Shown: piece by piece, positions 1 to 64,000 of the stretch | How positions within the stretch are numbered: the stretch's first letter is position 1 | How the letters are laid out: the number at the start of each line of letters is the position of its first letter | Source: a virus | Length of the DNA: 64,000 nt | IMG/VR virus record: IMGVR_UViG_3300032271_000682 | Location: 25,796 to 89,795 of that record | Direction: 5' to 3' (one strand) | Notes under the pieces: generated by a model | What the model was told of the DNA's origin: nothing | Databases searched by the model: none | What the model saw: the letters and a program-made list of their open reading frames with translations, nothing else | Program-made: the position numbers and the translations under genes

Positions 1-875
1 AATGTCGTATGTGCAACCCATGGAATTCTAGTCAGATCGTTAAAGAACACGTTGAACTAGCAGAGAAAAATCCTGAGTATAATGAAGTATGGCGCAAAAC
101 ATTTGGTAAATTTCCTATCACAGTAATGGATGATCAACAATGGTTTGATCATGACATCTTGTGGGATCAAGTTATTTCCTTAATCCCTACCTTAAAAAAA
201 GTCTACATGACCGGCGGTGAACCTACACTTATCAAAAACAACATCAAGTTTATGCAACGTTGCATTGACGCTGGTCGTACAGATATTGTATTGTTCTTTA
301 ATACCAACTGCACAAACATAAACAAAAAGTTTTTAGAATTGATCTCACAATTCAAACAAGTAAACATAAATGCGAGTATGGATGGTATTGGTGTTGTCAA
401 TGAATATATACGTGCGCCGAGTGATTGGAAATTAATCAGTGAGAATATTGAGAAGCTAGCTCAAATGCCCAATATCAATCTGGGAGTTACTCCCACAATT
501 CAAGTGTACAATGTATTCGACATTGTGAATATGTTAAACTGGGTAGATGAACTGAATATTCGTCACGGTAAACAAATCTTTATCGACTTCTTGGTCAATC
601 ATCACCCACATCATCTTGCTGTGCGAATACTAGATGATGAGATGCGAGGAGCTGCATTGGATATGATATCGGGCTATATGGCAGTGACAAAGATCCAGCC
701 TTCAACACAAACATTTAACTCGCTTAAAGGCATCATTGGTTTACTACAGCAGCCGCGAGTTGATGACTGGGAAGAACAATTACATCGATTTAAAGTCTAC
801 ACCAATGCATTGGATGTAGAACGTGGGCAATCTATTACTAATATTGATCAACGACTGGCGGTCTTATGTCACTAA
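1..875 (+). CDS. Radical SAM protein (N-terminus outside window)
   Basis: Window opens on the end of a CxxxCxxC motif (CRMC); MTGGEPT, NTN and ASMDG motifs; paralog of the next gene. Confidence 0.85.
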   Translation, partial: CRMCNPWNSSQIVKEHVELAEKNPEYNEVWRKTFGKFPITVMDDQQWFDHDILWDQVISLIPTLKKVYMTGGEPTLIKNNIKFMQRCIDAGRTDIVLFFNTNCTNINKKFLELISQFKQVNINASMDGIGVVNEYIRAPSDWKLISENIEKLAQMPNINLGVTPTIQVYNVFDIVNMLNWVDELNIRHGKQIFIDFLVNHHPHHLAVRILDDEMRGAALDMISGYMAVTKIQPSTQTFNSLKGIIGLLQQPRVDDWEEQLHRFKVYTNALDVERGQSITNIDQRLAVLCH

Positions 876-2131
876 ACTCAAAGAAAAACTTCTGTATTCA
901 ACCGTGGATACACTTGGCTAGTTACAATGATGGAAGTGTACCGCTATGTTGCATTGCTGAACCTGAGTATGATCTAAATCTGAACAGACAAACCCCAGTT
1001 CAAATATGGAACAGCTCACAGTTTAAAGCTGCAAGACTACAGATTATGAAGGGCGAACGACTATCACAGTGTTCAAGTTGCTGGAAAGAAGAAGATAGCG
1101 GAATAAGAAGCCACAGACAAATTGAAAACTTTATGTGGGAAAAAAAGTTTGGTCTAGAACATCTAGAAGAACTAGTCAATAAGACACACGAAGATGGAAC
1201 AGTTGATCACAAACCTATGACTCTTGATCTACGTTTGTCTAATCTATGTAATCTACAATGTGTGATGTGTCGTCCGCGTGATAGTAGCAAATGGCTAGCA
1301 GATAGCAAAAAGTTAAGTGAAAGTTTAGTTAGTGTGCATGCCAAGAATGACTGGCAACACAAAGCTAACAGTATCTCTAATACAGATATGTTTGACTGGT
1401 TTGAACGTCTAGAAACACAAGAAGCTCTAGAAGAATTCTTAGGCGATATCAGACACATTATTTTTGGTGGTGGTGAGCCACTGCTTATCAAAGAGCACGA
1501 CAGATTTATCAGAAGATTGGTAGAATCAGGAAACTCTAGACGCATATCATTACGTTATCACACTAACGGAACTCAATTGAATGAAGAGATTATTGAATTA
1601 TGGAGTCATTTTGAGCAAGTAGAATTGATGATCAGTCTAGATGATTGGGGACAGCGTAATGAGTATGTCAGATACCCTGCCAAGTGGGCAACAATTAAAA
1701 AGAATCTAGACAGATTGGATACAACTCCTGACAACATTGTTGTCAATATGTTAGCCAGTATACATGCTATGAATATATATAATTTACCTGAGTTTGCAAT
1801 GCTGATGATACACAGTGAATGGAAAAAGATTTGTGTTCGTAACGACAAGATGTTCAATGTGGGTACTGTTCACTGGCCACGATACATGAGTACTAAAGTA
1901 TTACCACAAGATGTTAAGAATACAATCTTAAATTACTGGAATTTATTCACGGAATTAAATAAGCATCAGTACTGGGTGAATCGTGTAAAGCCTCAATTGG
2001 ATTTTATGATGAGCGGTGATGAGTCTAGATTGTATACTGATCTACTAGACTATATTGAAAAGCTAGACGCAATTAGACCTATTAAATTTACTGATGTATA
2101 CAGTGACTACTACAAAATATTAACAGAGTAA
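866..2131 (+). CDS. Radical SAM protein with N-terminal twitch/SPASM-like Cys cluster
   Basis: CNLQCVMC, GGGEPLL, YHTNGT; N-terminal CIQPW...CC...CSSC. Confidence 0.9.
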   Translation: MSLNSKKNFCIQPWIHLASYNDGSVPLCCIAEPEYDLNLNRQTPVQIWNSSQFKAARLQIMKGERLSQCSSCWKEEDSGIRSHRQIENFMWEKKFGLEHLEELVNKTHEDGTVDHKPMTLDLRLSNLCNLQCVMCRPRDSSKWLADSKKLSESLVSVHAKNDWQHKANSISNTDMFDWFERLETQEALEEFLGDIRHIIFGGGEPLLIKEHDRFIRRLVESGNSRRISLRYHTNGTQLNEEIIELWSHFEQVELMISLDDWGQRNEYVRYPAKWATIKKNLDRLDTTPDNIVVNMLASIHAMNIYNLPEFAMLMIHSEWKKICVRNDKMFNVGTVHWPRYMSTKVLPQDVKNTILNYWNLFTELNKHQYWVNRVKPQLDFMMSGDESRLYTDLLDYIEKLDAIRPIKFTDVYSDYYKILTE

Positions 2132-2134
2132 TCT

Positions 2135-3079
2135 ATGACAACTTTACAACTACATTTTTTAGACAATTTAGACAAAAAGCACATTATAAATTTTTTTATC
2201 TATAATAGTAATCTGGCCAAACGCTGGATTGAGCTTACAAAAAAGAATCAAGCTATACCAGAAAAGAGTATTTCTGCTAAGTTTTCAAATGTAAGCCCAA
2301 CTCAAATAGCTAGTGTTAGAAAAAGATTGATTGACTGTATTACTCGAATAAATGAAGTGTACGATGAGCAACTTCCTCTTTATTCGGACGTTGAAACTCT
2401 ACGTACTTCGGAGTTGAACTATCTACATGAACAATTTGAACTTTATGGTGACAGATATGAAAAACTCATGGCAGAAAAAACATACTGGACTCAAGAACTT
2501 CACGAGAATTTCTTACAACTAAATGAATTGATTCATCTACACGAAGATGTTAATCTCAGCGCATCACAGAAATTTCCATCAATGTCGTTACTATATGATT
2601 ATTATCTACAGGGATTACATGAGCCTATACTAGAGTCAGATAAAATATGGTTAAGCAATCAATTTGATTGGGGTCAAGTATATCTAGGATACAACACATT
2701 AGGCAAAGATTGGATGAAAGTCATGGCAGATAACGACTTAGCAGTAATTGAGCGTGAACAAGTTCGACCACAACGACGATTTGCAGCAGAGACCTGGATC
2801 AACTTTGGTCCATATAGTGGAGACTATGCTCTGACTATATTTGAACGTTGGTTAAATGATCTTCCAGAGAGTATACGAAGCAAAGTTCCTGTTGATAATT
2901 TAAATACTATGACTCTTGGAAGATTCAAAATAGGACAAGTTATCATTGATGATTACTTTTTAAAATATAATTCAGACCGCGCTCAGTGGAAAATTTTCAA
3001 CAGTCAAGCTAAACTAGACTGGAACATTAATGTGTTTAGTACTTTTGTAAAATTAATAGATGTAAGATTTTATGACTAA
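2135..3079 (+). CDS. Hypothetical protein of the radical SAM cluster
   Basis: 314-aa ORF tightly packed between radical SAM genes. Confidence 0.75.
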   Translation: MTTLQLHFLDNLDKKHIINFFIYNSNLAKRWIELTKKNQAIPEKSISAKFSNVSPTQIASVRKRLIDCITRINEVYDEQLPLYSDVETLRTSELNYLHEQFELYGDRYEKLMAEKTYWTQELHENFLQLNELIHLHEDVNLSASQKFPSMSLLYDYYLQGLHEPILESDKIWLSNQFDWGQVYLGYNTLGKDWMKVMADNDLAVIEREQVRPQRRFAAETWINFGPYSGDYALTIFERWLNDLPESIRSKVPVDNLNTMTLGRFKIGQVIIDDYFLKYNSDRAQWKIFNSQAKLDWNINVFSTFVKLIDVRFYD

Positions 3080-4160
3080 GCAAATAATTAGCATCAAACG
3101 AAAATCTAATGTATGTCAACTAACATGGATACTAAACAACATCTGTACTAATCATTGCGATTATTGTCCTCCTACTCTACACAGCGGAACAAATCATCAT
3201 TATGATTGGGTTATAGCCAAAAATTTTGTAGATCGCTTGATGAATAGATACTCTCAAATACATTGCACGATTAGTGGAGGAGAACCTACTTTATCTCCTC
3301 ATTTTCCGGAATTAGTAAAGATGTTTCATGATCGTGGACATACCGTGGGTATTACCTCTAATGGTGCTCGTACAGTTAGATACTGGGAAGAAGTAGCACC
3401 ACTTTTGTCCTACATCTGTTTTTCATATCACCCTAGTTTTCACGATAAAGAATTTTTAGACAAAGCAATAGCTGCCGCCAAACATACACAAGTAACTGTA
3501 CGAGTTATGATGGACAGTCGTCACTGGGCTCGCTCAGTTGAAATGTTCAATGAATGCTATAATAATCCTGTCTTGTGTGTAGAGGCTGTTAAAATATTGG
3601 CAGAAACATCGATGCGTAGTGGAGTTGGAGAAGACTACAGTACTGAGCAACTTGAATGGATATCTAGTCAACGATTGAAATTTTCAACGTTGCGTCAGTA
3701 TAAAGATAATCCAAACTGGAAACAAGCTGAGATTGACGCAGTGGGTTATTATGATGATGGCTCAGTCGATTCTAGTATAGACACTAATTACTTAGTGTCT
3801 ACTGGTCAAACTGATTTTCGTGGATGGGCATGCAACATAGGATTAGAAAGTTTATTTGTACACTGGGATGGATTTGTAAAGAAGGGTAATTGTATGCAGG
3901 GCGGTAACTTATTTCATCTTAATGATCATGAACAACATGAATTACCATCTACTGGAGAAATTTGTTTACAGAATCTATGTAGTTGTGGAACGGATGTACT
4001 AATCACCAAAGCGGCAATGTTAGATAAAGAACATCCATATATTGTACAAAATCAGTATGTCAGACCAGTACTCAACAATGAACAATACAAGCAAATGTTC
4101 TACGATAAAAATGAAAAAGTGATAGGAGCAAAAGTAATTAGGATAGTGAAAGATGAATGA
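3072..4160 (+). CDS. Radical SAM protein with C-terminal SPASM-like Cys cluster
   Basis: CTNHCDYC, SGGEPT, ITSNG; C-terminal C..G, CxxxxCxC. Confidence 0.9.
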   Translation: MTKQIISIKRKSNVCQLTWILNNICTNHCDYCPPTLHSGTNHHYDWVIAKNFVDRLMNRYSQIHCTISGGEPTLSPHFPELVKMFHDRGHTVGITSNGARTVRYWEEVAPLLSYICFSYHPSFHDKEFLDKAIAAAKHTQVTVRVMMDSRHWARSVEMFNECYNNPVLCVEAVKILAETSMRSGVGEDYSTEQLEWISSQRLKFSTLRQYKDNPNWKQAEIDAVGYYDDGSVDSSIDTNYLVSTGQTDFRGWACNIGLESLFVHWDGFVKKGNCMQGGNLFHLNDHEQHELPSTGEICLQNLCSCGTDVLITKAAMLDKEHPYIVQNQYVRPVLNNEQYKQMFYDKNEKVIGAKVIRIVKDE

Positions 4161-4830
4161 AGCACTATTAGAATTTATAAGAGTAAACACAAAAAATCAA
4201 TGGCACCCAATAATTTTACCACAAGATTTATGGAAGAGTAACTGGCCATGGGCTCCTATAATACCAAATGAGTCTATTACATCAGTGATATTAGAAGAAC
4301 TAGCAGCAGTTGATCATCTATTTGTAGATCATCGTGCTAACGACAAGATCAATAGTTATGGTCACGAAGGTTGGGCCGCGCTTACACTACATGGAATTAA
4401 TTACGATAAGACAGAGAACTATGATCGGTATGGATTTAAGACCGAGCAAGAGGCAGATTATCACTGGACTTCTGTGTGTGATCAATTATCTGATACTGTA
4501 GAGTTAATAAAACGTTTGCCATTCACTAATTGGGGGCGTGTGCGTATTATGAGACTAGCACCTAATGGTTACATTATGCCACATACAGACGGCACAGGAA
4601 GGATATTTGGACCATGTAACTTTGCTCTGACTAACCCAGAGGGATGTGAGTTTGTATTTGAAGATCACGGTCGAGTACCATTTGAACAGGGTCGTGGGTT
4701 TATGCTTGACTTAGGAATTAAACATGCTGTATACAACAATTCAGATGAATACAGATATCATGTTATAATACATGGCAAACCATATTCAGACATAAATTCC
4801 ATAGTAAAACAATCAATTGAAAAATTATGA
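4153..4830 (+). CDS. 2OG-Fe(II) oxygenase (Asp/Asn beta-hydroxylase-like)
   Basis: IMPHTD (HxD), distal HAVYN and RYHVIIH. Confidence 0.8.
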   Translation: MNEALLEFIRVNTKNQWHPIILPQDLWKSNWPWAPIIPNESITSVILEELAAVDHLFVDHRANDKINSYGHEGWAALTLHGINYDKTENYDRYGFKTEQEADYHWTSVCDQLSDTVELIKRLPFTNWGRVRIMRLAPNGYIMPHTDGTGRIFGPCNFALTNPEGCEFVFEDHGRVPFEQGRGFMLDLGIKHAVYNNSDEYRYHVIIHGKPYSDINSIVKQSIEKL

Positions 4831-6224
4831 ACATTATAGACAAACGATTTAGCAATCAGATAAAACTGGCAATTTGTATTTTCCCCAGTGATATACTCAA
4901 GAACGAAATTCTTGCCGAGAAAATGACAGAGTATACTCGCTTCTACGCACTACGTTTCAATCAAATATTAGAGACTGATAGTACGCTGGACGTACATTAT
5001 GCTTCAACAATTGAAGCTGCACTAGAACAATACAGTGACAAGTACGATCATCTGCTATTAATGGCGGCCGGTGTTCGTATATTCAAAATGGACATTTTAT
5101 TTGATATTGAGCAAATGATACTAGATAATCCAAACTACTTCTGTGCAGCACATATATTAGACTGGAAAGAACGTTGGTTTGAGTTACATCATCAGTTTGT
5201 ATTAGTAAACACTCAGCAGTGGAAGAAATGTGGTCGTCCTGAGTACGGAGGATGGACTGAAGCTATAGAAGAATTACCTGTGATAGAACGTAGTGTAGAA
5301 AACTTTCATGATGACTACACACCGTTATGGATTAAATTCACCGGTGAGTATTCACAACAACGTCATCAAGTACAGGGTTGGAATTTTATTAATGTAGCAG
5401 CAAGACATGACATGGAAATCTTAAATTGGCCACAGCACATTAGACTTAAGCGTACATACTATTATCCAGAGAGTCAAAGCGATGATTTCTTAAATAGTTT
5501 AAATACTTTAGATGTCACAAAAATTACAAACCCTAATCAACAAAGACTGATAGAGTCATGTAATGCCGTCAGACATCAAATTTGGGTAATCAATAGTGAA
5601 CATATGAGATTCATTGATACAGAAGAAACTTACGATACGGTAGTAACAACCGCCAGTGGTTTTAAGTTTCTAGACGCTTATCATAGTAATTTATTGTTTT
5701 GTGGAGTATGCCGACACTGTGATGAATCAAGCAAGTTGATTATTTATGATTTTAACCCACTTAGCATTGCTTGGGTAAAATATCTACACAGTAGTGATAA
5801 TGAAAATATTGCTGAGTTAGTTGAGACGTTTGAACATCGTCAGCACTTTAAGATATTAGGTGATGATGTGTTTAGTTCAACCGGCTCTTATACTAAATCA
5901 TTCAGTGATGGGTTAGAGATTACCAAAGAATATTTTGGAGGACACAGTAACTTTATAGCACTACTGCGACAATTCAGACAGTCACGAGTAGAATTTATAT
6001 TGAGTGATCTTTATAACGCTTCTCAAGAATTAATTGTTCATTTCAGAGGTAAAACACTGTTCAATATATCAAACATATTCTGTACTGATGTGGGCAATGC
6101 CTATTATGGAATGAGAGAGACAAAGCTAAGATATCGACGATTACTAGACAGTATTAGCGTTGACTGTACTATTGTTGGGCATGATGCTGACTGTGAACAA
6201 ATTAGTTTAAGAATTAATAACTAA
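4827..6224 (+). CDS. Hypothetical protein, possibly glycosyltransferase/methyltransferase-like
   Basis: 465-aa ORF coupled to the oxygenase; no diagnostic motif recognised. Confidence 0.6.
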   Translation: MNIIDKRFSNQIKLAICIFPSDILKNEILAEKMTEYTRFYALRFNQILETDSTLDVHYASTIEAALEQYSDKYDHLLLMAAGVRIFKMDILFDIEQMILDNPNYFCAAHILDWKERWFELHHQFVLVNTQQWKKCGRPEYGGWTEAIEELPVIERSVENFHDDYTPLWIKFTGEYSQQRHQVQGWNFINVAARHDMEILNWPQHIRLKRTYYYPESQSDDFLNSLNTLDVTKITNPNQQRLIESCNAVRHQIWVINSEHMRFIDTEETYDTVVTTASGFKFLDAYHSNLLFCGVCRHCDESSKLIIYDFNPLSIAWVKYLHSSDNENIAELVETFEHRQHFKILGDDVFSSTGSYTKSFSDGLEITKEYFGGHSNFIALLRQFRQSRVEFILSDLYNASQELIVHFRGKTLFNISNIFCTDVGNAYYGMRETKLRYRRLLDSISVDCTIVGHDADCEQISLRINN

Positions 6225-6875
6225 TTATTTTCGCCAGATGCTCATGTAACGTGTGTATTCTTTTGTGTGCAAATGCCCACTAAAGAGTGCATCACGTACA
6301 TAATTAGCATCCATAAATTCATTTAGATTATTATTACAGCGAATATGTTCGGGACAACTGAAATAATTATTGCTTTGAGCTACTATCAAACTACCAGTAG
6401 CAATTCTGTCATACCACTCAGTATATGCTTCTTGAGTAAGATGTTCACATACAGTATTAATAACCACATCACTTGTAATACCCCAGTCATAGTCGTAGCG
6501 AGTCATGTCAGCAGTTACGGCTTTAAAGCGCCATCCATCCATTTCATAGGGTTTATTAATCGTATCAGCTATCTCTTCACATAGTGGATCCATATCAATG
6601 CTACGAATCTTTTTAACTGGTATTTTGCTATTGAATAACATTGATGATAACACTCCAGTCCACCCACCGAAGATATAAACGTTGCTTGAATGCTCTACAT
6701 AGTATGATAAACAATGAATTAACCATCCTTTGCTTAATAGTTGTCCTGAATAAAATGATTCAAGAGCACGAGTTCGTCGTTCTTCTGATAAATTTCTAAT
6801 GGAATTAAACCACGCTGCTATATCTTCTAGATTAATTGATAAATTATTAGTAAATGTTTTCATATCGGTTTTCAT
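6225..6875 (-). CDS. Class I SAM-dependent methyltransferase
   Basis: VYIFGGWTG motif I, SIDMD, TADM, VINTVCEH; start placed at MKTDMK. Confidence 0.8.
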   Translation of the reverse strand: MKTDMKTFTNNLSINLEDIAAWFNSIRNLSEERRTRALESFYSGQLLSKGWLIHCLSYYVEHSSNVYIFGGWTGVLSSMLFNSKIPVKKIRSIDMDPLCEEIADTINKPYEMDGWRFKAVTADMTRYDYDWGITSDVVINTVCEHLTQEAYTEWYDRIATGSLIVAQSNNYFSCPEHIRCNNNLNEFMDANYVRDALFSGHLHTKEYTRYMSIWRK

Positions 6876-6915
6876 ATAAATATTTAGTGTTCTAGATATA
6901 GTATTAAATATTATC

Positions 6916-9900
6916 ATGATGATAGATAGAACAGAACAAAATCGTAGAAAGCAATTAAATGAAAGTGGTCATTGGGAAATTCCTGATAATTTAGATACTA
7001 GTAATTTTGATTTTAATTGGCGTCCACATGACAATGAAAGACCATATATACATCAATTCGGAACACAATGGCAACGAACTGGTGGACCAAGATATATAGT
7101 TTCTGAACACGAGGGAATCAAATATCAATCTGTTCAACATGCAATTAGACTTTCAGATACTAGCAACTTTAAAAAATTAATTGAAGAAGAAATTGAATTT
7201 GATTATAGTTGGCACCCAGACGATACAGAACCATCGCTAATATATATATTTGGTAATAAATGGAACGATCCAGCTACAGAACCAACTATTGAATATAGAT
7301 CAGAAAGTGCTACTGACTTAAAATACATGTCTGAGCCAATCGCCACAGTTTTTTCTAATTTACATAATTGGAAAATTTTAATCAAGGGTGCAACAATAGA
7401 CCAAAGCTGGAGACCTAACCCATTTGATCCTCCCTATATATATGTATTCGGTAATCAATGGAACGATCCAGCTACAGAACCAACTATTGAATATAGAGTA
7501 ACTGAGTTAGCAGTTGATAGAAAGTATATGAATAATATGATAGCTATTGTTCCGTCAACAACTGAAAATTGGCATATACTTATTGATGGAGCAACAATAG
7601 ACCAAAGCTGGAGACCTAACCCATTTGATCCTCCCTATATCTATGTATGGGGTAATCAATGGAACGATCCAGCTACAGAACCGACAATTGAATATAGAGT
7701 TTCGGGAGCCGTTGATAGAAAGTATATGAATAATATGATAGCTATTGTTCCGTCAACAACTGAAAATTGGACAGTGTTCGTAGAAGATGATTACAAAACT
7801 TTTGATTTTAGTTGGAGACCTAATCCGCACGCACCCTCTCAAATTTATCAATGGGAAAATAATGGTCCAATGTATACAATGAAAGATGCAGTTCATGTAT
7901 CATTGATGACTAGATCAGATATAAATCAAAGTAATGTGTCTAGATATAAAATAGAAACTACACTAGAACATCTGATTGAACAGCATCCAACTGAAGTATT
8001 CTGGGCACTAAACTCGGAACTGAATTACGATCAGTTTGATTTTAATTGGAGACCAACAGAAGAAAATTTTAGACATATTAATGTATTTGGAAATGCATTG
8101 AGCAAAGATGTAACTACATATTATGTAAATGGCCCAGCTTTTATTAAAGGATTCAGAGAATATAATTATATCGACAATCATCAAATTGAAATCACTACTG
8201 ATATTGATATGTTTTATATTATTAAAGGATCATCTATAGATCAATACGAAGAATTAAAACTACAGTTTCCTAAGTTACAAAAAACAAGATACTTAAACAG
8301 TTGGGTTGATACCATTAATCGTTGTGTTAAAAAAGCTACTACTAAGTTGATTTGGATACTTAGTAGTGAGGTTGATTATACTGACTTTAAGTTTGATTTT
8401 TATCCTACTACGTGGCAACGTAATATGATTCATGTATTTGGAACTCAATGGTCACACTGGGGTAATACCTATATGATTAACACTGAGACTTTTGAAGAAG
8501 ATACCAAATATGTTAAGATCATTGAACATTTAACAAATATTAATTTTGTAAGAAAACGTATAGCAAAGATTACTCAATGTCTTTATGACATTGTGTATAT
8601 AGATCATGGCAATGCTAGTATCTCACTAGATCAGCTCAAACAAAAATGTCCAAACAGTACAGTTACTATTTTAAAATATAACGATAGTTATCTTAAAACG
8701 TTAAGCAATTGGACATCAACGCTTAATGTATTTGAAATCAAGCAAGAGCATTATCTATGGGTATGTAGTAGCTTATGTGACTATAGTGAATTTGATTTTA
8801 CATGGGCTAGTGATCCATTTAAACAAGAACAATTACATGTGTTTTCTAGTAAGCTTGGAACTGACAGACAAAAATTTGGTGATACTTTTCTATTGAATTT
8901 AAATACATTCAAGAAAGAAGCAGAGTTTCTATCTAAGCTTGAAGATTATAGTTGTTCAATAGATTATATTGGACATATTTCTGCTCGTCGATTACCACAT
9001 CCAGTTATAGAACATGATCATGATAGTCAAGTTATTGCTATTAAAGAAATTAAAAACAGAACTTGGCCCTATTATGAATTAATTAATCGTGATAGCAAAC
9101 CAGTTAAAAATCAATTCATAGTGCCTAATATGTGGAATGTTCATGAAAGACAAGTACTAGTATCTAGTACTGGTGCAAGTAGAATTGTTGTTCCAGAAGT
9201 CGCTATAGATTATATTCACAGCGAAGTATATGATTATCATAATATTCAAGAAATGGATCAAGTTGATCAGTCTAAGCCATTGGATATAATATTTTTTAGT
9301 AATAATGAGCCAGCAGCAGAAGAGAATTTTATACATTTGTCTAATTTAGTAAAGAGTAAAAAACTATCAAACAAACTACACTGGGTCAAAAATGTTAGTG
9401 GCAGAGTAGCAAGCCAACACGCAGCTGCTAATACAAGTGAGACCAGTTGGTATTTCTTAGTCAATGGTAAACTTCGTATAAATGAAAAGTTTGACTTTAA
9501 TTGGCAACCAGATAGATTACAAAGAGCAAAGCATTACATATTCTCTGCTACTAATCCAGTCAATGGATTAGAATACGGTCATCAAGCAATAGTAGCCAAT
9601 AATCGAACATTGACATTGAATACTATTGTACAGGGATTAGATTTTACACTTGACAGTCCACACGAGGTTGTAGAGATGAATTGTGGAGTAGCAAGATTTA
9701 ATACTGACCCATGGACTACGTGGCGTACTGCGTTTCGAGAAGTAATCAAATTAAGTTGTAATACAGATGAAGCATCAGTCGAACGCTTACGTGCTTGGGT
9801 AAACATAGGCAATGGAGCGAACGGTGAATGGTCTATTAAAGGTGCACAAGACGCAGTATCATACTATGATAAAGTCAATGGCAATTTAACTGAACTTATG

Positions 9901-9954
9901 AAGAGTTATGACTGGCAATGGTTAGAAAAATTATATAAAAAACGTTATTGTTGA
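6916..9954 (+). CDS. Large repeat-containing protein with C-terminal glycosyltransferase-like domain
   Basis: Repeated F-D-F-x-W-x-P / YxFGNQW units; C-terminal DIIFFSNNEP...WRTAFRE region. Confidence 0.7.
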   Translation: MMIDRTEQNRRKQLNESGHWEIPDNLDTSNFDFNWRPHDNERPYIHQFGTQWQRTGGPRYIVSEHEGIKYQSVQHAIRLSDTSNFKKLIEEEIEFDYSWHPDDTEPSLIYIFGNKWNDPATEPTIEYRSESATDLKYMSEPIATVFSNLHNWKILIKGATIDQSWRPNPFDPPYIYVFGNQWNDPATEPTIEYRVTELAVDRKYMNNMIAIVPSTTENWHILIDGATIDQSWRPNPFDPPYIYVWGNQWNDPATEPTIEYRVSGAVDRKYMNNMIAIVPSTTENWTVFVEDDYKTFDFSWRPNPHAPSQIYQWENNGPMYTMKDAVHVSLMTRSDINQSNVSRYKIETTLEHLIEQHPTEVFWALNSELNYDQFDFNWRPTEENFRHINVFGNALSKDVTTYYVNGPAFIKGFREYNYIDNHQIEITTDIDMFYIIKGSSIDQYEELKLQFPKLQKTRYLNSWVDTINRCVKKATTKLIWILSSEVDYTDFKFDFYPTTWQRNMIHVFGTQWSHWGNTYMINTETFEEDTKYVKIIEHLTNINFVRKRIAKITQCLYDIVYIDHGNASISLDQLKQKCPNSTVTILKYNDSYLKTLSNWTSTLNVFEIKQEHYLWVCSSLCDYSEFDFTWASDPFKQEQLHVFSSKLGTDRQKFGDTFLLNLNTFKKEAEFLSKLEDYSCSIDYIGHISARRLPHPVIEHDHDSQVIAIKEIKNRTWPYYELINRDSKPVKNQFIVPNMWNVHERQVLVSSTGASRIVVPEVAIDYIHSEVYDYHNIQEMDQVDQSKPLDIIFFSNNEPAAEENFIHLSNLVKSKKLSNKLHWVKNVSGRVASQHAAANTSETSWYFLVNGKLRINEKFDFNWQPDRLQRAKHYIFSATNPVNGLEYGHQAIVANNRTLTLNTIVQGLDFTLDSPHEVVEMNCGVARFNTDPWTTWRTAFREVIKLSCNTDEASVERLRAWVNIGNGANGEWSIKGAQDAVSYYDKVNGNLTELMKSYDWQWLEKLYKKRYC
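7261..7770 (+). repeat. Intragenic tandem repeat, period about 198-201 bp
   Basis: tggaacgatccagctacagaacc at 7261, 7459 and 7660; 7390-7572 nearly identical to 7591-7770. Confidence 0.9.
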
Positions 9955-9956
9955 TT

Positions 9957-10625
9957 TTATGCTGATCTCAACAGCGCGGAATCTATAAAAACTGGATCAG
10001 TTATTACTAATGTACCATCTGATCTAGCCATTACATTGGCAGCATGAAGATCGGGTTCAAAGTCTCCAGAGTTAATCAATGTTTTTGCTATGTCTAATGC
10101 GTCGATCCATTGAGGATGAGTTGATCCCCAATTTATATAAAAACTACTATCTTTATATTTTGGACTATTAGTCATATCGCTTGGCATGCCACTATTTCTT
10201 AGTACACTATTTGACCATTTAATTATTCTTATATCATCATCGTTAGTAACTGGAGTAAGCTTTTCCATTCTAATAGCTGATACTTCAGGAGTAACAGAAA
10301 CTATTCGTTTACTAATAAATTTGGGCATGTGAACGTTATTTGTGTGTTTACGTGCGGTTGATATCCAAGCAGTATAGGCAGTATCGGTTGAGATAAACAC
10401 TTTAAGAACATAAGATAATTTTGAATGACTCCATACTGTCCCAAAACCGCCTGAGCCCAATGGGTGAAATCCATTCTTTAGTAGTACGTCATGCCATTCA
10501 ACTCCCATAGGATAGGGACTATCACTATTTCTGATTCTTTTAGGAACAGGCAAATCTTTAATTTGACTTTTAATGCCAATTAATTCTGTCAATGTATCTT
10601 CTAGTATGATTTCTGTTATTTTCAT
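9957..10625 (-). CDS. Ser/Thr kinase-like protein (T7 gp0.7-like)
   Basis: GSGGFG loop, VLKV, DLHAANVM catalytic loop, ITDPV. Confidence 0.8.
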   Translation of the reverse strand: MKITEIILEDTLTELIGIKSQIKDLPVPKRIRNSDSPYPMGVEWHDVLLKNGFHPLGSGGFGTVWSHSKLSYVLKVFISTDTAYTAWISTARKHTNNVHMPKFISKRIVSVTPEVSAIRMEKLTPVTNDDDIRIIKWSNSVLRNSGMPSDMTNSPKYKDSSFYINWGSTHPQWIDALDIAKTLINSGDFEPDLHAANVMARSDGTLVITDPVFIDSALLRSA

Positions 10626-10948
10626 TATGAAAAATATGATCCACTTAACTGTTTATCTTGTTCTATTTTTTGTGCTATTGCCAATTTAACTTCTTCACAG
10701 GGATTGATTTTACAATATTTCATAAATTCCAAAGTTTTTTCAGGAGATTCAAATGAATCAATTGCGCCACCCCATGTGCCCCACGTTCCTGGTTGTTCTA
10801 CTTTTCGTGATCGATGAGCGATACACAATCGTTCGGTGTCAAGTGCTAAGAAAATACATCCAGCGCCTTGTCTGCCCCAAAATCCAGTCTGCTTTAATGC
10901 ATCTCGATGCTCGGAGTCGTTTTCAATGAGGAATTCGTATGATTTCAT
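10625..10948 (-). pseudogene. Truncated/chimeric NUDIX hydrolase
   Basis: GAGCIF...HRS..V..PGTWGTWGGAIDSFESPE starts a Nudix box, but REUxEExG is missing. Confidence 0.6.
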
Positions 10949-10953
10949 AATTA

Positions 10954-11643
10954 TTAATCTCTATTCATAAGAGCATCAGTGTCATACACGGGGTCGGTCA
11001 TTACCAAAGTATTACCACGTAACATAAAATTTCCAGTATGTATGTCAAATTTAAATTTAGAGTTATAACTAAATTCTTTTAAAATTTGAATCGCATCCAT
11101 CAATTGTGGATAGGCATTACAGTATTTATTAAACAGATCAATTTCTTCTTTCGACATTCTTCTAGTTTCATTGTGTAACGTTAGTTTAATGAAATATATA
11201 ATATCATTCATTAATTGACCTCTCGTTGGGGCTAATTTTTCCATTCTAATTGCTGATACTTCTGGCGTAATTGGAAATGCTTTCGTACTAATAAATTTGG
11301 GAAAATGTGGATTATTTTTATTTTGAATGCACACGTTAACCCATCCAAGGTATGCTACGTCTGTAGTTCTAAACACTTTTAATACATATTGCAACTTTGG
11401 ATGTTCCCATACTGTTCCGAATGATCCAGAACCCATTGCAGTGAATCCATTATTTGTCATGACATCATGCCATTCTAATCCCAATGGTCGAGTATCAGCC
11501 GCACCTTGATCTTCATCTGGTTTAGGATATTTGAATCCAGGTTTAGGCAAATCTTTGATTTTATTTTTAATACCAACTAGTTCTGTCAATTTTTCTTCAT
11601 CGATTGAGCTATTGGTTTCGGGTAAAAATTCATGTGATTTCAT
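10954..11643 (-). CDS. Ser/Thr kinase-like protein (T7 gp0.7-like), paralog of 9957-10625
   Basis: GSGSFG, VLKVF, DIHTGNFM, MTDPV; start MKSHEFLPE downstream of minus-strand GATAAATAC at 11650-11658. Confidence 0.8.
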   Translation of the reverse strand: MKSHEFLPETNSSIDEEKLTELVGIKNKIKDLPKPGFKYPKPDEDQGAADTRPLGLEWHDVMTNNGFTAMGSGSFGTVWEHPKLQYVLKVFRTTDVAYLGWVNVCIQNKNNPHFPKFISTKAFPITPEVSAIRMEKLAPTRGQLMNDIIYFIKLTLHNETRRMSKEEIDLFNKYCNAYPQLMDAIQILKEFSYNSKFKFDIHTGNFMLRGNTLVMTDPVYDTDALMNRD

Positions 11644-11666
11644 TGTATAGTATTTATCCAAAGTAG

Positions 11667-11695
11667 TTGACATATGATATTCATTACAGTATACT
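11667..11695 (+). promoter_or_regulatory. sigma70-type promoter
   Basis: TTGACA-17-TATACT. Confidence 0.75.
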
Positions 11696-11883
11696 TATAA
11701 AATGAGCACAGAAAATTTATTTGATTTTACAAACGTACCTCAGTCTAAAAAACGAAAAGAGGTCATCGACGATGTTCGTAACATATTGATTGTGGAATTC
11801 TTGGGAGACAAATCCGGAGAATTACAAGCTAAAAAACTATTTGAAGAACTAGTAGGTCGTGGTTTAAAAGTGAAGATAATGTC

Positions 11884-12996
11884 ATGAGAACATATGAATT
11901 AACATTAAAATGTGATGCGCCAACTGACTTCTATTGTGTCAAAGCAGCCAACTCGGTTGACTTAGATATTGATAAGAAATTAACACATAATATTAAGATT
12001 AGAGCTGATCTTGACACTCGGTACAATGTTGGTCTTATCATTGGAGCAAGTGGATCAGGTAAGACTACTCTTGCTAAACATATTTGGGGAAACAATTGCT
12101 TTGATACACTACTAAAACCAGATACAGCTCCTATTTCACAATTCGATGAATCATATAGCTATGATGAACGAGTGGCATTCTTAAGCGGAGTTGGTTTAGC
12201 ATCACCCACTTGTTGGATTGCTCCATCTAAAACATTAAGTAACGGTCAACAAGCAAGAGCAGAAGCAGCATTACAAATGGCTAGATTAGACGGTAAGTTT
12301 ACAGTCATTGATGAATTTACTAGTGTAGTAGATAGAACTGTAGCCAAAGCAATGGCACACGCGGTACAAAAACATGCACGAAAAACAGGCAAGACTATAG
12401 CACTGCTCAGTTGTCACTATGATGTATTAGAATGGTTGAACCCAGATTGGGTCATCGATTGTAATACTCAAGAGTACACTGACCGGAGGTCACTTTGTCG
12501 AGGGTTTACCAGAACCGAAGAGCTTGTTTTTGGGATTAGACAACTTACTGACAACAAAAGTTGGAAAGTCTTTAGCAAGTATCACTATCTAAGCGATACT
12601 CTACCACCAGGAAAAAACTATAGTTTTGGATTGTTTAGTGGAGATAATCAGATTGGATTCTGTGCCTTTTCAAATTATGTAATGTGGAAACAAGAACATA
12701 AAGATAAAGGCATTCCAATGGTGTTACATGCTAATCGAATTGTAATTCATCCTGATTATTGTGGGTTCGGTTTGGGTGGCAAGTTTACTGATATATGTGC
12801 TGATCACTTACAAAATGAAATGGGCTTTGATGTTCAGATCAAATTGAGCAGTGCTAGTATGGCTATTTCGCTTAAACGAAATCCACGTTGGGAACTAAGA
12901 GAAGTTAAACGAAACATTCATAATATCTGGAGCAATCACGAGAATCGTAAGGGTAGAATGGATGTAAAAACGTGGTCGTTTAATTTTCTTGGCTAA
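11884..12996 (+). CDS. ABC-type ATPase fused to GNAT-like acetyltransferase
   Basis: GASGSGKT, LSNGQ, VIDEFTS; C-terminal RIVIHPDYCGFGLG acetyl-CoA-binding motif. Confidence 0.8.
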   Translation: MRTYELTLKCDAPTDFYCVKAANSVDLDIDKKLTHNIKIRADLDTRYNVGLIIGASGSGKTTLAKHIWGNNCFDTLLKPDTAPISQFDESYSYDERVAFLSGVGLASPTCWIAPSKTLSNGQQARAEAALQMARLDGKFTVIDEFTSVVDRTVAKAMAHAVQKHARKTGKTIALLSCHYDVLEWLNPDWVIDCNTQEYTDRRSLCRGFTRTEELVFGIRQLTDNKSWKVFSKYHYLSDTLPPGKNYSFGLFSGDNQIGFCAFSNYVMWKQEHKDKGIPMVLHANRIVIHPDYCGFGLGGKFTDICADHLQNEMGFDVQIKLSSASMAISLKRNPRWELREVKRNIHNIWSNHENRKGRMDVKTWSFNFLG

Positions 12997-13007
12997 TCCA
13001 AATTTTA

Positions 13008-13036
13008 TTGACAATAACGATAAATACGTGTATACT
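13008..13036 (+). promoter_or_regulatory. tmRNA promoter: sigma70 with embedded late-type motif
   Basis: TTGACA(13008)-17-TATACT(13031); GATAAATAC at 13019-13027. Confidence 0.8.
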
Positions 13037-13042
13037 ATGTTT

Positions 13043-13440
13043 TTAAAGAATTGTTGTAAACCCTGAGTAATCAGGACAGAAGTAAAGAGAAAAGTGTCCA
13101 AGACGAGGGTTCGATTCCCTCCAGCTTCACCATAAAGGGATTACATGAATTACATTGACAATACAATAGTGCTTGAAAACGGCAGAACAGTACATTATAC
13201 AAAAGATGTATCTAAAATGTCGCTTAAAGAAGCTAATAAAATGTTAGTCACTATTAGAAAGTCTCTTTATGATGGGGCTGACCAGGTTTCGATTGGGCAA
13301 AGAGTAACGGAATGGACAACTCGACACAGATAGTCGTAAAAAGTAAACAACCAATAAATGCTAACGATGAAAATTGGGCATTAGCCGCTTGAAAAAGTTG
13401 CTTAGGGTAGGAAATACCTCGTAACAGAAAATACCAATAG
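13043..13440 (+). ncRNA. ssrA: Circularly permuted (two-piece) tmRNA; tag ANDENWALAA
   Basis: T-arm gagggTTCGATTccctc and CAGCTTC-A-CCA ending 13132 precede the 5' end GGGGCTG at 13274; tag frame 13360-13392. Confidence 0.93.
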
Positions 13441-13464
13441 GGACTTTCGAGTCCCTATTTTTTT
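13436..13464 (+). terminator. Intrinsic terminator after tmRNA
   Basis: aatagggact-ttcg-agtccctatt followed by T run. Confidence 0.9.
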
Positions 13465-13497
13465 GACGATAAATACAGTATATGTTAGAGTATCACA

Positions 13498-13752
13498 ATG
13501 AAAATAGATAATAGCTCAGATTGGCAATTGGTAGACTTAGAGCTTAGCCGTCAAATTAGATCGTTAAACTTTAATTCTGATCTAAATAAAATGAAACGTA
13601 ATTTAGAAAAAATGGTTACAGAATTGAACAAGTCTGAAGTTGAGGCTCGTAGAGTCAAAACTAATAAATATATTCGTCCTAAGATAGACGAGATAAATAT
13701 AGCAATAGATCAATTGGAAAAATTGATCATTGTACTTATATTACGACAATAA
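13498..13752 (+). CDS. Hypothetical coiled-coil protein
   Basis: 84-aa ORF after GATAAATAC at 13468. Confidence 0.6.
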   Translation: MKIDNSSDWQLVDLELSRQIRSLNFNSDLNKMKRNLEKMVTELNKSEVEARRVKTNKYIRPKIDEINIAIDQLEKLIIVLILRQ

Positions 13753-13764
13753 TGGAGAAATAAA

Positions 13765-13914
13765 ATGAATACCTATTGGGCACATGTAAAAACCGGAACT
13801 GGTGGTTTTATCAAAGTAACAGTGCAGGCAGACAATGCTTATATTGCTGGTGAAATTCTTAAGAATACATATGGGGCAAATCTGATGACCTCAGCGGCTC
13901 TAGTAACAAGATAA
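13765..13914 (+). CDS. Small hypothetical protein (49 aa, MNTYWAHVKTG...)
   Basis: GGAG RBS and clean ORF; below the ORF-track cutoff. Confidence 0.65.
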   Translation: MNTYWAHVKTGTGGFIKVTVQADNAYIAGEILKNTYGANLMTSAALVTR

Positions 13915-13915
13915 G

Positions 13916-13969
13916 TGTTGTAAAAATACAACATAATATATTGACATTAAACCCATTATAGCTTATAAT
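13916..13969 (+). promoter_or_regulatory. TGTTG-N8-CAACA palindrome plus sigma70 early promoter
   Basis: Palindrome 13916-13933; TTGACA(13941)-17-TATAAT. Confidence 0.8.
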
Positions 13970-13999
13970 GGCTTTACAGTAACAGAAACGGAGTAAAAA

Positions 14000-14203
14000 A
14001 TGTCAGATAATAAAATTGATCGTACCGAGTACGATATGTTGTTTCCATCCGCTCAAGAATTCAAAACTTGGGTCGAAAATCAAGAGCTTATGGATGTTCG
14101 TGCCGAACTCAAGCGCCGCTTAACTGCTGCCATAGCTGAATCTAGTGAATCTCGTAAATATCCTAAAGAAGACTTTAGCCCATTCAACACGATTAATAGC
14201 TAA
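14000..14203 (+). CDS. Small early hypothetical protein
   Basis: GGAG RBS, downstream of a consensus promoter. Confidence 0.7.
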   Translation: MSDNKIDRTEYDMLFPSAQEFKTWVENQELMDVRAELKRRLTAAIAESSESRKYPKEDFSPFNTINS

Positions 14204-14281
14204 TGTTGTGTAAAAACAACACTTTTTATTGACAATAAATCCATATTTCTGTATAATATACACATACACTAGAGAAAAGGA
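14204..14281 (+). promoter_or_regulatory. Palindrome + sigma70 promoter + AC-rich leader cassette
   Basis: TGTTG-N8-CAACA 14204-14221; TTGACA(14229)-17-TATAAT; acacatacactagagaaaagga. Confidence 0.8.
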
Positions 14282-14446
14282 AGTAAAAATGTTCAAGCTA
14301 ATTTATGTCGATACTAAAGCTGATTTCACCAAAAAAGGTGAAGTTCTCACGTTCCCCACTCAACGAGATGCGGAATTTTACGTTCATTTTTATCATATGA
14401 ATCATTCAAACTATAACGTACAAGTTGCGTCTGTCAAATAGTTTGC

Positions 14447-14475
14447 TTGACAATAAATCCATTTTCCTGTAAAAT
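14447..14475 (+). promoter_or_regulatory. sigma70 early promoter (repeat-family copy)
   Basis: TTGACAATAAATCCAT...TAAAAT, 17-bp spacing. Confidence 0.75.
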
Positions 14476-14776
14476 ACACACATACACTCAAAAACAAGGA
14501 ATTAAACATGAATCAAAAAGTCGCTCAAGAACTTTCCGCTCAGTTTCAGATCAAAATGACTGACGCTGCCGATGTTCAGTATCATGCCGGTCTTGCTAAA
14601 CGTCGTCTAGAGACTGCCTTAGAAAATGCTCGTTTAGCATGGGAATCAATCATCGATGACGAGCGGGCATTACGCGCTCTTTACGTAGGTCGTCTTGAGG
14701 GCTGGAAGGGAAAATCTTGGTATACTGGCGTTTAAGCGGTATTCAATAAACACACACTCACATAAAGGAATTAAAC

Positions 14777-15043
14777 ATGAAAGCAAAAATCACTCTTTTG
14801 TATTACACGGATCCTGGTCATGGCTGGCTTCGCGTGCCGCTTAAAACTCTCACTAAACTGGGCATCGCCGATAAAATCACTTCATTTTCTTATAAACGAA
14901 CTGAGTACGCTTATCTTGAAGAAGATCAAGATATGACAACTTTTCTTCTGGCAATGAACGAAAAGGGCGTTGAAGTTGCTCGTAAAAATCGCAATACTAA
15001 TCGCGAATCTCGTATTCGTAAGTATGAGTCATACACAGTTTAA
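14777..15043 (+). CDS. Small phage protein with DPGHGW...YLEED motif
   Basis: AAGGA RBS; motif-like sequence; function unknown. Confidence 0.7.
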   Translation: MKAKITLLYYTDPGHGWLRVPLKTLTKLGIADKITSFSYKRTEYAYLEEDQDMTTFLLAMNEKGVEVARKNRNTNRESRIRKYESYTV

Positions 15044-15606
15044 TCTGTCACAATCAAAGGATTTCACAATGAATGCAGTCTATTTGCTAATGATGCGTTA
15101 TACTCTTGACGGCGAAACGGCACTTGATGATGTTGATATTGATCAAGTGGGTAACATGGTCATTGGCGTATATCTTTCTCAAGAAAACGCAGTTGCCGAA
15201 ATGGAAAAAACTAAAAAAGAATCTCAGTATCAGGATGACGTAGAATACTACGTTGACTATAAACAAATTCGTGATTCAGTCGTTTAATCGGGAAATTAAA
15301 TGTTCGAGACAATTTTAGGTAGCATGATTTACATTTTAGCGTTTGCGATTGGCTGGATGGGCGGTGTTAGATCGTTTGATAACGGTTGGATTGGCATTGC
15401 TATAGTAGCTGGGGGTATTGCGCTTACTGTAATTAGTATCAAATCAATGTTCAAATCAATGTTAACCGATATGGAAGAAAAAAGGAAAGTAAAACAAAAT
15501 GATTGACATTATACGCTCTACATCTCACGCTTTCAGTTGGCTCAGCACCAAACAAGTGTGTCAACGCTGGTCGGCATACTACTCAGCAATTAACTGGAGT
15601 TAAAGA

Positions 15607-15774
15607 ATGAGTTTCATGAGAGAAGCGGTTCGAGAATGGACTTGGAATGTCGGGCAAGATCGATCAGATCAACAGTGGATTCTTTCTGCCTATGACACAT
15701 GGGAACGTAATCCGCATTATCACGGACTCGATCAAGGTCATCCGGAAGATGACTATTATGAAGATGAAGAGTAA
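15607..15774 (+). CDS. Small acidic protein (55 aa, ...WILSAYDTWERNPHY...HPEDDYYEDEE)
   Basis: GGAG RBS; clean ORF below the track cutoff. Confidence 0.65.
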   Translation: MSFMREAVREWTWNVGQDRSDQQWILSAYDTWERNPHYHGLDQGHPEDDYYEDEE

Positions 15775-15848
15775 TTCGGTCAATGTAATCATTGACAATA
15801 AATCGCTTTCGTAATATAATTACTACTTACTTACTTCAAGGAAATTAC

Positions 15849-16949
15849 ATGGCACAGTCATCAACTGACAGTTATTCAGTCAATGCCGTTTTGGCACAAA
15901 AAGCAATTCTAGGATGTTTCGAGGCGGATTTATCTGCATTTATTTGGGGACCCCCAGGAATTGGTAAATCAGAATTAGTTGCCAAAATCGCTGAAGAAGG
16001 CGGTGGGCATATCATCGATATGCGTATGGCTCAAATGGAACCCACTGATTTACGTGGCATTCCATTCTTCAATCAAATTACTAAAAAAATGGATTGGGCT
16101 GACCCATCTGAATTGCCAAGCGAAGAACTTGCCAGCAAATATCCATTCGTCATCTTATTCTTAGATGAAATGAATAGTGCCCCTAGTACCGTTCAGGGCG
16201 CCGCATATCAATTGATCTTAAATGGTCGAATTGGTACATATGTAAAACCAAAAAATGTAAGAATTGTAGCCGCCGGTAATCGAGATAGTGATCGTGGTGT
16301 TACTTATCGTATGCCAATGCCATTGGCTAATCGATTTATTCATATTGAAATGAAACCAGATTTTGCTTCTTGGCAAGAATGGGCAATGATGAACGATGTT
16401 CATCAGGACGTAGTGTCATACTTGTCATATGCAAAACAACATATGTATGATTTTGATGCTAAATCTAGCAGCAAAGCATTTGCCACTCCTCGCTCATGGG
16501 GTTTTGTTAGTAAGTTTCTGTATACATGTACTGACCCAGAAACTTTATACACATTAGTTGCTGGTTCTGTAGGCGAGGGATTAGCTACATCTTTGATGGC
16601 TCATCGTAAAATTGCTTCTAAACTTCCAAATGCCGCTGATATTTTATCGGGTAAAGTAACAACATTGGAAACTAAAGAAATTTCAGCTCAATATTCATTG
16701 ACAGTTTCTTTATGTTACGAAATGAAAGATATTACTGATAACAAACGAGCTACTCGTGATGAATTCAATAAAATCTTTGATAACTTTCTTGGTTATATGT
16801 TAGCTAATTTTGAACCAGATTTGATTATTCTTGGTGGAAGAACTGCTCTCAAGACATATAAATTAGACTTTGATGTTACTAAACTTACTAATTTTGAAAC
16901 TTTTCATAAAAAATACGGACGACACATTCTTTCGGCTGTAAAAAAGTAA
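15849..16949 (+). CDS. MoxR-like AAA+ ATPase
   Basis: WGPPGIGKS, LFLDEMN, AAGNR, LANRF, TPRSW; promoter TTGACA(15792)-17-TATAAT. Confidence 0.9.
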   Translation: MAQSSTDSYSVNAVLAQKAILGCFEADLSAFIWGPPGIGKSELVAKIAEEGGGHIIDMRMAQMEPTDLRGIPFFNQITKKMDWADPSELPSEELASKYPFVILFLDEMNSAPSTVQGAAYQLILNGRIGTYVKPKNVRIVAAGNRDSDRGVTYRMPMPLANRFIHIEMKPDFASWQEWAMMNDVHQDVVSYLSYAKQHMYDFDAKSSSKAFATPRSWGFVSKFLYTCTDPETLYTLVAGSVGEGLATSLMAHRKIASKLPNAADILSGKVTTLETKEISAQYSLTVSLCYEMKDITDNKRATRDEFNKIFDNFLGYMLANFEPDLIILGGRTALKTYKLDFDVTKLTNFETFHKKYGRHILSAVKK

Positions 16950-16970
16950 TCAATCATTTACGGAGAAATA

Positions 16971-18221
16971 ATGAGTAATATTCACGCCAATAGTACACAT
17001 AAAAAAAAGAATGACAAATTTTCTAATTTAATCGGCAAAACTGATTTAAAAATTGACGAAAAAGCTCGTGATATGTTACTCATGGCACGAGTGAGTTTGT
17101 TAATCAATCATCCATTTTTTGGAAACTTAGCCACTCGTCTTAGAATGGTTAATGCTGATGAATGGTGTAGCACTGCTGCTACTGATGGTCGATTCTTTTA
17201 TTACAATAGTCGATTCATTACAATGTTGCGTGAAAAAGAAGTTGAATTTCTTTTTGGACACGAAGTGTTGCACGTAGTCTACGATCACATTGGTCGTACT
17301 GAACATCGTGATCATGAATTGTTTAATATTGCTAATGATTATGTGGTTAATGCTGATTTACGGCGACACAAAATCGGAGAATTCATTACATCAGTTCCTT
17401 GTTTGTATGAAGTAAAATACGATGGAAAGGCTAGCGAATGGGTCTACGATGATCTACTGAAAAATGCTCAACACATTGACATTAATTCTCTTATCGAACA
17501 AATGATTGATCAACATCTTGAAGGTGAAGATGATGACTCAGAAGAGGGAAAGGGTCCAGCCAAAATGACACAGGCTGAACGAGATGAATTACGTCAAGAA
17601 ATTAAACAAAGCATTATCAGCGCAGCACAATATGCATCAGCGGGTGAATTGCCTAAGGGGGTAGCTCGTTTATTAAATCAGTTTACTAATCCAACAATGC
17701 CATGGCAAGAATTGATTCAGACCAACTTGACTTCTTCCATTAAAAATGATTATTCTTTTTCTAGACCTAATCGTCGCGGCTGGCATCTAGATGCTGTTTT
17801 GCCAAGTATGACTCCGGGAGAAGAAATAGATGTATGTATCGCTCTTGATATGTCTGGTAGTATTTCTACTAAAGTTGGAAATCAATTTATCAGCGAAGTC
17901 GCTGGAATGATGGATATGTTTGCTGGCTATAAGATTCATATTTTTTGTTTCGACACAAATGTATATGCTGAGGCTGATTTTGATAGTCAGAATTTGGAAA
18001 CTATCGATGAGTATAAACCAAAGGGTGGCGGCGGTACTGACTTTACTGCGATCTTTAATCATCTTAAAAATCGTGGAGAACCAGTAAATCGTTTAATCGT
18101 ATTTACTGATGGTCTGCCTTTTGGAAGTTGGGGAACAGAAGATTTCTGTGATACAACTTGGATCATTCATGGAAGTAAAGATATTATTCCTCCATGGGGA
18201 ACCTACGCTTATTTTGATTAA
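16971..18221 (+). CDS. Metallopeptidase-like (HEXXH) + VWA domain protein, MoxR partner
   Basis: TAATDG, HEVLH; DMSGS MIDAS, GGGGTDF, FTDG. Confidence 0.88.
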   Translation: MSNIHANSTHKKKNDKFSNLIGKTDLKIDEKARDMLLMARVSLLINHPFFGNLATRLRMVNADEWCSTAATDGRFFYYNSRFITMLREKEVEFLFGHEVLHVVYDHIGRTEHRDHELFNIANDYVVNADLRRHKIGEFITSVPCLYEVKYDGKASEWVYDDLLKNAQHIDINSLIEQMIDQHLEGEDDDSEEGKGPAKMTQAERDELRQEIKQSIISAAQYASAGELPKGVARLLNQFTNPTMPWQELIQTNLTSSIKNDYSFSRPNRRGWHLDAVLPSMTPGEEIDVCIALDMSGSISTKVGNQFISEVAGMMDMFAGYKIHIFCFDTNVYAEADFDSQNLETIDEYKPKGGGGTDFTAIFNHLKNRGEPVNRLIVFTDGLPFGSWGTEDFCDTTWIIHGSKDIIPPWGTYAYFD

Positions 18222-18290
18222 AAATATTTTACTCTCTTAAATTAGTCATAAATATTTTAAGATATTTCTAACTAATTCAAGGAGAGTAAT

Positions 18291-19058
18291 ATGGCAAAAT
18301 TTATCAAGCACGTAGGTAAGATCGGTGATAGAAAAGTAGCAGTTGTATTCAGAGAAATTCCAAATGAGGAATGGATGTGTCTGGTAGTTTATACTGAAAC
18401 ATTAAATCAAAACATTCATGATCCTCTTATTACATGTATTGAGAGTGAGCCAGCTCAACGAATGGATAACTTGGCAGATGCGTTGAACAAAAATTATACT
18501 CGTGATGGTAAAATTTTGTTACAGGTTTTGCATGCCGAGGGTATGATGAAGAAAGTTCAAACAAGTCAAGTATTAATGACTCCAGCTCCAAATCAAGCAA
18601 TTAGATTAAGTGAACTCAACAGCATCATGAATGAAATGAGCAAGGGCGAAGATGCGGTCAAACGTTTGGCTGAGTTAGATGCTAGTCGTGGTCTTCAAGA
18701 TCCAAAAGATATTGCTCGTCGTATGCGTGAGAATCAAGAGCGTGAAGTAGCATCAAGAGACAATCGTAGTATTCCATCTACTAACGATGTAATTGGCGAC
18801 AGTGATTTAGCTCGTCAGCGTTTACAACAAGCTGAAAAAATGGCAGCAGAAGCTCGTGGATTATTAGCTGAAAGTGAAAGACTAACTCAAGAAGCCTATG
18901 GAATGGATAGTAGTTTGAATCCAGTTAAAGACAAAGTCAAAAAGACAGTAGATAAAACTACTAAGAAAGCGGCAGAGCCATTATCAGTATCGCAGATTTT
19001 GGCAGAACAAGCTCCTAGAAAAGCTGGTCGTCCTCGTAAGGCAACCGTAACAGGATAA
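18291..19058 (+). CDS. Hypothetical phage protein with basic C-terminal tail
   Basis: Strong RBS, 255 aa, C-terminal RKAGRPRK. Confidence 0.7.
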   Translation: MAKFIKHVGKIGDRKVAVVFREIPNEEWMCLVVYTETLNQNIHDPLITCIESEPAQRMDNLADALNKNYTRDGKILLQVLHAEGMMKKVQTSQVLMTPAPNQAIRLSELNSIMNEMSKGEDAVKRLAELDASRGLQDPKDIARRMRENQEREVASRDNRSIPSTNDVIGDSDLARQRLQQAEKMAAEARGLLAESERLTQEAYGMDSSLNPVKDKVKKTVDKTTKKAAEPLSVSQILAEQAPRKAGRPRKATVTG

Positions 19059-19062
19059 TACA

Positions 19063-19362
19063 ATGTCTCCAGAAGTTTTCGCAAAGTGGGAACATATAAT
19101 TGACGGAGTAGAAAAGACTAAAATACCCATCAAATTCGTCGAGAAACTCATTCTTAAGCTAGATGGTCGCAAACAAAAAACAATTAATATTAAAAAATTG
19201 TTTAGTCAGGGTCTTGAAGCTGAAGAAATTGAAATGGCAGTTGTTCGTAAATTAGACGAATATGATGAAGAAATGGTTGGTATTGAGTTTGTTCTAGATT
19301 ATCAGGGAATTGCCGACACTGTACAGCCAGAAATTGATGATCTCTTAAAATCGGTCAAATAG
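19063..19362 (+). CDS. Hypothetical protein
   Basis: 99-aa ORF with AGGA RBS. Confidence 0.65.
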   Translation: MSPEVFAKWEHIIDGVEKTKIPIKFVEKLILKLDGRKQKTINIKKLFSQGLEAEEIEMAVVRKLDEYDEEMVGIEFVLDYQGIADTVQPEIDDLLKSVK

Positions 19363-19414
19363 AATTTGACAAGACATTGTAATAATGTCATAATATCGTT
19401 TTAGAGAATATTCA

Positions 19415-20089
19415 ATGAAAGTTAAATTAATTAGTTATTCGCAACCAAGTCAAGAAGTCTTAGAAGAAGGTTTAAAAGACGCTCAAGACTTGGTTGCTTT
19501 TTGTGCGCGAGTGTCAAATCCAAGTAATCAAATGAACACTGAGACTAGTGAAAAGTTGATTAAATATCTGATCAAACATAAGCACTGGTCTCCAATGGAA
19601 ATGGTGTCTGTATGTTTAGAAATAGAAACTACTAGAGATATCGGACGTCAATTACTTCGTCATAGATCATTTTCGTTTCAAGAATTCTCACAACGATATG
19701 CTGATCCAACAAAGGACTTGAGCTTTGTCGTTCGCGAAGCTAGACTTCAAGATACAAAAAATCGTCAAAACAGTGTTGCTCTAGATATGACTAATGATGA
19801 TCAACGTCGCATTGCCTATCAATGGGAACAAGGTCAGCTAAATCTAACAAAACAAGCACAAGAATTATATACTTGGGCAATCTCAAAAGGTATTGCCAAA
19901 GAACAAGCACGTGCAGTGTTACCTGAGGGACTGACGATGAGTAGATTGTATGTTAATGGACCACTACGTAGCTGGATTCATTATATTGAAGTTCGCGCTG
20001 ATGAAAGTACTCAACTTGAGCATCGCGAGATTGCAATTGAATGTGCTAGAGTAATTGCCAAAGTATTTCCATTAATATCGGATTTATAA
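19415..20089 (+). CDS. thyX: Flavin-dependent thymidylate synthase
   Basis: HWSPMEM, RHRSFSFQEFSQRY motif, KEQARAVLP. Confidence 0.95.
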   Translation: MKVKLISYSQPSQEVLEEGLKDAQDLVAFCARVSNPSNQMNTETSEKLIKYLIKHKHWSPMEMVSVCLEIETTRDIGRQLLRHRSFSFQEFSQRYADPTKDLSFVVREARLQDTKNRQNSVALDMTNDDQRRIAYQWEQGQLNLTKQAQELYTWAISKGIAKEQARAVLPEGLTMSRLYVNGPLRSWIHYIEVRADESTQLEHREIAIECARVIAKVFPLISDL

Positions 20090-20412
20090 TGGCATTTATG
20101 GCACCCAGTCAGGAAGAGCGGCGTAAGCCTCCGTCGTTTAGGCGAGTCGGTGATCTAGTAGTTGAAGAGTCTGACATGCTAGTTTATGAATTTGTAATAG
20201 ATAATATAACAGAATCAAATCCAACGGCAGCTGCCTATTGGCAATTAGAAGATTGGCTAAAGACAGATTCTGGGCAATGGATACTTGAACATTCGGTAGA
20301 CGAGCCGTATATATTGTGGTACGAAAATGCCATATACGGTGGGTATACATATCGTATAATGGTCAGACTACGCAAACAAGATCAAACTTATTTCGCATTG
20401 AAATATAAATGA
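20089..20412 (+). CDS. Small protein of the F-x-L-[RK]-W-tail paralog family
   Basis: C-terminal DQTYFALKYK. Confidence 0.6.
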   Translation: MAFMAPSQEERRKPPSFRRVGDLVVEESDMLVYEFVIDNITESNPTAAAYWQLEDWLKTDSGQWILEHSVDEPYILWYENAIYGGYTYRIMVRLRKQDQTYFALKYK

Positions 20413-20433
20413 AAACTATTAATCGGATTTATA

Positions 20434-20769
20434 ATGTCAACTAGTGTGGATAATGATTATACTTATACAGACTGTGGTTATCCAATTGAATACAAAATAG
20501 TCGAAGATAAAGTAAAGAAAATTATACCAGTACTGGTATATAAATTTGAGTATGACGCGTACGGTGGTGTACATGGAGCCAATCCATTATGGACTTCACA
20601 ATTTCAACATTGGAGACTTGGAGAAGAATCAACATGGCTCATGGAACATAGAGTTGGAGATATTAAATTATTCAAATACGTGAATCCTGATACATACTCA
20701 GATATGATGGGAGTCGTAGTTAAATTGTACGAAGAACACGCAGTGTATCATGCACTGAAATGGAGATAA
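20434..20769 (+). CDS. Small protein of the F-x-L-[RK]-W-tail paralog family
   Basis: C-terminal EHAVYHALKWR. Confidence 0.6.
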   Translation: MSTSVDNDYTYTDCGYPIEYKIVEDKVKKIIPVLVYKFEYDAYGGVHGANPLWTSQFQHWRLGEESTWLMEHRVGDIKLFKYVNPDTYSDMMGVVVKLYEEHAVYHALKWR

Positions 20770-20770
20770 A

Positions 20771-21751
20771 ATGAGAGTATTAGTAACCGGTGGATGTGGA
20801 TTAATTGGTCATAATGTCGTTCAACGACTAGAAGAACAGGGTCATGATGTTAGAATCATCGACAATCAAACTGACTATGGTATTATTCCAGAAGATGAAC
20901 TTAAATATGTCATGACTGAGCGTATTAAAAAGATCAGTCATAAAACTCAAATTCATAAGATTGATATTGAAAGTAAATTTACTGGAAATGTATTTGAGAT
21001 GTTTCTTCCTGAAATTGTAATTCATCTTGCATCTTTCCCTAGACAAAAAGTAGTCAATGCAAACCCACGACGTGGTGCTCAAGTAATGTGCGAAGGGTTG
21101 ATCAATTTGCTAGAATTATCGGCAAAATTCAAAGTGTCAAAATTTGTATATATCAGCAGCAGCATGGTATACGGAGACTTTGAAGACGATGTTCGTGAAG
21201 ATGCTATTTGTACTCCACAAGGACAGTACGGAATTATGAAATTAGCAGGTGAGATGTTAGTTCGTGATTATAGTCGTAAACATGAATCGCTTACTCATAC
21301 GATACTCAGACCCAGTGCTGTATATGGAGAACTAGATATCGAAGACAGAGTTATCAGTAAGTTTATTCTAACTGCTATGAGAAACAATACTATTATGGTT
21401 CATGGTGCTAATACTACGTTGGATTTTACCTATGTAGATGACGCAGCAGATGGTATCGTATCAGCAACGTTTAGTGAAGTAACTAAAAACAAAACTTATA
21501 ACATTACAAAAAGTCATGGTGTCAAACTAGTAGATGCAGCAAAAATGACAATCGATATGGTAACAACTGGTAAGATATATGTTGGACCAAGAGACTTAGA
21601 TTTCCCAGTTCGTGGATCACTTAACGTAGATGAGGCTCGTCAAGATTTTGGATTTAATCCAAAAATTGGAGTACAAGAAGGTTTCCATCGATACTATGAA
21701 TGGCTTAGAAATAGTCCATTCTGGCAAAAAAAGATCAAATTTTCTAAATAA
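20771..21751 (+). CDS. NAD-dependent nucleotide-sugar epimerase/dehydratase
   Basis: VTGGCGLIG, SSSMVYG, YGIMK (YxxxK), DFTYVDD. Confidence 0.92.
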   Translation: MRVLVTGGCGLIGHNVVQRLEEQGHDVRIIDNQTDYGIIPEDELKYVMTERIKKISHKTQIHKIDIESKFTGNVFEMFLPEIVIHLASFPRQKVVNANPRRGAQVMCEGLINLLELSAKFKVSKFVYISSSMVYGDFEDDVREDAICTPQGQYGIMKLAGEMLVRDYSRKHESLTHTILRPSAVYGELDIEDRVISKFILTAMRNNTIMVHGANTTLDFTYVDDAADGIVSATFSEVTKNKTYNITKSHGVKLVDAAKMTIDMVTTGKIYVGPRDLDFPVRGSLNVDEARQDFGFNPKIGVQEGFHRYYEWLRNSPFWQKKIKFSK

Positions 21752-21755
21752 TAGA

Positions 21756-22472
21756 TTATTGACCTAGCCCAAATTTCATACCAGTTGCTTGCTCAATAAC
21801 GGACATTGGAACTTGATATTTAGGTAAATCTTGTACCGGAAGAGTAGCATTTGGCATTAAGTACGCTTGTACTTTTTGACTATGCTTCTCTATAATTATT
21901 TTGTATAGTCTAGTTGGAATTCCTAATCCATTACCGACTATTTGATGACCTTGATCAAAAATCCCTCCGGAAATGACGTAAAAGTCTGTTCCATTTGTCA
22001 TCGCCCACTGACGCTCAAATGTTTCTAATTGTTTCCATATTCCTCTGTTATTATTTGCTACTTGAGGAACCATATTGCTTAAATTAAAACTCTCACTCAT
22101 TATTTGATCATTCTGAGTATTGTTTCCAGCTGGCGACATATGACCACGATCATGAGTTTTCCCCACAATAGCATAATCAGATAGACTAGCAGAACATTGC
22201 GGCGTAACCATTGCATCTGGATGAAAGTTATCTCTGCGTTTGGCTGGCCCACTAATTTCTGCTATTGTTAAATGTTCAAATACGGCGATTGGCGCTTTGA
22301 CATCACAACGATGAATCACCGCATAATTCATATGACAAATTTCTTGATCACCTTGATGAATTTGATACTGTGGTGTTCCGTTGACCGTGAATTGAGGGCA
22401 CTGATTGTCAATTGTGCCAGCTAACGATGACATTGACCATAGCAATATTATTAGAGAGACAATGTGTTTCAT
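21756..22472 (-). CDS. Secreted DNA/RNA non-specific endonuclease (NucA/EndoG family)
   Basis: Signal peptide MKHIVSLIILLWSMSSLA; DRGHM; SNMVPQ..NNRGIWKQLE; minus-strand TATAAATA near 22492-22499. Confidence 0.9.
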   Translation of the reverse strand: MKHIVSLIILLWSMSSLAGTIDNQCPQFTVNGTPQYQIHQGDQEICHMNYAVIHRCDVKAPIAVFEHLTIAEISGPAKRRDNFHPDAMVTPQCSASLSDYAIVGKTHDRGHMSPAGNNTQNDQIMSESFNLSNMVPQVANNNRGIWKQLETFERQWAMTNGTDFYVISGGIFDQGHQIVGNGLGIPTRLYKIIIEKHSQKVQAYLMPNATLPVQDLPKYQVPMSVIEQATGMKFGLGQ

Positions 22473-22521
22473 GATTATCCTTTGTATATTGTATTTATAT
22501 ACAAACGATAAATACTTAACT

Positions 22522-22911
22522 ATGAGACTATTTGAATTCGATGAATCATCCACTAAAATACCCAAACTCAATGAGTTTGTAAAATGGGTGTGTAAGAAAA
22601 TAGGCGCAAAAGATTGCCCAACTGTAAAGTATGGCACTAGTTTAGATAAAGTAAAACAACTTAGAACTTTTGGTAGCACAACTAGTAACGGTGATATATG
22701 GGTTCACATTGAAAATAGAAACTTAGCTGACATTATGAGAACACTGTGTCATGAGATTATACATTTTAAGCAATTTGGAGCAGGCACTGCCAGCGATGAT
22801 ATGGATGATAAACAACGCCAGCACATAGAAGATGAAGCCAATGCTTATGCCGGTCGATTAATGAGAGACTACGGCAAAATTCACAAAGACATATACGAAA
22901 ATATCAATTAA
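22522..22911 (+). CDS. HEXXH zinc metallopeptidase-like protein with MRLFEFDE leader
   Basis: RTLCHEIIHFKQ...IEDEANAYAG; GATAAATAC at 22507. Confidence 0.75.
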   Translation: MRLFEFDESSTKIPKLNEFVKWVCKKIGAKDCPTVKYGTSLDKVKQLRTFGSTTSNGDIWVHIENRNLADIMRTLCHEIIHFKQFGAGTASDDMDDKQRQHIEDEANAYAGRLMRDYGKIHKDIYENIN

Positions 22912-22970
22912 GTATCCTAATCTATTTAAATAGATTAAGATAAATACTCTATTGATTAGGATGTATAAAC

Positions 22971-25900
22971 ATGTCAGACATTAAAAAATTTATGGATATC
23001 ATGATGGAAACTACCGCTGGAGCAACCTCTAGTGGTTCAGTCGCTGAAGTATCTCAGCCAATGATGTCTACTCAACGAAGAGTAAATCCTAGTATCTATA
23101 CTAATCAAGCTTCAAAATCTGATGATCATTGTCCTGAGTGTAAATGTAATCCATGTGAATGTCATGAAGCAAGCAGAAAAGCTCCAACAGCACCAAAAGC
23201 AAAAGAATTTGGTTTATGGCAAAATAGCGTATTAGCTGGAAAAGCACAAAAAGATAAAAAAACTAAAAAAGAAACCAATGAATCAGTTAAAATTTTAAAA
23301 ACTACTAAAACTCCTACTGGTAAGCAAGTACAAGGAAATTACGGTCTAGATTATCAGCCGGAAGAAAAACTAGATATGTACGGGCACTCAATGAGAGGAA
23401 GTCCAAAGTTACATTCTCCTAGAATCCCTGACAATAAATATCCTGGACAAGGACCTGGACGCCCTGAAAATATTAGCTCAACTGATGCATTTGACGTTTT
23501 AAAAAAAGATCCATTTGGTCGTGACAGCAATATGACAGAAGATGATCTAGAAGAAGATTGGGAAGACATTAAGAATGCTGGTAAAAAAACAATTGGGGCT
23601 GGAGCAATAGGGTTAGCAGCATTAGGCGGAGGCGGAACGCAAGCACAAACCGTTCCTGCTAATACAGGTACAAACGTAGCTCAAACACAGTCGGTTTCAT
23701 CTAATGCAGCAATAGTAAAAAGTTTGGTGAATCCCGAGGCACGACAAAGATTCTTAAAACAACACTCGGATACTACGGCTCAATTAAAAGATCCAAAATA
23801 TGATCATAATCCAGATGCTTTAGCACAACATGCAACTTATCCTAAAGAACAACATAGTCAATATATACAAAATGTCAAGAATGTGGCAGAATTTCAAAAT
23901 CCCTATCAGATTATTCGCACTGCGTTAAACATGGCAGGATTAACTCCACAGGAAGTTTTACAAAATCTACCTAAAGGATACAAACTTCCATCAACAGAGC
24001 CTAAATCTGAGCCAGTGCGAATTCCAGGTGATCCAGGATACAAAGCACCGGTAAACGAATTTAAAAAATCTTCAAGAAATATTAATGAACTTGAATATGG
24101 TCAAGGTCAGCGCCAACTAAGATTAGCAGAAGTAGATGATAAAAGTGAACTAGATAGCTCTGGTATTCAAAGAATTATCAAAAAAATGGCGGCTAAACAT
24201 CAAGACGAAAAATGGACTAAAGAGCAGTTAGCTGCATTAGGTAAAAAATTAGCAGCGGCTGGTCGTAGAGAAGAAGAACGTAAGAATAAAAAGGGCGTTA
24301 AAGAAACAGCAAACAAACCTAAATCTCCAAATCGTAATGATCCATGGGAACAAGGTTGGTCTGCTGCTCATCGACTTCAAAGCAACTATGAGTGTCCATA
24401 TAAAAAAGGTACCGCTGAGTACGAGCGTTGGATGAATGGTTACGAAGAAGGCAGCTCACAACGTGGACATTATGATGAAAGTGTGAAGGAAGGCTCTGAT
24501 CAACAGTTAACGATTCAACAGTTAGCTACTATCAGTGACGAAGCATTAGACAATGCTTATCACTATGGTCGTAGCACACCGGGAAATACATTTGGTTGGC
24601 AGGCAAATTTAAAATCTGCTGCTTATGCTAAACAAATGATTGATAAGGGTATCACTGATATTGAAGCAATTAGTGACGCTATTCATAAAGGATGGAATGT
24701 TACTGCTAAAGCATTTGTACAAAATCCTGATAAATTTGACGACACAAAAAAATTAAAAGCAGCTGGCAAACTAGAAGCAAAACTTCAACAACGAGAAAAA
24801 TTGATGAACATTGGTTATAGTCAATTACCAGACGAAGAACAAGAAAAAGATCGTGTAGTTGCTAGAGCGTTATTACAAGCCATTACAGGTCAACAAGATA
24901 TGTCTGAAGCAGTAGAAGATCATACTAAAATCAAAGTTGATAGAATATCATCTAAATATCCAGGAACAAATATTTTAACTGGGAGTTCGTCCGTTCGTGT
25001 TGGAAGAAAGGGAAAATCTTCAATTGGAACATTTCCAACTTTTGAAATAGATGGACACAGATATATAACTCTTGCTGACGGAAATAAAATAGAAAGAGCG
25101 TTGAGACAAGATGTAGCGGAAGACCTAGAAGAAAGCAAACGCACAATGAGTCGTGCTGCTAAGGGTAATGAAAAGTATGGTAAAGATGGAATGCAGGCAT
25201 TAGCCAAAGCAGGTCGTGAAGGTAAAGATTTAGATAAAATCAGAGCCAAGTATAACAAATATGACGAAGACATTGAAGAAGGTTGGAGTCAAAAATACAA
25301 AAATTCAATCAACTGCTCACATCCTAAAGGATTTTCACAAAAAGCACATTGTGCAGGAAAAAAGAAACACAACGAATCAATAGAAATGGAAATGACTTGT
25401 GAAGATTGTGGTATGTGTAAAACACACGGAGATCATAATCACAACGCTCTTGATGAAGCCTGTTGGAAAGGTTATCACAAAGAAGGTATGAAAACTATGT
25501 TTGGAAAAGAATACCCTAACTGTAAAAAAAATAAAAATGAGAGTCTAGAAACTTATATTCGTAAAGGTGAGTGTCCTGGGTGTGGAGGATCAATGATTGC
25601 TGAAGGGCAATTAAACGAAAAACAAGATGCGTGTTATCACAAAGTAAAATCAAGATACAAAGTGTGGCCTAGTGCTTATGCGTCAGGAGCATTGGTTCAA
25701 TGTAGAAAAAAAGGTGCTGCCAATTGGGGTAACAGTACAAAAAAAGAATCCATTGATCTAGATGAAAATCTACATGACTGGTTCGGAAAAGAAAAATGGG
25801 TGCGTATGGATACGAAGGGCAACATAAAAGGCCCTTGCGCTAGAGGTTCAAAAAGTGAAGGTAAGCCCAAGTGCTTACCACAAAGCAAAGCACACAGTAT

Positions 25901-26336
25901 AGGTAAAAAAGGACGAGCCAGTGCCGCCACGAAAAAACGCAGAGAAGATCCAAATCCAGAACGCAGTGGAAAGGCTATCAATGTTAAGACTTCTACTAAA
26001 TCAACAGCTAAGACTGAAGGAATGTCGGCAAAAATCAAACCTATTCAAGAATTATCTTCTGCTATATTAGATAGATACAAAGAGAAGGCTAAGAAATCTT
26101 CGGATGAATTAATCAGACAGGGTAAATATCGTAAGGCTAATGACAGAACCATGAATGTTATGAAGGCAACAGGTAAACAAATTGATAATACTGTATCAAG
26201 TATTAGAAAATCTTTGAGAAATGACAAAAGCGTAGCAGAAGGATCAAATACAAAAGTTACAAAAACATCTTCTGATATTCGTGCAATAAATAAAGCTGCT
26301 ATGAAAGAAATATCATCACTGAAAAAGAATAAATAA
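22971..26336 (+). CDS. Large modular late protein, putative head-packaged polyprotein
   Basis: GATAAATAC at 22939; many [LIV]-x-E sites separating basic/Cys-rich modules. Confidence 0.7.
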   Translation: MSDIKKFMDIMMETTAGATSSGSVAEVSQPMMSTQRRVNPSIYTNQASKSDDHCPECKCNPCECHEASRKAPTAPKAKEFGLWQNSVLAGKAQKDKKTKKETNESVKILKTTKTPTGKQVQGNYGLDYQPEEKLDMYGHSMRGSPKLHSPRIPDNKYPGQGPGRPENISSTDAFDVLKKDPFGRDSNMTEDDLEEDWEDIKNAGKKTIGAGAIGLAALGGGGTQAQTVPANTGTNVAQTQSVSSNAAIVKSLVNPEARQRFLKQHSDTTAQLKDPKYDHNPDALAQHATYPKEQHSQYIQNVKNVAEFQNPYQIIRTALNMAGLTPQEVLQNLPKGYKLPSTEPKSEPVRIPGDPGYKAPVNEFKKSSRNINELEYGQGQRQLRLAEVDDKSELDSSGIQRIIKKMAAKHQDEKWTKEQLAALGKKLAAAGRREEERKNKKGVKETANKPKSPNRNDPWEQGWSAAHRLQSNYECPYKKGTAEYERWMNGYEEGSSQRGHYDESVKEGSDQQLTIQQLATISDEALDNAYHYGRSTPGNTFGWQANLKSAAYAKQMIDKGITDIEAISDAIHKGWNVTAKAFVQNPDKFDDTKKLKAAGKLEAKLQQREKLMNIGYSQLPDEEQEKDRVVARALLQAITGQQDMSEAVEDHTKIKVDRISSKYPGTNILTGSSSVRVGRKGKSSIGTFPTFEIDGHRYITLADGNKIERALRQDVAEDLEESKRTMSRAAKGNEKYGKDGMQALAKAGREGKDLDKIRAKYNKYDEDIEEGWSQKYKNSINCSHPKGFSQKAHCAGKKKHNESIEMEMTCEDCGMCKTHGDHNHNALDEACWKGYHKEGMKTMFGKEYPNCKKNKNESLETYIRKGECPGCGGSMIAEGQLNEKQDACYHKVKSRYKVWPSAYASGALVQCRKKGAANWGNSTKKESIDLDENLHDWFGKEKWVRMDTKGNIKGPCARGSKSEGKPKCLPQSKAHSIGKKGRASAATKKRREDPNPERSGKAINVKTSTKSTAKTEGMSAKIKPIQELSSAILDRYKEKAKKSSDELIRQGKYRKANDRTMNVMKATGKQIDNTVSSIRKSLRNDKSVAEGSNTKVTKTSSDIRAINKAAMKEISSLKKNK

Positions 26337-26340
26337 TAAT

Positions 26341-27489
26341 ATGAAAATGTCTGAAATCATCAATGATGATATTATTTCAAAAGAAAAACGAAAATCAAGT
26401 GAGTTGGTAAAATCACGAACTACTCCTATAGCAAGAGATTATTTCGGAAATAAATCTACACAACAAAAACCAATTGATCGTGAAGTTCAAAAGAAATCCA
26501 AACAAAAAGAATGGTTTGAAGAGAGTAATCAAATTACAGATGAAGAGTCATTAGACAATACACTTAACATGACTGCATTTGAAGATACAGTATCATTAGA
26601 TAGTAAGTATACAGTTTGTGCTAAGGGCAGTAATCAGCCTACACTATTATATCATACTAAGCACGAAGCAGAAGAAGCATCAAAAAAAGTTCCTGGTTCT
26701 ACAGTTAGACTAGTAGTACCAAAACAAAAAACTGGACAAATGGGCGAGAGTAGTATGAAAGCTGCTACTCGTAAACCAGAAGGATCAAAATTTGGTGGCT
26801 ACTATAAGGGAACTCAAAAAGGTGCTCCAAAACCAAATCAAAGTTTTGGAAGCACTGATGAAAGCATAGAGTTAGATGAGTTCGCTCCAAGCAAAGGTTA
26901 TCCGGGTTATGTTAACTCATCTGATACTGACGACAGCCCTCCTACAGCACCACCCGCACCACCCACTACCTCTTCAAGACGAGGGCGTGACGATGACGAT
27001 GATGGTGAATTTTTTCTAGACTTAGACAGTGTCGGAGGAGTAGGCGGGCGCGACAAAAACGGTAAACACAAAGTCTATACTAAGTATCAGTTTAGTATCT
27101 ATCAACAAGCAACTCCAGTTGGCAAGCATCACAATGATGATTTAATTCCAGTTGGTGATTATCCTTCTGGTGACTATTTTTTTGTAAAAGAAGTGGGCCA
27201 TTGTGAATTGGATGAATCTAAAGGAAATAGTCTGAAAGGTTATGTATTTGTTCAAGGTCAAGGTAGAAAGTTTTTTAATTATGACATGAGCGACAATTCT
27301 AACCCAATGGTTAGACAAGCACAAGACAAAATTGAAGATAGTCAAAAAGACTTAAAGGAAGTTGCTCCTCCAGGAAAAGAAAAATTGGTTAGAAAACTGA
27401 AAAAAGAATATCCAGGACATCCAGAAAAAGCATTTGCAACTGCGTGGGCAATAAAAAATAAAACAGTAAATAACAAAGGTAAAAAATAA
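26341..27489 (+). CDS. Modular late protein with MKMSEII leader; C-terminal ChaB-like module
   Basis: AATAAATA upstream; LDE/LKE-delimited segments; KAFATAWAIK. Confidence 0.6.
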   Translation: MKMSEIINDDIISKEKRKSSELVKSRTTPIARDYFGNKSTQQKPIDREVQKKSKQKEWFEESNQITDEESLDNTLNMTAFEDTVSLDSKYTVCAKGSNQPTLLYHTKHEAEEASKKVPGSTVRLVVPKQKTGQMGESSMKAATRKPEGSKFGGYYKGTQKGAPKPNQSFGSTDESIELDEFAPSKGYPGYVNSSDTDDSPPTAPPAPPTTSSRRGRDDDDDGEFFLDLDSVGGVGGRDKNGKHKVYTKYQFSIYQQATPVGKHHNDDLIPVGDYPSGDYFFVKEVGHCELDESKGNSLKGYVFVQGQGRKFFNYDMSDNSNPMVRQAQDKIEDSQKDLKEVAPPGKEKLVRKLKKEYPGHPEKAFATAWAIKNKTVNNKGKK

Positions 27490-27929
27490 TGTTAGCAGAT
27501 AATTTAAAAATACTATTAGGTAGCACATATGGTCTTTATTTTAAGACTCACGGTTTTCACTGGAACGTAGAAGGAAGTGATTTCCCACAATATCACAAAT
27601 TTCTAAACAAATATTATGATGAAATTTATGGTTCTGCTGATACAATAGCTGAGTACATTCGTAGTCTTGGAGCGTTTGCGCCAGGAAGCATGACACGAAT
27701 GATGGAGTTGAATGTCGTTCAAGATCAACTAAAGATTCCACGAGCAGAACTTATGTTTGCTGAGTTACTTCAAGATACAGAAAAAATGATTGAAATGGTT
27801 AAAGACATATTCGACGAAGCAACCGAAAATAGAGAACAGGGAATTGCTAACTTTATGGCCGATTTGCAAGATTTGTACAGTAAAAGACGTTGGATGATAG
27901 CAGCTATTCTAAAAAAGGAACGTGAGTGA
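27489..27929 (+). CDS. dps: Dps/ferritin-like DNA protection protein
   Basis: KTHGFHWNVEG...HKFL...DTIAEYIRSLG. Confidence 0.9.
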   Translation: MLADNLKILLGSTYGLYFKTHGFHWNVEGSDFPQYHKFLNKYYDEIYGSADTIAEYIRSLGAFAPGSMTRMMELNVVQDQLKIPRAELMFAELLQDTEKMIEMVKDIFDEATENREQGIANFMADLQDLYSKRRWMIAAILKKERE

Positions 27930-28183
27930 AGATCAGTGATTTACTAAGTGAGAATATGGATCATAGTAAAGATGATCAAGCTGTTCCACAATTAAAAGCT
28001 GCATTATTAGCTCAGAAGAAAAAGATCCAATCTGTTAAAGACGATAAAAATGAAGTGTATGACATCATTGATGGCATGATGACTAGCATTTCCAAAGCTC
28101 ATAGTATTAGTGGTCAAAAACTTCATGATATGTGGACCAAAAAGTACAAAGAGATTCCTGATACTTGGATCATGAATCAGTAA
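27926..28183 (+). CDS. Small protein with MKISDLLSE leader
   Basis: GTG start coupled to dps; leader matches the window-wide family. Confidence 0.65.
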   Translation: MKISDLLSENMDHSKDDQAVPQLKAALLAQKKKIQSVKDDKNEVYDIIDGMMTSISKAHSISGQKLHDMWTKKYKEIPDTWIMNQ

Positions 28184-28251
28184 TATTACCGAAATACATT
28201 GACATTTAGCACAACTCCTGTATAATAAGTACTATCTCAAAAGGAGTAACA

Positions 28252-28530
28252 ATGTCAGACACACAAGATCATGATCAAACGATGTTTACGAGTGATCAAA
28301 AATTAAAACTAAATCAACTAATCAACGAGGGCATGCAAGTCATGAACGAAGTTGAAACACTCAATAGTGGTTTATCGGATACCATTAAGGCAATGGCAGA
28401 AGAAATGAATATCAAAGCCACTGTTCTTAAAAAAGCAATTAAGGTTGCTCATAAAATGGAATTTGGCCAAACTCAACGCGATCACGAATTGCTAGAAAAC
28501 ATTCTTACTACAGTAGGAAAAACTCTTTAA
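28252..28530 (+). CDS. Small dsDNA-binding protein (T4 DsbA/GapR-like)
   Basis: DTIKAMAEEMNIKATVLKKAIKVAHK pattern; directly upstream of DNA polymerase. Confidence 0.55.
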   Translation: MSDTQDHDQTMFTSDQKLKLNQLINEGMQVMNEVETLNSGLSDTIKAMAEEMNIKATVLKKAIKVAHKMEFGQTQRDHELLENILTTVGKTL

Positions 28531-31253
28531 TGAGTTATGTTGATTGTCTGCATGATCGTGATAAAGACGTTATTCACGTTGTAGAACGAGTTGACGGTAA
28601 ACGTATTTACAAAGAGTATCCAACAAACTACGTATTGTATTACGAAGATTCAAAAGGAAAATATCGTTCTGTATACGAAGATTCTCTAAGCAAATTTTCT
28701 TGTAGAAAGCGAACTGAGTTTCAAAAAGAACTTAGAATGCATTCTGGAAAGAAAATATTTGAAAGCGATATTAATCCAGTTTTTCGTATGCTATCAGATA
28801 ATTATCTTGGAAAAGAAAGTCCTAAGCTTCATACATGCTTTTTTGACATTGAAACTGACTTTGATCCACAAAAAGGTTTTGCGCCAACTACTGATCCATT
28901 TAATCCAGTTACCGCTATATCGCTATATCTAGATTGGGCTGATCAATTAGTTACTCTTTGTATTCCTCCTAGACATATGGATCCAGAAACTGTAACAGAG
29001 ATATCCAACTCATTTGAAAACACATTTGTTTTTAAAAATGAAACTGATATGTTCAATATGTTTTTTGAGTTGATTGAAGATGCAGACGTACTAACTGGTT
29101 GGAACTCAGCAGGCTATGATATTCCGTATATGGTTAATAGAGTAACTAGAGTAATGTCTAAAGATGATACTCGCAGATTCTGTTTATGGAATCAATTGCC
29201 AAAACCTAGAACCTATATCATGTTCGATCAAGAACAAGAAACGTATGATCTAAGCGGCAGAATTCATATGGACTATCTAGAACTGTATAAGAAATATAAC
29301 TATGAATCACGACACAGTTATAAGTTAGATAGTATTGGAGAAATGGAAGTTGGAGAAAACAAAACTCAATACGAAGGATCTCTTGATCAATTATACAATA
29401 AAGATTGGCGTAAGTTTTTAGAATACAATCGTCAAGATACTATGTTATTGTTCAAGATTCATGACAAATTAGAGTTTTTATATCTAGCTAACGATATTGC
29501 TCATCAAAACGGAGTATTGTTACCAACTGCCATGGGCAGTGTGGCTATGATTGATCAATCAATTATCAATAAAGCTCACGCTCGTGGTTTTATAGTTCCA
29601 TCAAAAACGAGACAAATACAAAATGACGACGACGATGACGAAAAAGCAGCAGGTGCCTACGTTGCTGTGCCTAAGAAAGGAATCCATGAATCTATCGGGG
29701 CAGTCGACCTTAAATCACTTTACCCGTCAAACATCCGTGCTCTTAACATGGCGCCAGAAACCATCATCGGTCAAATTAGACCGCACATGACCGATAAGTA
29801 CATTTCTGATCGTATGGCAGATTCTATATCAGCCAAAGGAAAGAAAATCAAAGGTATGAAGTTTGCAGAAGCATGGGACGGATTATTTGGTACACTTGAA
29901 TATACTGCAGTAATGAATCAAGAGCGTGGCACTATGCTAACTGTTGATTGGGAACGTGGTGATTCTGAAGAGGCCAGCGCAGCAGAAATTTGGAAAATGA
30001 TATTTGATTCAAATCAACCATGGATGCTATCAGCTAATGGTACTATCTTTACTTATGAAAAAGAGGGTATTATTCCTGGTCTGTTAACTGAATGGTTCAA
30101 TGAACGTATTGAAATACAAAAACAAATGAACTTGGCAACCACTGTCGAAGAGCGTGAGTTTCTTGATAAACGTCAGTTAGTTAGAAAGATTTTACTAAAC
30201 TCTGCATATGGTGCATTACTGAATGAACATAGTAGATTCTATGACATCAGATTGGGTCAAAGTACTACACTGGGCGGTCGTTGTATTGTTAAGCATATGA
30301 GTGCTTTCTTAAACGAAGCAATCACTGGAGTATACGATCATAATGGTGAAGCTATCATTTATGGTGACACTGACTCTTGTTATTTTTCTGCTTGGCCAAT
30401 TTTGTCTAAAGATCCAGAAATGAAAGAACGTTGGAATAAAGACATGGCAATTGAAGTGTATAATGGTCTTAGTGAACAGGTCAATGCATCATTTCCTCAG
30501 TTTATGGAATCATCATTTCATGTGCCTCGTAAAAATGGTAAGATTATTGAGTGTAGCAGAGAACTAGTTGCTGATCGTGGCATCTTTATGACCAAGAAAC
30601 GTTACGCTGTGAATATCTACGACAAAGAAGGCAAACGTCTTGATGTTAATGGTAAGCGTGGTAAGATTAAAGCCATGGGTCTTGATTTGAAACGAGCAGA
30701 TACACCTAAGTATGTTCAGCAATTCTTGTCTAAGATTCTTGATTTTGTACTAGAAGGAACCAATCGTGATGTTATCATTAAAGAGATTAGAGAGTTTAAA
30801 CATCTGTTATCTAAAAATGATCCATGGACTAAAGGTAGACCAATGGGCGTCAAGAAAATAACTCACTACGCTGAATTACTAAAAAGAGAAGCACAATCTA
30901 CCACTAGAAGAATGACTAAGAAAGTAAGCCCACCCGGTCACGTTAATGCTTCTATCAATTGGAATTTCTTACGTGATATGAATGGAGACAAATATTCACA
31001 AAAAATTGTGGATGGAATGAAGATTGTAGTTTGTCAACTTAAAGATAATCCACTTCAGATGACTTCAGTTGCTTATCCAGTAGATCAGCTAAGATTGCCA
31101 ACTTGGTTTAAAGATTTGCCATTTGATGAAGAGGCAATGATGCAGTCTTTGGTTAACGATAAGATTGAGAATTTGATTGGAGTTCTTAACTGGGACGTAG
31201 AAGCAGATAGCAATATTAATAGCACATTCTCTTCGCTATTCTCATTCGGTTAA
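28530..31253 (+). CDS. Family B DNA polymerase (T4 gp43-like)
   Basis: FDIETD exo I, DLKSLYPS, KILLNSAYG, YGDTDS, KKRY. Confidence 0.97.
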   Translation: MSYVDCLHDRDKDVIHVVERVDGKRIYKEYPTNYVLYYEDSKGKYRSVYEDSLSKFSCRKRTEFQKELRMHSGKKIFESDINPVFRMLSDNYLGKESPKLHTCFFDIETDFDPQKGFAPTTDPFNPVTAISLYLDWADQLVTLCIPPRHMDPETVTEISNSFENTFVFKNETDMFNMFFELIEDADVLTGWNSAGYDIPYMVNRVTRVMSKDDTRRFCLWNQLPKPRTYIMFDQEQETYDLSGRIHMDYLELYKKYNYESRHSYKLDSIGEMEVGENKTQYEGSLDQLYNKDWRKFLEYNRQDTMLLFKIHDKLEFLYLANDIAHQNGVLLPTAMGSVAMIDQSIINKAHARGFIVPSKTRQIQNDDDDDEKAAGAYVAVPKKGIHESIGAVDLKSLYPSNIRALNMAPETIIGQIRPHMTDKYISDRMADSISAKGKKIKGMKFAEAWDGLFGTLEYTAVMNQERGTMLTVDWERGDSEEASAAEIWKMIFDSNQPWMLSANGTIFTYEKEGIIPGLLTEWFNERIEIQKQMNLATTVEEREFLDKRQLVRKILLNSAYGALLNEHSRFYDIRLGQSTTLGGRCIVKHMSAFLNEAITGVYDHNGEAIIYGDTDSCYFSAWPILSKDPEMKERWNKDMAIEVYNGLSEQVNASFPQFMESSFHVPRKNGKIIECSRELVADRGIFMTKKRYAVNIYDKEGKRLDVNGKRGKIKAMGLDLKRADTPKYVQQFLSKILDFVLEGTNRDVIIKEIREFKHLLSKNDPWTKGRPMGVKKITHYAELLKREAQSTTRRMTKKVSPPGHVNASINWNFLRDMNGDKYSQKIVDGMKIVVCQLKDNPLQMTSVAYPVDQLRLPTWFKDLPFDEEAMMQSLVNDKIENLIGVLNWDVEADSNINSTFSSLFSFG

Positions 31254-31316
31254 TGTGTCCAATAGTATTGACTTAACTCAATCATTATAGTATTATAACT
31301 TATATAAAGGAAAAAC

Positions 31317-32048
31317 ATGAAAGATAATTTAAATGACATGATTAGTCATACTTCTCAATTGGGATTTATTGATCTAATCAAAGTCGTTGGAACTGATAAA
31401 CAAACTGTAATTGCAGCTTTGGCAGAAGATAGATCAGTGATTGTAAGTGGAAAATTTAAAGTTCCAATGTTAGAATTCGTTGGCACATTTGGAATGCCAA
31501 ATTTGGCTAAACTTAAAACCATTCTTGGTTTTGATGAGTATGATGAGAACGCAACTCTTACTATGATTAGTGATAATCTAGAATATCCAGATGCTCCAAC
31601 TGCTATTCACTTTGAAACTCAGAGTGGAGACTTTGTAAACGATTATAGATTAATGATGCAATCTATCATTGAAACTAAATTGCCAGATGTTAAGTTTGCT
31701 GGCGCAACTTGGAATATTAATTTTGAACCTAAAATTGCCAATATTCAAAGATTACAAAAGCAATCTGGTGCTAATAGTGAATCAACTACATTCGTTACAA
31801 AAATGGATGGAACTAATCTCAAGATTTACTTTGGTGACGTTAGCAGTCATAGTGCTAACTTTGTATTTGAGAGTGATGTAGTTGGAACATTATCTAGATC
31901 ATGGGCATGGCCTACAAAACAGTTTATCAGTGTTATGCAATGTGTTGGAGATAAAAAGATTTATATCTCTGATCAGGGCGCAATGAAAATCACTGTTGAT
32001 AGTGGCATTGCTGATTATGAATATTTATTTCCAGCACAACAACCTTAA
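31317..32048 (+). CDS. Putative sliding clamp (gp45-like)
   Basis: 243 aa directly after PolB; beta-rich pattern ending YEYLFPA. Confidence 0.6.
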   Translation: MKDNLNDMISHTSQLGFIDLIKVVGTDKQTVIAALAEDRSVIVSGKFKVPMLEFVGTFGMPNLAKLKTILGFDEYDENATLTMISDNLEYPDAPTAIHFETQSGDFVNDYRLMMQSIIETKLPDVKFAGATWNINFEPKIANIQRLQKQSGANSESTTFVTKMDGTNLKIYFGDVSSHSANFVFESDVVGTLSRSWAWPTKQFISVMQCVGDKKIYISDQGAMKITVDSGIADYEYLFPAQQP

Positions 32049-32050
32049 GT

Positions 32051-32431
32051 ATGATTAATAATTATCTGACCACTAGTGGTAACGGAATCGTTATTATGGG
32101 CGCAGATCAGCAGTCAATGCCACACATTAACGAATCTATAACTCCGTATCCAGATGGCACTGGTAGATTATGCTACAACGGAGATATTAAATATGTTAAT
32201 GGATCACATCATATTTTCAGAAATGGAGTATGGCAGCATCTACCATATACTTCACTAAGTATAGGATTGACTACTGAATTTGAAAATGCCATACGTTGGG
32301 CTGAAAAGAAAATGAAACAAGAAGATAGACTTTTGCAAATGGCAAAAGAATATCCAGTGGTTTTGACTGCTCTTGATAATTTGAAAACAGCACAAGAACA
32401 AGTAGATATAATTGCGGCATTGGTGAAATAA
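32051..32431 (+). CDS. Hypothetical protein
   Basis: 126-aa ORF in operon. Confidence 0.6.
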   Translation: MINNYLTTSGNGIVIMGADQQSMPHINESITPYPDGTGRLCYNGDIKYVNGSHHIFRNGVWQHLPYTSLSIGLTTEFENAIRWAEKKMKQEDRLLQMAKEYPVVLTALDNLKTAQEQVDIIAALVK

Positions 32432-32432
32432 C

Positions 32433-32783
32433 ATGTCAGATCAACGAGAAATAGCACTAGCTGAAAATAGACGTAGAATTATTTTTGGAGCAAATAGAAT
32501 GTACTGGCTAACATCGTTGATTTGGCATGATTATACATTTAATTTTGCCGTTCAGATTAAGTACAATCATATATTAAAAAATACTGACGAGTTAGAGTTG
32601 TCCACATTACTTGACGATATATCAATTACTGTGTTACAATATGACTTGTCTACACTAATAATGATCAGTGATACTCTTTATGATAAGATCGCTGAATATT
32701 ATACCACTCACGATATTCAAATTGATATTGTGAATTTAAATCAACCGGTACTTAGTACCACTTATACTAGCAAACCGCTATAG
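32433..32783 (+). CDS. Hypothetical protein, possibly degenerate QueD/PTPS-like T-fold
   Basis: C-terminal MISDTLYDKIAEYYTTHDIQIDIV recalls phage PTPS-like proteins; no His motif. Confidence 0.35.
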   Translation: MSDQREIALAENRRRIIFGANRMYWLTSLIWHDYTFNFAVQIKYNHILKNTDELELSTLLDDISITVLQYDLSTLIMISDTLYDKIAEYYTTHDIQIDIVNLNQPVLSTTYTSKPL

Positions 32784-32795
32784 TAGGAAATTATC

Positions 32796-33032
32796 ATGGC
32801 AAAAGTACAAATTCAATCCAATCCTCGTGTTAAACAAATCTTTGATGATTTGAATAAGTTCAAGGACTTCTGTGTAGAGTATGGATATAAATTTGATGAA
32901 TCATGCTTATACAATATGCGTAATTATGCATATCAACAGTATAGCAAATTCATCGCTCAGAAAAACTTTAAAAATCAATGGGCAGAAGACGGCAAACGTT
33001 TTGCTCAAATTGCTGAACGATATCAGTCATGA
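32796..33032 (+). CDS. Conserved-looking small phage protein
   Basis: IFDDLNKFKDFCVEYGYKFDE; AGGA RBS. Confidence 0.65.
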   Translation: MAKVQIQSNPRVKQIFDDLNKFKDFCVEYGYKFDESCLYNMRNYAYQQYSKFIAQKNFKNQWAEDGKRFAQIAERYQS

Positions 33033-33181
33033 AATCATTAGTCTATTTTATGTTTATCATTCTTTGGCTTTGCGGTATCGTTATTGCCAAAGGTTTCTGG
33101 TCAACGTTCTTCGCGTTAGTGTTTCCATTCTGGGGATATTATCTTGTCGCTGAACAACTGGTACACAAATACTTATTATGA
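33029..33181 (+). CDS. Small membrane protein (50 aa)
   Basis: ATGA overlaps at both ends; two hydrophobic segments. Confidence 0.6.
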   Translation: MKSLVYFMFIILWLCGIVIAKGFWSTFFALVFPFWGYYLVAEQLVHKYLL

Positions 33182-34197
33182 ACAAACGAATCGGGTTTGC
33201 ATGTAAATGGATTGATACTCCAGATCAAACTGACGGTATCAAACCAAAAGACAATGCTCGTCAATACACGACAGGTACTACAACAGTAGCTTGGCTTTCA
33301 CGTCAAACTCGTGACGTTGCTGAACAACGTCTGTGGGACTTAATGGTAGGTAACATCGAGGCAACACGCAAACTAGTAGAAAAGGTAGGAACACTAAATG
33401 AACGATTACGTATGGTACGTCTTAGTAGCGATATCTTGCCCGTTTATACTCATTGCGATTGGAGTTATTTCTGGGCTAGGAGTGACGTTATTACGTACTG
33501 CGAAAAGCACTTTAGATCGATTGGAGATAGTGCTATCGCTCGTGGGGTTAGGCTTAGTTTTCATCCAGGTCAGTTTACTGTTCTGGCTAGTGCTAACGAC
33601 AACATTGTAGAAAACTCAATAAAGGAATTTGAATATCATGCAGACATGGCTAGATGGATGGGCTACGGAAAAAGTTTTCAAGACTTCAAAATCAACGTTC
33701 ACATTTCCGGCAAACGCGGCCCGCAAGGTATCCGTGAAGTATTGGGCAGATTGTCATCAGAAGCTCGTAACTGTATCACGTTAGAGAATGAGGAGTGCGC
33801 TTGGGGTTTAGATGATTGTCTCAGTCTTAGCGATGTTGTCCCCACTGTATTAGATATACATCACAACTGGATAAAAACAGGTGAATACATTGATACAAAT
33901 AGTGACAGTGTTAAACGAGTTATAGATAGCTGGAGGGGCATACGTCCTACTATGCACTACTCAGTCAGCCGCGAAGATGTTCTAGCGGATCATTGTAAAA
34001 AAACATTGCCTGATCGTGATCTCTTAATCAAGAATGGTAGCAACAAGCAGAAATTACGTGCTCATTCGGACTTCTATTGGAATACCGCGGTAAGTGATTG
34101 GGCGTTATCGTTCAATGACAACTTTGATATCATGTGTGAATCAAAAGGAAAAAATCTTGCCTCATTTGAATTATATGAACGAACTAAAAACGTCTGA
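33178..34197 (+). CDS. uvsE: UV damage endonuclease (UvsE/UvdE)
   Basis: RIGFAC, RLSSD, SFHPGQF, LENEE, LDIHH, RAHSD, MCESKGK. Confidence 0.92.
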   Translation: MNKRIGFACKWIDTPDQTDGIKPKDNARQYTTGTTTVAWLSRQTRDVAEQRLWDLMVGNIEATRKLVEKVGTLNERLRMVRLSSDILPVYTHCDWSYFWARSDVITYCEKHFRSIGDSAIARGVRLSFHPGQFTVLASANDNIVENSIKEFEYHADMARWMGYGKSFQDFKINVHISGKRGPQGIREVLGRLSSEARNCITLENEECAWGLDDCLSLSDVVPTVLDIHHNWIKTGEYIDTNSDSVKRVIDSWRGIRPTMHYSVSREDVLADHCKKTLPDRDLLIKNGSNKQKLRAHSDFYWNTAVSDWALSFNDNFDIMCESKGKNLASFELYERTKNV

Positions 34198-34429
34198 TTT
34201 TAATTTACCTATTAGTCCATTCTTAGATAATGCTACTAATTGGTATCTTAGTAGTCATACTAATTGTTATGATGATCATGACTTTCTTTATTCTAAGTAT
34301 AAAGATTGGATGAGTGAACAAGGAGTTGTCATTAAAAATCGTGATCTGAGAAATAAAGATAATTATCCTTTTTTAGATTTCGTAGACGAGCAATCAATGA
34401 TTATCTTTATTCTACGATGGGGAAATTAA
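34175..34429 (+). CDS. Small protein of the F-x-L-[RK]-W-tail paralog family
   Basis: C-terminal FVDEQSMIIFILRWGN. Confidence 0.6.
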   Translation: MNELKTSDFNLPISPFLDNATNWYLSSHTNCYDDHDFLYSKYKDWMSEQGVVIKNRDLRNKDNYPFLDFVDEQSMIIFILRWGN

Positions 34430-34460
34430 GCAAACACAATGTTAATCTATAAATATAACT

Positions 34461-34934
34461 ATGTTAAATAAACTTAAAAGTCTCTTTCAAAAATCAGTTT
34501 CTATTCCAGAAATAGTCCCAGATGTAGTAGTAGAATCTCCAAAGGAAAAGAAACCTAGAAAACCCAGAAAACCTAAAGAAATTACTGTTCCAGTAAAAAC
34601 AGAAAAAGAATTAGCAACTGAAATGGGCGAACCATATATATCTATTTTAAAAATAGATATAGACCCAAATAATATCAATGCCGGATCATTTGAGTTAGAT
34701 TGGAATTCTAAGTTTGCAGCCAATTTGGCTCGTGCTGGATATCAAATGAAACCGGGTGAATCCGAGGATGTTATAGTCGATAGATGGTTTAAAGAAATTT
34801 GCCGTAATATCGTATTGGAAATGTACGAACAAGATCAGGCGGATCCAGAAAATAGAGAAGTGGATATGCTCAAAGAAGAACTTCGTCATATTCGTTCTAA
34901 AGATATTGGAAATGGCCGAACTGAAATAAGCTAA
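34461..34934 (+). CDS. Late hypothetical protein
   Basis: TATAAATA immediately upstream; FELDWN...IVDRWF. Confidence 0.7.
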   Translation: MLNKLKSLFQKSVSIPEIVPDVVVESPKEKKPRKPRKPKEITVPVKTEKELATEMGEPYISILKIDIDPNNINAGSFELDWNSKFAANLARAGYQMKPGESEDVIVDRWFKEICRNIVLEMYEQDQADPENREVDMLKEELRHIRSKDIGNGRTEIS

Positions 34935-35008
34935 TCTATCCAAATTCATTGACAATAATGCTTTTTTATTCTATAATATACATATATTATAGATAAATAA
35001 GAGCCACA

Positions 35009-36031
35009 ATGAAATATATTTTGATCGATACTGCTAATTTGTTCTTTAAATCACGTCACTTTGCTAGTCGTGGCAGCGATGATTGGGAAAAGATCGGCAT
35101 GGCTTTACATCTTACACTTTCTGGTGTTCAAAGTATAGTCAGACGTTTTGTAGGAACTGAACCATGTCACGTTATCTTTGCACTAGAGGGTCGTTCATGG
35201 CGTAAAGACTTTTATACTCCGTACAAAGCAAATCGTGCCGTTAAGCGTGCAGCTCTGACTGAAAAAGAAGTTGAGCAAGATCAAATGTTCTGGGATACTT
35301 ATGACACATTTACCAAATTTCTTGACGAAAAAACAAATGTATCAGTATTACGATGCCCTACTGCCGAGGCAGATGACATTATTGCACGCTTTGTTCAAAC
35401 TCATCCAGATGATGAGCATTTCATTATTAGCAGTGATGGTGACTTTGCTCAACTGATTGCATCTAATGTTAAACAATATAATTCAATGGCTGGTCATTTG
35501 ATCACGCTTGAAGGATTCTATGATGACAAGGGTAAAGAAGTTAAAGATAAGAAAACCAAAGAGCATAAGAAACTAGAAGAACCACAGTATTTACTTTTTG
35601 AAAAGTGTATGCGTGGTGATACTAGTGACAATGTATTTTCTGCTTATCCGGGTGTTAGAACTAAGGGTACAAAGAAGTCAATTGGTCTAATCGATGCCTA
35701 TGCTGATCGTGAACGTAAAGGATTCAACTGGAATAACATGATGCTACAGCGTTGGGTTGATCATAATGGCGTTGAGCATCGTGTAACAGATGACTATCAA
35801 CGTAACGTCACATTATGTGATCTTACTGCTCAACCACAAGAAATTAAAGATGCGGTCGATCAATGTATTCAGGATCAAATCAGAGTAGTTCCTAAGACTG
35901 GAGTTGGAATGAATTTGATGAAATTCGTAGCAAAATACGAACTGACTAAAATCAGTGAACAGGTCGAACAGTATGCTCGGTGGATGAATGCCACTTATGA
36001 TGGCCCACTTAAGGAAAAAACGAATGAGTGA
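35009..36031 (+). CDS. RNase H / 5'-3' flap exonuclease (T4 rnh-like)
   Basis: LIDTAN, SWRK, YKANR, EADD, SSDGDF, GDTSDN; promoter TTGACA(34949)-17-TATAAT. Confidence 0.92.
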   Translation: MKYILIDTANLFFKSRHFASRGSDDWEKIGMALHLTLSGVQSIVRRFVGTEPCHVIFALEGRSWRKDFYTPYKANRAVKRAALTEKEVEQDQMFWDTYDTFTKFLDEKTNVSVLRCPTAEADDIIARFVQTHPDDEHFIISSDGDFAQLIASNVKQYNSMAGHLITLEGFYDDKGKEVKDKKTKEHKKLEEPQYLLFEKCMRGDTSDNVFSAYPGVRTKGTKKSIGLIDAYADRERKGFNWNNMMLQRWVDHNGVEHRVTDDYQRNVTLCDLTAQPQEIKDAVDQCIQDQIRVVPKTGVGMNLMKFVAKYELTKISEQVEQYARWMNATYDGPLKEKTNE

Positions 36032-36175
36032 CAAAGAAGAAATTGAATTAGAATTCACAGATGAAGAGCTATTAACATACATGAAAATGGCTCATAAATT
36101 GGATATTACATTCAACGAACTTATTGAACGAGCAATAAAATCAATGATTGAAAATTATAAACCAGAGGACAAATC

Positions 36176-36622
36176 ATGAATCTAATAGCAAAAACAATTG
36201 TAAAGAATCAGCTTTGGGTTATCACAGACGGTAATCGTAAAATTGGTAACGTTGAGGCAGATCAAACTGGATATTGTGTCAAAATCGGTGGTGACACTAG
36301 ACACTATGCTGACACAAAATCAATTGAGCAGATTTTTAAAGTTGAATTTGATATTCCTAAAAAAATAGCAAAAACAGAAGAACTTCCATATGCTCGTTGG
36401 CCAACTGAGGGTAAAACCTATAACAATTTCTATGATATAAAACGTAAATTACACGTTTATACAAAAACTCCAAAAAGTCTTTGCTATCACTGTGCTGGAT
36501 ATTTTCGTATCAATATGAATGGAACATGGGAAACTATTTTTTGTCCTAAGTATATTTTCGTTCAACGATATGAAAATAGTGGGCCATTTAATTCTGAGAT
36601 AGAAGCTTCGCTAACTAAATAG
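36176..36622 (+). CDS. Hypothetical phage protein
   Basis: 148-aa ORF in operon. Confidence 0.65.
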   Translation: MNLIAKTIVKNQLWVITDGNRKIGNVEADQTGYCVKIGGDTRHYADTKSIEQIFKVEFDIPKKIAKTEELPYARWPTEGKTYNNFYDIKRKLHVYTKTPKSLCYHCAGYFRINMNGTWETIFCPKYIFVQRYENSGPFNSEIEASLTK

Positions 36623-36820
36623 TAATATGGTAAACATTAAACGTTTTATAGATCGTGTAAGTAGTATGGATCAAAGTCCAGGTAAAAATCTTGTCTTGCC
36701 GGCACAAGAGGCTAGACAATTACGTGATGAAATTGTCAAATTATTGGCTGATAAATTAGAAGCATATCAAACTGCTCCACAAGAGACAATTCAAATTGAA
36801 CTTGGTGGCGGTAAGTTTTA

Positions 36821-37111
36821 ATGTCTAGAACACAACCAAAAATACTATTAGAAATAGTAGACAAACAAACTTACAAGATTGATCAAGTGGTCGAGGCTAA
36901 TGGTATCTGGGCTGTATTTTATTTAGATCAACCAATCAATCTTAAGAATCAACACTACTTGGATAGTAATTCGGTTCCTAAATACAAAAAGACTAGTTTT
37001 TCAAATCCAGGACATGCCAGAAATCTATGTCGTAAATTGAATAGTCAATTTAAAACTGATAAGTTTAGTGTAGTATTCTTGAATCAGGGTCAAAAAGTTT
37101 ATCCAGATTAA
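36821..37111 (+). CDS. Conserved-looking phage protein
   Basis: KYKKTSFSNPGHARNL motif. Confidence 0.65.
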   Translation: MSRTQPKILLEIVDKQTYKIDQVVEANGIWAVFYLDQPINLKNQHYLDSNSVPKYKKTSFSNPGHARNLCRKLNSQFKTDKFSVVFLNQGQKVYPD

Positions 37112-37828
37112 TGAGATATCATGATAACGTTCGTCACTGATAAAAAAACAATAATTAACGCAGTATTATTGTTATTACCTACAGATGAAATAGAAATGTT
37201 AGATAGTGCTATGAAAACATGGTGGACTAATATTAGACGAACAGAAGGATTGGGATTGACTGGTGGACTAGGGCTAACTGAGCATGGCGATAAGATGTTT
37301 CAGCTTGCCAGGTTAGAAAGTTACGATTTTGAAATTATCCCTGACCCTAAGATTGGTCTTTTATTCATGACTATAATGATAAATCGAGAACTTACTTGTC
37401 CTCATTTCATGTATTATGAAAACAAAAAAAGATATATTCGAATTTATGATAGTAGAATAGCAATGATAATAGCATTAGAGGGTAGCGTAAATGATTACTT
37501 ATCAAAGTTAGTAAGTAGAAAAAAGGAGATCAATAATGACCGAACCAAAGCGTAATCCAAATCCATTTATTAGAGCAGCAATGGAAGCAAAGAATATCAG
37601 AGAACAAAAGTTTAATATTTCTGGAGTTCAAGACAAAGCAGAACAAGTTGGCAAAGTAGTAAAAATGTCTTCAGTTCCAAAAGCAGCAAAAGTAATGCGT
37701 AAAGCAGGGCGTGGTAGATAATATATATTTATATTATGTTGCTATACAGCATAAGTAAGATTGAAGAACACAATTTTTCAATCATAATTTAAGAATTACA
37801 ATTTCTTAAACACACACAGGAGAAAATT

Positions 37829-37993
37829 ATGAAAATGTACACGATGTTACAAAGACTTGCGGAAATGTTTCCAAAGCAAGATTATCACACTAGACTAGAA
37901 AGATATCTAGAATCAAAAAATGTTAAATCTATATCAGATATAGAGCATTGGGCAAAACAATTTGAACAAAATTCTGATAGAGGATTAGCATAA
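37829..37993 (+). CDS. Small protein, DUF3563-like (54 aa)
   Basis: RLERYLES...SISDIEHWAKQFE; acacacacaggaga leader. Confidence 0.5.
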   Translation: MKMYTMLQRLAEMFPKQDYHTRLERYLESKNVKSISDIEHWAKQFEQNSDRGLA

Positions 37994-38139
37994 TGAAATC
38001 ATTAATTAAAAAAATAGCAGTATCTATCTACTCATTTTTTGAGCATATCGGACAAGCTAGAGCGGCAGGAATACTTGCTAGATCAGGTAACTTCGAAGCA
38101 GCTAAAGCAGTAATGATGTCAGACAAGAAACCAGCTTAA
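37993..38139 (+). CDS. Small hypothetical protein (48 aa)
   Basis: TAATG coupling; GQARAAGILARSG. Confidence 0.55.
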   Translation: MKSLIKKIAVSIYSFFEHIGQARAAGILARSGNFEAAKAVMMSDKKPA

Positions 38140-38222
38140 CCAAATTACTTGTAATCTAATAAATTATAAAGTATAATAGTACTACAGTAGAGATACTGTT
38201 TTGACACACACAGGAGATTATT

Positions 38223-38489
38223 ATGTCATTTGAAACACCAAAACTACCAGAAGTTAAGTTCAACAAGAACGGCTATGAGATTCGTACAGAAATCTTAGAT
38301 ATGGCTAAGAGTATGCTTAGTGAAGAATTTCACGCTAAGTTTCTAGGATGGGAAATGTCTACTGCCAAAGATGAAAAAACCGGCAAATTGGTTACTACTG
38401 TTGGTATGCCAGAATTTCCAGGACTTGACAAAGTTCTTGAAACAGCAGAAAAAATGTATGCTTTTGTAAACGCAACAGTCAAGAAGTAA
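38223..38489 (+). CDS. Hypothetical phage protein
   Basis: NKNGYEIRTEILDMAK; acacacacaggaga leader. Confidence 0.7.
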   Translation: MSFETPKLPEVKFNKNGYEIRTEILDMAKSMLSEEFHAKFLGWEMSTAKDEKTGKLVTTVGMPEFPGLDKVLETAEKMYAFVNATVKK

Positions 38490-38492
38490 TAC

Positions 38493-38783
38493 ATGAAAGA
38501 AATTCTATTCAATATTATTGAATGGATTAGCCAAGATTTTAAAAGCAACAAAGTTCGTTGTATTTTAGAAATCTTGGCTTGGTTTTTGAGTGTCACATGT
38601 TCAGTCATTATGATGATCACTGTACCTACACCTCCATTTCTTATATTATATCCAATGTTCATAGCTCAGTGTATGATATTTACATGGGCATCTTATACTA
38701 GGCGATCATTTGGAATGTTAGCCAACTATATGTTATTGAGTACCATCGATCTAGTCGCTCTTACTAGATTAGTCATGATGTAA
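38493..38783 (+). CDS. Small membrane protein (about 3 TM)
   Basis: Hydrophobic segments. Confidence 0.65.
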   Translation: MKEILFNIIEWISQDFKSNKVRCILEILAWFLSVTCSVIMMITVPTPPFLILYPMFIAQCMIFTWASYTRRSFGMLANYMLLSTIDLVALTRLVMM

Positions 38784-38990
38784 TATATTTGCACTAAATA
38801 TGTCATATGATTGTAACAATCATATTATACGAACTGAAAAACGGACAAACTATGAGCAAAATTCGTTGTGTGCAGTGTCAGATCAATTTTAAGAATTACT
38901 TTACATTTTCTCAACACGATTGTGTCGTAAAAGAAGAAGAAATGTCATCAAAAGAGTTGTTGTACCGTTACAACACTTTAAAAATACTCA

Positions 38991-39053
38991 TTGACTACAA
39001 GTCCAACTAGTGATATAATTACACATACACTAGAGAAACACTAGAGAAAAGGA
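38991..39053 (+). promoter_or_regulatory. sigma70 early promoter + duplicated AC-rich leader
   Basis: TTGACT-17-TATAAT; acactagagaa occurs twice. Confidence 0.75.
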
Positions 39054-39183
39054 CAGAAAATGCTTGCTATTGATACTCGGTCTAATCGTGTGGTTCGTGT
39101 AATTGGTCGTACTATTTTGAAGGATTTCTTAGTACGTTTGCCGTCTGGAACACAAGATTCTGTGCCTATTGCTTACATTAAAC

Positions 39184-39263
39184 TGTTGTAAAAATACAAC
39201 ACTGTTATTTTGACAATAAATCCATTTTACTGTACAATGTACACTTACACTAGAGAAAAAGGA
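39184..39263 (+). promoter_or_regulatory. Palindrome + sigma70 promoter + AC-rich leader cassette
   Basis: TGTTG-TAAAAATA-CAACA 39184-39201; TTGACA(39210)-17-TACAAT; near-copy of 14204-14281. Confidence 0.8.
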
Positions 39264-39270
39264 ACAGTAC

Positions 39271-40514
39271 ATGACTAAAGCACGCAAGCCCACTCATATC
39301 AAAGCGTTGAACGTAGAACTCATGGAACTCTTTCGTCAACACAAAGTAGGGTTGATCACTGACATTGAGTTTCTTCAATACTGTCAAGAGATTCAAGACT
39401 CTTACGCTAAGTTAGACATGACTGGGCTGTACGATGGCAATGGTATTCGCTTCACTAGCAACCCTTTTGTTAAGTAAGGAGTAGTTAATGACTACAGCAA
39501 CCTATCAAGCTCTGACTGAGCAAGAGAAACGTGAAGTTAGTATGTTCGGCATCACTGAGCAGGGCATGCGTCAAGCAGTCGAGTCTAGCTCTTCTTTTCG
39601 TTATGGCGAATTCGCTATGATCGCTGCCAGTATGATGAGCGATGCTCAAGAAATGATGGCTTACGAACAGCCAGACTTCAACACGATTGAAGATCAGCGT
39701 CAATTGCTGAATCGTGCCAAGTGGGTATTGTTTGAATATGTCTTAAATAAGGATTAAAATGTTTGATCGTGAAAAAGCAATTAGCGTATTAGTTGAATTA
39801 TTGGTAGAAGATTTCAATCAAGGCGTATTGTGTTTAGACAATATACTTATTGACGGTTATCGCGGAATTGACGATCTTTCTGATGAGGAACTAATGGTAG
39901 AATTAGAAGATCGTGACGTTTCTTATTTACTCGGAGACAATGATGAATAAGCGTATTGTACTTACAATAGTGGTTGAAATCGACAAAGATGCTGATATCA
40001 GTGACTTTATTCAAGAATTAGACTATAATATTACTCATCCGACCATTGTCGTTACCGACATGGAACTTATTGATGTCTCGGAAACCTACAGCGGAGATTT
40101 AAAATGAATTGGAATTTAGAAGGCATGAAAGTTGAAGGCGTTTATATGGGCGAATTCCCAGTTACTGGGAAAGTCGATTACAGTCGTGTAACATACGGCG
40201 GCGAAGTCACTCACGGAGTTGTACTGGATACGCCAATTATGGTTTATGGCGCATTGCGTGAGCGAGTCAGTCTTGAACACAAATACATTGATCGCGTATT
40301 CGATGATAATCAAGAGTTTGCTTAAATGGGCAAAGTCAAAGCATGGTATATGGAATTAATCGAACAAAATCCAGAATGGGGTTTTGATCCGCCAGATTAT
40401 GAAATGGTTATTATGGACAATTTAGAATCTCGTCGACCACTTACAGTGGAAGAAATTAATCTTATTGCCGTAGAAGCATCAAAAATGGATAAGTCCAGTT
40501 CAAAAAACTCTTGA
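39271..40514 (+). other. Run of six small early genes
   Basis: ORFs at 39271, 39488, 39759, ~39940, 40104 and 40326, closely spaced or coupled. Confidence 0.65.
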
Positions 40515-40630
40515 CTTTAAATCCATTATTAAGTATACTATAATTTCAATGAAACATTGTGAGTATCATCTGGGTTCACAATTGTTTCTTATATATTCTC
40601 CAGATGTTTTAATCTTTAAGGAAATACAAA

Positions 40631-41077
40631 ATGGCTAAGCGTGATACTCTTTGGACTTGTGTCGGAATCACTAAACACGTTGGATCTAATAACTTAGAAG
40701 TTGTTAAGGTTCGATGTGGTGTGGATCTCACTCGTCGCATTAAATCGTCACAGTCAAAGTCTTATGTCAAAAGCAAGGGCGAGAAATTGACCGAAGTTCG
40801 TACGGACTTTATCAATCTTCCTACTCCAATGTTGCGACTAGAGGCACTTCAGTTTGCATTGGCAGCACCTGAGTTTCAATCGTCTGAAGATCAAGCATTG
40901 ATTCAAGAACAAATTGATACTCGTACTCCCAAGGAACCTCGTGTCTCAAAAGTAAAGAAAGAAAAAGTGGTTAAATCGACAAAAACTAAAAAAGTCGAAT
41001 TGTCACTGGATTCTATCAAGACTCGTAGTAAACGAAAAGCATCAGTAGAAGATGTTTTGAACGCTGTCACTGAATAA
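40631..41077 (+). CDS. Basic hypothetical protein, probably nucleic-acid binding
   Basis: Lys-rich tail; own promoter TTGACT(40511)-17-TATACT. Confidence 0.65.
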   Translation: MAKRDTLWTCVGITKHVGSNNLEVVKVRCGVDLTRRIKSSQSKSYVKSKGEKLTEVRTDFINLPTPMLRLEALQFALAAPEFQSSEDQALIQEQIDTRTPKEPRVSKVKKEKVVKSTKTKKVELSLDSIKTRSKRKASVEDVLNAVTE

Positions 41078-41092
41078 GTGATAGTTACAGAG

Positions 41093-41125
41093 TCGATGAC
41101 TAGAATCTCACTAGTCATCGATTTT
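41093..41125 (+). terminator. 11-bp hairpin / probable terminator
   Basis: tcgatgactag-aatctca-ctagtcatcga-tttt. Confidence 0.7.
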
Positions 41126-41157
41126 GTTTATATTGGTTACAAAAAGATAAGTAATAG

Positions 41158-42378
41158 ATGACTCAAATATTACACTGCTCATTCTGCACTAAACACAAAA
41201 ATGCCGTTAAAAAATTAATTGTAGGCGAAAGTTCGGCAATCTGTGACGGTTGTATAACATATTGTACCGAATTGCTCATCACTGATGACGAAATCGATAA
41301 AATTTCTGAATCATCACATTCATCATTATATCCAGATGATATTAAACGATTCTTGGATGAGTACATAGTCGGACAAGATCACGCAAAGAAAATCATAAGT
41401 GTCGCCGTTTCTAATCATTACAAAAGAATCAATAATAAAAGCGACACCATAATACAAAAAAGCAACGTACTAATAGTTGGCCCAACTGGGTCTGGAAAAA
41501 CTCTGCTTGCTAAAACTGTAGCAAAATATCTAGACGTACCATTTGTAATCGCAGATGCCACCTCATTAACTGAGGCTGGATACGTTGGCGATGATGTCGA
41601 ATCAATGATCGGTAGACTAGTAGCAGCGGCTGGAGGCGACATTGAAAGAGCGCAACGAGGCATCGTATTCATTGATGAAATTGATAAAATTTCTAGAAAA
41701 TCAGAGGGCGCATCTATCACTCGTGATGTAAGCGGTGAAGGCGTTCAACAAGCTCTACTTAAATTAGTAGAAGGAACTGTTTGTAGAATTCCACAACGTG
41801 GCAGAAGAAAAAATCCTAGCCAAGAAATGCTAGAAGTAGATACTACTAACATTCTCTTTATTTCTGGCGGAGCTTTTGTTGGTCTTAAAGATATAGTTGC
41901 TAATCGTATTGATGGTAACAGTATTGGTTTTTCTGCCAATCTTTCAGATAAATCTCAAGATCAAAATTACTTAGAAAAACTAATGCCAGATGATCTGACT
42001 AAATTCGGAATGATACCAGAATTTACTGGTCGCTTTCCTAGTCTAGTCAGCATTACTGAACTTAATAAAGAACAACTAATTAGTATTCTTACTAGCGTAA
42101 AAAATAATTACATTCAACAGTATGTATATCTTCTTGGACTAGATAATATAGAATTGACTTTTGGTTCAGACGCAATAGATCAGATAGCAGAAAATTGTTT
42201 GAAATTAAAGACAGGCGCTCGTGGATTACATAGTGAGATTGAACGAGTATTACTACCACATATGTACGATGCTCAAAGTTACCAAAAGAACAATATAACT
42301 AAGATAAATATCACTAGAGAATTAGTTGACAAACCAAGAATATTAACAGAGGATGTAAATGAAGGTAATAAATCATAA
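41158..42378 (+). CDS. clpX: Clp protease ATP-binding subunit ClpX
   Basis: CSFC/CDGC Zn domain, [31 protein letters not shown] loop, TGARGL. Confidence 0.95.
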
Positions 42379-42565
42379 AGATAATTTTGAGCAAACGCTT
42401 AGAAAGTTTAAAAATAAAGTAGCTGATAGTGGATTACTAGAAGAAATACGCGCTCGTCAAACTTACGAAAAACCAACTACTACTAGAAAAGTAAAAGCAG
42501 CGAAAGCAAAGAGTCGTTGGAAGAAATACTTGCGTAGTCAAGAATTGCCTAAAAAATTGTATTGA
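42359..42565 (+). CDS. rpsU: Ribosomal protein bS21
   Basis: LRKFKNKV...[20 protein letters not shown]. Confidence 0.9.
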
Positions 42566-42585
42566 ACATATTTCAGGAAAATAGA

Positions 42586-43014
42586 ATGAATGATACTAAT
42601 GAATTTCGTAATTTAATCGATATTGTGGAATCAATTGATTCACGACCACAATATCGGGTTGGTCTTTGTGATGCTTTTGCAATAGCATTGCATCAATTAA
42701 CTAAACTACCACTTGGTGCATGGGTAGGAGAGTACTACGATGATTTTACAGAAGAAACTGAGTTAGAATACGCACACTTATGCGTAGTAGTTTCGTTTGA
42801 AAATAAAACGTGGATTGATGTGGATGGATTGCATAATGAATTACCTAAAAATATTCATTTCGACAATCAGATTGAAAGTATAAAACTCATTGCAGTGACG
42901 GAAAACGACGCAAGAGAAATATTTACCGTCGAAGATTTAGATGATGATATCGAAACAGCCAAAGATTTTATTCGATCAGATATGCTAATGAGACAAGTTA
43001 TCAATCAGTTATGA
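42586..43014 (+). CDS. Putative papain/transglutaminase-fold enzyme with leader
   Basis: GLCDAFAIAL (Cys), AHLCV (His), WIDVDG (Asp); leader EFRNLIDIVE. Confidence 0.5.
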   Translation: MNDTNEFRNLIDIVESIDSRPQYRVGLCDAFAIALHQLTKLPLGAWVGEYYDDFTEETELEYAHLCVVVSFENKTWIDVDGLHNELPKNIHFDNQIESIKLIAVTENDAREIFTVEDLDDDIETAKDFIRSDMLMRQVINQL

Positions 43015-43589
43015 TTCTTGTTTATATACATGGTGCTAATGCCACCGGAAATAGTTTCAATTACATTAGACAGCAGTTAAAGCATGATCACGAGCTAGTA
43101 ATAGAGTATGATAGTAAAGATGGATTTGAACATAATTTAGAGTCAATGAAATCTCAATTGAAAGATCATAAAGATATATTTTTTATATGTCATAGTCTTG
43201 GTGGTATATATGCCGTTCATCTAAGTGACTGGTTTTCTAATAATGTATTAGGTGCTGTGACATTAAGTACGCCGTACAATGGAGCAGAAATAGCAGATTA
43301 TGTCAAACATATGCTGCCATTCAATAAACTATTACGCGATATAGGAACTAATAGTGTCCCTATCAAGACATCTCTGAATATTACAATACAGCATCCATGG
43401 ACAAACATAGTAACTACTCAGGGTGTAAGTCCATGGGTAAATCAACCAAATGACGGAGTGGTTAGTATTAAAAGTATGACATATAGAGATGATATGGATT
43501 TGATTGAGATAAAATCAAATCACTATGAAGTGGTTCTTAGTCCAATTACTATAAATATTATTAAAGATACACTTAAAGAGATAAAATAA
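43011..43589 (+). CDS. Alpha/beta hydrolase
   Basis: IHG, CHSLGG nucleophile elbow, TPYNG, NDGVV, NHY. Confidence 0.88.
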   Translation: MILVYIHGANATGNSFNYIRQQLKHDHELVIEYDSKDGFEHNLESMKSQLKDHKDIFFICHSLGGIYAVHLSDWFSNNVLGAVTLSTPYNGAEIADYVKHMLPFNKLLRDIGTNSVPIKTSLNITIQHPWTNIVTTQGVSPWVNQPNDGVVSIKSMTYRDDMDLIEIKSNHYEVVLSPITINIIKDTLKEIK

Positions 43590-43652
43590 TAACATATCTT
43601 GACATTTGATTCAAGTATAAATATAATAGTGATACTACAAAGGAGATTTATT

Positions 43653-43769
43653 ATGTTTGAAATATTATTATGGCTTGCAGTAGGAGTATTTGTTGGGTGG
43701 AATTTCCCACAACCAGAATTTGCTAAAAATATTCAATCAAAACTTACTGGACTAATTAAAAGTAAATAG
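43653..43769 (+). CDS. Small membrane protein (38 aa)
   Basis: AGGAG RBS; MFEILLWLAVGVFVGWNFPQP. Confidence 0.65.
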   Translation: MFEILLWLAVGVFVGWNFPQPEFAKNIQSKLTGLIKSK

Positions 43770-43782
43770 AAGAGATAAAATA

Positions 43783-44346
43783 ATGGCAACTTGTCTGACA
43801 TGTAATAAAGAGTTTGAAATTCGTCCATGGTTCAAACAGTATTGCTCATCTGATTGTAAGGGTGCTATTAATGCAGGCATGCCGGCTTGGAATAAAGGTC
43901 TGAAAATGACTGATGAACAAAAGTCAAAAATGAATTTAGAAGGATTTAAATTGGGTTGGGGTTGGAATAAGGGTATACCAAATGAAATTGCTAGACAAAG
44001 AATGATCATTAATAACCCAAACAAAGATGGAAAGGTAAATAATTCTAGACCAAAAAAACTGATTGAAGATGAATTCATATTATATAAAAGAGAATGTAAG
44101 AAAGCAACTTATAGATCATGGTATAAAATGAAAAAAGAAGGATTGATTCCAGAAAATACTGGGAAAAGAAAAGATCAATTTCAACTTGATCATATTATCC
44201 CATTCAAACAAGGATTTGATTTGAAAATAGATCCTAGTATTATTGGTGGAATGAAAAACTTAAGATATATTTTAGGTGAAGATAATCGTAAAAAATGGGA
44301 TAGTTATCAGCCCATCAATGTTGTAACTAGTATTATAGGAGATTAA
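43783..44346 (+). mobile_element. Free-standing HNH homing endonuclease with NUMOD3-type repeats
   Basis: N-terminal CxxC...CxxxC; PAWNKGLK and GWNKGIP repeats; QLDHIIP...NL...N HNH core. Confidence 0.85.
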
Positions 44347-44347
44347 A

Positions 44348-44756
44348 ATGGCATATTCGGCTGCTGTACTGGATCATTATGAAAATCCAAGAAATGTAGG
44401 ATCATTTGATAAGGAGGAAATAGCGCAAGTGGGAACCGGCATGGTCGGTGCTCCCGCTTGCGGTTAACGGAGATGTAATGAAGTTACAAATCAAAGTCAT
44501 TGATGGAATTATTACAGATGCTAAGTTTAAAACATACGGGTGCGGTAGTGCCATTGCCAGTTCATCATTAGTCACTGAATGGGTCAAGGGAAAAACTCTT
44601 GATGAAGCAGCGACAATTAAAAACACTCAAATCGCTCAAGAACTCGCTCTTCCGCCGGTCAAGATTCACTGTTCAATACTTGCAGAAGATGCTATTAAAG
44701 CTGCTATAGCAGATTATAGGAAAAAGCATGATGTTATCTCTGAAGTATTGGCCTGA
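44348..44756 (+). CDS. iscU: Fe-S scaffold IscU, interrupted by a 7-nt insertion (stop + frame change) at 44465-44471
   Basis: Frame A 44348-44467 MAYSAAVLDHYENPRNVG...GAPACG*; frame +1 continues GDVMKLQ...FKTYGCGSAIASSS...LPPVKIHCSILAEDAI. Confidence 0.9.
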
Positions 44757-45219
44757 TCCAGTGCTATTAAAGCCATGTGCATTGTGGGACTTTAATAATC
44801 CCCCAGTTCAAACCGATTTTTTAATGGCTGACATGATAGAGACCATGGCTAAAAGTGGCGGCATAGGATTAGCTGCCAATCAAGTTGGGATATCATATCG
44901 TGTTATAACAATGCACATACAGGAAACTGACGAATATATTACAATGTTCAATCCAGAAATTGTATCAATCAGTGAGCATATGTATGTTGCTCGTGAAGGA
45001 TGTTTAAGTTTCCCACGAGTGATGATTGATGTTGAGAGACCAAAAACAGTAGAAGCAACTTGGATGAATAGAAATCAAAAACTTGAAACTAGAACATTCA
45101 GTGATATTGATGCTAAGTGTTTTCTACATGAAATTGATCACTTGAATGGGATTACGTTTAAGGATCATATTAGTCAACTTAAATTTGACAGAGCAGTTAA
45201 ACGGGCAAAGAAAAAATGA
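44728..45219 (+). CDS. def: Peptide deformylase
   Basis: GIGLAANQVG, EGCLSFP, HEIDHLNG. Confidence 0.95.
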   Translation: MMLSLKYWPDPVLLKPCALWDFNNPPVQTDFLMADMIETMAKSGGIGLAANQVGISYRVITMHIQETDEYITMFNPEIVSISEHMYVAREGCLSFPRVMIDVERPKTVEATWMNRNQKLETRTFSDIDAKCFLHEIDHLNGITFKDHISQLKFDRAVKRAKKK

Positions 45220-45542
45220 TTACTATTACTGAAACAGCAGCAAAGAAAATCGTTAGCAATATTGCTAAACGTGGACATGGTCAGGGCATTAAAGTTGGAG
45301 TAAAGACAACTGGGTGTAGTGGGCTTGCGTATGTATTAGAATATCTAGACGAAGCTCCTTGTACTTGGGACTGGATTCAATACGAGCGTGACGATGCACG
45401 AGTTTGGGTCAATCAAAAAGACTTGGTTTACATTGATGGTCTACAAATTGATTATGTGAAAAAAGGATTGAATGAAGGTTTTGATTTCACGAATCCCAAA
45501 GAATCTGCTAGATGTGGATGCGGAGAATCTTTTACAATTTGA
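45216..45542 (+). CDS. iscA: Fe-S assembly protein IscA/HesB
   Basis: TTGCSGLAY, CGCGESF. Confidence 0.93.
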   Translation: MITITETAAKKIVSNIAKRGHGQGIKVGVKTTGCSGLAYVLEYLDEAPCTWDWIQYERDDARVWVNQKDLVYIDGLQIDYVKKGLNEGFDFTNPKESARCGCGESFTI

Positions 45543-45618
45543 GTGATTATGTATAAATAATAATGTAAGATGCCGAATGGTCGGGTCTTATAAGTCATCT
45601 GCCTAACAGGAGAAAAAC

Positions 45619-46056
45619 ATGACAAGAACGCTAACTCTCAGAAGTCTGGACATTCCGTCCATTGCCAAATTCGGAATTGGTTTTGAAAATTCATTCGCTG
45701 AATTACTCAGATTATCCGAACAACAATCCAACACAAATTATCCACCGTATAATGTAGTCAGACAAACTGATGATAAGTTTTATATTGAAATTGCCACTGC
45801 TGGATTTACTCAGGGCGAAGTCAAAGTTGAACTTGACAATCAGTTATTGACAATTGTTGGTCAAAAATTGGATAATTCTACGGTAGAATATCTACATCAT
45901 GGTATATCCAATAGAAGTTTTGAAAGAGTTTTCAAATTGGGTGAATATGTAGAAGTAACTGATGCTCAACACAAAGATGGAATTCTTACTATCTATTTGG
46001 AACGACATATTCCGGAAGCAATGAAGCCAAAAACGATTGACATTAAGTATATTTGA
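45619..46056 (+). CDS. Small heat-shock protein (Hsp20/IbpA-like)
   Basis: NYPPYNV, EIATAGF, YLHHGISNRSFER, DGIL. Confidence 0.93.
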   Translation: MTRTLTLRSLDIPSIAKFGIGFENSFAELLRLSEQQSNTNYPPYNVVRQTDDKFYIEIATAGFTQGEVKVELDNQLLTIVGQKLDNSTVEYLHHGISNRSFERVFKLGEYVEVTDAQHKDGILTIYLERHIPEAMKPKTIDIKYI

Positions 46057-46120
46057 TAGTATAATAAATACTATTGTGAGTGGTAATTTGCCACTCACAT
46101 CAACTTCTCAAGGATTCAAT

Positions 46121-46426
46121 ATGAGCAAAACTGAAATTATCACAAAATTAAAACCAAATCTGAATATTTCAGAGCCTTCATTTTATAAAGTATTTTACAT
46201 CAATGATGACGTTACAACAATGGAGTTTGTTGTTGAATCATTGATTCAATATTTTGATCATACTGAAGATAGTGCCCTTAATTTAACTAGTAGCATACAC
46301 GATAGTGGTAGCGCAGTAGTTGCTATATTACCATATGAACTTGCTGAACAGCGTGGTATAGAAGTCACTATTGATGCTCGTAGACAAGGATATCCACTTG
46401 AAGTCAAGATCGAAGCAGAAGGTTAA
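46121..46426 (+). CDS. clpS: Clp adaptor ClpS
   Basis: YKVFYINDDVTTMEFVV, IHDSGSAVV, GYPL. Confidence 0.9.
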   Translation: MSKTEIITKLKPNLNISEPSFYKVFYINDDVTTMEFVVESLIQYFDHTEDSALNLTSSIHDSGSAVVAILPYELAEQRGIEVTIDARRQGYPLEVKIEAEG

Positions 46427-47128
46427 TTAGATATCTATCTTTTTAGGAAAGTATAACAGTCCAGATGTAACTGGATTGTTTACATATTGTCTATCGTTTA
46501 GCTTTACATCAACCTTAATGTCATTAGTTCCAAACAACCATTTTGTAATTTTACTATTGTTATCAAATAGCAAACTTAAACTTAAATTAAATTTATGTGG
46601 TAAATCTACATTTGGACTATTGAATCCAAAATATTCACCTGGAATACTATTGGTGATGATAACTACTTTTTTTACTTCGTTCATATTCTGAACTCGTTTG
46701 ATACTCAGACTAAGATATCCCAAATCATCTGCTCTATATTGTTCTAGATAATCTAAATCTTCTATAGAAGTTAGATTTTTTCTATTACCATACCAACCAT
46801 TACAGCCAATGAATGCCACGTTATTTAATATGACTAAATGATTGTGTAAATAAACCACATTATTTAATCTCTGACATATTTCTTTTATCTGATCTACTCT
46901 ATTAGAGTAGTCTTCTAATCGTGAATGTTCTAGACTTCCATCAATGAAAAAAACACCTCGATAGCTATTACTAAGATGTTCTAATGCATTTTCTAAAACT
47001 AATAAATCATCGCTTACATTACCCGCCACAACACAAAATAAACTAGTTGATTTTCCTTCCCAATCAAACATATCAGAATCGGTTAAATTTAAATCACTGA
47101 TTAGATCAACAGAAAAGTCATCATTCAT
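46427..47128 (-). CDS. Degenerate calcineurin-like metallophosphoesterase
   Basis: ISDLNL, VAGNV, IDGSLEH: metal ligands partly substituted. Confidence 0.6.
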   Translation of the reverse strand: MNDDFSVDLISDLNLTDSDMFDWEGKSTSLFCVVAGNVSDDLLVLENALEHLSNSYRGVFFIDGSLEHSRLEDYSNRVDQIKEICQRLNNVVYLHNHLVILNNVAFIGCNGWYGNRKNLTSIEDLDYLEQYRADDLGYLSLSIKRVQNMNEVKKVVIITNSIPGEYFGFNSPNVDLPHKFNLSLSLLFDNNSKITKWLFGTNDIKVDVKLNDRQYVNNPVTSGLLYFPKKIDI

Positions 47129-47130
47129 AA

Positions 47131-47478
47131 TTACTTTGTAATTTTTGGCTTTGTTCGTGACGAGGCAGATTTGGATGGAGTTTGATCTTTTGGTTCAGAT
47201 GTTGATTTTTGAGCGACAACTGGTTTAGTAGCAACTGCTTTAGTAGCGACTGGTTTTGCTCTAGGTTTTGCTCGTTCTCTTGGTTTATTAGAAACTTTTG
47301 GAGTTGATCCATTTACAACTTTTAGTGTTGGAGCAACATAAGTGGAAGTTGGAACTTCTACTACGGCAACTACTTCTGGTACAGGCTGTGGAGCTTCTAC
47401 TTTATATGGAGCTTCTGCCACAGGTACTGGTGGTTTGCCCAAAAAGAATTTTTTAATTTTTGTAAAAATGGTTAACAT
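47131..47478 (-). CDS. Lys/Pro/Ala-rich histone-like protein
   Basis: Low-complexity basic C-terminus; AGGAG RBS. Confidence 0.6.
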   Translation of the reverse strand: MLTIFTKIKKFFLGKPPVPVAEAPYKVEAPQPVPEVVAVVEVPTSTYVAPTLKVVNGSTPKVSNKPRERAKPRAKPVATKAVATKPVVAQKSTSEPKDQTPSKSASSRTKPKITK

Positions 47479-47557
47479 TGTATTTCTCCTATACAAATAT
47501 TTAGTACCAAATACGTTGACATAATATTTTTTCTATGATACACTTATATTTGAATAA

Positions 47558-48208
47558 ATGATTATAACGCAAGGAACATATATGATCAAAGATGTTACGG
47601 AAGAATTAGATAAAAGTCCAGGAGATGCTCTTAGATCAAATGGAATGTACGTTTTTATGGACGAAGTAAATTCAGAAACCATAAAGCCAGTAATTGAATG
47701 GATTTTATATGAAAATTATGTTTCCGTTCCGCGTAAAAAAGAATTACTGTTAATGATATGTAGTGAGGGTGGAGACTTATCTGCCGCATTTGCTCTTATT
47801 GATACAATGAAATCCAGTCAAATTCCAATTAAAACGGTAGGTCTTGGATTAATTGCCAGTTGTGGATTATTGATTTTTATTGCCGGAACAAAGGGTCGTC
47901 GTGTACTAACGCCAAATACCAGTATACTGAGTCATCAGTTTTCGGCTGGATCAGAAGGAAAAGCTCATGATTTATTTGCCACAGTCAAAGAGTTTGAACT
48001 CACTCAAGTACGAATGATCAATCATTATAAAGAATGTACTGGACTGTCCGAATCAATGATTAAAGAAAAATTACTACCGGCACAAGATATATGGCTAGAT
48101 GGCGAAGCAGCTCTTGAACTAAACATATGTGATGCCATATCAGAATCAAATTCTAAAAATGAATCGTCAAAAAAATCAAAAAAATCAAAAATCACTCTTC
48201 CAAAATAG
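47558..48208 (+). CDS. Divergent ClpP-like protease subunit
   Basis: ICSEGG, IASCG (Ser), LSHQ (His), QDIW (Asp). Confidence 0.85.
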   Translation: MIITQGTYMIKDVTEELDKSPGDALRSNGMYVFMDEVNSETIKPVIEWILYENYVSVPRKKELLLMICSEGGDLSAAFALIDTMKSSQIPIKTVGLGLIASCGLLIFIAGTKGRRVLTPNTSILSHQFSAGSEGKAHDLFATVKEFELTQVRMINHYKECTGLSESMIKEKLLPAQDIWLDGEAALELNICDAISESNSKNESSKKSKKSKITLPK

Positions 48209-48262
48209 TTGACTAATATCTAAATTTATACTATAATAGTAGTATATTATGGAGTATTAAAA

Positions 48263-49180
48263 ATGACAATGTTAGATCGCGCTCAAGGGTGTCTACTCGG
48301 ACTTGCAGTGGGCGATGCAGTTGGTACTACAGTAGAATTCAAAGATCGTGGTACTTTCCCACTCGTGACAGACATGGTAGGTGGTGGGCCTTTTAGTCTT
48401 AAGCCAGGACAATGGACTGATGACACTAGCATGGCTCTGTGTTTGGGTTATAGTTTAGTAGAAAAAGGGTTTGATCCACTTGATCAAATAACTCGCTATG
48501 TTGAATGGTTTGAAGAAGGATATATGAGTTGTACTGGCAGATGCTTTGACATTGGAGCAACAACTAAAGGATCACTTCGTTACTTTCAAAAAGACCCATT
48601 AAAAAATCCAATTGCTGGATCTACTCACTTTATGGATTCAGGTAACGGTGGCATTATGCGTCTTGCTCCGGTGCCAATCATGTATGCTCTGAACATGAAT
48701 AGAGCAATCGAACTAAGTGAAGTACAATCTATGATCACTCATGGTTCAGATGAATGTTTGAAAGCTGCTAGTATGTTTGGAGAAATTCTTGTACGCGCTC
48801 TAAATGACACGAGCAAAGAAGAAATTCTACGACTTGATATGTCTGAGTCAACTAGTGAACTAAAATCATTAGAAAACATTGCTCGTGGTACATATTTTAA
48901 CTCAACAGAAAACGATATACGTGGAAGTGGTTATGTAGTTGAATCATTGGAAGCAGCATTGTGGTGTTTTTATACTACTGAAAATTTCAAAGATTGTATT
49001 CTTAAAGCTGCCAATTTAGGTGATGATGCTGATACTACAGCAGCAATCGCTGGTCAAATAGCAGGAGCTTATTACGGATTAGCTGGTATTCCGGTTGAGT
49101 GGGTGCAACGAGTCGCTTGGAGTGATCGTATCCTAGAACTAGCAGCAGATTTGGTAAACAAACAAGAGGATGTAAAATAA
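48263..49180 (+). CDS. ADP-ribosylglycohydrolase (DraG/ARH family)
   Basis: GDAVG, WTDDT, GNGGIMR, GDDADTT. Confidence 0.93.
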   Translation: MTMLDRAQGCLLGLAVGDAVGTTVEFKDRGTFPLVTDMVGGGPFSLKPGQWTDDTSMALCLGYSLVEKGFDPLDQITRYVEWFEEGYMSCTGRCFDIGATTKGSLRYFQKDPLKNPIAGSTHFMDSGNGGIMRLAPVPIMYALNMNRAIELSEVQSMITHGSDECLKAASMFGEILVRALNDTSKEEILRLDMSESTSELKSLENIARGTYFNSTENDIRGSGYVVESLEAALWCFYTTENFKDCILKAANLGDDADTTAAIAGQIAGAYYGLAGIPVEWVQRVAWSDRILELAADLVNKQEDVK

Positions 49181-49616
49181 TGTTCTGGAACAAAAAAATT
49201 ATAGAAGTATTCAAAACTGATACTAGTAAACTTGACGATATTAAGGATCAAATGGACGATATAGATCGTGTATATAACAATCCTGAAAATGCCTACGAGA
49301 GTATGACCATAGAAAGATTTTCACGAGATGCCGAATCATTTCGTATTATGCAATCTTATTACGTCAAGTCTAAAATGTTGGCGCAATTTAAAAAAGACGT
49401 TGGTGAATTACGAGCTGTTGTAGAAGGCAACGGAGAATACTGGGGTACATATCAGCGTAGATACCAAGAATGTCAACTCAGATTGGAAGATGCTCAGTTA
49501 CACTTACGACTAGAAAAAGAAATGTATCTGAAACTGTATGAAAAGAATCGTGAGTTAGAAACCAAATTGTATATGGCAGAACGTGAATTAGAAATTTTAA
49601 AAACGGAGAAAGCAGA

Positions 49617-50207
49617 ATGAGTTTAGTCCCAATGGTAGTAGAACAAACATCTCGTGGCGAACGTAGCTATGACATTTATAGTCGTTTGTTACGTGATCGT
49701 ATTATTATGCTACATGACGATGTTAATGAGCAAAGTGCATCTATTATCGTGGCTCAGTTATTGTTCTTGGAGAGTGAAGGAGACAAAGACATTCACTTTT
49801 ATATCAATAGTCCAGGCGGTAGCGTAACTGCTGGTATGAGCATTTATGATACCATGCAGTTTATCAAGTGCGACGTTAGCACAATCGTAATGGGTCAGGC
49901 ATGTAGCATGGGTAGTTTATTGGCTCAAGCTGGTGCAGCAGGCAAGCGATTGATTCTTCCATATGCCAGACATATGATTCATCAACCAAGTGGTGGTGCT
50001 CGTGGTCAAGCTACTGACATGGAAATTCAAGTTAAAGAGATTATTAAAATGAAACGAGAATTAACTCAAATTTACGTTAATCATAACTCAGTTAACAAGA
50101 CCTATGATGAATTATCAAAAGATATGGAACGTGATTTCTTTATGAGTGCTACAGAAGCCGTAGAATATGGTTTAGCAGACAAGATTATCACAAAACGTGG
50201 AGAGTAA
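49617..50207 (+). CDS. clpP: Clp protease proteolytic subunit
   Basis: [33 protein letters not shown]. Confidence 0.96.
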
Positions 50208-50585
50208 TGTTGGTTATTCCAATTGATCATTCAGTACTAAGAAGAAACTTTGAGAAACAATACGAGGCAAGTATGATTCACTCACACAAACGCTATCGCA
50301 GAGTCAAACGTTCTACATATACAGAAGCTCAGAACTGGAACTGTTGCTTAACTGCCACCGAGTATCGACATATTCATGATGATCATATTGAAGATGTCAA
50401 TATGATTGAGATTTGTTTACCATACGATAAACTTCCAGAATTGTTAGAGTCGCAGAGAGATTACTTGGTTGTTAGAGAAAATGAAGAACGTAAGTTGCGT
50501 AAAGAGTGCCCAGCACTGAATACTGCTTGGGAACAATATCAAATCATGCTAGCTTTGGTAAAAAATTAATAAACTAGGAAATAGT

Positions 50586-51326
50586 ATGTCTAATAATTCA
50601 GTAGTAAATGTCACTGTTAGTAATTCTGGTTCAGGATGGACACAAACTAAGGATTGGCCCTTTTTGGTTTCTAAAAATAATTCATTAGAAAAGCGAATAC
50701 GAATTACATATGACTTGTTAGCTGCTAGCGTACATTTATATCGAGTACATGGAAATAATCCAGAAAGATTTAATGGACTAGGACTTGATGAAATCGTACA
50801 GGATATTTCTGATGAAGATTTTAAGTTGGCTGATAACATAGCAGATTATTTTAGTAAAATGATTGTGTTGAGAGAAATGAGAGGAGAGCAGTTGACTGAT
50901 TTTCATCGTGTAGTCGCTGGTTTTCTAACTGACAGATTCATATTTAACTATGAAATAGTCGGTATGATATATCGTTTACCAGAATATTATGATATGGATC
51001 AACGATTCTTAAAAATGACAGACACTTACTTTAATGATCATAAATATGTATCTATATTATCACATAAACAATCTAGAACTTTAAGTCCGATTGATAAGGT
51101 TTATAGAATGACAAAAGGATACAAAGTAGTTCAATATTGGTTCAAGGATAAAGAAACTGGAAACCCAGTGAATATAGATATCGATCATAAAAATAAATTA
51201 TCTCATATATGGGATTATTTCTTTGAAGCTGCTGAAGAACTTGATATTGAGGGTGAATACTATGATTGGACACATCAATTGAAGATATCATGTACTGCTG
51301 TTAAAAATTGGGAATTAAAATTATGA
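50586..51326 (+). CDS. Hypothetical protein
   Basis: 246-aa ORF with AGGA RBS. Confidence 0.65.
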   Translation: MSNNSVVNVTVSNSGSGWTQTKDWPFLVSKNNSLEKRIRITYDLLAASVHLYRVHGNNPERFNGLGLDEIVQDISDEDFKLADNIADYFSKMIVLREMRGEQLTDFHRVVAGFLTDRFIFNYEIVGMIYRLPEYYDMDQRFLKMTDTYFNDHKYVSILSHKQSRTLSPIDKVYRMTKGYKVVQYWFKDKETGNPVNIDIDHKNKLSHIWDYFFEAAEELDIEGEYYDWTHQLKISCTAVKNWELKL

Positions 51327-51697
51327 CATTATTTTATCTATTAATAGCACTTCAACTTAAACATTTTATCGTTGATTTTCCATTACAGACAAAATATCAA
51401 TGGTCGAATAAAGGAACCTATGGTCATTTAGGCGGTGTATTACACGCTGCTCTACATGGTCTGGGAACTTTTACTGTTTTGTTTTTGTTCATTGATGATC
51501 TTACACTGGCTTGGTATATTGCTCTAGCTGATATGTTTATTCATTATCACATTGATTGGGCGAAGATGAATATAAATAAAAGATTGGGTTGGGGTCCAAC
51601 TACACATCCAGAGTTTTGGGTATTGTTAGGTCTAGATCAACTGTTGCATCAGTTAACTTATATAGCAATGATTTTCGCGTTGTATATCTATAAATGA
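51323..51697 (+). CDS. DUF3307-like membrane protein
   Basis: KHFIVDFPLQ, HAALHG, HYHIDWAK, DQLLH. Confidence 0.75.
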   Translation: MTLFYLLIALQLKHFIVDFPLQTKYQWSNKGTYGHLGGVLHAALHGLGTFTVLFLFIDDLTLAWYIALADMFIHYHIDWAKMNINKRLGWGPTTHPEFWVLLGLDQLLHQLTYIAMIFALYIYK

Positions 51698-53168
51698 AAC
51701 CGATTAAAGAATTTGTTAGTGAATATCTTAACAGTGTGGCTGAGCTTGGTAATTTATACAATCGACCTCATTCTTTGAAAGACTGGAACAAAATCTTAGA
51801 GTCTGGTGACTATATCAGCGTTCAATTTCGAAATACAACCGACGGAACTCGTCAGATAGCACAATGGTGTTGTGAGAAGTTCGGAGCAGAACACTACTAT
51901 TGGACAGGTGGGGTATTTTGGTTTGAAACAAAGGAAGCGGCAGTATTATTTGCACTGAGATGGGTATGATGACTGAATACGAATCACAACATAATTACTG
52001 GTTAAGAGATCACGATGTGATTATGGCGGAAATTGAAATGCTTAACAAGACAGACAATACGTGGACTGTTATTCGATTGCTGCAAGGTAAATCGTCATTG
52101 CATTCACGATGGAGTGACTGCGTAAGTTGGTGCTTAGATACTTGGGGTCTCAATGACGAATGGGTATATACAAATCCTGGAGCATTTACTTTTAAGAACG
52201 AAGAAGATGCTGTATTATTCGTATTGAGGTGGGCATAATGTGTTCAATATTCGATCCACCAAACATTCCTAAGAGCGAGTATTACGATATCATATCATGG
52301 AACAAGCGTGGCGAACGAAAATGGTGGTTAATGGAAAAATTAGGATGGCAGGTAGGCGCTACAAAGGAAGAATACGAAAATAATAATATTTGGTGGATAG
52401 AATCTATAACTGGTGGAGATTGTTCTGATGAAATTGTTTCATTCAAACACGAAGCGGATTATATATCATACAAATACAGATGGGACGCTAATACAACAAG
52501 ACAAGATTGGATTCCAATTACTGTTCATTGGACAAATAGAAAGAATACAATAGTATGTAGCAAAGAAGATTATCTTCATTGTGTTGAATGGTGTCAGGAA
52601 AAATTTGGTCAAAGAATGTTACAGGGAACAGATGGAGTTTGGTATTATGCTGGAAATGGAGAATTTGAATTTATGAATGAACAAGACGCAGTATTATTTG
52701 CACTGAGATGGGCATGAAATTAAATATGAAATTAAATACTAATAGTTCTGGAGTTAAACGAGCCCTACAATGGCTAGAACGAGAGTTGTTTCTTTGTACC
52801 GAAGAAGAACTATATTCTCAGTTTGAAAAACAAATGAATTGTAAATTTTCAGAAGACAAAACGGAAATTATCTTCATCACTGAAAATTTAAAATATTGGT
52901 TTACTACTAGATGGAGGTAGAATATGATTTATTTCCATATACAAAGCCATTGTTAAGTAGATTTCCATACTCTATCATAATGACGTATGAAAAGCTTGCA
53001 CATATGCCAGAACTTGAGCCTCAATGTGAATGGCTCAATAAAACACTCAATACACACTGGGGAGAACAATATCTATATCATCGTAGAATTAGTTTTGGTG
53101 TTAAACAAGTAGTATGGTATTTTGTAAAAAAAGAAGATTTAACGCTTTTTGCTCTAAGATGGCTATAA
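51694..53168 (+). other. Tandem array of five paralogous small genes ending F-x-L-R-W or variant
   Basis: Starts at 51694, 51966, 52238, 52714 and 52911; translationally coupled; identical 25-nt tails at 51940 and 52688. Confidence 0.8.
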
Positions 53169-53185
53169 ATTAAAGAAATATTTAG

Positions 53186-53261
53186 TGTTGTAAAAATGCA
53201 ACACTAAAATTTGACATTAAATGGCTTTTTTAGTATAATATTTATATTGAAAGGATAAATA
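53186..53261 (+). promoter_or_regulatory. Palindrome + sigma70 promoter + late motif
   Basis: TGTTG-N8-CAACA 53186-53203; TTGACA(53211)-17-TATAAT; GATAAATAC at 53253. Confidence 0.75.
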
Positions 53262-53266
53262 CTATT

Positions 53267-53452
53267 ATGAAAATCAACGAAGTCGCTTACAAAAATTCAC
53301 AAGTCCTTTTCGAGGAACTCGACAAAGATAACGATACGGGTATTTCTACTAATGATTTAGTCAAGATCGTAGAAGCTCATAATTCTACAGAATGGACTGA
53401 TATGACTATGGAAGAAATGTACGCTATGGAAGAGCGTCTATTAGCTCAATGA
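53267..53452 (+). CDS. Small acidic protein, candidate antitoxin
   Basis: 61 aa, acidic, ATGA-coupled to the RelE-like gene. Confidence 0.5.
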   Translation: MKINEVAYKNSQVLFEELDKDNDTGISTNDLVKIVEAHNSTEWTDMTMEEMYAMEERLLAQ

Positions 53453-53883
53453 TTTTAGAACAAAACTATAAGCCGTATAAACCGTCACAGAGTAAATCTA
53501 CTGAGGCTACTGAATATTCGGTAATAAATAGAACTTGTCCTTTATACTGGGAAACATATAATAAATATAAATCTCTTCGTATAGTAGTAGAACGATTAAG
53601 AGAGTTTAGGATGTTTAAATGTGAACATCCGAACGAAGTTTTCGGCAGCAAAGATTATCCAATGAATCGTAGACTTCCATTGGGTGTTGCTGTTCCGGGA
53701 CTTCTTCACGCTGGAATTACCGATAATCTTTCACTTTTCTATACTATTAGCGGCTCAAGCCCTATTATTTTAAAACAATACGGTATATTTTCTCATGACG
53801 AGGCTGGAATCGGGCAACCAGCTAATATGAATCGTCAACACAGTCTTGCTCAAAAATTTTCCAATCAAGTATTCACAGAGTAA
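53449..53883 (+). CDS. RelE/YafQ-like mRNA interferase
   Basis: KDYPM...LLHAGI.DNLSLFY...LKQYGIFSHDE resembles the YafQ DHPL..HV..D.ILIY..GTH pattern. Confidence 0.55.
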   Translation: MILEQNYKPYKPSQSKSTEATEYSVINRTCPLYWETYNKYKSLRIVVERLREFRMFKCEHPNEVFGSKDYPMNRRLPLGVAVPGLLHAGITDNLSLFYTISGSSPIILKQYGIFSHDEAGIGQPANMNRQHSLAQKFSNQVFTE

Positions 53884-53889
53884 TAAATT

Positions 53890-54738
53890 ATGAAAGTTGC
53901 ATTATGTTCGGACATTCACTTAGAGTTCGCTGATCTAGATATTAAAAATACAGAAAACGCAGATGTGTTATTGTTGGCTGGCGATATTATGATCGCTAAC
54001 GATATGTACGATTTTCCAGAACACGAAATTAAGCCAGAATGGAATAATATTCTTCCTGATAGATATCATAAAGCTCAATCATTTCGTAGCTTTTTGAAAC
54101 GATGTAGCGATGAATTTTCTCATGTATTATATGTAGCAGGAAATCACGAGTATTATCACGGTAAATGGAATCAAACAATCGACACATTACGAACAGAATG
54201 TGCTAAATTTCCTAACATTCATTTTATGGAAAATGATGTATTTGTTCTTGATGATGTGACGTTTATCGGCGGCACACTATGGACTGATTGTAATAAATCT
54301 GATCCATTGACCATTCGTGTTCTTGCCGATTCTATGAACGATTATCGTTTGATCAGAGTCGAAGATCGTGGTTTCGGGAAATTACGTCCAAGTGATACAG
54401 TTGCGAAGCATCGTAAGATGCTAGAAACTATTAAAGCCACAGTAGATGGGAAATATGATCAAAAATTTGTAGTAGTGGGTCATCATCAACCAAGTAAACT
54501 AAGCGCACATCCACGCTATTTGGATGATCATCATATGGATGGCGGTTATAGCTCTGATTTATCTGAGTTTATGTTGGATCGCCCACAAATCAAATTATGG
54601 GTCGGTGGTCATACACATCATGACTTTGATTACATGATTGGTTCCACACGAGTTGTTTGTAATCCACGTGGATATGTATTTCATGAAAGAGGATCTCAAG
54701 AAGAAGATCCATATTATCCAAAGATCATTGAAGTATAA
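53890..54738 (+). CDS. Calcineurin-like metallophosphoesterase
   Basis: SDIHLE, AGDI, GNHEYY, GHH, GHTH, NPRGY. Confidence 0.92.
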   Translation: MKVALCSDIHLEFADLDIKNTENADVLLLAGDIMIANDMYDFPEHEIKPEWNNILPDRYHKAQSFRSFLKRCSDEFSHVLYVAGNHEYYHGKWNQTIDTLRTECAKFPNIHFMENDVFVLDDVTFIGGTLWTDCNKSDPLTIRVLADSMNDYRLIRVEDRGFGKLRPSDTVAKHRKMLETIKATVDGKYDQKFVVVGHHQPSKLSAHPRYLDDHHMDGGYSSDLSEFMLDRPQIKLWVGGHTHHDFDYMIGSTRVVCNPRGYVFHERGSQEEDPYYPKIIEV

Positions 54739-54739
54739 C

Positions 54740-54777
54740 AAAAATGGGCACATTCGTAAGATATGTGCCCATTTTTT
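54740..54777 (+). terminator. Intrinsic terminator
   Basis: aaaatgggcacat...atgtgcccatttt followed by T run. Confidence 0.85.
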
Positions 54778-54858
54778 ATTGACTATAGTTACTAGTTATG
54801 TTATAATAGTAACATACTGTAATGTTTCACCTACGGTACTAACTTAAAGGAACTACAA

Positions 54859-55122
54859 ATGCAAGTAACTACTAAACAAGGTCGTTTGACCGAAGCTCTC
54901 TTGAATGGTGATCAACTCACCGCTGCTCAAATCGCTGCTAGATTTGATATCAAGAACCCAACCGCCACTGTTAGCGACATTCGCTTTGCTGGCTATGCTG
55001 TTTATGCTAACACTCGTAAAAACAGCAAAGGTCAATCTGTAACTCGGTATCGTATTGGTACTCCCACTCGTAAAGTAATCTCTGCTGGGTATCGTGCTTT
55101 ATCAATGGGTCTAGTTGACTAA
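54859..55122 (+). CDS. Winged helix-turn-helix protein
   Basis: LTAAQIAARFDIKNPTATVSDIR.GY.V; own promoter and AAGGA RBS. Confidence 0.7.
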   Translation: MQVTTKQGRLTEALLNGDQLTAAQIAARFDIKNPTATVSDIRFAGYAVYANTRKNSKGQSVTRYRIGTPTRKVISAGYRALSMGLVD

Positions 55123-55131
55123 TAAATAGTT

Positions 55132-55268
55132 TGTGTTGAGAATTCTACTCAACATACTATTTGTGTAGAATTTCACTATACAAACATAAGAGAATTTCAC
55201 TCTGAATCGGATGACACACTCAATGTCTTGAATAGTTTAAGCGACACTATAGTCCGTAAGTCGCTTAC
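55132..55268 (+). ncRNA. Candidate structured ncRNA with repeated hairpins
   Basis: Three AG-AATTYYA-CT stem-loops plus two more hairpins, following AATAAATA. Confidence 0.45.
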
Positions 55269-55500
55269 TGAATAAAAATTAACCACATCTAAATATGAAA
55301 CTTAAACTTGTTAAATTTAAAGACAATACTTTTGGTATTATGAAAAAAGATACATGGCTTTCTCGCGAAGAATTTTTAGGAGTAGGCAAATATGAATGGT
55401 GGGCAATGCCTTGTATGATACCTAAATATTGTAAATTCAAAACTCAAGAAGAAGCTGAAGCTGCTATGATTTATATGGACATTAGCTATACGGTGATTAA

Positions 55501-57181
55501 ATGAACCAAAGGATTAGAGAACTTGCTATCGAGGCTGGATACACAAAAGATATGGCTGGTATTGGACACTGGGATATGCCAGAGTGTAAAAAGTTCGTCG
55601 AGTTAATTATTGACGAATGTTCACAAGTTTGTTTAGCAAGAGCATCTCAATATCAAGTCAATCATCTTATAACTGATGAAGCGATATTATGTTCAATATG
55701 GATCAAAAAACACTTTGAAATTGAAGGTTCAATTCGACTCAAAGCAGAATTCTGGGACAAAGAATGATTATTAAAGACGCTACTCCTCATCAACAAGTAT
55801 TGGCTGATTTACTAAACAAAAAACTTGACGAATATTATATTGAATATGGGTCAGAACATGTTGCTGATAAAATAAGAGAATTTATTATGACTCATGATGA
55901 GCATACTCAGAAACAAATGAAGGCGGTATCATTAATGACAATTCAACAATTGGCAGATAATATTGGCACTCTTGAAGTTCAGCAAGAAGCACAAGAGAGC
56001 ATAACAAGAATTTTAAAGAAACATTTGCCATGATAGATTGGAAATTTGAAGGTGAGCAATTAGATGCGACAGTTAGTGCCACCCACACGAGCAGAAGTAG
56101 TGGAGAGTTGTATAAATGAAATTAAAAGAACAGTTGGGAGTTAAAAAATGAGTAGTGGACATACATCTAACGATAGAAAATCTATAGGTTTTGATTTAAC
56201 CTCTTCTAGTATGACAGGTTACTTTCTACTGTCTCATCTAGATGGTAATGAATTAAATCCTGATAAAATTTTAATGCAACTGTCCACGAATTCTGTATCC
56301 AGCGGTAATTCGATCAGTTGTAAAAACTCTATTATTATAGATAAAAATCAAACTATAGTACTTTCTCATATGTTTAGACACATGGCTGATTTGATGGACG
56401 AATGGTATGAAAAAAATTCAATTACAATTTCGGAGTTGAAGAATGAACGAACGAATTAGACAACTTGCTGAACAGGCTGGCTGGGACAGTCATCACTCAA
56501 AATTTGATACTAGGATTGAAAAGTTCGCCGAGTTGATTGTAGAAGAATGCCTTGACATTTTGGAAGATGAAGATAATGGCGAACTTGATACCCGCAGTGT
56601 TCGCATTGCCGCAATAAGGATTAAGAAACTTTTCGGAGTTGAAGAATGAAAAAAGTATTTTCGCACTCATATGGTGAAGAAGCATATGGTATCGTTTATC
56701 AAAATGAACTTGGGCTATATGAAGTTTATGAAATTCCACAATATGGTGGTGAGGAACAATACTACAAGACCTACAGATCACTTGATGATGCTGTACTAGC
56801 GGCAAAGTCATTTACTTGACATTTCGGAGTTGAATAATGAACGTAGGTAGATATTTGCGAGGAGATCATCTTCACGTAGGTACATCAAGAATTACTAAAT
56901 CTAAGAAATCAAAAATGAACCATAGAATTGAACAGCTAGCAGCAGAAGCTAAGATTATGACCGAAGAAAGTATTAATATGAAAATTTCATTTAATACTCA
57001 ATTGAAAGCATTTTCTGAAAAGTTCGCTCAATTGATGTTGGAAGAGTGTGCCAGAACAATCAAGCATGAAAGTCTAGTACAATTGGATCCAGAATTTGGT
57101 ATTATCTATTCCCGAGCTATCGTAAACAGATTTGGGTTTACTCTCGATCAACCATTCTTAACAGTAACTCTAAAGGATTAA
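55501..57181 (+). other. Hypervariable small-gene cassette region with MN.RI..LA..A / KFAELI.EEC paralogs
   Basis: Paralogs at 55501, 56443 and ~56914; repeated junction TTTCGGAGTTGAAKAATGA. Confidence 0.7.
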
Positions 57182-57460
57182 ATTATGTATATAGATTCAC
57201 ATATTATTGCAATAGTATTGACAGCATTAGTAACAGGTGTTATAATGTTTATTGCTGGATACATTCATGGTAGTTATCATGAACGTAAAGACTGGAACAG
57301 CTTGATTAACGAGGGTAAACTTCCACATCCATTTGATCGGAGATAAAGAATGAGTGTAAAATATGAGTTGGTTGGTGTTATTGGTGAAGAAAATTACCCA
57401 GTTCTCTCTCTCTTGTAAGATTGTGTTAGCTAGTGGAAAACATTTTGGAACTAAAAATTA

Positions 57461-57760
57461 ATGAAAAGATTTACAGCATATAGAAAAAGTATCTCTGAGC
57501 GAGATACACACAATCATTTTCAGAAAAATGAAGATCATGAACCACAGTTTGAGGGTGTAATTTGGACTGATGGTACAGTTACTCTTAGATGGCTAACTAC
57601 TTGTTCATCTCATTCTGTGTGGAGCAATATTGAGGACTGTCTTAATATTCACGGTCATCCAGAGTATGGTACTGAAATTATATGGCACGATGGTGATCCA
57701 CCAGAAGCATGGAACAAACAATTATTAAATGCTTTAAATATTGAGGATAATAAAAAATGA
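57461..57760 (+). CDS. Conserved-looking phage protein (EGV..TDG.V.LRW...HGH)
   Basis: Motif-rich 99-aa ORF. Confidence 0.65.
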   Translation: MKRFTAYRKSISERDTHNHFQKNEDHEPQFEGVIWTDGTVTLRWLTTCSSHSVWSNIEDCLNIHGHPEYGTEIIWHDGDPPEAWNKQLLNALNIEDNKK

Positions 57761-58019
57761 GTGCATTTTATGGTGGCTTAAACGGTGACGGATTCTTTGG
57801 CGAAGAATATCATGATGATTGGGAGTCAGAAGACTGGAGCAGTGGATATAGCCGAAGACGTTCCAATCAGACATTTTACAATCATAATGAACCAAGATCA
57901 GTTAAGTGTAGAATTTGTGGATTTGAGAATTTAAAGTGGATAGAAACTCCGAGAGGTTGGAGAACAGCATACAGTAGTGGGCTGTTAGCAGGTAAAATAC
58001 ACGCTTGTGGAGGCGGAAT

Positions 58020-58298
58020 ATGAACGAACAAATGAAAGAGGCACTACTTATTCTTCAAGAAGAATGTAGTGAAGTGATTCAAGCTACTAGTAAATGCTTT
58101 AGATTTGGCATTAATGGTATGTATTTACAAGAGTCTAACAGAGATAGACTTGAACAAGAATTGGGTGATGTATTGGCAATGATTGATATTTTAACTAGTC
58201 AGTTTGAAATTTCATCAGATAGACTACTAGAAGCCAAAAAACGTAAATTCAAAAAACTTCAGCAGTGGAGCACACTCGATCTTAAGGATATGGAATAA
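58020..58298 (+). CDS. MazG-like nucleotide pyrophosphohydrolase
   Basis: LQEECSEVIQ...LEQELGDVL (EExxE...ExxD). Confidence 0.8.
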   Translation: MNEQMKEALLILQEECSEVIQATSKCFRFGINGMYLQESNRDRLEQELGDVLAMIDILTSQFEISSDRLLEAKKRKFKKLQQWSTLDLKDME

Positions 58299-58895
58299 TC
58301 ATGGAAATTTTATTATTATTATTTATTGTAGTTACAGCATTTGCGGCAGGCTGGTATAGTAATCAACATGTTATGTTAGGTGCACTTACTGAGATGATTC
58401 AAGAAAACATTGTAGTATTGACATATGAGGTAGAATCAGATCAACATTTTCTATATTATAAAGAAGATGGATCATTTGCAGGGCAGGGAAATTCATTAGA
58501 AGAAGTAGCAAGTAACTTTAGTCGTGATAATAAAGGAATGATCGGACGAGTTATTCCTAGTACTGGAGCAGAATTCTTCATTGTTGACGGTATCATTGAG
58601 TCTGGTGTAGAATGATGAGCTTAAGCTCAACAATAGGTTCAACTGTACAGTATTTGCCAGCCTATGACATATTTGCAAGCGCAGCCAGTGAAGAAATGAT
58701 TATGAAGTATCACACTATCACACAAAAACAATTTGAAGAATTTCAATATTATTATATATTTGATGTACTGAAAGGGTACAGATACGGCGAGGCATTCTGT
58801 ATAAAATTTAATATTTCTAATGCTAGCCCACTATATTACTTTAGAAGTCAAGAAACTTGTGATCGTTGGATTAGAGACAACTATTTGGTGAAAGA

Positions 58896-59405
58896 ATGAA
58901 AGATAAATTTGTAGATTTGTATATGAAACTGGCTCAAGATGTTAGCCAATTGAGCTACGCACGTAGACTTAAAGTAGGCACTGTTATTGTCAAAGATAAT
59001 GTAGTAACATATGGGTATAATGGTACACCAAGTGGATGGGATAATAACTGTGAGTTTCATGAATATGCGGACAAATATGAAAAATATGATGTTGTTAACT
59101 TTGATTTTCCGTTAAACGACTCTGATCCGTTATCTGATGATGCATATGGTAGAGATACATGGTATCGATTAAAAACAAAACCCGAGGTATTGCATTCAGA
59201 GGAAAACGCTTTAATGAAAATTGCTAAGTCTGCTATCAGCAGCGAGGGAGCAACACTGTTCTGTACACATTCTTCCTGTATTGACTGTGCTAAGATGATT
59301 TATCAAGCTGGAATTTTTACAGTATATTATAGAGATCAATATAAAAGCGACGATGGCATAGAGTTTCTCAAGAAAAGCGGAGTTGATGTTAAACGATACA
59401 AATAG
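58896..59405 (+). CDS. dCMP deaminase
   Basis: KVG, GYNGTPSG, HSEENA, SCIDCAK. Confidence 0.92.
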   Translation: MKDKFVDLYMKLAQDVSQLSYARRLKVGTVIVKDNVVTYGYNGTPSGWDNNCEFHEYADKYEKYDVVNFDFPLNDSDPLSDDAYGRDTWYRLKTKPEVLHSEENALMKIAKSAISSEGATLFCTHSSCIDCAKMIYQAGIFTVYYRDQYKSDDGIEFLKKSGVDVKRYK

Positions 59406-59607
59406 TGTTTCACTATATATAAATTTTGGCGAATTACAGTCTGTAATTAGTTGGTGCGAACAGAACTGTCAATTTGATTGGAAATTTGATTATGATGGTC
59501 AAACATCAGAAGAACTTTTTCGAATTCCAGATTCATATGGTAGAAGATATATATTCAAATTTGATAATGATAAAGACACAACACTGTTTGTATTAAGATG
59601 GAAATAA
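59386..59607 (+). CDS. Small protein of the F-x-L-[RK]-W-tail paralog family
   Basis: ISWCEQN...FKFDNDKDTTLFVLRWK. Confidence 0.65.
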   Translation: MLNDTNSVSLYINFGELQSVISWCEQNCQFDWKFDYDGQTSEELFRIPDSYGRRYIFKFDNDKDTTLFVLRWK

Positions 59608-59633
59608 AAAAGGGAACTTTAAGTTCCCTTTTT
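59606..59633. terminator. Bidirectional intrinsic terminator
   Basis: A-run/gggaact...agttccc/T-run between convergent genes. Confidence 0.85.
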
Positions 59634-59642
59634 CTTGGTCAA

Positions 59643-61520
59643 TTACTTAGTTTCAGTAAATTCCGCATCTACTACTGGATCATCTTTTGAAGCATTTTCT
59701 TTTGCCATCTTTTTTTCCATTAATGGTCCAATTGTGGCGTACAATTCATCTACTGATTTAGTAATTGCTTCTACATCTTCACTTGTAAGTTTAGATTCAA
59801 CTGATTCGATTGCTGTATTAATTGCAGTCTTTTCATCTTCGCTTAATAATTCACCGTGTTCTTTCAGATCACGCTTAAACTCATGAACTGAACTTTCGGC
59901 ACGATTACGAGTTTCGATCAATGTTCTAGTTTGCTTATCGCTTTCAGCATTTTCTTCAGCTTCACGAATCATCTTTTCAATCTCAGCTTCACTTAAACCA
60001 GAATTAGATTTGATAGTAATTTTATTTTCTTTTCCAGTTGCTTTATCTGCCGCTTTGATATGCATAATGCCGTTGGCATCAATATCAAATGAAACTTCAA
60101 TTTGTGGTAAACCACGACGAGCAGGTGCAATACCTTCAAGATTGAATTCACCCAATAATTTGTTATATTGAACTAACTCACGTTCACCTTGAAAAGCTTT
60201 AATAGTGACAGCAGATTGATTATCTTCAGCAGTTGAAAATACTTGACTTGCCTTGGTAGGAATAGTCGTATTCTTCTGAATAAGTTTAGTCATAACTCCG
60301 CCCATAGTTTCAATACCAAGTGATAGTGGTGTTACATCTAGTAGTAACACGTCATTACGATCACCAGCAAGTACAGCACCCTGAACTGCGGCTCCTGCTG
60401 CAACTGCTTCGTCTGGGTTAACATCTTTACGAGGAGTTTTGCCAAATAACTTTTCTACTGCTTCTTGAACTTTGGGCATACGAGTTTGACCGCCGACTAG
60501 AATAACTTCATCTATGTCACTTGCCGACACTTTAGCATCCTTCATGGCAACTTTACATGGCTCAATACTACGAGCGATTAAATCTTCTACCATGCTTTCA
60601 AGTTTAGAACGTGTGATAATAATATTCATATGACGTGGTCCACTAGCATCAGCGGTGATATATGGTAGATTGACTGCAGTTTGTTGAGCAGATGACAATT
60701 CAATCTTAGCTTTTTCTGCTGAATCCTTAAGTCTTTGAAGTGCCAATACATCATTTTTCAAATCAACTCCGCTGTCTTTCTTAAACTCTTCTACTAAGTA
60801 ATCCATGATACGTTGATCGAAGTCTTCCCCGCCCAAGAATGTATCACCATTGGTACTTAATACTTCGATTTGTTTATCGCCTTCGACATTCGCGATTTCA
60901 ATGATTGACACGTCGAATGTACCACCACCCAAATCGTAAACAGCAATTTTCCTATCACTGTTATCAGTTTTGTCAACCCCATACGCAAGAGCAGCAGCAG
61001 TGGGTTCATTAATAATGCGAAGTACTTCCAAGCCTGCGATTTTACCAGCATCTTTAGTTGCTTGTCTTTGACTGTCGTTAAAGTACGCAGGAACTGTGAT
61101 AACTGCTTGAGTAACTTCATGTCCTAAATAATCCTCTGCTGTCTTTTTCATTTTTCTAAGAACTTCAGCACTAATTTGTGGTGGAGCAAGTTCTTTGTCA
61201 TTTACACGAACCCATGCATCACCGTTTTTGGCTTCCATGATAGTAAATGGCATCATGTCGATGTCTTTTTGTACTGCTTGTTCTTTGAATTTACGACCAA
61301 TTAGTCTTTTGGCAGCATAAATTGTATTTTTTGGATTGGTTACTGCTTGACGTTTAGCACTAGCGCCTACTAAAATTTCGTCGTTTGTGTATGCAATGAT
61401 TGATGGTGTTGTACGTGTACCTTCGCTATTTTCTAGAACTTTAGCGACGCCGTTTTCTACGATAGCAACTGCTGAATTTGTGGTACCTAAGTCAATACCT
61501 ATTACTGATGATTTGCTCAT
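59643..61520 (-). CDS. dnaK: Chaperone DnaK (Hsp70)
   Basis: [38 protein letters not shown]-terminal DAEF; AAGGAG RBS. Confidence 0.98.
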
Positions 61521-61643
61521 GATTATCTCCTTTAAGTAAGCAAGAATGTACATAGACCTCTATCGAGCATCTACATAATTATTTATCATTGTTATTAAAT
61601 GTTTTGAATTTATCTTATTAAGACAAAATGATAAATACTAATT

Positions 61644-63425
61644 ATGAAGATAACCGACATCATTTCTGAAAGTTCTAATAAAGTCACATGGGAACATTAT
61701 CCATTAGATAAAGATACCATTACTGGTTGGGCGAAACTACCTCGTGGTGCTCCCGGAGGGTTTAAGCCATCTAAATGGCAAGATAGAATCAGATGGGATC
61801 AAAATGATGTACAAGATTGGAAAAAATCATTTCCCAAAGACAAGCCAAAAGAAGTAGACGAGGCAGGAATATATAATCCTAACGGTAAAACATTTAGAGG
61901 GTCTAGTAACCCAATGCCACAGTTTGATCCCAACGATGCAATGATGCAGGGGGATTATGATCAGCTCAATACAGTTACCGCAACTGATCAGGGTGGAATT
62001 GATAAAGTTGAAAATGATATTGATAGAAATCGTCTTAAAGATATTATTCGTTCAGGTATGAAACTTTTAACTTCAGAAGAAAGAGAAGTATTAAATCTTA
62101 GATATTGGCACGATCTTGATCATAATAAAGTTGGTAAAAAAATAGGATTAAATACACAAGCTGTTTGGAAAATAGAAGCTAAAGCACTAAGAAAATTACG
62201 TGATCAGTCTAATGCTCCTGAAATACGTCGATATATGGACCCGACTTTTAAACCTAAGCCGGCACCAATGGCCATCGGCAATGTAGTAAAATCTTTATCA
62301 ACCGCCAATGGACCTAAAGTTGGTTCATACTATGAAATGGGATTTAAAGATGCTATAAATGGCACAAAGTCAATGTCTGCTCATAATGCTATGTCATCTG
62401 ACGAAACGTGGGATCAACGCAGTCAATATGACGCAGGATACGAATCTGGCAAAAGAAAAATAAAAAGCAGCAAAGTCAAAGAATCACTCAGCCCATTTAA
62501 CGATGATCACAGTGAACTAGATCAATATGTCAAAGAAGAATTCAACAAAGAGATAGATGAAGTAAAATTCAATCCTAATCGTCGTGGCTTCTTAAAGAAA
62601 GCTGGAGCTGTTGCTGCTAGTGCTGCTATGCCTAAGGGATTAGCTGGTGCTGCCATGAAAGCTGTTACGCCCTCTGCTAGCAGTATAATATCAGTTCCTT
62701 TTGCTGGATTATCTGCAATAGATTTAGATGATATTATTAATCTTCTTGATAGCGCAGAAGCAAAAAACATGAGACCCGGTTATGATCCATATGATCTAGA
62801 TATTATGAAATCCATAGCCCAAGATGCTGCTCGTGAGAGTTGGGGAAATGCATGGTTTATGAATGGAAATTCTGCTAAATCTTTTATTGATGCAGTTGAG
62901 CTAGGCAGAAAGAATGGTATGTCTGATGTAGATATTATAGATATTCTTAAGTCTACAGCCACTAATCTATATACAGATGAACTGGAGCAACTAAAACCTG
63001 AAGATAAGAGAGAAGTACAATCACGATCATTGAGAAATCCAAACTTACCAAAAAATTCAGAATTAGCTTCCAGTGACGCTGACTTAGAAAAAGTAAGCTC
63101 GGATTGGGCAAAGCACTCATTAAACCCATTAAATAAAACATCAGATACACCTACTAGATTGAGTTCATTGGCTCGTGCTGCTGGAGCACAAATTGGACGT
63201 ACTATGAAGAACGTGGGCAAGGCAACTGCCAATACGATACTAAATCAACCAGATAAAGACATGGGTAAAATTGAACCTACTACTTCACCGATTGCGTTAC
63301 CTGCACCAACTATGAAGCACGGTATGCAAATTCCTAAACAAAAATCAAAAGTATCCGCTCATCAAAAAGATGATGAAGACGATAAAGAACTTGAAAGATT
63401 GAAAGAAATGTTAAGAAGAACATAA
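61644..63425 (+). CDS. Modular late protein with MKITDIISE leader; internal sigma70 region-4-like HTH and Tat-like motif
   Basis: GATAAATAC at 61630; LTSEEREVLNLRY...VWKIEAKALRKLR; NRRGFLK. Confidence 0.7.
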   Translation: MKITDIISESSNKVTWEHYPLDKDTITGWAKLPRGAPGGFKPSKWQDRIRWDQNDVQDWKKSFPKDKPKEVDEAGIYNPNGKTFRGSSNPMPQFDPNDAMMQGDYDQLNTVTATDQGGIDKVENDIDRNRLKDIIRSGMKLLTSEEREVLNLRYWHDLDHNKVGKKIGLNTQAVWKIEAKALRKLRDQSNAPEIRRYMDPTFKPKPAPMAIGNVVKSLSTANGPKVGSYYEMGFKDAINGTKSMSAHNAMSSDETWDQRSQYDAGYESGKRKIKSSKVKESLSPFNDDHSELDQYVKEEFNKEIDEVKFNPNRRGFLKKAGAVAASAAMPKGLAGAAMKAVTPSASSIISVPFAGLSAIDLDDIINLLDSAEAKNMRPGYDPYDLDIMKSIAQDAARESWGNAWFMNGNSAKSFIDAVELGRKNGMSDVDIIDILKSTATNLYTDELEQLKPEDKREVQSRSLRNPNLPKNSELASSDADLEKVSSDWAKHSLNPLNKTSDTPTRLSSLARAAGAQIGRTMKNVGKATANTILNQPDKDMGKIEPTTSPIALPAPTMKHGMQIPKQKSKVSAHQKDDEDDKELERLKEMLRRT

Positions 63426-63797
63426 ATGAGAGCTGACGAATTCATAACCGAAGAAAAAAAAGGTAAATTAAGAAAAGGTCATGCTTCTGCAATGCCTGGA
63501 GCCATCAAATTTAGAGACGAGGGCGTCGATAGAATTTATAATTTAAATAGAATTATGATGGCCGCTGCGATGTCGGATGGAAGCAGTACTGCTCCTTTGG
63601 AAATGGATTCTAGTAGTTGGGCAGAAAAATTTAATACGGCGCATCCTTACACTGAATTGGAACATAAAATGATGCAACAAGCATTCGCCACGATTGATTC
63701 TAATCATCATGAAGTCATTAGTGATCACAGAAGCAAAGAAAGAGAAGATACTCATAAAATTAGTCCTCATCTCCCATTTAAAGGTTATCCAAGATGA
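63426..63797 (+). CDS. Late protein with MRADEFITE leader
   Basis: Leader family; YNLNRIMMAAA...HPYTELE. Confidence 0.7.
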   Translation: MRADEFITEEKKGKLRKGHASAMPGAIKFRDEGVDRIYNLNRIMMAAAMSDGSSTAPLEMDSSSWAEKFNTAHPYTELEHKMMQQAFATIDSNHHEVISDHRSKEREDTHKISPHLPFKGYPR

Positions 63798-64000
63798 GAG
63801 CTAAAGAATTCATCGTAGAAAATAATTTATTGGGCAGTACTGTTCCAACTAGTGATTCAAAATTATCTGTGTCTAATGCTGATGCATTACCTTCGGTGTA
63901 TTCAATTCCAAAACTTCCAAACAATGACTTCTATAAACAATATAGATTTGGTGTGGCAATAGCAGGCGCTCGTAGTGCAGAACAACGAAGAACAGAACCA
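63794..64000 (+). CDS. Late protein with MRAKEFIVE leader (partial)
   Basis: ATGA coupling; open to the window end; YKQYRFGVAIAGA parallels the previous gene. Confidence 0.7.
   Translation, partial: MRAKEFIVENNLLGSTVPTSDSKLSVSNADALPSVYSIPKLPNNDFYKQYRFGVAIAGARSAEQRRTEP

Follow-up and report, generated by a model that had tools for sequence, protein, structure and literature searches.

The window analysed here, a stretch of 64,000 nucleotides (64 kb), is part of an 89.8-kb viral record, and the estimated completeness of that record (26%) points to a jumbo phage as the source. Within the window an iscU gene is interrupted by seven nucleotides that begin with a stop codon, and a gene for a putative free-standing endonuclease lies directly upstream. 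The features of the locus are as follows, with the take-off and landing codons named for the ribosome hop that is proposed below.

43599..43627 (+): sigma-70-type promoter, TTGACA-17-TATAAT, 12/12 consensus, preceding a small ORF, the HNH gene and iscU
43783..44346 (+): putative free-standing endonuclease gene encoding 187 aa, with four Cys in an N-terminal motif and the HNH-type DH...N...N at the C terminus
44348..44464 (+): iscU 5' segment, codons 1-39, NifU_N positions 1-35 (Pfam E 9.5e-10), ending ...APACG
44411..44417 (+): Shine-Dalgarno-like AAGGAGG, 6 nt 5' of the hairpin
44424..44462 (+): predicted 17-bp RNA hairpin, arms 44424-44440 and 44444-44449 plus 44452-44462, loop ATG, with a 2-nt bulge
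44462..44464 (+): take-off Gly codon GGT, the Gly of Cys-Gly-Asp
44465..44471 (+): 7-nt insert TAACGGA, made up of TAA (stop, 44465-44467), C (spacer, 44468) and GGA (landing Gly codon, 44469-44471)
44472..44756 (+): iscU 3' segment, 94 codons plus stop, NifU_N positions 36-124 (Pfam E 7e-35), beginning DVMKLQ...

The HNH ORF ends with TAA at 44344-44346, a single A follows, and the iscU ATG stands at 44348, which agrees with the one-nucleotide gap given in the initial annotation. The same annotation had placed the insert about 120 nt from the HNH gene, in the most conserved codons of iscU, and it indeed lies 117 nt past the ATG in the Cys-Gly-Asp motif. No terminator-like site was found between the small ORF that follows the promoter, the HNH gene and iscU, so the HNH gene and iscU are probably co-transcribed. 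Relative to its 5' segment, the 3' segment of iscU lies in the +1 frame, and the match to Pfam NifU_N breaks exactly between positions 35 and 36, between the Gly and the Asp of Cys-Gly-Asp. When TAACGGA is removed in silico, an ordinary IscU of 133 aa results. Downstream of iscU are def, an iscA-type gene, hsp20 and clpS. The start of def (peptide deformylase) lies 29 nt before the iscU stop, giving an overlap at 44728-44756, and from this arrangement iscU, def and the iscA-type gene look translationally coupled. Further upstream, a 68-aa ORF at 42359-42565 (+) resembles ribosomal protein S21 by eye; a near-identical ORF is present in L002, a syntenic locus without an HNH gene.

Several weak but concordant lines of evidence suggest that the 187-aa ORF encodes an HNH nuclease. 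In an alignment of 54 HNH homologues, D136-H137, N159, N168 and the four N-terminal Cys residues are invariant. The Pfam HNH match of the window protein is weak and below the cut-off (E 0.027), and 35 of the 54 homologues match the same family at E<=1. The AlphaFold model of the protein has a pLDDT of 81.9, and its best fold matches, although weak, are HNH nucleases (4h9d, Z 4.9; 5h0o, Z 3.7); the Foldseek E value of the structural match is 0.19. A search of PDB sequences with the HNH alignment profile returned nothing meaningful. The NUMOD3 label that the initial annotation gave this protein could not be confirmed for the window copy, and a weak match to it appears in just 9 of the 54 homologues (best E 0.021).

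Inserts of 4-9 nt are found at the same iscU codon in at least about 140 other metagenome contigs, which rules out an assembly artefact. Across the insert alleles there are 26 distinct combinations of take-off codon and insert, with insert lengths of 4, 6, 7, 8 or 9 nt and the pattern GGN-stop-N(0-3)-GGN. All forms have GGN before the insert, and 25 of 26 have GGN as the last codon, ahead of GAT. The codon right after the take-off Gly is a stop (TAA, TAG or TGA) in 23 of the 26 forms and AGG in one, the 4-nt form. Three forms break the rule; TGTTGGA and TGTTGAC contain no stop, and TGTTGAC also has no landing GGN. These three exceptional forms may be decaying. The take-off and landing codons are often unlike in their third base, as in the window, where GGT is paired with GGA.

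Two measures indicate that the 3' part of iscU is under purifying selection. In a codon alignment its dN/dS is 0.079 for insert alleles versus 0.065 for uninterrupted ones, and the GCGSA and HCS motifs, with their Cys and His-Cys residues, are kept in 69 of 70 insert alleles. All three frame relations between the two parts of the gene occur, so a fixed frameshift, readthrough or a change of code cannot explain the insert series. Most likely, a hop of peptidyl-tRNA(Gly) from one GGN to the other accounts for every insert form but one. Two observations support skipping of the insert during translation: the 4-, 6-, 7-, 8- and 9-nt series with its stop and second Gly codon, and the purifying selection that appears to act on the 3' part. 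With regard to the features by which bypassing is recognised, the series has cognate take-off and landing codons, a slow codon in the A site and independence of frame; the marks of prfB-type +1 frameshifting, a fixed +1 shift and a Shine-Dalgarno sequence about 3 nt upstream, are not seen. Reassignment of a stop codon was considered and rejected, as the site has all three stops and varies in frame, and as ORFs are terminated by TAG in loci whose insert contains an in-frame TAG. A search of the 64-kb window for a tRNA gene that would explain the re-pairing from GGT to GGA found none. The window does contain a tmRNA gene (ARAGORN, marked tmRNA*) at 13040-13483 (+), with the tag peptide VKSKQPINANDENWALAA; a phage tmRNA is of interest near a recoding site that would stall ribosomes at a stop codon.

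The 5' part of the interrupted gene carries further signals. Of 75 insert alleles, 72 have GGAG a short distance 5' of the hairpin, versus 3 of 136 uninterrupted alleles, and the 17-bp hairpin is predicted in all 75, ending at the first G of the take-off codon. This G is also the last base of the hairpin in the window, where the z score is -4.0 on 96 nt. The median hairpin energy is -23.1 kcal/mol in insert alleles versus -11.2 kcal/mol for the same stretch in 77 uninterrupted alleles (p 8e-26). Covariation was assessed on 33 distinct sequences, in which 95.5% of cells are paired and four pairs have changed on both sides; one pair is seen as AU, CG, UA and GC, all four Watson-Crick types. None of 500 shuffles reached the observed values, and controls slid along the sequence came nowhere near them. 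The initial annotation had described a two-part element made of nuclease and insert. Both of these parts stand, but the count of two does not, as the 17-bp hairpin and GGAG are also carried. In locus L205 the hairpin is identical to that of the window stretch at 44424-44471, and the insert differs (GGC TGA CG GGC, 8 nt). From this comparison, the signals around the insert seem to evolve more slowly than the insert itself. The window also has a small hairpin on the 3' side of the landing site, which was set aside because it is not conserved in relatives.

The IMG/VR collections were searched with the 3' part of iscU, with an unbiased DNA pattern allowing any 4-12-nt insert between the Gly and Asp of Cys-Gly-Asp, with the HNH alignment, and with iscU of an HNH-linked uninterrupted allele. 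The resulting sample, in which these search modes are mixed, comprises 311 viral loci with 211 distinct iscU alleles among the matches listed. Every HNH homologue with downstream sequence (74 of 74, among the matches listed) lies immediately 5' of iscU. The distinct alleles are distributed as follows, according to what lies upstream and to the state of the core MVGAPACG/DVM, where the slash marks the insertion point.

Intact HNH gene upstream: canonical core 0, substituted core 9, insert 51
HNH remnant upstream: canonical core 0, substituted core 0, insert 7
No HNH gene upstream: canonical core 117, substituted core 7, insert 14

The canonical core is thus present in 0 of 67 HNH-linked alleles (58 insert, 9 substituted) versus 117 of 138 HNH-less alleles, and altered and canonical cores differ by HNH status with a Fisher p of 9e-36. 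The co-occurrence of nuclease gene and insert, on which the initial annotation had staked its reading, was therefore borne out, and it holds when independent pairs are compared: on the iscU 3' tree there are 15 well-supported pairs that differ in HNH status, about 11.5 of them concordant and 0 opposite (median p about 0.001). Of two samples seeded with iscU, one has an insert in 6 of its 79 loci and the other in 0 of 80, and an HNH gene or remnant accompanies 5 of those 6; none was found at the uninterrupted loci of either sample. The public 'phages' collection contained no close relative of the locus and yielded distant iscU matches and partial HNH matches in T4-like Acinetobacter phages. A search of cellular genomes with the insert pattern gave at least 120 matches, none of which, among the matches listed, is in iscU or adjoins an HNH gene; these are chance matches.

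The HNH gene and the insert are only 117 nt apart, and their association is in part plain linkage. The argument for a functional connection comes from the nine substituted alleles and from the differing 3' backgrounds. These nine alleles have an intact HNH gene beside an uninterrupted iscU and occupy four or more separate positions on the HNH tree. The core is substituted in all nine, versus 7 of 124 HNH-less uninterrupted alleles (p 4e-10), with Met->Leu seven codons before the Asp plus Ala->Ser, Val->Leu, Met->Leu, or VGA->TGS. The hairpin is absent from all of them. The HNH gene was never found beside the canonical sequence, as would be expected if this core stretch were the recognition site of the nuclease. 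The proposal that the insert alters the site in the carrier fits 58 of the 67 HNH-linked alleles, but the insert is not the sole route, since the other nine are uninterrupted and substituted. Four HNH-less, uninterrupted loci (L294, L351, L327 and L289) have the core LVGAPACGDL[ML], as in some HNH-linked alleles, and are candidates for immune alleles that remained after loss of the nuclease.

Trees built from the two parts of iscU (only 114 and 258 columns) differ in the way predicted for a mobile cassette, in that the insert alleles are grouped by the 5' part and not by the 3' part. The first sample contributes seven insert alleles, which cluster in the 5'-part tree; the likelihood of the constrained tree is better, and 0 of 500 label shuffles equal this result. 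The 3'-part tree rejects monophyly of the insert alleles (AU p 0.026, lnL -77). Presence and absence of the nuclease gene can be followed at a shared position: L006, L013 and L059 have the same upstream genes and the same junction, with no HNH gene in L006, an intact one in L013, and the last ~95 nt of one in L059. Ten nucleotides separate the stop of a Gly-rich gene from iscU in L006, and the HNH gene fills that place in L013. Both L013 and L059 have the insert, the latter beside its 5'-deleted HNH remnant. L002, which lacks an HNH gene, shares synteny with the window. The window and the group formed by L013, L164 and L171 are 100% identical over ~105 nt centred near the insert, whereas the HNH proteins of the window and L164/L171 are only 55-57% identical and distal iscU is 74-79% identical to that of the L013/L164/L171 group. 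The identical stretch resembles a short patch of conversion around the site, and conversion of this kind may explain the insert alleles that lost or never had the nuclease.

We propose, with a probability of about 0.7, that a selfish cassette, made up of the HNH gene, the 117 nt at the start of iscU and the 7-nt insert, combines homing, immunity and a ribosome hop. The HNH protein would be a free-standing homing endonuclease, and the recognition site that we infer for it is the otherwise invariant DNA encoding G-M-V-G-A-P-A-C-G-D-V-M of phage iscU. During co-infection it would cut or nick cassette-free alleles, and repair would copy the whole cassette or merely a short patch around the cut. 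Carriers would be immune through an altered site: most lineages would have it changed by a 4-9-nt insert, a few by substituted codons. In translation of the interrupted gene, the ribosome would pause at the stop TAA, which would occupy the A site while peptidyl-tRNA(Gly) is paired with GGT; this tRNA would then re-pair with GGA 7 nt downstream and reading would resume at GAT, giving the normal 133-aa IscU. The signals for the hop would be carried in the cassette, namely the upstream hairpin and perhaps GGAG. The 3' arm of the hairpin ends at the take-off codon, and we conjecture, by analogy with the 5' stem-loop of T4 gene 60, that the mRNA would be drawn forward as the hairpin refolds behind the ribosome. 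The initial annotation had already read the locus as a homing nuclease with a self-immunity insert, and that reading is supported by the co-occurrence across relatives, by presence and absence in syntenic genomes, by remnants that keep the insert, and by the discordant histories of the 5' and 3' parts.

Other explanations place the weight elsewhere. The hop, hairpin and insert could serve to control IscU translation, for example as a brake sensitive to release factor or to a tRNA, and be unrelated to nuclease immunity, with the HNH protein cutting elsewhere (for example, at its own intergenic site) or being no homing enzyme. The linkage over 117 nt could alone explain why the HNH gene and the insert are inherited together, the 14 insert alleles without any HNH gene keep the hairpin and GGAG, and immunity has been doubted as the sole role of the T4 bypass (Manning & Atkins, bioRxiv 10.1101/2022.08.31.505936). 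We nevertheless regard translational control as unlikely. The placement of the nuclease gene beside an uninterrupted iscU arose at least four times, and the substitution of all nine such alleles at otherwise invariant codons flanking Cys-Gly-Asp would be unexpected if the site were irrelevant to the nuclease. In addition, the hairpin-plus-insert device occurs in no uninterrupted HNH-less allele among 160 iscU-seeded loci. Alternatively, iscU could be dead, the insert a repair scar or assembly error, and the HNH gene a mere neighbour. L119, an insert allele without an HNH gene, has a second in-frame stop further 3' (...ALPP*LVKIHCS...) and is possibly a decaying copy. As an account of the family, however, a dead gene deserves almost no credence and is already contradicted by the comparative data: the inserts recur at one codon in at least about 140 independent contigs, the low dN/dS of the 3' part (0.079) is on a par with that of intact alleles, the catalytic motifs persist in 69 of 70, and the co-varying hairpin is specific to insert alleles.

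Two further explanations dispense with the hop. Translation could stop at the insert and restart downstream, so that IscU would be made as two assembling peptides of 39 aa and about 92 aa; an ATG does lie two codons past the landing site of the window (D-V-M), and insertions of MobA and MobE yield working split proteins. This is improbable, since the landing GGN, needless for a restart, is kept in 25 of 26 forms, several insert alleles read D-V-L and have no ATG there, the 4-nt form has no in-frame stop, and Cys37 and Asp39 of the cluster site would be split apart. Slightly less probable again is an ordinary prfB-like +1 frameshift at GGT-TAA-C, which would give C-G-N-G-D with two extra residues. 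A 7-nt insert is two codons plus one, and an A-site stop with an upstream GGAG is a classic +1 signal, but the 6- and 9-nt forms are in frame with the stop first and the 8-nt forms would need +2 or -1. GGAG is moreover ~45 nt upstream and not 3 nt, re-pairing from GGT to GTT would be poor, and the two added residues would fall between cluster ligands.

The closest known system to the proposed cassette is T4 MobA/gene 60. According to the account in Manning & Atkins (bioRxiv 10.1101/2022.08.31.505936), the gene 60 gap and MobA make up one mobile cassette, self-nicking is prevented by the gap (Bonocora 2011), and the endonuclease is often lost with the bypass retained. In both systems a free-standing endonuclease gene of HNH type, a putative one in the case of iscU, lies just 5' of a coding gap in highly conserved codons, both have Gly take-off and Gly landing codons with a stop (or rare codon) right after take-off, and both have RNA structure 5' of take-off together with an SD-like element. 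The endonuclease is often degraded or lost in both while the gap is kept, and the gap is read as self-protection. The differences are also considerable. The target is iscU (NifU_N) and not the large subunit of topoisomerase, the gap is 4-9 nt (7 nt in the window) in place of 50 nt, and no stem-loop at take-off encloses the stop, the iscU hairpin being wholly 5' of the take-off codon. The T4 gene is divided into two ORFs that have gained tails, whereas no endonuclease ORF divides iscU. The take-off and landing codons of iscU may differ at the third base where T4 has a matched GGA pair, and some carriers are substituted instead of insert-bearing. The HNH protein has no detectable similarity to the T4 MobA/60.1 remnants; BLASTP against T4 gp60.1 and the 37-aa mobA remnant gave no match, the T4 copy being defective. 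On these comparisons the iscU system would not be a member of the T4 MobA/gene 60 family.

Short tRNA hops over a stop or slow codon have been described in E. coli test constructs, as reported in the accounts of Weiss et al. 1987 and O'Connor et al. 1989. As in those hops, the peptidyl-tRNA would re-pair with a nearby cognate codon in any frame and one amino acid would represent the whole stretch. The E. coli hops are synthetic or accidental and low-level, whereas the iscU inserts form a natural conserved family, in many diverged phages and with a hairpin of its own. The T4 Seg and Mob enzymes, which were reportedly covered in Virol J in 2010, are said to be free-standing homing endonucleases whose immunity comes from target substitution. 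They share with the iscU system a gene set between conserved genes, its presence or absence among relatives, co-conversion of flanking markers and an altered target in the carrier, and they differ from it in that the iscU alteration is, in most lineages, an insertion within the reading frame and would need recoding. A recoded insertion would allow an element to occupy codons that cannot change. Lang and colleagues reportedly described in 2014 the mitochondrial byps of Magnusiomyces capitatus, numerous short non-coding inserts inside genes that ribosomes skip between matching codons and that are maybe mobile. The byps may be likened to the iscU inserts but are 27-55 nt long against 4-9 nt, mitochondrial, and not known to have a linked endonuclease. 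Full-text literature searches found no paper on an iscU bypass.

To our knowledge, programmed ribosomal bypassing has essentially one natural bacterial or phage model, T4 gene 60. A survey in 2022 called the T4 cassette unique and its purpose a puzzle (Manning & Atkins, bioRxiv 10.1101/2022.08.31.505936). The iscU cassette would be an independent second bypass system, in another gene, with an apparently unrelated HNH protein and a gap of 4-9 nt. It also provides a natural series of mutants, consisting of 26 insert forms, hairpins that co-vary, and alleles that have or lack the nuclease, so that two questions become testable: what a ribosome hop needs at a minimum, and whether bypassing is an immunity device of homing endonucleases. 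Gene callers would report such iscU genes as broken. More tentatively, short ribosome hops could be an evolvable 'immunity patch' by which a homing endonuclease occupies immutable codons with neither intron nor intein. The patch of ~100 nt, hairpin plus insert, could then spread alone by gene conversion and give rise to the insert alleles without an HNH gene, and the variety of insert lengths and sequences could reflect an arms race between nuclease variants and insert variants. We hold this to be possible, though less likely than not; if true, the same trick would be expected at other conserved genes beside other free-standing nucleases.

A second kind of insertion was observed in iscU of four loci. 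L255 (3167-4468), L260, L156 and L183 carry an 8-nt hop insert (GGA TGA CT GGA) and, in the same gene, an intein-like insertion of ~310 aa at the second cluster Cys (...KTYGC/LTSN...VGSHN/CGSAIASS..., slashes marking its ends). L255 and L260, with this further insertion in their iscU, are among the 74 HNH loci. With a hop insert and an intein-like insertion in the same iscU, the phage gene appears to be the target of two kinds of selfish element.

Follow-up and report, generated by a model that had tools for sequence, protein, structure and literature searches.

The iscU gene of the viral DNA analysed here is interrupted, inside its conserved Cys-Gly-Asp ligand motif, by a few bases that begin with a stop codon. 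We consider it quite probable, judging from comparative data, that these bases belong to a mobile cassette and that the ribosome crosses them by a programmed hop from one Gly codon to another, through which full-length IscU would still be made.

The window (the whole stretch of 64,000 nucleotides analysed, positions 25,796 to 89,795 of the IMG/VR record IMGVR_UViG_3300032271_000682) comes from an 89.8-kb virus record estimated to be 26% complete, so that it is a fragment of a jumbo (giant) phage. Membership of the interrupted gene in the IscU/NifU-N family is indicated by DNA matches to phage genes annotated as iscU or NifU-like, and the ligand motifs C-G-D, G-C-G-S and H-C are all recognisable across its two halves. 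The features of the locus and its neighbours are as follows.

41158-42378: ClpX-like ORF, identified by eye.
43783-44346, plus strand: free-standing nuclease ORF of 187 aa, a probable HNH homing endonuclease by synteny, motifs and fold.
44348-44464, plus strand: N-part of iscU, from Met to the take-off Gly, 39 codons with the first Cys ligand, from ORF translation.
44411-44417, plus strand: Shine-Dalgarno-like (SD-like) motif AAGGAGG just 5' of the hairpin, recognised by conservation of SD-like 5-mers.
44425-44461, plus strand: hairpin of 37 nt, with an outer helix (44425-44434/44452-44461) and an inner helix (44435-44440/44444-44449).
44462-44464, plus strand: take-off Gly codon GGT, which is GGN in 75/75 interrupted genes.
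44465-44468, plus strand: non-coding gap, read from the sequence as stop TAA and spacer C.
44469-44471, plus strand: landing Gly codon GGA, after which decoding would restart at GAT 44472.
44472-44756, plus strand: C-part of iscU with the Asp ligand, ...YGCGSAIASS..., ...PPVKIHCS... and stop TGA, from translation.
44728-45219: peptide deformylase, Pfam 2e-43.
45216-45542: IscA/HesB-like ORF, Pfam 3e-15.

The initial annotation had read the junction at 44459-44474 as TGC GGT TAA C GGA GAT, and these letters are correct. The N-part ORF with its stop occupies 44348-44467 and encodes 39 aa ending in ...GAPACG before TAA, while the C-part runs in the +1 frame relative to it from GGA 44469 to TGA 44754-44756 and starts with GDVMKLQ.... 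Both halves are thus intact, as had been claimed, and a 7-nt skip would join 39 and 94 residues into a protein of 133 aa. The motif GGAG at 44469-44472, which lies 5 nt before ATG 44478, is also present as described. A further position that proved to be interrupted in some relatives (site 2, 44652-44671) is uninterrupted in the window.

Genes for proteostasis and Fe-S functions form a cluster around iscU (41158-46426), in which Hsp20-like and ClpS-like ORFs were also identified by eye. Elsewhere in the window (13029-13461, plus strand) there is a permuted tmRNA gene of betaproteobacterial type (Rfam beta_tmRNA 103 bits, tmRNA_permuted 94 bits), for which ARAGORN gives the tag VKSKQPINANDENWALAA; the type of this gene hints at a betaproteobacterial host. 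A search for tRNA genes found none in the window, so that no phage tRNA-Gly is encoded within it.

The same junction occurs, with a 100% identical N-part, on the independent contig L101 (metagenome 3300042430), and copies 94-95% identical are present in three other metagenomes (L016/L082, L115 and L113). The assembly error that had been entertained as an explanation is contradicted by this repeated finding, and the interruption is, as far as these independent contigs tell, real.

Relatives of the window IscU are encoded on more than 597 viral contigs, the majority of which have a continuous gene (...GAPACGDVMKLQ...). Among the first 80 loci fetched, 7 were interrupted at the same codon, with five junction sequences of which one was that of the window. 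After two pattern scans of IMG/VR, the second of which demanded a stop after the Gly codon, the sample comprised 143 distinct iscU genes, 68 continuous and 75 interrupted. All 75 are broken at the same Cys-Gly|Asp codon, a recurrence in distinct genes that is far beyond chance. The initial annotation had asked whether a GGN-stop-N-GGN insert recurs in related phages; it was found in 25 junction classes.

When the distance is counted between the take-off Gly codon and the Gly codon before Asp-Val, it is 6 nt in 3 genes, 7 nt in 39, 8 nt in 16, 9 nt in 13 and 10 nt in 4, and all three reading frames are represented. The non-coding gap is accordingly 3-7 nt across the family and 4 nt in the window. 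Since the distances span all three frames, neither one type of frameshift nor readthrough can serve all the genes, whereas a Gly-to-Gly hop gives ...APACGDV... in every one of them. On the nuclease tree there are at least seven changes of gap length, and close sisters differ in frame (6 versus 8 nt; 7 versus 8 versus 9 nt). Evidently nothing ties the gap to one frame, as is expected of a gap that is not read.

The place of the stop was assessed by a further scan without a stop requirement, in which only the cassette-type N-part served as query and which returned 82 distinct contexts. In 69 of them the take-off codon is immediately followed by a stop; 7 are ordinary continuous genes without the hairpin; 2 (L338 and L339) retain the hairpin without insert and without nuclease, as after a "hit and run"; 3 (L337, L346 and L348) read GGT TGT T GGA, in which a sense codon replaces the stop and the halves are intact; and 1 (L357) reads GGT TGT TGA C GAT, has no Gly landing codon and keeps a nuclease remnant only. 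The stop therefore adjoins the take-off codon in 69/73 insert-bearing genes of the cassette type, which makes it a rule, although not an absolute one. TAA, TAG and TGA replace each other among the genes, so that it is the stop as such that is retained. In the four genes without the adjoining stop the C-part is open in the +1 frame, and these genes are exceptions to the hop rule. The stop is followed by C in 43/75 interrupted genes, including that of the window; Poole, Brown and Tate are said to have found in 1995 that C gives the weakest termination context in E. coli.

The codons GGT and GGA are normally decoded by different tRNAs, and the initial annotation had held this against a hop in the window. 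The statement on the tRNAs stands, while in practice it appears to be no obstacle: take-off and landing codons share their first two bases (GG) in 75/75 genes, the third base is identical in 7/25 classes only, and the window pair GGT/GGA is among the non-identical ones. A strict match of the third base was consequently rejected as a requirement, and two-of-three codon-anticodon pairing appears to suffice. In 21/25 junction classes the landing codon is the first GG past the stop; in the other four GGG overlaps GGC, and take-off and landing codons are decoded by the same tRNA.

The hairpin stops with its 3' arm at the base preceding the take-off codon, the spacing being 0 nt. A helix of 9-10 bp is present at -37 to -1 in 75/75 interrupted genes, in comparison with 4-7 bp in continuous genes, and the minimum free energies are -21.2 versus -12.0 kcal/mol (p=3e-24). 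In 36 distinct interrupted sequences 95.3% of cells are paired, and the covariation score of 0.248 exceeds that of shuffles (0.131; 0/500 shuffles reach it); slid registers give at most 42% pairing. Pair 7-37 is represented by CG in 18 sequences, AU in 15, UA in 2 and GC in 1, pair 10-34 by five pair types, and in both pairs every cell is paired. In 67 continuous genes pairing over these columns is 61.4%, which is the shuffle level. The compensating positions are third codon positions, so that the protein is left unchanged. The hairpin thus belongs to the cassette, is missing from continuous genes and is maintained by compensatory changes. An SD-like 5-mer is present at -52 to -38 in 75/75 interrupted genes versus 9/68 continuous ones (p=6e-31), and this motif, located 44-51 nt upstream of the take-off codon, may act in the hop.

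Selection on the interrupted gene was estimated separately for its two parts, both of which are open in 75/75 genes. The pN/pS values are 0.24 for the N-part and 0.20 for the C-part, close to 0.18 and 0.16 in the continuous genes, and lie at 0.14-0.34 within single junction classes. Purifying selection acts on both halves of iscU, and it is also evident in 18 loci that have no nuclease. Just past the gap, the codons GGN GAY GTN vary only synonymously in 75/75 genes, which means that they are translated in the frame of the C-part. The codon after Asp-Val (44478-44480 in the window) is Met in 68/68 continuous genes and Leu in 17/75 interrupted ones; this change may reflect selection against internal initiation beside the SD-like GGAG.

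The ORF that ends 1 nt ahead of the iscU start connects the insert with a probable mobile element. A homolog of it abuts or overlaps the iscU start on the same strand in 57/75 interrupted and 0/68 continuous genes (Fisher p=5e-24), and no locus has the nuclease without the insert. At the interrupted loci the nuclease can be reduced to a remnant, completely lost or, in one case, replaced; 18 loci lack it, and most of these have the usual neighbour gene directly beside iscU. Its sequence has an N-terminal CxxC...CxxxC, two WNKG (NUMOD3-like) repeats and a C-terminal Q-x-DHIIP...N...N-R-x-K-W, with D136, H137, N159 and N168 invariant in 32 nuclease sequences. Two structure aligners rank HNH nucleases at the top, with modest scores (4h9d Z 4.8, 5h0o Z 3.7; Foldseek E>0.4). 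In Pfam no match reaches the curated threshold, the HNH family being found at E=0.027, below the cut-off, and at E<=0.01 in 2/32 members; a PDB sequence-profile search returned nothing relevant, and the best PHROGs match is a family of unknown function. Its relatives in GenBank phages share the C-terminal domain only and are annotated as hypothetical. Motifs and predicted fold taken together, the 187-aa ORF is a probable HNH homing endonuclease.

At one locus (L120, with the insert GGT TAA C GGA) a GIY-YIG-like ORF (MMFYVYAYIGNSGKPYYIGKGKNRR...) overlaps the iscU start by 11 nt in the usual place of the HNH-like ORF, by which the nuclease appears to have been replaced.

The IscU protein tree, in which interrupted and continuous genes are interspersed, is too short to resolve origins, and nearest neighbours and gradients of identity were used instead. 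In the N-part, 75/75 interrupted genes have another interrupted gene as their closest neighbour at the nucleotide level, and identity is 0.753 among interrupted genes versus 0.678 between interrupted and continuous ones. Downstream of the insert the identity among interrupted genes is not above that with continuous genes, relative to which the C-part is mosaic. Such a pattern is the one that homing with co-conversion would be expected to leave. Altogether the comparisons show that the nuclease, the recoded N-part, the SD-like motif, the hairpin and the insert are co-inherited as a cassette.

A second cassette is found at another ligand motif of the same gene. In six interrupted genes the C-part is cut short by another insert that begins with a stop and lies inside ...ELALPP|VKIHCS..., and the scans revealed this second insert in 19 loci (for example L324:1622-1690, L149, L094, L132, L182, L331, L335 and L336). 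The take-off codon here is a Pro codon and the junctions read CCN TAA/TAG CTN, with one matched CCG TAA CCG; other lengths are represented by CCG TGA CG|GTT (shift 5) and CCC TA|GTC (shift 2), so that the shifts are 2, 5 and 9 nt. At least 8 of the 19 loci have no interruption at site 1, and hence the two sites are independent. A hairpin of 45 nt ends at position -1 of the take-off Pro codon; its minimum free energy is -21.0 versus -4.9 kcal/mol in 133 genes without the insert, and pairing in its outer helix reaches 98.5%, GC/CG and GC/AU compensations being present. Just downstream of iscU there is an ORF of about 243 aa with a weak DUF559/Vsr-like match, present in 11/19 site-2 loci and as one partial copy among about 190 other loci. 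By these features the site-2 cassette is of the same design as that of site 1 with a different, putatively Vsr-like, nuclease. A CUN landing codon pairs with the Pro anticodon via a central G-U, and this fit argues for tRNA re-pairing over realignment of an RNA:DNA hybrid.

L338 (2954-4387, minus strand), which keeps the site-1 hairpin without insert and nuclease, has an iscU of 478 aa whose second Cys ligand bears the signature of an intein (...KTYG|C...HN|CGSAIASS...). With sites 1 and 2 and this intein, all three ligand motifs of IscU are targeted by selfish elements.

In the explanation that we prefer, the seven bases would be part of a cassette with three components: the nuclease gene at 43783-44346, a recoded stretch of iscU (codons 1-39) in which the SD-like motif and the 37-nt hairpin are embedded, and a short insert, beginning with a stop, within the Cys-Gly|Asp codons. 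If T4 mobA and gene 60 are taken as the model, the target site of the nuclease is most likely split by the insert, by which the carrier genome would be spared, while genomes with continuous iscU would be cut and converted. During translation the ribosome would pause at the stop TAA in its A site, with GGT still paired to peptidyl-tRNA-Gly; the comparative data suggest that the peptidyl-tRNA then releases GGT, slides over 7 nt, re-pairs on GGA and resumes at GAT. At the pause the 3' arm of the hairpin (10 nt) should lie inside the ribosome, which the 5' arm and the inner helix should by then have left. If the outer helix zips up on the exiting mRNA, it could draw the mRNA forward by up to about 10 nt, a pull comparable to the observed hop distances of 6-10 nt, and peptidyl-tRNA-Gly would re-pair on the first GG that it meets. 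A 5' stem-loop forming on the exiting mRNA was proposed to drive bypassing in T4 gene 60 (Manning & Atkins, preprint 10.1101/2022.08.31.505936). The nuclease ORF, the hairpin and the SD-like motif, which the initial annotation had overlooked, may thus account both for the existence of the insert and for a possible drive of the hop. The programmed Gly-to-Gly hop proposed in the initial annotation is, in this sense, supported by the comparison of the family.

Four other explanations were weighed against this one. A +1 frameshift at GGT-TAA, a shifty stop like that of prfB, would give ...CGNGDV... with two extra residues. It agrees with the +1 frame of the C-part in the window, with the stop in the A site followed by C, which is a classic setting for +1 shifts, and with L357 and genes of the L337 type, where the +1 frame is open without a stop or without a Gly landing codon. 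As a general explanation it fails, since it fits the distances 7 and 10 only, and at 10 nt it would add three residues; the 8-nt relatives call for +2/-1 and those with 6 and 9 nt for the zero frame, and sister cassettes do not agree in frame. Moreover, tRNA-Gly cannot re-pair at +1 (GGT T to GTT), a residue N, D, R or E would be added inside an otherwise invariant ligand motif, and the SD-like motif that prfB has 3 nt upstream is missing. We regard the frameshift as improbable. A split IscU, in which translation terminates after 39 aa, the C-part is started apart (from GGAG and ATG 44478 or from a split ribosome-binding site bridged by the hairpin) and the pieces assemble, is still less credible to us. 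The GGAG close to the ATG, the retention of this ATG in 58/75 genes and the possibility that the SD-like motif and the hairpin bring a ribosome-binding site near the junction speak for it. The initial annotation had named re-initiation at the ATG as an alternative, and this breaks down as a general explanation in 14/75 genes, where no ATG, GTG or TTG stands in frame up to 8 codons from the landing site. In addition, the change from Met to Leu is confined to interrupted genes (17/75 versus 0/68), the synonymous variation before the ATG indicates translation there in the C-part frame, and the conserved Asp ligand would be lost.

Removal of the insert before translation, by hairpin-guided RNA processing or by an RNA polymerase that skips the gap, would explain why a strong hairpin ends exactly at the junction. 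The stop after the take-off codon in 69/73 genes would then have no role, the 2-3 re-pairing bases are too few for polymerase realignment, the CTN landing codon of site 2, acceptable to the Pro anticodon as G-U, is a mismatch in an RNA:DNA hybrid, and there is no conserved 3' boundary, the gap length being variable; we give this explanation the same very low credence as the split protein. Finally, the selfish insert might have killed iscU, leaving a pseudogene maintained only by the super-Mendelian spread of the nuclease. The insert does place a stop in a ligand motif, and homing elements can spread despite their cost. This contrasts with both halves being open in all interrupted genes under a pN/pS of about 0.2, also within junction classes, with the persistence of this constraint in the 18 loci that lost the nuclease, and with the compensatory maintenance of the hairpin. 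The earlier suspicion of an insert unique to this genome, that is, of a recent pseudogene, is refuted by the 75 distinct interrupted genes, and we consider a dead gene very improbable. The programmed hop within a mobile cassette thus remains the preferred explanation.

Outside the iscU family, a scan of the 89.8-kb record for a hairpin, a stop and re-pairing revealed no other credible site, the reversed-sequence control giving 3 hits. A hit at 7496 of the window was rejected as a false positive lying in an alternate frame of the ORF 6916-9954 (plus strand, 1012 aa), a protein with near-identical tandem repeats (...WRPNPFDPPYIYVFGNQWNDPATEPTIEYR...). In cellular genomes the upstream-anchored pattern was found at 120 loci or more, with no relative of iscU or of the nuclease among the matches listed.

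To our knowledge, programmed bypassing in bacteria and phages is represented by essentially one well-studied natural example, T4 gene 60 with its homologs, and shorter natural counterparts have long been expected in the field. A literature search on iscU with bypassing or a homing endonuclease and on recent bypass papers did not find the present system, and the site-2 cassette is newly described here. As judged from sequence comparison, the iscU arrangement is most likely a miniature natural counterpart of the T4 gene 60 bypass.

The bypass of T4 gene 60 is carried by an element of the HNH homing endonuclease MobA (Huang 1988; Bonocora 2011; Manning & Atkins preprint): MobA and the gap form one mobile element, in which the insert blocks self-nicking. 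Both systems have a Gly take-off codon with a stop in the A site, an SD-like element and a 5' stem-loop upstream of the take-off codon; in T4 the tRNA re-pairs on a later Gly codon, as it would in iscU. In both the insert sits where the target gene is strongly conserved, and it is passed on together with a free-standing nuclease gene. Nuclease remnants, loss of the nuclease with the insert kept, replacement by another family and "hit and run" cases are also common to the MobA element and the iscU cassette. The differences concern primarily the scale, the gap being 3-7 nt in iscU versus 50 nt in T4 gene 60 (20 in one clade), too short to hold the stem-loop of the A site and take-off codon that is found in T4. 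The hairpin adjoins the take-off codon in iscU (0 nt) and lies 9 nt from it in T4, and the third bases of the take-off and landing codons often differ in iscU, unlike T4. The target is iscU instead of a topoisomerase and has not been divided into a pair of genes extended by tails, and, as far as indirect comparison goes, the 187-aa nuclease has no detected similarity to MobA.

Synthetic "stop-hops" in E. coli with shifts of +2, +5 and +6 (Weiss, Dunn, Atkins and Gesteland 1987, reviewed in PMC5009743) are alike in that peptidyl-tRNA leaves a codon adjacent to a stop and re-pairs on a matched codon a few nucleotides downstream. These unprogrammed events are inefficient, and the same review, from 2016, knew of no natural in-frame stop-hop (PMC5009743); the 6- and 9-nt forms of iscU would be in-frame stop-hops. 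In contrast to these low-level events in constructs without stimulators, the putative iscU event is conserved, has a dedicated hairpin and would be required to make the whole protein.

Ribosomes also skip short stretches within genes in the byps of Magnusiomyces capitatus mitochondria and in the candidate bypass of Streptomyces phage terminase genes (PMC5009743, PMC10732093), both of which have, as iscU does, an imperfect match of take-off and landing with two-of-three pairing; the phage candidate also has an SD-like motif 5' of its short gap. Unlike the iscU inserts, byps are 27-55 nt long and self-mobile, and they depend on a relaxed mitochondrial system in which the A-site codon is unused; the Streptomyces phage case hinges on the rare UUA codon, and neither has a link to homing endonucleases. 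Inteins and group I introns resemble the iscU cassette as selfish nucleases that invade conserved active-site codons with an interruption that is later removed, leaving the host protein whole; their removal occurs by RNA or protein splicing, while in iscU an interruption of 3-7 nt would be removed by the ribosome in translation.

[quoted passage not shown] Such a module would work with Gly and Pro tRNAs and would be used by at least three homing-endonuclease families (HNH-like, Vsr-like and GIY-YIG) as a third route, beside introns and inteins, into active-site codons without killing the host gene.

The family provides dozens of natural variants, with five gap lengths, three stops, two take-off amino acids and two covarying hairpins, which are a ready-made mutational series for the release of the ribosome, the distance of the hairpin pull and the strictness of landing. 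In present annotation, genes of this kind are called two fragments or pseudogenes. The arrangement also suggests how selfish nucleases enter the most conserved codons with a footprint of only 3-7 nt. If the notion of a portable module is true, short-range bypassing would be a recurrent natural mechanism and not an oddity of T4.

Follow-up and report, generated by a model that had tools for sequence, protein, structure and literature searches.

The interrupted iscU locus

The window, that is, the whole 64-kb stretch of DNA that was analysed, has a G+C content of ~35% and was taken from an 89.8-kb IMG/VR viral contig. The completeness of this contig is estimated by CheckV at only 26%, so the phage is probably very large. 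The locus is comprised of an alpha/beta-hydrolase-like ORF, a small ORF, an ORF of 187 aa, iscU, peptide deformylase and iscA, in that order, and the iscU gene is interrupted. The features of the region are as follows.

43783-44346, plus strand: ORF of 187 aa, HNH-like (putative homing) nuclease, with 1 nt between its end and the iscU ATG
44348-44756, plus strand: iscU, interrupted, whole
44348-44464, plus strand: iscU ORF1, 39 codons, ending ...GAPACG on the proposed take-off codon; matches positions 1-35 of the Pfam NifU_N profile (E = 9.5e-10)
44411-44417, plus strand: internal Shine-Dalgarno (SD)-like AAGGAGG, with the base of the hairpin 6 nt 3'
44424-44462, plus strand: coding hairpin of 17 bp (11-bp outer stem, GC bulge, 6-bp inner stem, ATG loop), assessed by MFE, synonymous control, allele comparison, covariation and RNAalifold
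44462-44464, plus strand: proposed take-off Gly codon GGT, the first G of which is the hairpin-closing base; GGN in all alleles
44465-44468, plus strand: gap predicted to be hopped over, namely stop TAA (44465-44467) and a 1-nt spacer C (44468)
44469-44471, plus strand: putative landing Gly codon GGA, in the +1 frame; GGN in all alleles
44472-44756, plus strand: iscU ORF2 (DVMKLQ... to stop); matches positions 35-124 of the NifU_N profile (E = 6.2e-36)

ORF2 lies in the +1 frame relative to ORF1 and completes a normal NifU_N domain. When 44465-44471 are skipped, the uninterrupted ...APACG-DVMKLQ... reading is obtained, as in 68 insert-less alleles. The iscU gene has its own ribosome-binding site, AGGAG at 44337-44341, with the ATG 6 nt further on, and AGGAG serves as a real ribosome-binding site in this phage. 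No tRNA genes are encoded in the window, and consequently no phage tRNA-Gly was seen there.

Interrupted iscU alleles in other viral contigs

A protein-guided scan of viral contigs with ORF2 identified 80 loci, most of which carried an uninterrupted iscU. Six of them (L005, L016, L019, L060, L064, L072) were broken at the same codon as the window, with different sequences. Two DNA-pattern scans, one of which placed no constraint 3' of the stop, were added and brought the number of interrupted loci to ~96; a few contigs were fetched twice among these, and ~58 distinct sequences remained. An assembly or sequencing error was ruled out, as a similar break is present in ~96 loci from many metagenomes and with varied sequence. 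A further contig scan, for the pattern of the 3' arm plus stop, returned mostly G+C-rich bacterial genomes among the matches listed and was uninformative on cellular genomes.

In the distinct alleles, the insert always consists of a stop codon, 0-4 nt and a second Gly codon. The stop was TGA in 34, TAG in 13 and TAA in 11 of the 58 distinct alleles. By locus, the insert measured 6 nt (2 loci), 7 nt (52), 8 nt (29), 9 nt (11) or 10 nt (2), and lengths of 6-10 nt cover all three reading frames. The proposed take-off and landing codons form a GGN...GGN pair in 58/58 distinct alleles, with the same codon used at both sites in 24. Removal of the stop, the spacer and one Gly codon yields the ...APACG-DV(M/L)... 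reading in every interrupted allele. A hop of peptidyl-tRNA-Gly from GGN to GGN would explain all of the alleles; a frameshift, readthrough, a split gene or decay would not.

The coding hairpin in the window

The outer stem of the hairpin pairs CGCAAGTGGGA (44424-44434) with TCCCGCTTGCG (44452-44462) over 11 bp, and the inner stem pairs ACCGGC (44435-44440) with GTCGGT (44444-44449) over 6 bp; each includes one G.U pair. The hairpin loop is ATG, and a GC bulge is present at 44450-44451. The MFE and centroid structures from RNAfold were both identical to this 17-bp structure. The sequence-only reading had placed both pairings at these coordinates, had located an AAGGAGG at 44411-44417, and had the 3' arm ending on the first G of the GGT codon before the stop. 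All of this is exact in the sequence, with 44462 being the first base of the codon at 44462-44464.

The 47-nt stretch containing the hairpin showed an MFE of -27.9 kcal/mol (z = -4.7), and 0/200 dinucleotide shuffles were equally stable. The fold of the 91-nt context (44400-44490), which had been suggested by the sequence-only reading together with a comparison against synonymous controls, gave z = -3.45. As the region encodes very conserved residues, synonymous recoding is the proper control. The 15 codons were therefore recoded 5000 times using the codon usage of the window itself; the recodings folded at a mean of -11.6 kcal/mol (sd 3.1), and 0/5000 reached -27.9 kcal/mol. Uniform codon choice led to the same outcome. 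The hairpin is not a by-product of coding.

The codons of the stem had also been described as unusually GC-rich for this genome, and this was borne out by their shares of the respective synonymous families in the window: GCG 7%, GTG 11%, ACC 9%, GGC 16%, GTC 11%, CCC 8% and TGC 16%. Overall, 7/15 hairpin codons are rare in the phage, at 7-16% of the synonymous family.

Stability and covariation of the hairpin across alleles

For the comparison between alleles, the 45 nt ending at the take-off codon were folded. All 31 distinct interrupted alleles folded at -21.6 to -28.9 kcal/mol, with a mean of -25.1 kcal/mol, compared to a mean of -12.6 kcal/mol for 68 distinct uninterrupted phage alleles (Mann-Whitney p = 5.5e-15). 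Of the 11 outer-stem positions, 10-11 were pairable in interrupted alleles versus 3-9 in uninterrupted alleles, and the 3' end of the stem falls exactly on the first G of the take-off codon in all alleles. The sequence-only reading had named an equally stable hairpin in uninterrupted iscU alleles as the result that would refute it. No such hairpin is present apart from a single exception, the uninterrupted lineage L075/L079, which shows a comparable fold in the same place (-24.9 kcal/mol).

Covariation, which had likewise been put forward as a check, was found at three stem pairs. Across 23 distinct stem sequences, standard pairs occupied 95% of the cells, versus 28-41% when the partners were slid by 1-3 columns. 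Pair 9-39 was A-U in 13, C-G in 8 and U-A in 2 stem sequences, and pair 12-36 was U-A in 13, C-G in 6, G-C in 2, G.U in 1 and U.G in 1; neither pair was broken in any of them. Pair 15-33 was similarly changed on both sides. RNAalifold, run independently, returned a matching stem with a 10+4-bp consensus. Several G.U pairs are invariant and would be C-A mismatches on the opposite strand, and for this reason the structure is assigned to the sense RNA.

The stem is also reflected in the protein. Residue -13 is encoded by an NCG codon (Ala, Ser, Pro or Thr) and residue -12 by CAN (Gln or His) in 40/40 distinct interrupted alleles, while Gln or His at -12 was found in only 1/68 uninterrupted alleles. 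Together with the loop residue -7, these are the only cassette-specific residues of ORF1, which is otherwise a conserved IscU N-terminus, and all three are explained by the RNA stem. Judged from the alleles compared, the IscU protein is bent to fit the RNA stem.

The Shine-Dalgarno-like motif

The AAGGAGG motif is present as a single copy on both strands of the 64-kb window, compared to 3.65 expected. A single copy is not significant alone, and the argument rests on the comparative data. AGGAG or GGAGG was present directly 5' of the stem in 35/37 distinct interrupted upstream sequences and in 0/68 uninterrupted ones. In one lineage (L072/L086/L120), AAGGAT stands in place of the motif and the insert is kept.

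The motif is encoded in two codon phases (AAG GAG and AAA GGA GAN) and in three peptide contexts (Lys-Glu, Lys-Gly-Asp/Glu and Glu-Glu). Lys-Glu was written AAGGAG in 22/22 interrupted alleles versus 0/5 uninterrupted alleles, and Gly-Asp was written GGAGAT in 11/11 interrupted alleles versus 1/8 uninterrupted alleles. For the same dipeptides, the uninterrupted alleles sampled appear to avoid GGAG, a synonymous choice opposite to that of the interrupted alleles.

The core of the SD-like motif lies 3-4 nt from the first stem pair in 40/43 distinct alleles, and 6 nt from it in the lineage of the window. No correlation was found between the SD-to-stem distance and the insert length (Spearman 0.005), that is, there was no sign of a trade-off between the two. 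In linear distance, the motif is 45-51 nt upstream of the take-off codon. In the literature, the spacing of SD stimulators is 3 nt for +1 shifts and 9-14 nt for -1 shifts, and no SD stimulator described to date works over a linear distance as long as this one. Measured across the closed stem, 3-6 nt separate the motif from the take-off codon and 9-13 nt separate it from the landing codon; it is near the take-off codon only if the hairpin is closed.

The real evidence for selection, as far as an allele comparison can provide it, is the covariation, the switching of the SD codon phase and the forced amino-acid changes. We consider it probable that the hairpin (44424-44462) and the AAGGAGG (44411-44417) are RNA signals under selection that belong to a mobile cassette for stop-hopping in the phage iscU gene. 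As read from the alleles, this cassette has four linked parts, namely the HNH-like nuclease gene, the 5' end of iscU with its recoding for the motif and the hairpin, the take-off Gly codon with its stop, and a second Gly codon 6-10 nt further on. The proposal in the sequence-only reading that the hairpin is a selected cis-stimulator is supported by comparison and without experiment; the stimulation of recoding itself is inferred.

The same two elements could be under selection for another reason. The hop may be real, with the hairpin and the SD-like motif serving to throttle or pause ribosomes, to set their spacing or the ratio of the 39-aa to the full-length product, or to stabilise the mRNA, and providing no drive for the slide. 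Every ribosome has to open a stem of -28 kcal/mol, and internal SD-like motifs are described in the literature as able to hold ribosomes for several codons. The literature on T4 gene 60 stresses ribosome spacing as a need for exit-side folding, and homologues of gene 60 have not conserved its 5' stem-loop. However, a generic roadblock or stability element needs no precise register, and a precise register is observed here, with the 3' end of the stem exactly on the first G of the take-off codon in all alleles and the SD-like motif at a fixed 3-4 nt from the stem. We regard a role limited to pausing, spacing or stability as unlikely.

The linked nuclease-like gene and the history of the cassette

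Full-length homologues of the 187-aa ORF, ending 4-10 nt 5' of the iscU ATG, were identified at 39 of the 61 distinct interrupted loci with enough upstream flank. A remnant was present at 6 of these loci and no homologue at 16, and none was found at the uninterrupted loci (0/68). The hairpin, the SD-like motif and the insert are kept in the 22/61 distinct loci without an intact nuclease gene; this retention after the loss of the gene suggests that the three elements serve the expression of iscU and not the nuclease. No second copy of the nuclease ORF was found in the contig.

The alignment of the family showed a conserved Cys4 N-terminus, WNKG repeats and a D-H...N...N C-terminus. The match of the window ORF to Pfam HNH was below the curated cut-off (E = 0.027), as were the matches of 9/15 homologues (best E = 0.0011). 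The PHROG matches were phrog_5104 (function unknown) and phrog_1271 (HNH, E = 0.006). An AlphaFold model of the 187-aa ORF gave no significant Foldseek match; the top VIA structural match was an HNH nickase (4h9d_A) with a Z-score of only 4.2, and a PDB profile search gave only weak hints of HNH. The evidence for an HNH identity is thus weak, and cleavage is inferred.

The syntenic, uninterrupted locus L002 lacks the 187-aa ORF. Relative to L002, the nucleotide identity is 93.5% for pdf and 77-81% for iscU. As iscU diverges from L002 while pdf stays near-identical, the tract at ~43783-44690 is considered to be imported, which is as expected for homing with co-conversion. A tree built on the 3' part of iscU showed the two kinds of allele, interrupted and uninterrupted, interleaved with each other, and the best tree required 23 state changes, with only 3 contrasts of insert gain or loss forced by well-supported branches. 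Phylogenetically independent contrasts of the insert against the hairpin or the SD-like motif were underpowered, with 3 supported contrasts. The insert, the hairpin, the motif and the nuclease gene are physically linked and probably go back to a single cassette, and their co-occurrence is therefore weak, not independent, evidence.

The association with the nuclease raises the question of a feature acting at the DNA level, whereby the codons would have been recoded for self-immunity to the nuclease, or would mark a donor co-conversion tract, with the hairpin being incidental. The presence of the nuclease-like gene only beside insert-bearing alleles, the imported tract defined by comparison with L002 and the precedent of mobA and gene 60 in T4 are all in keeping with this. 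Immunity, however, requires a difference from the target, not self-complementarity, and three stem positions change on both sides with the pairing kept. Furthermore, G.U pairs are tolerated on the sense strand only, residues -13 and -12 are forced to NCG-CAN, and the hairpin and the SD-like motif persist in the 22 distinct loci that have no intact nuclease gene. An incidental hairpin is, in our assessment, very unlikely.

Inferred reading across the gap

Both halves of iscU are intact in ~58 diverged alleles. The Gly-Asp-Val codons after the gap show synonymous variation only, and always in the frame of ORF2. An in-frame ATG (Met41) is present 3' of the gap in 49/58 distinct alleles; in the remaining 9/58, Leu (CTT) replaces Met41 and there is no other in-frame start, so that no internal start codon is available in these alleles. 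From the conservation of both halves, the purely synonymous changes after the gap and the alleles without a start, we infer that a single polypeptide is made across the gap.

An account without any hop, in which iscU is in two pieces or decaying, or in which ORF2 is re-initiated with the hairpin bringing the SD-like motif close as part of a split ribosome-binding site, was assessed against these data and appears highly improbable. In T4, some hairpins are known to place an SD near a start codon, and the window has a GGAG (44469-44472) 5 nt 5' of the Met41 ATG, a start codon that most of the other alleles have as well. Re-initiation is nevertheless rejected by the alleles with CTT at this position, and it would not explain why the codons before Met vary only synonymously and in the ORF2 frame. 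A piece started at Met41 would also lack the conserved Cys-Gly-Asp, residues that matter for IscU function, and the intactness of both halves across such diverged alleles is evidence against decay. A prfB-like +1 frameshift or stop readthrough can scarcely be entertained: the shift in the window is indeed +1 with a stop in the A site, and the closed hairpin would bring the SD-like motif to within a few nt of the shift codon, a spacing like that of prfB, but relatives with inserts of 6, 8, 9 and 10 nt cover all frames, GGT is unable to re-pair at the overlapping +1 codon GTT, Asn-Gly would enter the conserved Cys-Gly-Asp, and no single event other than the Gly-to-Gly hop fits all of the lengths.

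Proposed mechanism

In the hop that we propose, peptidyl-tRNA-Gly would be positioned on GGT with the slowly decoded TAA in the A site, and the codon would be released. The ribosome would then slide by 7 nt, re-pair on GGA and continue, giving a normal IscU. With the ribosome on the take-off codon, the inner stem of 6 bp would already have emerged together with the complementary 5' strand, while 44452-44462, the 3' strand of the outer stem, would correspond to the ~11-12 nt of mRNA that have yet to leave the ribosome on the 5' side of the P site. For every nucleotide slipped forward, one more G+C-rich pair of the outer stem would close, and this zipper is predicted to pull the mRNA forward and to block backward movement.

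The SD-like motif could act both as an anchor and as a ruler. Pairing with the anti-SD would allow it to retain the 5' strand at the exit, and the fully zipped state would fit the landing position and not the take-off position. With the stem closed, the 9-13 nt to the landing codon would be a normal SD-to-P-site distance, whereas the 3-6 nt to the take-off codon would amount to a strained spacing, of the kind behind the forward shift of prfB.

With the emergence of nt -12 to 0, the computed ensemble energy of the exited RNA decreased from -10.8 to -28.6 kcal/mol, and a 7-nt slide would gain ~7-13 kcal/mol, depending on the channel length assumed. The model depends on an assumed exit-channel length of ~11-12 nt, with the 3' arm inside the ribosome at take-off. 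The mode of action, as an exit-side zipper and an SD anchor, is an inference drawn in part by analogy, and all of the evidence is comparative, with no protein, RNA or experimental data. That the SD-like motif and the hairpin form a self-sufficient anchor-plus-zipper, allowing departure from Gly-stop and landing 6-10 nt on without an A-site stem-loop or a nascent-peptide signal, is a possibility that we advance only tentatively.

Comparison with known recoding systems

A full-text literature search identified no publication linking iscU with translational bypassing, and none on phage iscU with a frameshift or a homing endonuclease. In prfB (RF2), as proposed for iscU, the A site is occupied by a stop, an internal SD-like element acts as a stimulator and the P-site tRNA moves forward, and the distance from the SD to the shift codon is ~3 nt if the iscU hairpin is counted as closed. 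The prfB event, however, involves re-pairing on an overlapping codon, is always +1 and has its SD contiguous with the shift site, whereas in iscU a 39-nt hairpin intervenes between the SD-like motif and the site, with a shift of 6-10 nt. The byps of Magnusiomyces mitochondria are similar in that short non-coding inserts, mobile-element-like and in many copies, are bypassed; they differ in being eukaryotic-organellar and longer, with no linked SD-like motif or nuclease gene.

Synthetic stop-hops have the same geometry of a codon, a stop and a matching codon, with a slowly decoded stop in the A site in both. The 6-nt alleles (L226, L269) have exactly this arrangement and are its natural equivalents. 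Synthetic stop-hops are low-level and occur without stimulators, while the iscU hop would be fixed in a conserved gene with dedicated signals. In a 2016 review, no natural occurrence of stop-hopping was known. If the anchor-plus-zipper is true, it would represent a minimal, transplantable bypassing mechanism distinct from that of T4 gene 60, and the first natural stop-hop family.

Our understanding of programmed bypassing has so far rested almost wholly on T4 gene 60, the signals of which are many and entangled. The iscU cassette provides dozens of natural variants of a far simpler site, differing in the stop codon, spacer length, Gly codon pair, stem sequence and SD phase. Its signals with the strongest conservation are the hairpin on the exit side and the SD-like motif. 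Short reporters could be used to ask whether the folding of mRNA behind the ribosome pulls the ribosome forward, and whether the anti-SD of an elongating ribosome can act across a hairpin. The cassette would also be a second, independent case of a selfish nuclease cassette making its own insertion harmless by recoding.

T4 gene 60 with mobA is the closest system, having in common with iscU both the recoding logic and the cassette lifestyle. Among the signals of gene 60 are a 5' stem-loop and an SD-like landing aid, and the gene is part of an HNH-linked mobile cassette (mobA). As in gene 60, the take-off codon in iscU is Gly with a stop directly 3', the landing codon is Gly, an SD-like element is among the signals, and two ORFs would give one protein. 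As with mobA, a free-standing gene, here for a putative HNH-type nuclease, is linked and is patchy among related phages. The host genes differ, being iscU here and a topoisomerase subunit in T4, and the gap is 6-10 nt in the iscU cassette compared to 50 nt in gene 60. The SD-like motif lies upstream of the hairpin in iscU and 6 nt before the landing codon in gene 60. The 5' hairpin of iscU abuts the take-off codon and shares its first G, whereas that of gene 60 is 9 nt upstream. In gene 60, the pairing of the exiting mRNA in the 5' stem-loop has been proposed to drive forward and block backward movement; this stem-loop is poorly conserved among the homologues and is perhaps dispensable. The 5' hairpin is the best-conserved signal in the iscU cassette and the least conserved in the gene 60 homologues. 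The stem-loop at the A site and take-off codon of gene 60, which includes the stop, has no counterpart or room in the iscU gap. Folds from the take-off codon to +30 showed no take-off or landing hairpin in or after the gap that was common to the alleles. A small 6-bp tetraloop hairpin between the take-off codon and +30 was present in the TGACGGAGACGTCA lineages only.

iscU allele comparison

Compared over 44337-44720, the iscU of the window showed 77-81% nucleotide identity to that of L002, a syntenic locus with an uninterrupted (insert-less) iscU on another viral contig, whereas the deformylase gene beside it was 93.5% identical between the two. The lower identity of iscU relative to the adjoining deformylase gene points to import of a co-conversion tract along with the cassette, which comprises a nuclease-like ORF, the recoded iscU 5′ end and the insert.

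A hairpin-like fold at the position of the 17-bp coding hairpin was found in only one uninterrupted lineage, represented by L075 and L079, in which the 45-nt stretch leading up to the APACG Gly codon folded at -24.9 kcal/mol. In the tree of the iscU 3′ part, these two loci were placed among the insert-bearing alleles, and the insert may have been lost from their allele. The codon in the hairpin loop (44443-44445) encodes Met in the window. The residue at this position was Met in 65 of the 68 insert-less alleles; in the insert-bearing alleles it was Met (17), Leu (14), Ile (7) or Val (2).

Structures at and after the gap

In the lineages reading GGA-TGA-C-GGA-GAC-GTC-ATG (L019, L113, L128, L149, L106 and similar loci), an additional 6-bp hairpin with a GAGA loop is possible between the take-off codon and +18 (-7.8 to -10.9 kcal/mol), and would enclose the stop and landing codons; this hairpin cannot form around those codons in the window's own allele. 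A weak, A+U-rich hairpin of 6 bp with a GAA loop is present at 44474-44488, 3 nt 3′ of the landing codon. It recurred in several lineages but not in all, and may be a counterpart of the 3′ barrier of gene 60, the T4 bypassing gene, or may be due to chance.

Other genes in the window

No tRNA genes were found by ARAGORN within the window. The following features were noted:

13040-13483, + strand: phage-encoded tmRNA gene (ARAGORN call)
41158-42378: ClpX-like ORF
45619-46056: ORF resembling a small heat-shock protein (Hsp20-like)
47558-48208: ClpP-like ORF

The three ORF translations were judged by eye without a Pfam check, which within this cluster was limited to pdf, iscU and iscA. Together with deformylase, IscU and IscA, they look, by eye, like a host-like protein-quality-control gene cluster. 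The tag peptide of the called tmRNA was VKSKQPINANDENWALAA.

Follow-up and report, generated by a model that had tools for sequence, protein, structure and literature searches.

A Tat-type signal in the middle of a mosaic phage protein, directly behind a predicted prohead-protease site

How might a phage make use of a twin-arginine (Tat) signal that lies in the middle of one of its proteins? The question is raised by an open reading frame whose product carries a Tat-type segment with the arginine pair at residues 313-314 of 593, and not at the translated N-terminus. The frame lies in the window, the whole 64-kb stretch of DNA analysed here, which is the final 64 kb of an 89,795-bp IMG/VR virus record (G000). 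This record has a completeness of 26% (CheckV), corresponding to a full genome of about 350 kb, and a GC content of 35%. The window encodes DnaK, ClpX and ClpP, a family-B DNA polymerase and a radical-SAM enzyme, and its tmRNA is permuted and of beta-proteobacterial type (RF01850, 103 bits). Burkholderiales, for example Polynucleobacter and Limnohabitans, have the nearest counterparts of the phage DnaK (66-73% identity), an affinity that fits the type of the tmRNA. We consider the virus probably a T4-like jumbo phage of about 350 kb with a freshwater Burkholderiales host.

A search of the viral contig collection yielded one related contig, G001 (159,889 bp), and no others. Its local gene order matches, and in both contigs the DnaK gene adjoins the frame in divergent orientation. 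The two orthologs are 94% identical across the Tat cassette and differ by 29 synonymous and 29 non-synonymous changes over 520 codons. Scans of genome and metagenome contigs (498 + 594 stretches) showed ordinary bacterial Tat signals and no further relatives among the matches listed. Cultured phages gave no match to the frame (megablast and tblastn, 50,697 phage records), and the sigma region-4 part was the only portion of it matched in PHROGs. The protein (P0001) is a mosaic of the following parts; the slash in the signal marks a possible signal-peptidase cut, and the last two lines describe the genes downstream.

61644..63425, + strand: mosaic ORF (P0001, 593 aa), a single open frame with a leader, a sigma region-4 module, a linker and a Tat-type cassette
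61644..61670, + strand: N-terminal leader MKITDIISE (aa 1-9), ending I-S-E and resembling a T4 capsid-targeting sequence on comparison with T4 IPII/IPIII
61854..61862, + strand: V-D-E (aa 71-73), predicted junction ahead of the sigma region-4 module (AGIYNPNGKTF...)
62022..62210, + strand: sigma-70 region-4 folded domain (aa 127-189; Pfam Sigma70_r4 match at aa 139-186)
62484..62561, + strand: acidic conserved linker SLSPFNDDHSELDQYVKEEFNKEIDE (aa 281-306), with V-K-E (aa 278-280) upstream, holding V-K-E (aa 296-298) and I-D-E (aa 304-306)
62553..62561, + strand: I-D-E (aa 304-306), predicted prohead-protease site just ahead of the signal, from the [LIV]-[DNA]-E spacing in relatives
62562..62663, + strand: Tat-type signal peptide (aa 307-340), with n-region VKFNPN, RRGFLKK, h-region AGAVAASAAMP and c-region PKGLAGA/A
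62670..63038, + strand: passenger, a compact all-helical domain (aa ~343-465) in the AlphaFold2 model
63159..63353, + strand: C-terminal conserved cassette element (aa 506-570), LSSLARAAGAQIGRT..NQP, DMGKIEPT..ALPAPT and GMQIPKQKSKV, predicted disordered
63378..63422, + strand: C-terminal helix DDKELERLKEMLRRT with L-K-E (aa 586-588)
63426..63797, + strand: next gene (123 aa), leader MRADEFITE, in the same array of leader-bearing genes
63794..64000, + strand: following gene, leader MRAKEFIVE, running past the end of the window (G001 ortholog L002:11781-12173)

AlphaFold2 gave just two confident folds in this protein, the sigma region-4 domain (aa 127-189) and the all-helical domain (aa 346-462); the rest, including aa 190-345, was modelled with low confidence. 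The Sigma70_r4 match exceeds the Pfam cut-off (E 1.8e-9, 37.4 bits; pLDDT 67-80 in the full-length model). Region 4 stands alone, as Pfam and NCBIfam scans of the frame gave no match to sigma-70 region 2, and judged by its domain content the product is not a complete sigma factor. Scans against Pfam, NCBIfam and PHROG found no peptidase domain in it. Several of its parts recur in related proteins: the same start of the sigma region-4 module is preceded by VDE, VNE or VEE in P0009, P0019 and P0004; the linker, which has low pLDDT, is found behind Tat cassettes in P0010-P0017 and P0022; and the C-terminal helix is the terminal form of a KEL-DE junction that occurs within longer polyproteins. The 123-aa product of the next gene matches no Pfam family. 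An antisense ORF at 62522-62770 was rejected as a gene, being the Ala-codon mirror of the signal region, and the only candidate for a T4-type late promoter upstream of the frame, GATAAATA at 6 nt 5' of the ATG, was unconvincing.

The initial annotation, made from the letters alone, had quoted a Tat-like stretch at about residue 310. We found this stretch exactly as quoted in the 593-aa translation, with NRRGFLKK through GLAGA/A spanning aa 312-337. The preceding K-E-I-D-E ends at E306 (codon 62559-62561), V307 begins at 62562, and the arginine pair is encoded by 62580-62585. N-R-R-G-F-L-K (aa 312-318) fits the Tat consensus (S/T)-R-R-x-F-L-K; the position of its Asn is Ser or Gly in most homologs. 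An uncharged, Ala/Gly-rich h-region of 11 residues follows (aa 320-330), then Lys331 and P-K-G-L-A-G-A/A, where the small residues at -3 and -1 fit cuts before aa 335-338 by the sequence rule alone. The NCBIfam model TAT_signal_seq (TIGR01409; cut-off 16.7 bits) scored 17.8 bits for a fragment of 50 aa and 15.9 bits for one of 284 aa. The pattern RRxF[LI]K occurs once in the six frames of the window versus 0.04 times expected from residue shuffles, and the pattern with an uncharged 10-mer behind it appeared in 0 of 300 shuffles. From these results, we conclude that the Tat-like motif is real and non-random. An internal translation start for the segment was also considered and was rejected: there is no in-frame ATG, GTG or TTG between aa 281 and 328.

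Two large protein searches returned 33 relatives (20 + 13), all of them metagenomic; matching clusters numbered only 21 among 1.84 billion. The initial annotation had made its reading depend on the conservation of RRxFL and on its linkage to an upstream xxE, and the relatives bore out both. In the close family (20 occurrences, 18 proteins), RRxFLK is invariant and always has [LIV]-[DNA]-E ahead of it, with the Glu at -7 from the arginine pair; this count reflects few independent events because the family is recent. The full block, [LIV]-[DNA]-E-x-x-F-[ND]-P-x-RR-[GK]-FLK, is likewise present in 20/20 of these occurrences. RRxFLK is kept in five divergent versions as well. Divergent signals with other h-regions (the second copy in P0022, those of P0027, P0028, P0033 and P0034, and that of a 182-aa protein of G001) retain RRxFLK and an uncharged character, and lie 2-10 residues after [LIVM]-x-E. 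Indeed, every Tat-like signal in the 33 relatives is preceded by a hydrophobic-x-Glu site; the background frequency, measured as positions with [LIVM]-x-E 5-16 residues upstream, is 17%.

The relatives are themselves mosaics, in which the same modules appear in varying order and the joints fall at hydrophobic-x-Glu, and a sigma region-4 module of cytoplasmic type can share one chain with a module of export type. Two Tat-type signals are present per chain in P0005, P0018, P0022 and P0023. Sec-like signals, too, follow hydrophobic-x-Glu in P0011, P0012, P0013, P0016, P0022 and P0028, and several chains have a Sec-type signal (..KSK LAGAALAGAAAFGGGGAQA) or a Gly-zipper segment 5-8 residues past such a site. 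Several export signals on one chain are sensible only if the chain gets cut.

What could cut it? The N-terminal leader offers a clue. MKITDIISE is similar to the start of T4 IPII/IPIII, MKTYQEFIAE (read from AF158101), and both end in hydrophobic-x-Glu; in T4 this leader is a capsid-targeting sequence that is removed by gp21 (PMC10229621, PMC3012670, PMC9958956). G000 has 5 N-termini of this leader type (expected, 0.08) and G001 has 11 (expected, 0.18), an enrichment of about 60-fold over shuffles, and the genes that bear them are grouped in arrays around the frame. Within the protein, six hydrophobic-x-Glu sites end at aa 9, 73, 280, 298, 306 and 588, all of them in low-pLDDT linkers. The folded parts contain 0 such sites versus 3.4 expected (P = 0.017).

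The relative G001 encodes a head module in T4 gene order: Gp23 (E 1.6e-77), Peptidase_S77 (E 1.4e-25, 90 bits) and Portal_T4 (E 1.2e-100). The G001 protease (L005:9402-10040) has the length of T4 gp21 and shares 34% identity with it. The propeptide of the G001 capsid protein ends in L-A-E just ahead of the region aligned to mature T4 gp23; in T4 gp23 itself, L-T-E at residues 63-65 forms the end of the removed 65-residue piece. The window's own record, an 89.8-kb fragment at 26% completeness, gave no match to a prohead protease, and we therefore infer its head module from that of G001. All of the head proteases described for T4-type and giant phages cut after Glu (PMC5694885). Cleavage at I-D-E is a prediction, and the notion that such sites may be capsid-protease sites gains support from the T4-like leader together with the gp21-type protease, Gp23 and portal of G001. 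The leader may not always mean packaging, since a GH19 enzyme of G001 (Pfam E 7.4e-17), which has the same leader and a SAR-like segment, could be an ordinary endolysin.

A Tat signal needs a host that can read it. TatC is present in 5/5 genomes of the candidate host lineage, and the phage records contain no TatC gene. Native Tat signals of this lineage score 17-27 bits, with the arginine pair within 12 residues of the N-terminus in most (residues 3-12). The phage segment shares with them RRxFLK and an Ala/Gly/Ser-rich h-region of similar hydrophobicity (mean Kyte-Doolittle 1.28 versus 1.19-1.97). The difference lies in position: the native Burkholderiales signals start their proteins, whereas the phage signal stands behind 306 residues or, in homologs, behind an acidic leader of 9-20 residues. 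After the predicted cut, which would leave an n-region of 2-10 residues, the phage signals would look like native host signals.

The passenger behind the signal is modelled well by AlphaFold2 (pLDDT 80-94 alone, 75-88 in the full-length model). Its sequence has no match in Pfam, PHROG or the ESM Atlas, and its fold has no Foldseek match at E <= 0.001. The best VIA-align score, Z 7.1 to Cmr5-type helical bundles, is too low to be informative for a helical fold. The passengers of eight homologs likewise match no Pfam family. In contrast to these varied passengers, the C-terminal tail (LSSLARAAG...NQP, ...ALPAPT, GMQIPKQKSKV) is conserved: it has invariant columns in the A1 alignment, and it is kept behind unrelated passengers in P0018, P0020, P0022, P0027, P0028, P0030 and P0033.

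The reading that we favour, at a rough probability of 0.45, is that the frame encodes a head-packaged polyprotein in which a cut by the prohead protease exposes a Tat signal, so that export can follow injection. The product would be an internal-head (ejected) polyprotein in the style of T4. Its leader, which resembles a capsid-targeting sequence, would direct the precursor to the core of the prohead, and a gp21-type protease, cutting after Glu in hydrophobic-x-Glu, would part the modules at a few sites in disordered linkers. The cut after I-D-E306 would generate a new N-terminus, VKFNPNRRGFLKK..., that amounts to a complete Tat signal. Ejected together with the DNA, the 120-aa helical passenger and its conserved tail would be exported to the periplasm of the next cell by the host TatABC, signal peptidase would then remove the signal, and the sigma region-4 fragment would stay in the cytoplasm. 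The internal placement of the signal would also help to keep the precursor from leaving the cell that makes it, so that it can be packaged. Slightly more tentative is the extension of this scheme to the whole phage lineage, which may pack polyproteins from which the protease would free effectors with fresh Tat (and Sec-type) signals, to be re-exported to the periplasm by the new host.

Cleavage need not, however, enter the explanation at all. The initial annotation took a place near the N-terminus to be indispensable for a working Tat signal, a premise that is now outdated: according to a 2026 review, substrates with internal Tat signals include FecR, whose RR79-80 lies behind a folded cytoplasmic domain (PMC13673990, PMC12036975). 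Because internal Tat signals work, cleavage is not strictly required, and the uncut precursor might already be a Tat substrate. On this alternative, which we regard as serious and yet unlikely, the signal is functional, the protein is made during infection, and TatBC recognises the internal or N-extended signal in the manner of a class V substrate such as FecR. The C-terminal domain would then be exported in the producing cell, and the sigma region-4 part would either stay at or near the membrane or be freed by signal peptidase. The layout of the phage protein is compatible with this, as a folded domain (aa 127-189) precedes RR313-314. In addition, at least seven homologs have their signal in the first 35 residues, a position that would call for no cleavage; P0006, P0018, P0020, P0026, P0028, P0033, P0034 and the 182-aa protein of G001 have a true N-terminal signal behind a leader of 9-20 residues. 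Where leader and signal are joined in this way (arginine pair at residue 22), little masks the signal in the cell that makes the protein. Such homologs could thus be normal Tat substrates, produced in the course of infection.

The likeness to FecR lies in the placement of the arginine pair far from the N-terminus, behind a folded domain tied to sigma-factor biology. FecR, an anti-sigma regulator, keeps its signal as an uncleaved membrane anchor, whereas the phage protein has a short h-region followed by residues of signal-peptidase type; the two share no homology, and only the phage protein has a protease-type site directly upstream of its signal. An uncharged h-region of 11 residues, interrupted by Lys and bearing AxA-type sites, would probably make a poor membrane anchor. 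Moreover, chains with two Tat signals and Sec-like signals, or with long downstream modules of cytoplasmic type, would be hard to thread uncut, and export of an uncut chain leaves unexplained both the strict linkage to hydrophobic-x-Glu and the T4-like leader. The view first put forward for this locus, that cleavage after I-D-E exposes the signal, therefore stands in part: the conserved RRxFLK and its linkage to hydrophobic-x-Glu in the relatives speak for it, whereas its N-terminus-only premise falls with FecR. The roles that it proposed for an exported or translocon-jamming fragment, such as superinfection exclusion, are conjectural.

Might the segment have nothing to do with export? It could instead be a conserved linker rich in Ala and Gly, or the part of a head-internal protein that contacts scaffold or membrane; its likeness to Tat signals would then be due to convergence or to its being the relic of a captured host gene start. 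We think this quite improbable. It would account for the score with Pfam TAT_signal (PF10518; 16.7 bits, E 0.007), which is below the gathering score of 22.7, and for the predicted disorder of the segment; and the conservation seen in so recent a family may be partly inheritance. However, the divergent copies vary their h-regions while preserving the arginine motif and the lack of charge, a pattern typical of signal peptides. Three homologs of the N-terminal form exceed the TIGR01409 cut-off at 22.8, 20.2 and 18.5 bits, and the phage segment shares 58% identity over 31 aa with a genuine N-terminal Tat signal from a bacterium (metagenomic protein, L088). The segment is also found in front of at least four unrelated passengers, and so behaves as a portable targeting element. 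Very unlikely, finally, is a decoy, in which the exposed signal would occupy ('jam') TatBC or the chaperones DnaK and SlyD and disturb the export of host Tat substrates: the DnaK gene beside the frame in G000 and G001 and the citation of DnaK and SlyD as Tat-signal binders in a Tat review are speculative points in its favour, whereas a decoy would have no need for small residues at -3 and -1, nor for varied passengers with a conserved C-terminal tail.

Export of a protease-unmasked fragment, the reading that we favour, has its nearest parallels in two groups of phage proteins. The first comprises the T4 internal proteins IPI, IPII and IPIII, and Alt. These share with the present protein a short leader of the M-K-x-x-x-E-F-I-x-E type ending in hydrophobic-x-Glu, and the T4 internal proteins are also alike in forming arrays of unrelated proteins that have just the leader in common (PMC3012670). 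The protease, capsid protein and portal of T4 type in G001 extend the likeness. The frame nevertheless has no sequence homology to the T4 internal proteins (tblastn against phage records). In T4 only the leader is removed, whereas the present protein has multiple modules and several internal sites at which a cut is predicted, as is the packaging of the chain. To our knowledge, no T4 internal protein carries an export signal, and we know of no T4-family phage that exports an injected protein.

The second group, the polyvalent proteins, resembles the present family in joining unrelated modules in one phage polypeptide and in the mosaic shuffling of these modules among homologs. Polyvalent proteins are delivered with the DNA, and processing is needed as the destinations of their modules differ (Iyer et al. 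2017, PMC5512222). They carry a zincin-like processing peptidase within the chain; the present protein is without one, and its cutting would have to be done in trans by the prohead protease. The paper on polyvalent proteins makes no mention of a signal peptide, a twin-arginine motif or the periplasm (PMC5512222). Neither group has previously been linked to export signals. Our literature searches found no work linking twin-arginine with the capsid targeting sequence and, among the matches listed, none joining ejection proteins with the Tat pathway. A Tat signal placed mid-chain behind a site of capsid-protease type thus appears to have no precedent in the literature that we found.

The usual view of injected phage proteins is that they work in the cytoplasm, in anti-restriction or in the modification of RNA polymerase, or else form the ejection channel. 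If our favoured reading is true, proteins made beforehand could be in the periplasm almost as soon as infection begins, ahead of gene expression, a mode of host takeover or of control over superinfection that would be new. Virion cargo would reach the cell envelope by a two-step, protease-unmasked route. Bacteria would then offer a case in which proteolysis uncovers a targeting signal, and the arrangement would be a natural blueprint for delivering proteins with T4-type capsids.

Two of the relatives with Sec-like signals, P0011 and P0016, lie on long contigs, of 233 kb and 423 kb, respectively.

We found a second protein with a leader and a Tat-like segment in G001, a syntenic relative phage.

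L105:17956-18504 (G001:C1:77956-78504), minus strand: 182-aa protein, unrelated to the Tat-signal ORF (window 61644-63425)

Its parts run from the leader MKISEILVE through QELDE and ISRRGFLKGAVGAAATGLGLGA..SKAQSA to a repetitive passenger rich in Pro and Trp, and its Tat-like segment scored 22.8 bits against the Tat signal profile TIGR01409 (cut-off 16.7 bits). The design of leader, Glu site and Tat signal is reused independently in this protein.

Other signal-like segments occur among the metagenomic relatives of the Tat-signal ORF. Within the long polyproteins P0011, P0012, P0013, P0016, P0022 and P0028 we found Sec-type signal-like segments (G-W/L-K-S-K LAGAALAGAAAFGGGG AQA), each lying 5 residues downstream of (I/L/V)-(E/D)-E; in P0017, P0019 and P0023, V-D-E is followed by a hydrophobic Gly-zipper segment.

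Further leader-bearing proteins are encoded on L002, a stretch of DNA from G001.

L002:12175-12828: leader-bearing GGACT/AIG2 protein, near the three paralogs listed below
L002:14052-14795, plus strand: GH19 protein (chitinase or lysozyme class), leader MRSEEFIVE
L002:14792-20946, plus strand: three paralogous proteins of 643-721 aa, with an Amidoligase_2 match in the one paralog that was scanned

The leaders of the three paralogs differ in length (12, 20 and 13 aa), and all end in (I/L)-N-E followed by the conserved block (V/I)AMNPTA(Y/F). Variable leaders before a conserved block would be the expected look of removable propeptides. In the GH19 protein, a segment of weak hydrophobicity that resembles a SAR or Sec signal (NLAAATMLGLSSLS) comes immediately after the leader; this protein is either an ordinary SAR endolysin with the same leader or an ejected wall hydrolase.

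The Tat-signal ORF and its surroundings hold the following features.

window 61854-62480: first module of the ORF, sigma-70 region 4
window 59643-61553, minus strand: phage DnaK (Hsp70) gene, divergent and adjoining the ORF
window 62522-62770, minus strand: 82-aa antisense ORF overlapping the Tat signal region

Region 2 is absent from the region-4 module, which recurs in P0009, P0019 and P0021 downstream of other modules. Instead of a sigma factor, the module may represent a mimic or decoy of region 4 that is injected. The divergent arrangement with DnaK is kept in G001. The antisense ORF is a mirror of the Ala-rich codons and probably no gene.

Elsewhere in the window we noted three further features.

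window 15792-18221, plus strand: AAA ATPase, then a putative metallopeptidase of the DUF2201_N type carrying a VWA-like domain (E 1.2e-38)
window 22971-26336, plus strand: 1121-aa ORF, sole match DUF5872 (weak)
window 13029-13461, plus strand: permuted two-piece tmRNA (Rfam beta_tmRNA 103 bits, tmRNA_permuted 94 bits)

As one more peptidase encoded by the phage, the putative metallopeptidase might in theory cut polyproteins into their parts. DUF5872-like modules (..VDRMV.HI.SSEKA.GKS..) form the ends of the long Tat-cassette polyproteins P0010-P0017. The tmRNA served solely as a host clue.
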